Source of the DNA: Promethearchaeia archaeon
GTDB lineage: Archaea > Asgardarchaeota > Lokiarchaeia > Sigyniarchaeales > SOKP01
NCBI GenBank assembly: GCA_046483985.1
Contig: JAWOCD010000051.1
Coordinates: forward strand, 1 to 15,567
DNA: 15,567 bases
Reading direction: 5' to 3'
Shown here: positions 1 through 15,567 of the stretch, piece after piece
Layout of the letters: each line of letters opens with the position of its first letter
Position numbering within the stretch: the stretch's first letter is position 1
Program-made: the position numbers and the translations under genes
The notes under the pieces: model-generated
The model's database searches: none
Seen by the model: only the letters and a program-made list of their open reading frames with translations
What the model was told of the DNA's origin: nothing

Positions 1-217
1 GATGGGATGATGTTTTTTGAAGGAAAATCGTCTTTTTTGTCCATTTTCGATGAGAAAATTGCGAGTCTTGATCATTCTTGAGCACACTTTTTTTCCGACA
101 AATCTCAAGGTGATATAGATGAAAATTTTGTCGCCCTTAGTTGATAGATTTTTAATTTTCGATTCATTATTTAAATTCTAAAATACACTCAAATTAATCT
201 TTAAATTTAATTATACT

Positions 218-225
218 TTTATAAA
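218..225 (+). promoter_or_regulatory. Putative archaeal TATA box for the 251..973 gene
   Basis: TTTATAAA ends ~26 nt before ATG 251 and no Shine-Dalgarno is visible, consistent with a leaderless transcript. The AT-rich context weakens the call. Confidence 0.4.
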
Positions 226-250
226 TCTAAAAAAAAGAAATGATCAGCTA

Positions 251-973
251 ATGCAACTAACGGCATTTGAATTTATGACCGGTTTATTCAGTTTGTTAAT
301 TTGTATTATCTCCATTTACATCGGGCTGTATATAGCGAGCAGATACTTCAAAAGCAGGATTAAACAGTATCTACTAGTAGGTATTTCTTGGACGGGGCTA
401 ATGAATGGATGGTGGCCATCGGCTCTGAGTTTCCTTTCAGTGTTGACCATAAACCAATCACTTCCTCCGATTCCCTACTTTCTCATTGGTAATCTTGTAT
501 TGCCCTGGTTTCTCCTCATTTGGATTATGGCTTTTAACCACTTTTTAGATATCCAACGGAAGAATATAGTGCTAGCGGTTTTTATTTTGTTTGCTTTAAT
601 CTATGATGGTTTATTGTTATTTAATATTTTTACAACTCCTGCAAATATTGGAGAATTAACCAGTGCCGTGGATGTGAAATATAAAGGAATATTCTCTCTG
701 CTCTTACTACTCGTCTTAATTATAGTCTGCATTACGGGACTATTGTTTGCCAAACAATCATTAAGGGCTGAACAGAGGGTAAGTAAATTACGGGGCAAAT
801 TTATCGGCATAGCATTCATTTCATGGACCGTTGGCGCGATAGCAGATTCTACATTCACGTTAAACTTTATTACTCTTCCAATTATAAGAATCTTGCTAAT
901 TTCGAGTTCACTCGAATTTTATATAGGAATCATTATGCCAAAACCCATTGAGAATATCTTCTTAAAGAAGTAA
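251..973 (+). CDS. Hypothetical polytopic membrane protein, ~7 TM helices, no cytoplasmic output domain
   Basis: 240-aa ORF with about seven hydrophobic stretches (approx. aa 9-31, 40-62, 74-98, 106-127, 146-167, 183-201, 206-229) separated by short basic loops (SRYFKSRIK, KQSLRAEQRVSKLRGK). Confidence 0.85.
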   Translation: MQLTAFEFMTGLFSLLICIISIYIGLYIASRYFKSRIKQYLLVGISWTGLMNGWWPSALSFLSVLTINQSLPPIPYFLIGNLVLPWFLLIWIMAFNHFLDIQRKNIVLAVFILFALIYDGLLLFNIFTTPANIGELTSAVDVKYKGIFSLLLLLVLIIVCITGLLFAKQSLRAEQRVSKLRGKFIGIAFISWTVGAIADSTFTLNFITLPIIRILLISSSLEFYIGIIMPKPIENIFLKK

Positions 974-1322
974 CTGGTTAAAGCAATAAAGATAAATTGA
1001 GTCCATAATAAAAGAAAAAAGAATTGGCGATTATTCGTCTAGTCGCTGTAAATAAAAATCCATAAATATGAATGGATCTCACATCTATGGGGAAAAAGGA
1101 ATGATGTTGTAATACGATTAAAATCTTAATCTCTGAGAGGAAAAGGATAAAATATATCGTAAATTTGGAGAAAAGGAGTTTATTTTTTATCCCAAAAAGT
1201 CTTCTCTTTAAGAGATAATTTTTAAAAGAAAAATGAATATATTTGAATAAAATGAATGAATATTTAATTTATCGTGACCAGTTCAATGGGGAAATTGGAA
1301 ATCTAATTGTGGAGGTTAAAAA

Positions 1323-1904
1323 ATGAATGAAAGAAAGCTCATAAAACTGATGGAGGAAAGATGGACTGCTCGAAAGTTCAAATCTAAAGATGTTGCAGAC
1401 AAAAATCTGGATAAAATACTGGAAGCAGGTAGATGGGCCCCTTCTGGTGGGAATAAACAGCCGTGGGAGTTAATAGTTATCAAGGATAAAAGACTAAAAA
1501 AGAAGATAGCTGAGATATACGCCGAAGGACAGGGACTCATTAAACCCTCTAAAAGATATACGATTCCGCCCATACTGATAGCGGTATGTATAGATACTCG
1601 AATTATCGATTCTTATCCAGATAAAATGCCTGCAGAGTTCATAGTCTACGCCAGTATTGGAACTATGGTTCAAAATATGGCTCTCCTCGCTACCTCTATG
1701 GGATTATCGTTGAGTTGGGGCACTCAACCCACGGTAATCCGTGAAAATTTGAAAAAATTATTGGAAATACCCGAATATATATCTATCCCAGATATACTCC
1801 AACTAGGTTATCCAGCTCAAGAAAGACATTTTTCTGACCGACGCAAAAGAGATGATTTCATCCATATTGATACGATGGACAAATCTAAATTGAGAGATCT
1901 ATAA
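1323..1904 (+). CDS. Nitroreductase family (FMN-binding) oxidoreductase
   Basis: N-terminal RWTARKF (RRSxRxF-like), EAGRWAPSGGNKQPWELIVI, LLATSMGLSLSW and LQLGYP motifs; GGAGGT ribosome-binding site at 1311-1316. Confidence 0.93.
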   Translation: MNERKLIKLMEERWTARKFKSKDVADKNLDKILEAGRWAPSGGNKQPWELIVIKDKRLKKKIAEIYAEGQGLIKPSKRYTIPPILIAVCIDTRIIDSYPDKMPAEFIVYASIGTMVQNMALLATSMGLSLSWGTQPTVIRENLKKLLEIPEYISIPDILQLGYPAQERHFSDRRKRDDFIHIDTMDKSKLRDL

Positions 1905-1921
1905 AATTATACAGAAATTCA

Positions 1922-1943
1922 TCTTTTGGGTTTTTATTTTTAT
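1922..1943 (+). terminator. Putative archaeal oligo-T terminator after the nitroreductase
   Basis: TCTTTTGGGTTTTTATTTTTAT just downstream of the stop codon. Confidence 0.35.
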
Positions 1944-2006
1944 TAAAAATTAAATAATCGAATGTCCCTCGTTTTTTAATAATATTTGTATTATATATTA
2001 AATAAC

Positions 2007-4172
2007 ATGGTATCAGATGTTCCCCGCTACTTTAATCGCCATTATTTGAAAAAGAATCAGATTCATTATCGACATTATCAAGATAAAATTGCTAAAGCAT
2101 GTCAAGATAAAAATTCATTGGTAGTACTCCCCACAGGGTTGGGAAAGACAATTATTGCTTTTCTTGCCATGTCATATACCTTAGAAAAGTATAACCGCAA
2201 GGGGAAAATACTCTTATTGGCACCTACCCGACCGCTCGTCTCTCAACACGGACAATCGTGTGAAAAGTTTTTGAATATACCCCGTAACGAAATTGTTATT
2301 CTAAATGGTCGGGTAAAGCCTATCAAACGAGTCCAGTTATTCAACGAGTCAAAAATAGTTATTTCTACCCCTCAAGTCATTAAAAATGATATAGAACGTG
2401 GGAGATATGATCTCTCAAGGGTGACCCTTCTTATATTTGATGAGGCTCATAGAACGAAAGGAAATTATGCATACAATTTTATTTCCCATTATTATATTCA
2501 AAGGTGTAATGATCCGCAAATCTTAGGTCTCACTGCATCCCCGGGAAAAAATGAAGAGATCATACAAGATGTGTGCAATAATCTTTTTGTGGAGAATATT
2601 GTCTCAAAAAAGAGAAATGATGCAGATATTAAGAAATATATCCATGACATTGACCTCTATCTTGAATATGTTGATTTACCAATAGAACTTGTTGAGATTG
2701 TGGAAGTTTGGAAGAGTCTCTTTAATAAATATCTACAATTTTTTATTGACAGGGATTTAATCAATCCATATAAGGAATATTACTCAAAATTGGATTTTTT
2801 GGCAATAGCCAAAGATTTAACTCTTTCATTGAAATATGAGGAGGATGAATACCTTGATCCCGTGGAACAAGAAAAATATTTGGAGCAATTATATTATCGC
2901 GACCCGAAAATCATAGAAATCGTCCAAGAAAACAATCTTAATATCTATGCCATTTTTTCCTATTGTTCTTCTTGCATTTCCTTATTGCATGGGAAGGATT
3001 TATTGGAAACCCAAGATATTGCGTTATTTACCTCATTTTTGGAGAAAATAGAACGAAAAGCGGCAAATGACATTAAAGCGGGAAAACGTATTACTCGTTC
3101 TGAACACTTTAAACTCATACAGTCCCGGCTAAGCCAGAACAACAAAGCAGACTATGCTCATCCCAAAATTAAAAAGGTCTTTTCCCTCCTTAACGAGGAA
3201 TTGCACGAGCATGACAATAAAAAATTAATTATTTTCACCCAATATCGGGAAATGGCCGAGGAACTAAAAAAATTGGTGAGGGAAGAATTTGGGAATCTAC
3301 TAACCGTGGAAAAATTTATCGGACAAACCAATAAGATAGACGACCCAGGATTTTCCCAAAGCACCCAAATTGATATTTTAGATAAATTTCGAAATGATGA
3401 GATCGATGTATTAATTGCAACAAGTGTTGCCGAGGAAGGGCTGGATATTCCCAATGTCGATGCATTAATCTTTTATGAACCAGTGCCCTCCGAAATCCGG
3501 TTTATTCAAAGGCGTGGCCGGACGGGCAGATCTAAAGATGGACGCTGCTATATTTTAATTGCGAAAGGTACTGTGGATGTGCCGTTTTTTAAAGTGGCAA
3601 AGAAGAAAGTGGGCACCATGAATAATATTCTCGAGGATACCGAAAGATTAGACTTAAATCAGAGTATTGAACGAAAGAAAATCGATTTCTCGGTATTTGA
3701 AAATGCGTATTCCCAGTATGAAGTTATCAAAAATTTCAAGGAAAGGAAGGAGAAGGAAAAAGAGTTATTAGCACATCGCTCTCTGGAAGAAATTATCGAG
3801 AAAATTGATACTTTTTGTAAGAGCGAACAATATGGCAAATATAAAAATCAAGGAGTCACCTTTTTTAACGATGTGGTTGATTTAAACAAGGAAAAGATGA
3901 AATCGCATCTCTATAGGATTAAAAAAGTAAAAAAACCTAAAAACAAGAACAAAAAGAAAAGAAAACGATATCTGAATAATAATGTTAAAACACTCATAGA
4001 TATAGTCAAATATAGCGAAAATCAAGCGCTAAGTTTAGATAAATTTAAGGAATTTGCGGAAGACGAGGAAATTATTGGAAAAAAATTCCATATTCATTTC
4101 AATCGTGCCTGTTATTTAGAATATCTTAAAAAAGAAGATGGTCAAGTACTATTTCTGAAGGGATATGATTAA
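2007..4172 (+). CDS. hef: Hef/FANCM/Mph1-family SF2 DEAH-box helicase; C-terminal ERCC4 nuclease not recognisable
   Basis: Q-motif RHYQ, Walker A LPTGLGKT, Ia APTRPLVSQH, Ib STPQVIKND, II IFDEAHR, III GLTASPG, IV IIFTQYRE, V ATSVAEEGLDIP, YEPVPSEIR, VI QRRGRTGR. ATG 2007 is preferred over the TTG at 1986. Confidence 0.93.
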   Translation: MVSDVPRYFNRHYLKKNQIHYRHYQDKIAKACQDKNSLVVLPTGLGKTIIAFLAMSYTLEKYNRKGKILLLAPTRPLVSQHGQSCEKFLNIPRNEIVILNGRVKPIKRVQLFNESKIVISTPQVIKNDIERGRYDLSRVTLLIFDEAHRTKGNYAYNFISHYYIQRCNDPQILGLTASPGKNEEIIQDVCNNLFVENIVSKKRNDADIKKYIHDIDLYLEYVDLPIELVEIVEVWKSLFNKYLQFFIDRDLINPYKEYYSKLDFLAIAKDLTLSLKYEEDEYLDPVEQEKYLEQLYYRDPKIIEIVQENNLNIYAIFSYCSSCISLLHGKDLLETQDIALFTSFLEKIERKAANDIKAGKRITRSEHFKLIQSRLSQNNKADYAHPKIKKVFSLLNEELHEHDNKKLIIFTQYREMAEELKKLVREEFGNLLTVEKFIGQTNKIDDPGFSQSTQIDILDKFRNDEIDVLIATSVAEEGLDIPNVDALIFYEPVPSEIRFIQRRGRTGRSKDGRCYILIAKGTVDVPFFKVAKKKVGTMNNILEDTERLDLNQSIERKKIDFSVFENAYSQYEVIKNFKERKEKEKELLAHRSLEEIIEKIDTFCKSEQYGKYKNQGVTFFNDVVDLNKEKMKSHLYRIKKVKKPKNKNKKKRKRYLNNNVKTLIDIVKYSENQALSLDKFKEFAEDEEIIGKKFHIHFNRACYLEYLKKEDGQVLFLKGYD

Positions 4173-4321
4173 TAAAGTGATATTTCTTTAATATATAACA
4201 ATATTCGGGAATTTCCTCTTCCTAAATATCTATTTGAAAGTTGAATTTAAAATTTATAAAAATTGATTCCTATATTGAATATTATAAATTGAGGAAATAT
4301 TTTATCATAAAGAAATACGAT

Positions 4322-4442
4322 CAAATTCACCGTCCCTTCGGGGACGATCATATCGGGGTGGAGAACCATCCTATGTTGTCTAAGGTGTGTATAACACATT
4401 AGGGAGCACGAATCCACCGCCCTTTAGGCCGTGGTAGTTCAA
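4322..4442 (+). mobile_element. Non-autonomous IS200/IS605-family miniature element (MITE/PATE-like) with omegaRNA-like structured core
   Basis: GC-rich island in AT-rich DNA. Left hairpin CGTCCC-TTCG-GGGACG (4331-4346). Right end GAAT (4410-4413), imperfect hairpin CCACCGCC-CTTTA-GGCCGTGG (4414-4434) and TTCAA (4438-4442), matching the guide/hairpin/cleavage-site layout of IS608/ISDra2 right ends. No tnpA/tnpB ORF. Left boundary approximate. Confidence 0.75.
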
Positions 4443-4476
4443 TCCAACTTTCCTTTTAGAAGCGGGAGGTTAATAG

Positions 4477-4752
4477 ATGATAGAGACAAATGAACTGATA
4501 ACCTTATTCATTGGAATAGGAACATGCATCTTCATTGTTACTAAATATTCAAATCTGATTAACCTCCCTAAGTTAAAACTGTTGGTTTCTTCGTTTTCTA
4601 TATTTTTACTCGGTTGGGTTTTAACAATCCTTGAAGGGATATTTTATCAAGATTTACTCAATATGGTCGAGCATCTGTGTTATTTCTCTGCTTCACTACT
4701 GCTCGTCATTTGGATCGTTAAAGTATATAAAAAAAGAGAGGGATGTAATTAA
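4477..4752 (+). CDS. Small 3-TM membrane protein, probable accessory sensor subunit of the downstream kinase
   Basis: 91 aa with three hydrophobic helices, a GGAGGT RBS ~7 nt upstream, and a stop that overlaps the kinase start (TAATG, 4750-4754). Confidence 0.8.
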   Translation: MIETNELITLFIGIGTCIFIVTKYSNLINLPKLKLLVSSFSIFLLGWVLTILEGIFYQDLLNMVEHLCYFSASLLLVIWIVKVYKKREGCN

Positions 4753-5759
4753 TGAATCTAATTAGTATTATTGATATCTCCTCTTTTATAACTATTATAA
4801 TTGGAATGTTAATTGTTATATTTAAGAGTTCGAAAAAAATTCCCGCGAATATGACGCGGATTATTCTATTGCTATTAATATTAAACTCTATTCATCATTT
4901 ATTCAACTTTATTGAATGGGCTATTTATCCTGTTATCGATTTTTATGACGATTTTATTGAAATTTTACAACCCATAATTTGGATGTTTGTTTTTTATGAG
5001 TTTATTCAAGAGGAGTCTAAGAAAGAGTTAATGAAAAGCAAACAAAGATATATTGAAGCCTATAATCGGGTTGAATTCTTTAAAGATCTTCTTGCCCACG
5101 ATATGGCCAACATTCTTCAAAATATTAATTCATCCATAGAGATGATTGAATTACAGGATATAGAGGGGACAATTTCGGAGAAGAGTAATGAAATGATGGA
5201 TATCATGAAAAATCAAATTACAAAGGGCTCCTCCTTAATCTCAAGAGTGCGGAAGCTCTCAAAAGTAGAGAAGGAAGTAAAGGATAAGAGTCTGGTTGAT
5301 ATAGAGAAGATACTTAATGAAATAATCAAACATATTCACTCTCGAGTTCGGGAAAAAAAGATTATAATAGAGAAGGAATTTGATTCCATCACCGATAAAG
5401 TGATGGGCGGTGATCTCCTTCTTCACGCTTTCGAAAATATCCTCCTAAATGGATGTGTCCATAACGACAGCGAACCCATAAAATTATGGGTTATTCTTTC
5501 TGAAGTTCAAGAGAACGGAGAAACTTTCGTAAAGATAGAGTTCAAGGACAACGGTATTGGTGTTTCAGATGAAACAAAAGAATCCATCTTTGAAAGGAAC
5601 TATAAAAAGAATAGAAATATGACTGGAATGGGTATTGGGTTATCGCTCGTGAAAAAAATTGTGAATGGTTATGGTGGTCAAATCCAAGTTGAGAACCGGG
5701 TAAAGGGGGATTATACTCAGGGAAGTAATTTTATCGTTACTTTACCAACGGTATCCTAA
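4752..5759 (+). CDS. Sensor histidine kinase (3-TM N-terminus, HisKA, HATPase_c)
   Basis: H-box LLAHDMANILQ, N-box AFENILLNG, G1 FKDNGIG, F-box IFE, G2 GMGIGLSLV, C-terminal GSNFIVTLP. Confidence 0.93.
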   Translation: MNLISIIDISSFITIIIGMLIVIFKSSKKIPANMTRIILLLLILNSIHHLFNFIEWAIYPVIDFYDDFIEILQPIIWMFVFYEFIQEESKKELMKSKQRYIEAYNRVEFFKDLLAHDMANILQNINSSIEMIELQDIEGTISEKSNEMMDIMKNQITKGSSLISRVRKLSKVEKEVKDKSLVDIEKILNEIIKHIHSRVREKKIIIEKEFDSITDKVMGGDLLLHAFENILLNGCVHNDSEPIKLWVILSEVQENGETFVKIEFKDNGIGVSDETKESIFERNYKKNRNMTGMGIGLSLVKKIVNGYGGQIQVENRVKGDYTQGSNFIVTLPTVS

Positions 5760-5791
5760 TATTGAACTTCCAAAATTAAAAATGAGGGATA

Positions 5792-8700
5792 TCAAACTTT
5801 TTCCTTTTCTCGTTTCTTAAACATTAGGTAAGCAATTACAAACGTAATAAATAGAAGCGGGATTGCAGCTACCATTGGATTTTCACCGGTTAACACAAAA
5901 CTATAATAAGTAATCGTCAAAGTCGATGCAAAAAACGCGATAATGGAGCTATATTGAGTTGTGAAGTTCTTAAGCCTCGTAAGAAACATATAGACCTTGT
6001 AGTTCATTTTCTTAATGACTTGAAGCTCCTCCTCATTAATATTCTCCAAAACTCTGGGATCTTCATAATAGATCCCTAATCGGGGGTCATATTTTCCAGG
6101 TAACTGGTCTGACCCGATTAAATAAATTAAATAGTCTTGGATACGCTTTTTCTTAATTTTGAGTTCATTATTGATAAAGCTAATGGTAAGGAACCCATTT
6201 GCGACCGCTTTAATGCTCATCTCCACATAGGATTTTAAAATCATTCTATGGAGATTTTTAGCTTTCTCTTCTACGGTCTCCCCAAACTCTTTCAAAAACT
6301 TATCGAAGTCTTCAAAGAGGTATTTATTCTTAGTCTCAAAATTTTTGGCTTTTTTACTGTATCTTTTATTAAGGTTTTTAATCTCTTTTTTGGCTTCACC
6401 AATAAGATCTAAAATATTTTCTTTTCTTTTCCTTATTTTGTTGTTAGCCTTTTTGAATTCTCTTATCTCGATATATTCTTTCACTCTTTTTTGAAGCGTT
6501 CCGAGTAATTGAGAAAAGAATATCTTGCGTTCGTTTATGTAATTTAATAATTTTTCACGTAAATCTTCATGTTTTAAAATGTTGATTTTATCTCTCAATT
6601 TATCTTTCTTTTCTTCATATTCCTTAAAGAAATGGTTTTTGTTATTTACATAGATTTCTCTTAATTCTGCGTCAAGATTCTCGGATTTAAAATCATCATC
6701 TATTGATTTTTTAATTTTTTCATCAATTTCATCTTCTATATTCTCCAATCTATTCTCAAATTTTTCCCTTTTCTTGGTGAAGTACGCATTTACCTTTTCA
6801 TATGATTCAGTTTTATTTATTTTTTTTTCAATTGAGGTTTCAAATTCTCTTAATTCTAATTTTGCATTGTTATAACGAGAAATTATAAAGCTCTGAAGAT
6901 CTGAAAATAATTTAAGATTTTTTTTGATGTCCATCAAGGCCTGCGCATCCTTATTGATTCGAGATCCGAAATTTTGTTTAATTTCTTTAAAATCTTTCAA
7001 TGTCTGATCGATTCCAAGGGACCGCACTTTTTCATTAAATTTCTTCATCATTTCTTTGTCAAAATCGCTGAGTTCATTTATGCGATCTTGCAATTCGCTT
7101 AAATTTATTTTTAGGGTCTTATGTTTGATGGCAGAGTCATACAATGCTAAAATCTTTCCAACCGATTCATAATTTTTCTTTAGCAGTGAATTTTCTACAT
7201 AATTGTTAAGTTTTTTAATCTTAAAGTATTGTTCTGTATAAACTAACAGGTAATTTTCTTTTTCATCTAATTCTCCCTCGAGTTTAGACATGTCGATCAT
7301 ATCTTTTATCCTTTTCACTAGAATCTTACATTTAAGGTTTACGCTTTTCTTTAAATCTTTAATGAGGATACTGTTGGTCTTCGTTCTATTGATTAATTTA
7401 TTGATCTTAGCGCTTATGATGCTATTGATAAATTCGTCCCTCACATTCTCCAGTTCATCGTAAAAAAATTCCTTAAATTTTTTCCATTTTATAATGGAGA
7501 CTTTGAGTTTTTCGTTGAAATCCTTAACTAATTCATTGCATGCTTCTAATTTTTCTTCAAATTGCTCATCTATCTCTTGGAAATCTTCTTTTAACTCCTC
7601 TAAGTCATCTTCAATATCTGAAATCTCTAGATTTTTAATTATTTGTGGATCGCTTAACTCCTCTTTGTAATTTTGGATTTTACTCCTATACGTTGATGCA
7701 TTTTCGGAGATAAAATCTTCGAAATTTTTGATCTTGACTTTATTTCTTTTCTTAATTACTTTACTCCGAAGGTCACTGACGGGTTCTTCTATTAAATCTA
7801 TCAAATTCTCTTCGATTTGGTCAGATTTATTCTGCAAATGCCGATAGAGCAAGAACAACTTTTGATTCTTTGTTAACTCCTTGTCAACTGCTTTTTGAAT
7901 TTTTTTTATCTCTTTTGATTTTTCCTTAAGTTGCTCTTCCGACTGTTTTTTAATGATCTCAAATGCTTCTTGGAATTCTTTTTCTTGTATTGAATCAGCG
8001 ATTTTATCCTCAATATTCTTAATATCTCTGTTTATTCTTTGTTTTATTTGCTCCAACTTTTCCAAATAATCTTCAAAAAACTGAAATCCATGCTCGTAAT
8101 ATTCAAAAACTTCCGACATTTCTTCCTTAATGCTTATCCAATTGTTGATCACTTCTCTATGCTTCTTGAGGATTACCTCCTCCTCCGTCGAAATATTCTT
8201 CGAAAAGTCAAATATCTTTTGATCAAACTTCTCAACACTGTCCTTAATGCTTCTAAACTCCCGTTTAATTAAGGAGAATTTATCCTCTGTGTATCCGTCT
8301 TGTAGAGTTTCCCTGAGATACTTGCGAAAATCGTTTATCCGTTTGTTATAATAATTTCCTGTCTGAAATATCTTCTCATCCAGCTTTTCCAATTTGAAAT
8401 TGAGTTTCCTTAACTCTTCTTTTTCGGCAATCTCAACTTGTAGATCTTGATCGATATTTTTCAGTTTTTGTTTTAATCGAGAATATTCTTTTTGCCATTT
8501 TTTAATTTCCGTCGACAATCTAGCTCTAATATTAATATAGTATAGATCAACATTGAAGTTATTCTCTATATTCTCGTTGAGAAAGTCCGCGTTCATCAAA
8601 GCATCCCTGAGTATAAATCGGAGTCTCTGTTTTGCCAAATCAATCTCGTTTAATATTAAATAGCTCTTTACTTCCTCTTTAATTTGATTTGAGGTCTTTT

Positions 8701-10210
8701 TTAATTTTAAACGCATATTAAAGATATCATTTTCGATTTCTTTGAGTTTTTCTTTCTCTTCTTCTAACCGTTCCAAGTTGATCTTCGTATCGGAGATAAT
8801 TAGTTTTTCGATAAAGGTATCCAGATAAAAGTAATACTTTTTTTTGATTAGATATTTGCGTTTTGTTCTAATTTTTCCCTTAAAGAAATGCTCTTCTTTC
8901 ATATCGTCTATTAATTCTATAACATCCTTAACTTTTAGTTCCTCAACGGGAAAATCGGATTTATGCTCTGATACAATATCAGATATCGAGATAACGCTAT
9001 TTTCCCTTAGCGAATTATATACAGCTTTTGCAACTATTTGCTCTTTGGCATTTAAACCTTTAATGTAATTATGAAATTTATGTTCGTTATTAATTATCCT
9101 CAAGTTAAAAACATAATTTAAATTTATATAGGAAACGATATCTTCCATAACATCGGAAAGTCCGAACAGACAAGTAATTTTATTGAGATCAAGGAACGTT
9201 TTATCTTCGAGTTCCTTAAAGATTGCTCGTTCGATTTCATCGATAAACTTTTCCCAAATGAGTGATAAGATAATTATAAGTTTTGAGATGTCTTGAATCT
9301 TTCTTGGGCTCCAATTATCTTTATTTGCTAATATTTTTGTTAGGTGGGAATTTATATAGGCATATATTCCAGCAGGATTATAATCAAAGAACCAAGAAAA
9401 CGTATGTAGAGTGTATACGGTCCAAAAAGTCTCATTTATGGTAGATCTCTCCTCTGAAAAATTATATCCTCCGTCTTCTTTTTGTTGCCCATTTAGATAC
9501 TCCAAATCCTCTCTTTTAACCTTAGAGTTTAACCCTAAGTAATTTAAACAGAGGAGTTTAAAATTTACACTGTAATCTTCCGTAGTCTTACTGATAAAGT
9601 TCAAAAATTTTGATTGCTGGATTCGGATATCCGTTTTTAATAAAGAAAAAATTTCAATTATGAAAAAGAGCGTTTTTTCGGGCGGAAATCCTCCACATAT
9701 TTCGCAATCTTTATTTTTGCAATGGATAAATATGTTTTTTTTCTGATGCGATATGATAAACCGCTTAATTTCAGATGGAACCCGACCTTTTCCTTTTGAT
9801 TGTAAATATTCCTTCAAAACACCCAGAATTTTCATTGAGACCAAGGCGTAATACGTAGACCGGACATTGGGATACTTTTTAGGAGAAGCGGGATTCTCCT
9901 TAAATCCTATTCTCCCATCTTTTAGTTCGTATTGACAACTCTGGATAAATTTATACAATTCTTCTGTTTTCGCAAAATTTTGCTTGAAATACTTTCCCAA
10001 TAATAGAAACCAATACACTTTTTTTAGGGTAAGGCTTTTATCATCAAGCAAGTTTTTCTTGAAATATTCATAAAATTCATCCAACTGGTCATAAGCACTA
10101 AAGAAAAAACTGCCGATCTTTCGATCCTTAATTAAACTAAAGGATTTGAAGGGCGCTTTTTTGAATGTAGTGATATAAGGATAGCCAGATTTTTCTTCAA
10201 TTATTGTCAA
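5792..10210 (-). CDS. 1472-aa multidomain protein: prenyltransferase/squalene-oxidase-like repeats, PCI-like winged helices, long coiled coils, C-terminal 2-TM anchor
   Basis: Uninterrupted ORF with TTG start and GGAG ~10 nt upstream. PFTB-like repeats FIQSCQ..DGRIGF..PNVRSTYYAL and YLNGQQKEDGGY..STINETFWTV. PCI-like segments at aa ~945-990 and ~1339-1384. E/K-rich heptad regions. Hydrophobic hairpin at aa ~1421-1464 followed by KKREKEKV. The CDS itself is secure; domain calls are by motif recognition. Confidence 0.85.
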   Translation of the reverse strand: MTIIEEKSGYPYITTFKKAPFKSFSLIKDRKIGSFFFSAYDQLDEFYEYFKKNLLDDKSLTLKKVYWFLLLGKYFKQNFAKTEELYKFIQSCQYELKDGRIGFKENPASPKKYPNVRSTYYALVSMKILGVLKEYLQSKGKGRVPSEIKRFIISHQKKNIFIHCKNKDCEICGGFPPEKTLFFIIEIFSLLKTDIRIQQSKFLNFISKTTEDYSVNFKLLCLNYLGLNSKVKREDLEYLNGQQKEDGGYNFSEERSTINETFWTVYTLHTFSWFFDYNPAGIYAYINSHLTKILANKDNWSPRKIQDISKLIIILSLIWEKFIDEIERAIFKELEDKTFLDLNKITCLFGLSDVMEDIVSYINLNYVFNLRIINNEHKFHNYIKGLNAKEQIVAKAVYNSLRENSVISISDIVSEHKSDFPVEELKVKDVIELIDDMKEEHFFKGKIRTKRKYLIKKKYYFYLDTFIEKLIISDTKINLERLEEEKEKLKEIENDIFNMRLKLKKTSNQIKEEVKSYLILNEIDLAKQRLRFILRDALMNADFLNENIENNFNVDLYYINIRARLSTEIKKWQKEYSRLKQKLKNIDQDLQVEIAEKEELRKLNFKLEKLDEKIFQTGNYYNKRINDFRKYLRETLQDGYTEDKFSLIKREFRSIKDSVEKFDQKIFDFSKNISTEEEVILKKHREVINNWISIKEEMSEVFEYYEHGFQFFEDYLEKLEQIKQRINRDIKNIEDKIADSIQEKEFQEAFEIIKKQSEEQLKEKSKEIKKIQKAVDKELTKNQKLFLLYRHLQNKSDQIEENLIDLIEEPVSDLRSKVIKKRNKVKIKNFEDFISENASTYRSKIQNYKEELSDPQIIKNLEISDIEDDLEELKEDFQEIDEQFEEKLEACNELVKDFNEKLKVSIIKWKKFKEFFYDELENVRDEFINSIISAKINKLINRTKTNSILIKDLKKSVNLKCKILVKRIKDMIDMSKLEGELDEKENYLLVYTEQYFKIKKLNNYVENSLLKKNYESVGKILALYDSAIKHKTLKINLSELQDRINELSDFDKEMMKKFNEKVRSLGIDQTLKDFKEIKQNFGSRINKDAQALMDIKKNLKLFSDLQSFIISRYNNAKLELREFETSIEKKINKTESYEKVNAYFTKKREKFENRLENIEDEIDEKIKKSIDDDFKSENLDAELREIYVNNKNHFFKEYEEKKDKLRDKINILKHEDLREKLLNYINERKIFFSQLLGTLQKRVKEYIEIREFKKANNKIRKRKENILDLIGEAKKEIKNLNKRYSKKAKNFETKNKYLFEDFDKFLKEFGETVEEKAKNLHRMILKSYVEMSIKAVANGFLTISFINNELKIKKKRIQDYLIYLIGSDQLPGKYDPRLGIYYEDPRVLENINEEELQVIKKMNYKVYMFLTRLKNFTTQYSSIIAFFASTLTITYYSFVLTGENPMVAAIPLLFITFVIAYLMFKKREKEKV

Positions 10211-10388
10211 AATAAAAATTCTCCACTTTTCTCTATTAAAAGAAAAGAAAATTCAAGATAATAAGTTTTGAGATCATCAAAATTAAAAGTTTTAAGATTT
10301 ACCTTTAACAAAAATAATAATATTATTTTGGAATCTTCAATTTTACCAAAATAGTTAAGAATTTTTTTATAGACAAGAAGTGAATATA

Positions 10389-11582
10389 ATGGTATCTCGG
10401 AGATTAAGAGACCTTTCATACGCTATTCGGGATATAGCGGTGATCGCAGATAAGGTAGAAGCGTCAGGCAAGGAAGTCTATCATTTAAACATAGGCGATC
10501 CGGTTATTTATGATTTTCAAACTCCTAAGTACATCTCTCAAGCTTTGGCAGACGCCACATTTGCGGGTCAAAATTATTACGTTAATTCTCTGGGTGTTCC
10601 CGAGTTGCGAGAAGAGATTTGTCGATACGAAAAGGCAAAGAATGGAATTGCCATCACTCCCGATGATATACTTGTTACTTCGGGGGTGACGGAAGGAATC
10701 TTTTTCCTATTGGCTGGTTTATTAGAAAATGGAGAAGAACTTCTATTACCTGGTCCAACATATCCCGTATATCCCAACTATTCAAAATTCTTTGATGGAG
10801 TCCCGGTGGAATATGAATTAGATGAATCAAACAGATGGGATCCAAATATTGATGATCTCCGACAGAAAATATCAGACAAGACAAAAGCAATTTTGATTGG
10901 TTCTCCCAATAATCCCACGGGTGTAATATATAGCGACCAAAAGGTAAAACAAATTATTGATATTGCCGGAGAGCACGATATTCCGATAATCTCGGACGAA
11001 ATCTACGATCAAATTATATTTGAAAAACAATATACATGTCCAGCCTCGCTCAGTAAGGATGTGCCCATTATCGGGTTAAATGGGTTCTCTAAGGCGCATT
11101 TGGCTACTGGTTGGAGAATGGGATATATGTATTATTATGATCCGGAGAAAAAGATCATAGATTTAAAACGCGGCATTGAAAAAATGGCGAGGGCTCGATT
11201 ATGCGCAAATTCAATCGCTCAATACGCCGCTATTGAAGCTTTAAGAAACCCCGGACCTCATACCGAAAAGATGGTTAGGAAATTACGAGTCAGGCGGGAT
11301 TATTCCTATAAACGCTTGAAACGCATTGAAAGAATTACATGTGTTAAGCCAGACGGCGCTTTTTATCTCTTTCCAAAAATTGATCTCGATGAATTTTCCC
11401 AATGGGACACGGATAAAGAATTTGTAATTGATTTGCTCAAGAAAACTGGAGTCTGCACCGTATTCGGCTCCGGATTTGGGAATCACGGGAAGGATCATTT
11501 TCGGCTCACATACCTCCCTCAAGTGGAAGTCTTGGAGAAAGTATATGACATCATTGAGGAATTCATCAATAAAGCCCAATAG
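10389..11582 (+). CDS. PLP-dependent class I/II aminotransferase, AlaA/alanine-aminotransferase-like
   Basis: LSYAIRDI and LNIGDP N-terminus, PNNPTG, SDEIYD, PLP-lysine motif NGFSKAHLATGWRMG, GAFYLFP, GSGFG and HFRLTYLP. Start is ATG 10389 or GTG 10380. Confidence 0.93.
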   Translation: MVSRRLRDLSYAIRDIAVIADKVEASGKEVYHLNIGDPVIYDFQTPKYISQALADATFAGQNYYVNSLGVPELREEICRYEKAKNGIAITPDDILVTSGVTEGIFFLLAGLLENGEELLLPGPTYPVYPNYSKFFDGVPVEYELDESNRWDPNIDDLRQKISDKTKAILIGSPNNPTGVIYSDQKVKQIIDIAGEHDIPIISDEIYDQIIFEKQYTCPASLSKDVPIIGLNGFSKAHLATGWRMGYMYYYDPEKKIIDLKRGIEKMARARLCANSIAQYAAIEALRNPGPHTEKMVRKLRVRRDYSYKRLKRIERITCVKPDGAFYLFPKIDLDEFSQWDTDKEFVIDLLKKTGVCTVFGSGFGNHGKDHFRLTYLPQVEVLEKVYDIIEEFINKAQ

Positions 11583-11650
11583 ATTAGCTCTTCTTTATCT
11601 CTAATCTCGTTAGGCTTTTTATTTAGAACCTAAATTTCGAAGAATAAAGA

Positions 11651-11670
11651 TTTATATGAGAATCTCATAT
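11651..11670 (+). promoter_or_regulatory. TATA-like box overlapped by a perfect 8-1-8 palindrome (putative repressor operator)
   Basis: TTTATAT at 11651-11657; ATATGAGA-A-TCTCATAT at 11654-11670; ATG of the next ORF at 11683. Confidence 0.5.
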
Positions 11671-11682
11671 TGCTAGTTAGAT

Positions 11683-11919
11683 ATGAATCTGATATTTGCG
11701 CTGGGTGCGCATTCCTTTGTCTTTTTTACAATGATGGCGTATTTACTTGCAATAGTTTTATCGAATAAATTTTCCACGCAATTTACGTATTCATTTGGTC
11801 TTCTGACCCTTCTCTTCTTCTGCATACTCATGGTAGATATTGCAGGGTTGGGTATCTCTCGATCTATTATGGCGATTGGACAAAAACTCGGTCGCTTGGT
11901 GTTATGCTCCCCCTATTGA
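11683..11919 (+). CDS. Small hydrophobic protein (~2 TM), possibly a 3'-truncated membrane-protein gene
   Basis: 78-aa ORF with two hydrophobic stretches, a correctly spaced TATA-like box and an operator-like palindrome upstream; no recognised family. Confidence 0.4.
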   Translation: MNLIFALGAHSFVFFTMMAYLLAIVLSNKFSTQFTYSFGLLTLLFFCILMVDIAGLGISRSIMAIGQKLGRLVLCSPY

Positions 11920-12052
11920 ATGTCCAAGCCGTCGGGAAGTTTGCCCGCCAATAAGGAAATTGCCATTGCTAGCAAAAAGACCAAGCCGAGGGGCATTAGC
12001 AGGGTAAAGAGGCTTTTATAATAAAAGGATCAGCTTTAAAAATGAATCCTAC

Positions 12053-12118
12053 ATATAATGATTATTGACTAATAGTTTATAGTCAACAGATAATTTGTTG
12101 GTTGCTAAACCAACAAAT
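12053..12118. promoter_or_regulatory. Cluster of operator-like palindromes upstream of katG
   Basis: Per/Fur-box-like ATATAATGATTATTG (12053-12067); TTGACTA-N8-TAGTCAA (12065-12086); ATTTGTTGGTT-GCTA-AACCAACAAAT (12093-12118). Confidence 0.55.
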
Positions 12119-12174
12119 CAATAATCCAAATTTTATGTAGAAAATATTTGAATAGACCTCTTATAAAATGATGA

Positions 12175-14379
<2,205 letters not shown>

Positions 14380-14413
14380 TTGATTAACCAGTACGAAACT
14401 AAATAATTAAAAT

Positions 14414-14428
14414 AATTTTTTCTTTTTT
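14414..14428 (+). terminator. Putative oligo-T terminator of katG
   Basis: T-rich tract (TTTTTTCTTTTTT) ~35 nt after the stop codon. Confidence 0.4.
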
Positions 14429-14648
14429 ACAATCTTATTATTTCGGATAATTTCAATGTTCCTCTAAAATATTCAATAATTAAGGATTTAAGATTTTTCT
14501 ACAACTGGAATTATCTTTTTCATCAATTTATCTTAAAAGATTATATCCAAGGCTTCAGTAAGCAACTTAAAACTCTATTTAACTCTAAATAAGCATTTTT
14601 TTAGGAAAGGTTTTACGAATTCTTTTTCAAATATTTAAGTTTCTCCAA

Positions 14649-14909
14649 TTAATTTCCCAGATTTAAACGAGGTATTAGATAATTTTCGGTAATCTCTCTC
14701 TTGGTGGAGGCAATGCATTCCGCTCCCATTCTAATATGGTCGAGAGGAAAATTATTCCGGTGGATATTGAGAATCTCTGAGCGCATCTCGGCTTTATTGT
14801 ACGGGTCGAGATTCTTTCGGAAAAGCGAGAGGTATTTGGATAATCGGATTTTACGGTCCTTCCCTCCCTCCTCGTAAATTTTTAAGAGGATTTTTAAGAA
14901 ATAACACAT
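14649..14909 (-). pseudogene. Possible gene remnant or small hypothetical ORF
   Basis: 86-aa ORF whose distal part (YEEGGKDRKIRLSKY...ITENYL) has protein-like composition and raised GC; no convincing start signals and no recognised family. Confidence 0.25.
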
Positions 14910-15075
14910 ATTTTTGCAATTTCTTAATTCTAAGTTTCTCCTCGACCCTTATCCAAGGAAAAAGAAAAAAATTCCTTGCAAACTGAAGTTTGCTTCGAAC
15001 AACTAGACTTTTTTTCATAACACAACCGTAAAACGGCAAAGCATCCGCTCATAGTGATGATACTTGTATATGATC

Positions 15076-15115
15076 ATAAAAAAGATTAAAATAATGATAA
15101 AAAAGATTAAAATAA
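15076..15115. repeat. Short tandem duplication
   Basis: ATAAAAAAGATTAAAATAA occurs identically at 15076-15094 and 15097-15115 (period 21). Confidence 0.8.
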
Positions 15116-15363
15116 AGTTAAAATTCTCAACAGTGGGAATTAATGTTAAAACTATTTTTAATAGTTTAGTCTTCTAATCTTTAGAATCTGAATCATATCT
15201 CATAGTCGGTATAAATGTGCCTCCTTTTCAACTTTTTCTTGCTTTTGCCGGAATTAAGGTGTGATCTTGTTCTAGGGGAGACTGAGATTATTTTGAAACC
15301 TCATAAAAAAAGAAAAAATAAAAAAAGAGATTTTGAAGTAAACCGTTGTTTATGATTGGAATC

Positions 15364-15498
15364 TTATTTCATAAAGTCTTCTTGGTTTGGTTGTTCCACT
15401 ATTTCCAAAAGGTCATACTCGGTAATCATTTGAAGGATGCCCAGTACTTGCATTCCATGGTCATACATTTCATTTGCGTCGTATTTTTCTGATCGACT
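15364..15498 (-). pseudogene. Probable 3' fragment of an unknown gene (or a 34-aa small ORF from ATG 15468)
   Basis: Reads SRSEKYDANEMYDHGMQVLGILQMITEYDLLEIVEQPNQEDFMK*, bounded upstream by an in-frame TAA at 15501-15499 and followed by a T-rich terminator-like tract on the minus strand (~15305-15330). Confidence 0.35.
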
Positions 15499-15567
15499 TT
15501 ATAAAAAATATAAAAAAATTATTGAGGAAAACAATAAGATTGTTGCTTTAGGTGAAGTTGGCCTGGA
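15491..15567 (+). pseudogene. tatD: TatD-family hydrolase fragment lacking its N-terminus; runs off the window edge
   Basis: Frame reads DRLYKKYKKIIEENNKIVALGEVGL(D), matching the TatD IVAIGEIGLD motif. An in-frame TGA at 15431-15433 leaves no room for the N-terminal DxHxH motif. Confidence 0.6.

Follow-up and report, generated by a model that had tools for sequence, protein, structure and literature searches.

The segment at positions 4303–4442 of the window (the whole 15 567-nucleotide stretch of DNA analysed, which is contig C14 in its entirety) is probably what is left of an extinct IS605-group insertion sequence (a tnpB-carrying member of IS200/IS605), a solo right end truncated on its 5' side and decaying via deletion. 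This reading stands on the repeat status of the segment, its boundaries, its homology to tnpB, its covarying structure, the missing left end and the lack of an intact cognate tnpB in the assembly; a deletion, transcription of the remnant and neutral evolution would complete the explanation. The segment is ordinary transposon debris, neither a riboswitch nor a new regulatory RNA.

Dispersed copies, the right boundary and tnpB

A BLASTN search of the genome (4.06 Mb, 35% G+C, 97% complete but fragmented into 128 contigs) with positions 4300–4480 returned 75 matches, and those that reach the right end nearly all stop at 4441–4445. By motif search, the terminus consisting of the end hairpin and TTCAA was found in 38 copies, with unrelated sequence after each, and between the window and its closest copies the identity of the flank from +1 to +40 is at background level. 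A covariance model built from the 95-nt core of the element gave 64 matches in this genome (E ≤ 1e-3). The 75 BLAST matches and 64 covariance-model matches, with right flanks that all differ, bear out a reading made from the sequence alone, which had predicted multiple copies with different surroundings. Several subfamilies could be distinguished that are common in the last ~35 nt and divergent upstream. The block common to other copies begins at ~4303, not at 4322, so that of the element extent first proposed (4322–4442) the right end stands and the left start does not.

At the right end, GAAT (4410–4413, plus strand), which is conserved in nearly all copies, corresponds to the right-end guide tetranucleotide (GR) of IS608. 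It precedes a subterminal hairpin (4414–4434, plus strand), assigned by type as the imperfect palindrome bound by TnpA, after which the sequence reads TAGTTCAA and finishes at 4442. The right cleavage site (CR) is TCAA at 4439–4442 on the plus strand; all copies end here and continue into unrelated flanks. Sequence and copies thus agree with the earlier placement of GAAT before the last hairpin, of TTCAA after it and of the element end at 4442. In IS608 the right-end guide is GAAT and the cleavage site TCAA, with TTAC and AAAG on the left (PMC5934647). The window hairpin differs from the subfamily consensus by one substitution, C instead of G at 4429; this changes a hairpin with a bulged C into one with a C-C mismatch.

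The closest copies are located at C24:23752–23891 (96% identity), C18:104594–104495 (96% over 100 nt) and C71:19327–19188 (91%), each directly after a match to PF07282 (the TnpB zinc ribbon), at the 3' end of a tnpB fragment. In these copies the tnpB frame crosses the repeat as far as a stop codon 43 nt short of the TTCAA terminus, with the C-terminal peptide ...NILKKYDQIHRPFGDDHIGVENH.VLSKVYIAH, and in C24 and C71 the frame that matches window 4304–4402 continues upstream into the PF07282 domain. What the window retains of tnpB is its 3' end, the last 32 codons (IIKKYDQIHRPFGDDHIGVENHPMLSKVCITH, 4304–4402, plus strand) with the stop codon at 4400–4402, followed by the non-coding right end at 4403–4442. 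An intact parent type occurs in the sister genus g4, where a TnpB open reading frame of 416 aa with PF01385 and PF07282 domains (locus L096, G015:C93) is enclosed by a left end reading TTTAC, CATAATTAAAGCAGAAAG and a hairpin, and by a right end reading GAAT, a hairpin and TAGTTCAA; intact TnpB elements in that genus span 416–437 aa. The expected tnpB-bearing element with the same end therefore exists, as fragments in this genome and intact in the sister genus.

The segment has what defines an IS200/IS605 right end: a subterminal imperfect hairpin, GAAT and TCAA, a sharp boundary at many loci and copies linked to tnpB or tnpA. The IS200/IS605 origin given in the sequence-only reading is upheld by the IS608 tetranucleotides and the tnpB-linked copies. 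A REP/RAYT-type repeat was considered and excluded, since the block contains tnpB coding sequence and an IS608-type end. Three findings that would speak against such an element, namely a single copy, no tnpB-bearing relative with the same ends and no covariation, were each looked for and none of the three was encountered.

The host is archaeal, judging from ribosomal protein S28e (matched in archaeal controls only) and four strong actin-family genes (best score 440 bits); a search of the assembly for an archaeal SSU rRNA gave no match.

The RNA fold and its covariation

Both the minimum free energy and the centroid fold of positions 4322–4442 consist of four stems (−45.8 kcal/mol, z = −3.58, with none of 200 dinucleotide shuffles as good), reproducing the four consecutive stems first drawn by eye. 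Stem 1 (4331–4346, plus strand) has 6 bp and a UUCG loop (CGTCCC-TTCG-GGGACG); stem 2 (4355–4372, plus strand) has 7 bp and an AGAA loop (GGGGTGG-AGAA-CCATCCT); stem 3 (4374–4408, plus strand) is an interrupted helix of 13 bp that spans the tnpB stop codon; and the fourth fold unit spans 4410–4440 and contains the 4414–4434 hairpin. Stems 1 and 2 and the 5' half of stem 3 fall within the former tnpB coding sequence. The reverse complement folds worse (−37.2 kcal/mol, z = −1.82), as expected if G-U pairs matter on the plus strand.

Covariation was assessed on an alignment of the last 95 nt of 26 copies, 21 from this genome and five from sister genomes (G015, G035, G042 and G066); two of these five follow long TnpB open frames of 436–437 aa (G015:C93 and G035:C434). 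RNAalifold by itself gave a weak and partly different consensus, and for this reason the structure of the first reading was tested explicitly on the alignment, using as a control the same alignment with the 3' partners slid by 1–3 columns. In the 26-copy alignment 88.3% of cells are paired, compared with 37–44% for slid partners, and the covariation score is 0.315 against 0.06–0.10; a smaller alignment agrees. Changes on both sides were seen at 13 of 32 pairs (75 cells). In the same 26 copies, 88% of stem 2 cells are paired with compensatory changes at three of its seven pairs, double changes occur at five of the 13 pairs of stem 3, and the end hairpin has compensatory changes at five pairs. 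Many of the alternations in stem 3 are between G-U and A-U, which preserve pairing on the plus strand only. We conclude that stems 2 and 3 and the end hairpin form a conserved, covarying and strand-specific scaffold. It is encoded by the 3' end of tnpB and the right end, it stops at the transposon boundary and its structure covaries; it is a genuine omegaRNA scaffold.

Stem 1 behaves differently. It is limited to the subfamily of the window (the family-W copies), where changes are mostly without compensation; it is absent from elements of the G015/G035 type, and relative to the sister-genus TnpB it corresponds to an insertion of five codons (RPFGD). Because it is confined to one subfamily and its pairs are lost in decayed copies without compensation, a conserved helix at stem 1 finds no support. 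Covariation of the internal stems, as first claimed, thus holds for stems 2 and 3, as for the end hairpin, but not for stem 1, which may be a relic of a hairpin insertion nested within tnpB. An arm of the type-2 left-end hairpin described below has exactly the sequence of the 5' arm of stem 1, CACCGTCC (window 4328–4346).

Rfam, searched at gathering and at permissive thresholds, contained no family with a meaningful match; the one hit was of the UUCG hairpin to part of PhotoRC-I, far below the cut-off. The 26-copy alignment and the covariance model thus describe an omegaRNA scaffold that no Rfam model matched in this analysis. Among 61 genomes sampled from the taxonomic family, the model found eight with matches at E ≤ 1e-5, including all four genomes of genus g4. 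The window copy scores 97 bits, equal to copies attached to tnpB. Between the C24 and C71 copies the omega part is identical at 131 of 140 positions (93.6%) and the adjoining tnpB pseudogene part at 117 of 131 (89.3%), so the former is not significantly better conserved. The earlier suggestion of selection on an RNA survives as far as the covarying, omegaRNA-like scaffold is concerned and fails for new selection at this locus; the stems come from the parent element by inheritance.

The left junction and mobility

BLAST searches with positions 4100–4330 detected no repeated sequence to the left of 4303, and local alignment of 4173–4302 with the upstream tnpB sequences of C24 and C71 was no better than with shuffles (p = 0.87 and 0.69, respectively). 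A tblastn-type match had reached 4220, but this residual tnpB similarity upstream of 4303 was rejected, there being no signal against shuffles. The genome contains two types of left end, TTTAT followed by CATTAAAGGCAAAAGAATA and a hairpin (type 1) and TTTAC followed by CACTAGAGTGCGAGAAAG and a hairpin (type 2), seen as 37 hairpins with no TTCAA behind them. No hairpin of either type is present on the window contig, which has at most a left-end tip of 8–12 nt. Both types obey the pairing rule of IS608, TTAC occurring with the guide AAAG beside the hairpin and TTAT with AATA. Their coexistence implies two putative target specificities in one insertion sequence population.

Close copies are truncated at positions equivalent to window 4343, 4364, 4368, 4371, 4385, 4395 and 4396, with unrelated sequence to the left; their left junctions have no common motif, and no other copy has the left junction of the window. 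Fragments lacking the right end, and fragments with the N-terminal region of tnpB only, are also present in the genome. Since the truncation points vary and such fragments exist, the truncation pattern is that of deletional decay of old insertions. Truncation by TnpA was considered and discarded, as no consistent TTAC or TTAT occurs at the left junctions of other truncated copies. A left-end-like motif lies within 1.8 kb upstream of ~9 of 49 scaffold copies, although the pattern used was loose and matched the window itself too.

At the junction proper (4301–4312, plus strand), TTTAT and CATAAAG may represent a target motif and the very beginning of a type-1 left end, joined here to the tnpB tail, an assignment that is uncertain. 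The junction sequence TTTATCATAAAG is closer to the start of type-1 left ends (TTTAT, CATTAAAG) than to the string present in parental tnpB (AAATATCTTAAAG). The type-1 consensus here is TTTAT, CATTAAAGGCAAAAG and, further on, the hairpin, and parental tnpB reads TATCTTAAAG at the same point, with only ~4 nt that discriminate a left-end tip from tnpB homology at 4301–4312. TTTAT at 4301–4305 fits the target motif but overlaps a region also explained by tnpB homology. In so far as TTTATCATAAAG resembles a left-end tip beside a TTAT target, it argues against a strictly right-end-only element. A deletion between TATCATTAAAG and TATCTTAAAG would yield exactly the window sequence, and we consider it about equally probable that this did or did not take place; even if it did, the left-end hairpin is gone. 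A second copy built like the one in the window, at C107:50534–50679, has an unambiguous junction: a left-end tip of 19 nt (TTTATCATTAAAGGCAAAG) is fused directly to the same tnpB tail and the right end, with no left-end hairpin.

The course of events that best fits a decaying right end would be the following. A full element would have inserted on the plus strand between a helicase gene and an operon with a small open reading frame and a histidine-kinase-type gene. A later deletion would have taken the left-end hairpin and all of tnpB except the last 32 codons, and may have joined two near-identical strings, TATCATTAAAG at the left-end tip and TATCTTAAAG in the 3' region of tnpB. Stems 1–3, GAAT, the end hairpin and TCAA are left; in intact relatives this portion encodes the scaffold of the TnpB omegaRNA.

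The sequence-only reading had instead taken the segment for a mini-element mobilised in trans by TnpA. In its most specific form, TnpA would move a unit of ~137 bp as a palindrome-associated transposable element (PATE), with TTAT at 4302–4305 as left cleavage site and stem 1 as a surrogate left hairpin. The TTTAT-CAT at the left junction agrees with how type-1 left ends begin, a type-2 left-end hairpin has an arm identical to the 5' arm of stem 1 (CACCGTCC), the right end is complete and Y1 transposase genes exist in the genome. However, stem 1 is internal in the tnpB-bearing copies and is a perfect helix with a TTCG loop, unlike the imperfect palindromes with TTTA loops, and it is preceded by TCAC, not by the AATA guide that TTAT would require under the IS608 pairing rule. 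There is no second copy of this architecture, and the left junctions differ in all close copies. Of the features expected of a PATE, neither two terminal hairpins nor several short copies of one form at different sites were found for it, and the sequences give no sign that the short form ever transposed. With no left-end hairpin, nothing repeated left of 4303 and a left junction that is unique, the claim of mobilisation was not sustained, and this explanation is very unlikely indeed. As the left-end hairpin is absent, the remnant should be neither excisable nor transposable by TnpA.

True two-ended derivatives do occur elsewhere in the genome, for example at C85:18420–18723 and C17:111260–110778. 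A single-hairpin mini-element of ~47 nt is present in at least seven copies, starting with TTTAT and CATAGACGGCAAAAGAAA, followed by one hairpin and the tail GTAGTTCAA, and both flanks differ from copy to copy (right-end positions C45:82027, C45:44461, C45:4887, C74:22720, C99:47681, C107:60606 and C11:21680). It looks like a left-end/right-end fusion via similar hairpins and like the truly minimal protein-free derivative in this genome. At the contig ends C125:1–120 and C127:1–180 there are tandem arrays with a 54-nt period, whose unit consists of TTAC, CACTAAAGTGCGAGAAAG, a hairpin and GAGACTTCA; these look like head-to-tail single-hairpin mini-elements of the high-copy TnpB family treated below.

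Transcription, guide function and relation to known systems

A gene and an operon enclose the remnant, both outside it and on the same strand. Upstream lies the gene for a DEAD/DEAH-type helicase of 728 aa (1986–4172, plus strand; Pfam DEAD, Helicase_C and ResIII), and downstream an operon (4477–5759, plus strand) with a 91-aa open reading frame that has no Pfam match and a gene for a histidine-kinase-type ATPase protein (HATPase_c). From the element end to the ATG of the gene at 4477 there are 34 nt, with a Shine-Dalgarno-like GGGAGGT at 4464–4470, and A/T-rich TATA-like strings occur at 4253–4262 and 4280–4289. From this arrangement we infer that the operon promoter lies to the left of the remnant, which would be transcribed within the leader. 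Loss of the 1.3-kb interior of the element may then have been favoured, reconnecting promoter and operon. Read-through from the helicase gene is one possible source of transcription. Most likely the remnant would be transcribed passively within the leader of the downstream operon and decay neutrally.

The remnant could alternatively have been exapted as a cis-regulatory leader that modulates transcription, translation or stability of the small-ORF/histidine-kinase operon. It has the orientation of the operon and ends 34 nt before the ATG, the space between 4443 and the start codon is too short for a separate promoter, so that the operon mRNA probably includes it, and one terminator-like site was flagged at stem 2. 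Yet the terminator scan used a bacterial model and the genome is archaeal, which leaves that site of little value, and the same sequence at ~50–64 unrelated loci means that no features are specific to this locus; there is no Rfam match, and synteny is absent in relatives. The status of dispersed repeat excludes a riboswitch or leader-element reading as such, and exaptation of this one copy is extremely unlikely. Helicase orthologues in family-level relatives have 50–60% identity and do not have the same downstream genes; because those genes are not kept beside the helicase, the empty site is not readable there. An exact 29-mer of the right flank had no match in the metagenome contigs searched, nor did the helicase query among the genome contigs searched. 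Elsewhere in the window, a 1472-aa open reading frame (5792–10210, minus strand) has as its sole Pfam signal a marginal prenyltransferase alpha-alpha toroid at residues 56–163, and a 732-aa protein (12181–14379, plus strand) has two peroxidase-domain stretches (catalase-peroxidase, KatG-like).

In TnpB systems the sequence that follows the right end serves as the guide, and by this rule any omegaRNA produced here would have positions 4443–4462 (plus strand) as its guide; these also belong to the leader of the gene that follows. A functional orphan guide RNA, for which the sequence-only reading had argued, would be a remnant that is transcribed, processed and loaded in trans by a TnpB or a nuclease-dead derivative. 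The scaffold has all its parts and reaches the scores of copies linked to tnpB, its structure is conserved and strand-specific, the TATA-like strings and the co-oriented helicase gene could drive transcription, and trans-acting, PATE-borne omegaRNAs have been proposed (PMC10055086). But the partner is missing: tblastn with the sister-genus TnpB found only fragments of the cognate family in the assembly, the longest aligning over 188 residues. A PF01385 search found one intact RuvC-bearing TnpB, on contig C97, with an open frame that covers at least 409 aa before the contig ends. Its identity to the cognate type is 23.5%, and it is a member of a high-copy family with another right-end sequence 5' of the hairpin. 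That family (C97:1–1754; tnpA and the TnpB frame of at least 409 aa, right end GGAATCCCCGTCCTTTAGGGCGGGGAGACTTCAA) is apparently active; many contigs end in it, and it is probably among the main reasons why the assembly breaks.

Nor is there another target. The predicted guide had no second genomic match with 0–1 mismatches (positions 4443–4458), and with up to three mismatches 93 forward and 85 reverse matches were counted, close to the 78 and 67 of the reversed-pattern control. At the locus itself, the guide-matching DNA is preceded by TTCAA instead of a TTAC or TTAT motif, and a separate TAM-adjacent target complementary to the guide, as in TldR-type systems, was not found in the genome. 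The omega part also has no excess conservation. A guide for a TnpB encoded elsewhere, with the cognate family in fragments and the intact TnpB from another family, thus found no confirmation, and we rate it very unlikely. Because the cognate TnpB is absent, any transcript of the remnant would be without a partner. It is scarcely probable that the dozens of TnpB-less scaffold copies are a retained repertoire of trans-acting guides for a TnpB, or a derivative, that is unassembled or too divergent, in which this copy couples transcription of the operon to guide production.

Some observations weigh against the interpretation of a decaying solo right end. The 128-contig assembly breaks at repeats, and an intact cognate tnpB could be unassembled. 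A score as high as that of tnpB-attached copies suggests a scaffold that is not yet degraded, to which a compatible TnpB could still bind. That ~50 scaffold copies contrast with only a few fragments of the tnpB interior might point to preferential retention, although decayed tnpB fragments are detected less sensitively at the protein level.

For annotation, the structured element 5' of the operon at 4477 should be masked as an IS200/IS605 remnant. The genome is a well-resolved case of an archaeal TnpB family caught after extinction, with the nuclease intact only in the sister genus, and the ~50–60 right-end/omegaRNA scaffolds that persist together with many left ends can serve as a data set on the question whether omegaRNA ends persist longer than their nucleases.

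Compared to IS608 and the IS605 group, the element has the same subterminal imperfect hairpins and, at its right end, the GAAT and TCAA of IS608. The left ends seen in this genome (TTAC with AAAG or TTAT with AATA) follow the IS608 pairing rule, and tnpB is placed to the right, where its 3' end and the right end overlap. The element differs in that the window copy consists of the last ~140 bp only, without left end, tnpA or tnpB, in an Asgard-like archaeal host, and in that tnpB is the only gene between the ends of the intact relatives examined, an IS1341-like arrangement. With the TnpB omegaRNAs or reRNAs of ISDra2 and Geobacillus ISGst it has in common a structured RNA over the tnpB 3' end and right end, with a covarying scaffold (PMC10055086), that stops at the transposon boundary and has the flank as potential guide, whereas here the assembly has no intact cognate protein, Rfam gives no match and the RNA is a predicted one. 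The Halanaerobium PATE combines a 28-nt piece of the left end and 58 nt from tnpB with the right end (PMC7290912), and according to Meers et al. PATEs often encode omegaRNAs that need TnpB in trans (PMC10055086). The window copy is likewise protein-free, derived from an IS605-type element and in possession of a tnpB tail and right end, but PATEs keep both terminal hairpins and it is without the left one. PATEs that carry omegaRNAs are thus already described in the literature, and what this locus adds is a remnant of an IS605-group right end and its omegaRNA.

Follow-up and report, generated by a model that had tools for sequence, protein, structure and literature searches.

The window analysed here is a stretch of 15,567 nucleotides, comprising positions 1 to 15,567 of contig JAWOCD010000051.1 from an archaeon of the class Lokiarchaeia, the genome of which is 97%-complete. 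On the reverse strand it harbours a long open reading frame (5792..10210) encoding a protein of 1,472 amino acids, with a TTG start codon, a GGAG sequence ~10 nt 5' of it and an N-terminus that aligns with the start positions of the orthologues. The gene is monocistronic, as its upstream neighbour, an aminotransferase gene, is divergently orientated and the downstream gene is convergent. The aminotransferase and the Hef-like helicase encoded alongside appear to reflect plain synteny and give no clue to its function. The protein is real, uncharacterised and found in nearly all Lokiarchaeia searched, where databases label it either 'hypothetical' or 'prenyltransferase/squalene oxidase repeat-containing'. 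As an earlier note on this sequence had expected, no characterised protein of the same architecture was retrieved by Pfam, NCBIfam, PDB sequence, fold or literature searches, and the literature search gave no description of the protein itself. The motifs quoted in that note are all present where it placed them, and the following features could be distinguished:

5792..10210, reverse strand: whole open reading frame, 1,472 aa, TTG start, one copy in the genome
10103..10210, reverse strand: N-terminal peptide (aa 1–36), highly conserved, disordered in the model
9200..10102, reverse strand: alpha/alpha toroid (aa 37–337), protein-prenyltransferase-beta type but lacking the Asp/Cys/His zinc triad
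9695..9724, reverse strand: H-C-x4-C-x2-C knuckle (aa 163–172), loop insert of toroid repeat 3
9053..9199, reverse strand: small winged-helix-like unit (aa 338–386, modelled at 339–385), from model secondary structure only
8792..9052, reverse strand: classical winged helix, H-S-H-H-S-S (aa 387–473, modelled at 388–473)
7382..8776, reverse strand: rod 1 (aa 479–943), four spectrin-like three-helix bundles
7241..7372, reverse strand: PCI-type winged helix 2 (aa 947–990), from the model
6206..7234, reverse strand: rod 2 (aa 993–1335), three spectrin-like bundles, with alternating long and short helices in the model
6065..6193, reverse strand: PCI-type winged helix 3 (aa 1340–1382), very conserved, from the model
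5954..6055, reverse strand: short helices and a basic juxtamembrane helix (aa 1386–1419), from the model
5816..5950, reverse strand: transmembrane (TM) helical hairpin with a TGENP turn (aa 1421–1465), present in all TM-type representatives
5792..5815, reverse strand: basic tail KREKEKV (aa 1466–1472) and stop codon

The N-terminal peptide has a pLDDT of 26–30 and a mean column identity of 0.74 over aa 1–20, with P11, Y12, T14, K17 and S23 invariant, and a related motif can be found in a shorter paralogue. Behind it, aa 37–337 model as an alpha/alpha toroid of six helical hairpins, in agreement with the PFTB-like N-terminus proposed earlier. The score for PF00432 is 26.2 bits in the window protein (Pfam cut-off 26.5) and 60.3 bits in the paralogue, and most orthologues carry a precomputed match. 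In both sequence and fold the head is nearest to protein prenyltransferase beta subunits, and it descends from the prenyltransferase-beta/terpene-cyclase superfamily with loss of the catalytic zinc triad. Secreted bacterial toroid proteins (~330 aa) are equally close, so a specifically eukaryote-like ancestry of the head is not supported. In FTase and RabGGTase the catalytic zinc is held by Asp-x-Cys and a more distant His. When the family was aligned in register with a eukaryote-type GGTase beta subunit (P0164), the Asp, Cys and His of the latter fell on family columns 257, 259 and 307, which are variable and, over 46 sequences, never hold a Cys or a His. Missing in the family are also the two basic residues, Arg and Lys, located beside the triad in P0164, which we take from textbook FTase to be the diphosphate binders. 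The helices assigned to the inner barrel by helix order carry the invariant aromatics W67, F262, W263, W319 and F322.

The toroid contains in its third repeat a His/Cys knuckle in which H163, C164 and C169 are invariant in the 43 orthologues and position 172 is C, D, E or H in 42 of them. The motif is dispensable, since the G210 orthologue, encoded in a closed genome of the sister family, lacks it, as do five more TM-type representatives. It is likely to be a structural metal site, and the near-universal pattern H-C-x4-C-x2-[CDEH] could support chemistry.

When searching the 97%-complete genome for a prenylation system no credible alpha subunit was found, as the sole PPTA (PF01239) match is a TPR protein scoring 25.9 bits, below the cut-off of 29.5. 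The genome has 65 Ras-family matches, and of 39 Ras-family GTPases none ends in a CaaX, CC or CXC motif. Because zinc triad, alpha subunit and prenylation motifs are all missing, a role of the head as a canonical prenyltransferase, or as a reader of prenylated GTPases, is unlikely. Compared with the beta subunits of FTase, GGTase-I and RabGGTase/GGTase-III (PF00432), the head lacks the zinc triad, an alpha partner in the genome and CaaX substrates among the GTPases; it has the knuckle inserted in repeat 3 and is fused to ~1,130 more residues and a membrane anchor. Lokiarchaeal GTPases have been reported to be without CAAX boxes, and in a review table Lokiarchaeum is listed as having neither prenyltransferases nor CAAX boxes (PMC4917890), with which the GTPase count obtained here agrees.

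The winged-helix-like region suggested to follow the head was recovered in the model as two units (aa 339–385 and 388–473), with a pLDDT for aa 387–473 of mostly 84–95 and 73 in one 10-residue block; in the paralogue the corresponding tandem scores 25.7 bits for PCI and 18.7 bits for E3_UFM1_ligase. Further along, aa 947–990 and aa 1340–1382 are each modelled as strand-helix-helix-strand-strand atop a long helix. For the two PCI signatures described in the earlier note, the winged-helix folds thus appear in the model and the family lends support, but the PCI (PF01399) scores of the window protein itself, 17.2 and ~12 bits, fall below the cut-off of 22. PCI is matched with E<=0.01 in 24 of 43 orthologues, with 37.8 bits in one orthologue and 29.2 bits in the paralogue, and the assignment is supported across the family though sub-threshold in the window protein. 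Winged helix 2 superposes on that of DDRGK1 (2.1 Å over 65 residues), further structural matches of the winged helices are PCI subunits of the proteasome, CSN and TREX-2, and the Foldseek list for the rod half is weak and consists mostly of PCI subunits. As in PCI scaffolds (Rpn, COP9 signalosome, eIF3, TREX-2 PCID2) and in UFL1/DDRGK1, the winged helices cap a helical segment. In contrast to PCI proteins, three to four of them are packed in one polypeptide, and the helices before the winged helix are spectrin-like bundles; a TPR-like solenoid N-terminal to it was not found in the model or by fold searches. Membership of the UFL1/DDRGK1 UFM1-ligase scaffold was considered and rejected, with sub-cut-off scores for DDRGK (PF09756, 13.8 bits versus 27.8) and for E3_UFM1_ligase (PF09743, 18.7 versus 23.2, in the paralogue only) and no match to Ufm1 in the 97%-complete genome; a search of the genome for UFC1 was empty but its control matched nowhere either.

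The E/K-rich tracts, previously read as coiled coils, are instead modelled as about seven serial spectrin-like three-helix bundles, the helices alternating between ~65–75 and 30–36 residues with a period of ~107–109 aa. In rod 1 the helices measure ~41, 30, 71, 30, 65, 36, 70, 32 and 41 residues, and no part of the protein is better conserved than its first bundle (aa 481–560). Fold searches ranked tandem spectrin and plakin repeats highest, with matches extending over ~300–350 residues; rod 2 was hardly probed by these searches, and with a pTM of 0.34 for the rod model the arrangement of the bundles, hence the rod length, is uncertain. By sequence the rods do not belong to the spectrin family (PF00435, E 0.22, 12.5 bits versus a cut-off of 29.9). 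What they share with spectrin repeats are three-helix bundles of ~106 aa with continuous linking helices, and the likeness to spectrin rods, tail-anchored nesprins (KASH) and plakins is a resemblance of architecture, with homology unsupported by sequence. Whereas nesprins and plakins carry a calponin-homology actin-binding head, the head here is a toroid, the protein is anchored in the cell membrane by a TM hairpin and the rod is broken by winged helices. A long continuous coiled coil, which in golgin-type tethers is dimeric, was rejected on the grounds of the model, where the region splits into 30–75-residue helices packed as bundles, and an SMC-like protein was rejected as well, no ABC-type ATPase head or hinge being matched in the whole protein by Pfam or NCBIfam.

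At the C-terminus two hydrophobic helices (aa 1421–1441 and 1445–1465) are linked by TGENP and followed by KKREKEKV, and no signal peptide or further hydrophobic stretch could be found in the 1,472 aa, in line with the two TM helices, basic tail and lack of an obvious signal peptide described in the earlier note. Both ends of the hairpin are predicted to be cytoplasmic because basic residues flank each side.

The 43 orthologues (1,463–1,504 aa) align with nearly no gaps and a mean column identity of 61%, rods included, and the family is under strong purifying constraint. Such uniform conservation of the rods is odd for a passive spacer and suggests that they either take part in many as yet unrecognised interactions or fold more compactly. 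Of 68 genomes of the archaeon's own taxonomic family, 65 carry the protein, and it also occurs in five of seven of the sister family and in the single genome of a further family of the same class. A search of 301 genomes of the phylum places the range within Lokiarchaeia, Helarchaeota-labelled genomes included, with three marginal matches (E>1e-5) beyond it, and the Asgard-wide scope considered earlier is narrowed accordingly. In the paralogue head, rod and PCI are kept while the TM hairpin is replaced by a soluble C-terminal domain resembling roadblock/longin proteins (feature score 0.86–0.88, a lead only), a swap which fits an exchangeable anchoring end.

We consider it moderately probable that the protein serves in the cytoplasm as a linker or scaffold, anchored in the membrane and carrying a non-catalytic head that binds a ligand. 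The C-terminal TM hairpin would fix it to the inner side of the cell membrane, from where a PCI-type winged helix, about three spectrin-like bundles and a second PCI-type winged helix would extend outwards, followed by a further rod segment with about four bundles, another pair of winged helices and the distal toroid. A spectrin repeat is ~5 nm long, and the head could therefore be situated up to roughly 35–40 nm from the bilayer. It would most likely provide a binding pocket for a peptide or isoprenoid moiety, and the winged helices would, by analogy with PCI domains elsewhere, most likely serve as protein-docking joints. The folds are all predictions, given by confident models, and together with the domain order and the topology signals they are regarded as shown, whereas the rod length, the docking and binding roles and the linker or scaffold function are inferred. 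The models and topology signals support the earlier picture of a rod that faces the cytoplasm, is anchored by its C-terminus and bears PCI-type winged helices and, at the far end, a head of prenyltransferase fold. A bolder reading, which we regard as rather unlikely, is that of a lineage-defining spectrin-like linker of Lokiarchaeia, analogous to nesprins and the spectrin membrane skeleton, that would link the inside of the membrane with a partner, either cytoskeletal or macromolecular, by means of the repurposed head and the PCI-type joints.

The resemblance of the head to prenyltransferase beta subunits may also be taken to indicate an active but non-canonical isoprenoid enzyme tethered to the membrane (a prenyltransferase acting on protein or lipid, or a cyclase-like enzyme), in which the His/Cys residues of aa 163–172 would form a relocated metal centre at the barrel mouth. 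The invariance of the cluster is in line with this, as is its position, deduced from the repeat register, on the same barrel face as the canonical zinc site. However, the triad and the neighbouring Arg and Lys of the comparator are absent, neither an alpha subunit nor CaaX-type GTPase substrates occur in the genome, four ligands within ten residues resemble a structural knuckle, and a catalytic centre would not be expected to disappear, as the cluster has done, from the G210 protein and five otherwise complete TM-type representatives; such an enzyme is quite improbable. Equally improbable is a golgin-like tether of vesicles or membranes, as proposed earlier, in which a dimeric coiled-coil rod would position the head to capture prenylated small GTPases or isoprenoid-bearing membranes. 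Roadblock/longin proteins are partners of GTPases, and the paralogue's C-terminus, the many small GTPases of the genome, the C-terminal anchor, the long helical region and the distal head of a lipid-binding fold would all suit a tether, but the model shows a series of three-helix bundles spaced as in spectrin and no continuous coiled coil, none of the 39 GTPases has a prenylation motif and Lokiarchaeal GTPases were already reported without CAAX boxes (PMC4917890).

A role as an isoprenoid-lipid sensor, or as a membrane strut with two points of attachment, is improbable, too; the toroid would then bind a polyprenyl phosphate or an archaeal lipid of isoprenoid type in a membrane, the hairpin would be inserted either in that membrane or in one facing it, and the protein would set or sense the spacing in protrusions or between membranes. 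Archaeal membranes are isoprenoid-based, the length of the protein is strictly fixed across the family and many aromatics on the assigned inner-barrel helices are invariant, although such conservation is equally expected on structural grounds and the basic residues holding the diphosphate in prenyltransferases are unconserved. Very improbable is a UFL1/DDRGK1-like membrane-bound scaffold, which would use its PCI-type winged helices in tandem to bring a large assembly, for instance the ribosome, or a ubiquitin-like conjugation system to the membrane; both sub-threshold Pfam matches and the genome search for Ufm1 speak against it, and the similarity may reflect only the common PCI-type winged-helix fold.

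Under the preferred reading, a linker or scaffold between membrane and cytoplasm, the protein would offer a concrete and testable handle on how the two are organised in Lokiarchaeia cells. It is a near-universal, single-copy and tightly constrained protein of ~1,470 residues, with a head most like eukaryotic protein-prenylating enzymes and a body of PCI-type winged helices and spectrin-like repeats behind a membrane anchor, and the analysis corrects its likely mis-annotation as an enzyme. If the nesprin-like reading were true, it would be part of the machinery organising the unusual cell architecture of Lokiarchaeia and an archaeal case of three module types, the prenyltransferase-beta toroid, the PCI winged helix and the spectrin-like repeat, all of them familiar chiefly from eukaryotes. 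The Lokiarchaeia include the first cultured Asgard archaea with a studied cell biology; orthologues are present in closed genomes of the class, and a cultured strain may therefore well carry one.

The giant gene is a single long ORF of 1,472 codons (window 5792..10210, minus strand), which begins with a TTG codon preceded by GGAG approximately 10 nt upstream, and it is present in one copy in its own genome (4.06 Mb, 128 contigs, 97% complete). The start is considered sound because in the alignment most full-length orthologues begin at the same position as this protein.

The N-terminal head scored 26.2 bits against the Pfam family PF00432 (cut-off 26.5), and a search of the PDB with the family profile gave RabGGTase beta as sole match (E 7e-4). 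An AlphaFold2 model of aa 1–480 (pLDDT 83.8, pTM 0.79) shows a disordered stretch at aa 1–36 followed by twelve helices across aa 40–337; Foldseek with this model returned the same ranking, and the nearest neighbours in the ESM Atlas were PF00432 toroids of eukaryotes, bacteria and archaea. The toroid is thus firmly assigned as a modelled fold, as the earlier note had expected from PFTB-like repeats. The closest sequences outside the family were eukaryote-type GGTase beta and secreted bacterial proteins of ~330 aa (Nitrospirota and others), and because of the latter no specifically eukaryotic affinity is claimed for the head. The same genome encodes only one other PF00432 protein, of 378 aa, which has a signal-like helix at its N-terminus and a TM helix at its C-terminus and thus probably lies outside the cell; the neighbouring upstream ORF appeared by eye to be an actin-fold fragment with several CxxC zinc-ribbon motifs:

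L008 (from contig C107 of the window's genome) 1285-2421, minus strand, PF00432 toroid of 378 aa
L008 2563-3585, minus strand, ORF upstream of the toroid

To address catalysis the head was compared with P0164, a eukaryote-type GGTase beta carrying the canonical motifs D-V-C-Y-S and E-H-T, in an in-register MAFFT alignment; local hhalign had paired the repeats out of register. Motifs of this type hold the zinc ligands in FTase (D297, C299 and H362) and likewise in RabGGTase. The corresponding family columns 257, 259 and 307 are variable (N/K/D/E/T, N/D/S/E and E/D/K/S/N, respectively) and never contain Cys or His. Beside the comparator motif stand an Arg and a Lys, which in FTase hold the prenyl diphosphate; in the family one of these positions holds F/Y and the other is variable, without Arg and with few Lys. 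A cluster H-C-x4-C-x2-[C/D/E/H] at aa 163–172 is nearly universal among the orthologues; we read it as a putative structural metal knuckle, and a dispensable one since it is missing in the orthologue of a closed sister-family genome and in five other TM-type representatives. The only PPTA-like (alpha subunit) match in the 97% complete genome is sub-threshold and lies in a TPR protein. Ras-family GTPases are plentiful (65 PF00071 matches in the whole genome), and the 39 that were checked all lack a CaaX, CC or CXC ending, in agreement with a published Lokiarchaeum table listing both prenyltransferases and CAAX boxes as absent (PMC4917890). Several carry C-terminal zinc-ribbon-like CxxC pairs instead. 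A canonical prenyltransferase is therefore regarded as unlikely, given the altered zinc and diphosphate positions, the dispensable knuckle, the lack of a credible alpha partner and the GTPase termini.

The only hydrophobic segments are found at aa 1421–1441 and 1445–1465, separated by TGENP, with basic residues on both flanks including the tail KKREKEKV, and no signal peptide was detected in the protein, which confirms the two TM helices and basic tail described in the earlier note. From the basic flanks and the positive-inside rule both ends of the hairpin are predicted to be cytoplasmic, and we infer that all 1,420 preceding residues are likewise cytoplasmic.

Between head and membrane, winged helices were modelled directly after the toroid (a small unit at aa 339–385 and a classical one at aa 388–473) and, in a model of aa 470–1472 (pLDDT 81.4, pTM 0.34), at aa 947–990 and aa 1340–1382. 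The latter two lie exactly where PCI signatures had been proposed; the protein's own PCI scores (~12 and 17.2 bits) fall below the cut-off of 22, but at the family level the proposal is better supported, with PCI matches at E<=0.01 in 24 of 43 orthologues, no other family being recurrent, a score of 37.8 bits in the closed-genome orthologue and of 29.2 and 25.7 bits in a shorter paralogue. An internal duplication may lie behind these two units, given that hhalign pairs them in register (P 0.0014). Foldseek with the rod half gave nothing at E<=1e-3, its weak list being dominated by PCI subunits of the proteasome lid, CSN and eIF3, and the rod/PCI profile matched coiled-coil and apolipoprotein sequences in the PDB at chance level only. 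NCBIfam gave no match for the protein, and a short amphipathic-helix match to ApoC-I in Pfam (aa 1299–1327), under its cut-off, was discarded. A homodimer prediction for two copies of aa 1296–1420 (the last winged helix and juxtamembrane helices, with alignment) gave no answer (score 0.00). Eight further PCI (PF01399) matches occur in the genome in other, unrelated ORFs, among them a 797-aa protein with three matches and a 1,362-aa multi-TM protein, and the genome seems to use PCI-type winged helices repeatedly as a module:

C59 43671-46064, minus strand, PF01399 ORF
C25 14439-18527, minus strand, PF01399 ORF
C66 41892-43367, minus strand, PF01399 ORF
C97 25345-28311, minus strand, PF01399 ORF
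C17 116391-117023, plus strand, PF01399 ORF

A search with aa 1–480 yielded 95 clusters, of which nearly all have 1,463–1,504 residues and 40–50% identity, named 'hypothetical', 'conserved membrane protein of unknown function' or 'prenyltransferase/squalene oxidase repeat-containing protein' in their sources. Alignment of 43 full-length members required almost no gaps and gave a mean column identity of 61% over the whole length, helical regions included; the rods, the first bundle (aa 481–560) and the disordered N-terminal peptide are all uniformly conserved, which suggests that many contacts have so far gone unrecognised. When 301 genomes sampled across the phylum were searched with the head profile, matches were found in 65 of 68 genomes of the window's family, in five of seven of the sister family (one a closed 4.36-Mb genome) and in the one genome of a further family in the same class, with just three marginal matches (E>1e-5) in ~225 genomes outside the class. 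Across 1.84 billion representatives, searched exhaustively with a profile, only 163 proteins reached E<=1e-3, and those divergent long members that have a name carry the labels Promethearchaeota or Helarchaeota; some NCBI labels of relatives (Hod-, Hermod-, Thor- or Heimdallarchaeota) are at odds with the genome-based tally. As judged by profile matches among the genomes searched, the family is restricted to Lokiarchaeia, a narrower range than the Asgard label used in the earlier note. No description of it was found in the literature on Asgard or Lokiarchaeia prenyltransferases, PCI domains, prenylation, spectrin, coiled coils or winged helices.

Some genomes of the class also harbour a paralogue of 1,230–1,355 aa (P0130, P0139, P0143 and the example below), sharing the head (PF00432, 60.3 bits), knuckle, winged helices, rod and PCI units:

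L016 (from G144, contig C2) 7129-10869, plus strand, TM-less paralogue

It has no TM segment or hairpin; its C-terminus is instead formed by a soluble, conserved domain of ~150 aa whose final motif is FELYR[LIV]. This domain had no Pfam match at E<=5, nothing but family fragments and unnamed proteins of 244–287 aa came up in a word-based search, and a weak likeness to roadblock/LAMTOR2/longin clusters was seen only by language-model feature score (0.86–0.88). Such a swap of the C-terminal end is in keeping with a modular 'head-rod-anchor' architecture.

With slightly better than even confidence we predict that the protein is a cytoplasmic linker or scaffold anchored in the membrane, whose head would bind without catalysis. 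A strut or sensor for isoprenoid lipids would suit a PF00432 toroid on a membrane hairpin, though with the diphosphate-holding residues replaced we regard it as unlikely. The golgin-like tether for prenylated GTPases put forward in the earlier note shares the C-terminal anchor and long rods and is improbable alongside GTPases lacking prenylation motifs; equally improbable is a non-canonical enzyme, which would keep the toroid but work with zinc-ligand columns free of Cys and His. A docking scaffold resembling UFL1/DDRGK1 could draw on the winged helices and the anchor, and is the most doubtful of these readings, Ufm1 having no match in the 97% complete genome. What probability remains is given to no particular reading.

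When analysing the surroundings, the following genes were considered:

10380-11582, plus strand, aminotransferase, upstream of the giant gene and divergent
4752-5759, plus strand, histidine kinase, downstream and convergent
1986-4172, plus strand, Hef/DEAD-like helicase (715–734 aa), convergent, likewise in loci L011, L012 and L013

With its upstream neighbour divergent and its downstream neighbour convergent, the giant gene is monocistronic. In six loci the only recurrent neighbours were the divergent aminotransferase (class-I/II; window, L010 and L012) and the helicase (window and three other loci, the sister family among them), both absent at the most distant locus; an operon with these genes was rejected and the recurrence is read as synteny. 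A 91-aa membrane ORF and the 335-aa histidine kinase, which has an N-terminal membrane region, overlap by one base (window 4477-5759, plus strand), and only in the window's genome does this pair separate the giant gene from the helicase. A catalase-peroxidase (KatG-like) ORF at 12181-14379 (plus strand) has a GC content of 43–47.5% compared with 29–36% elsewhere in the window, which suggests horizontal acquisition.
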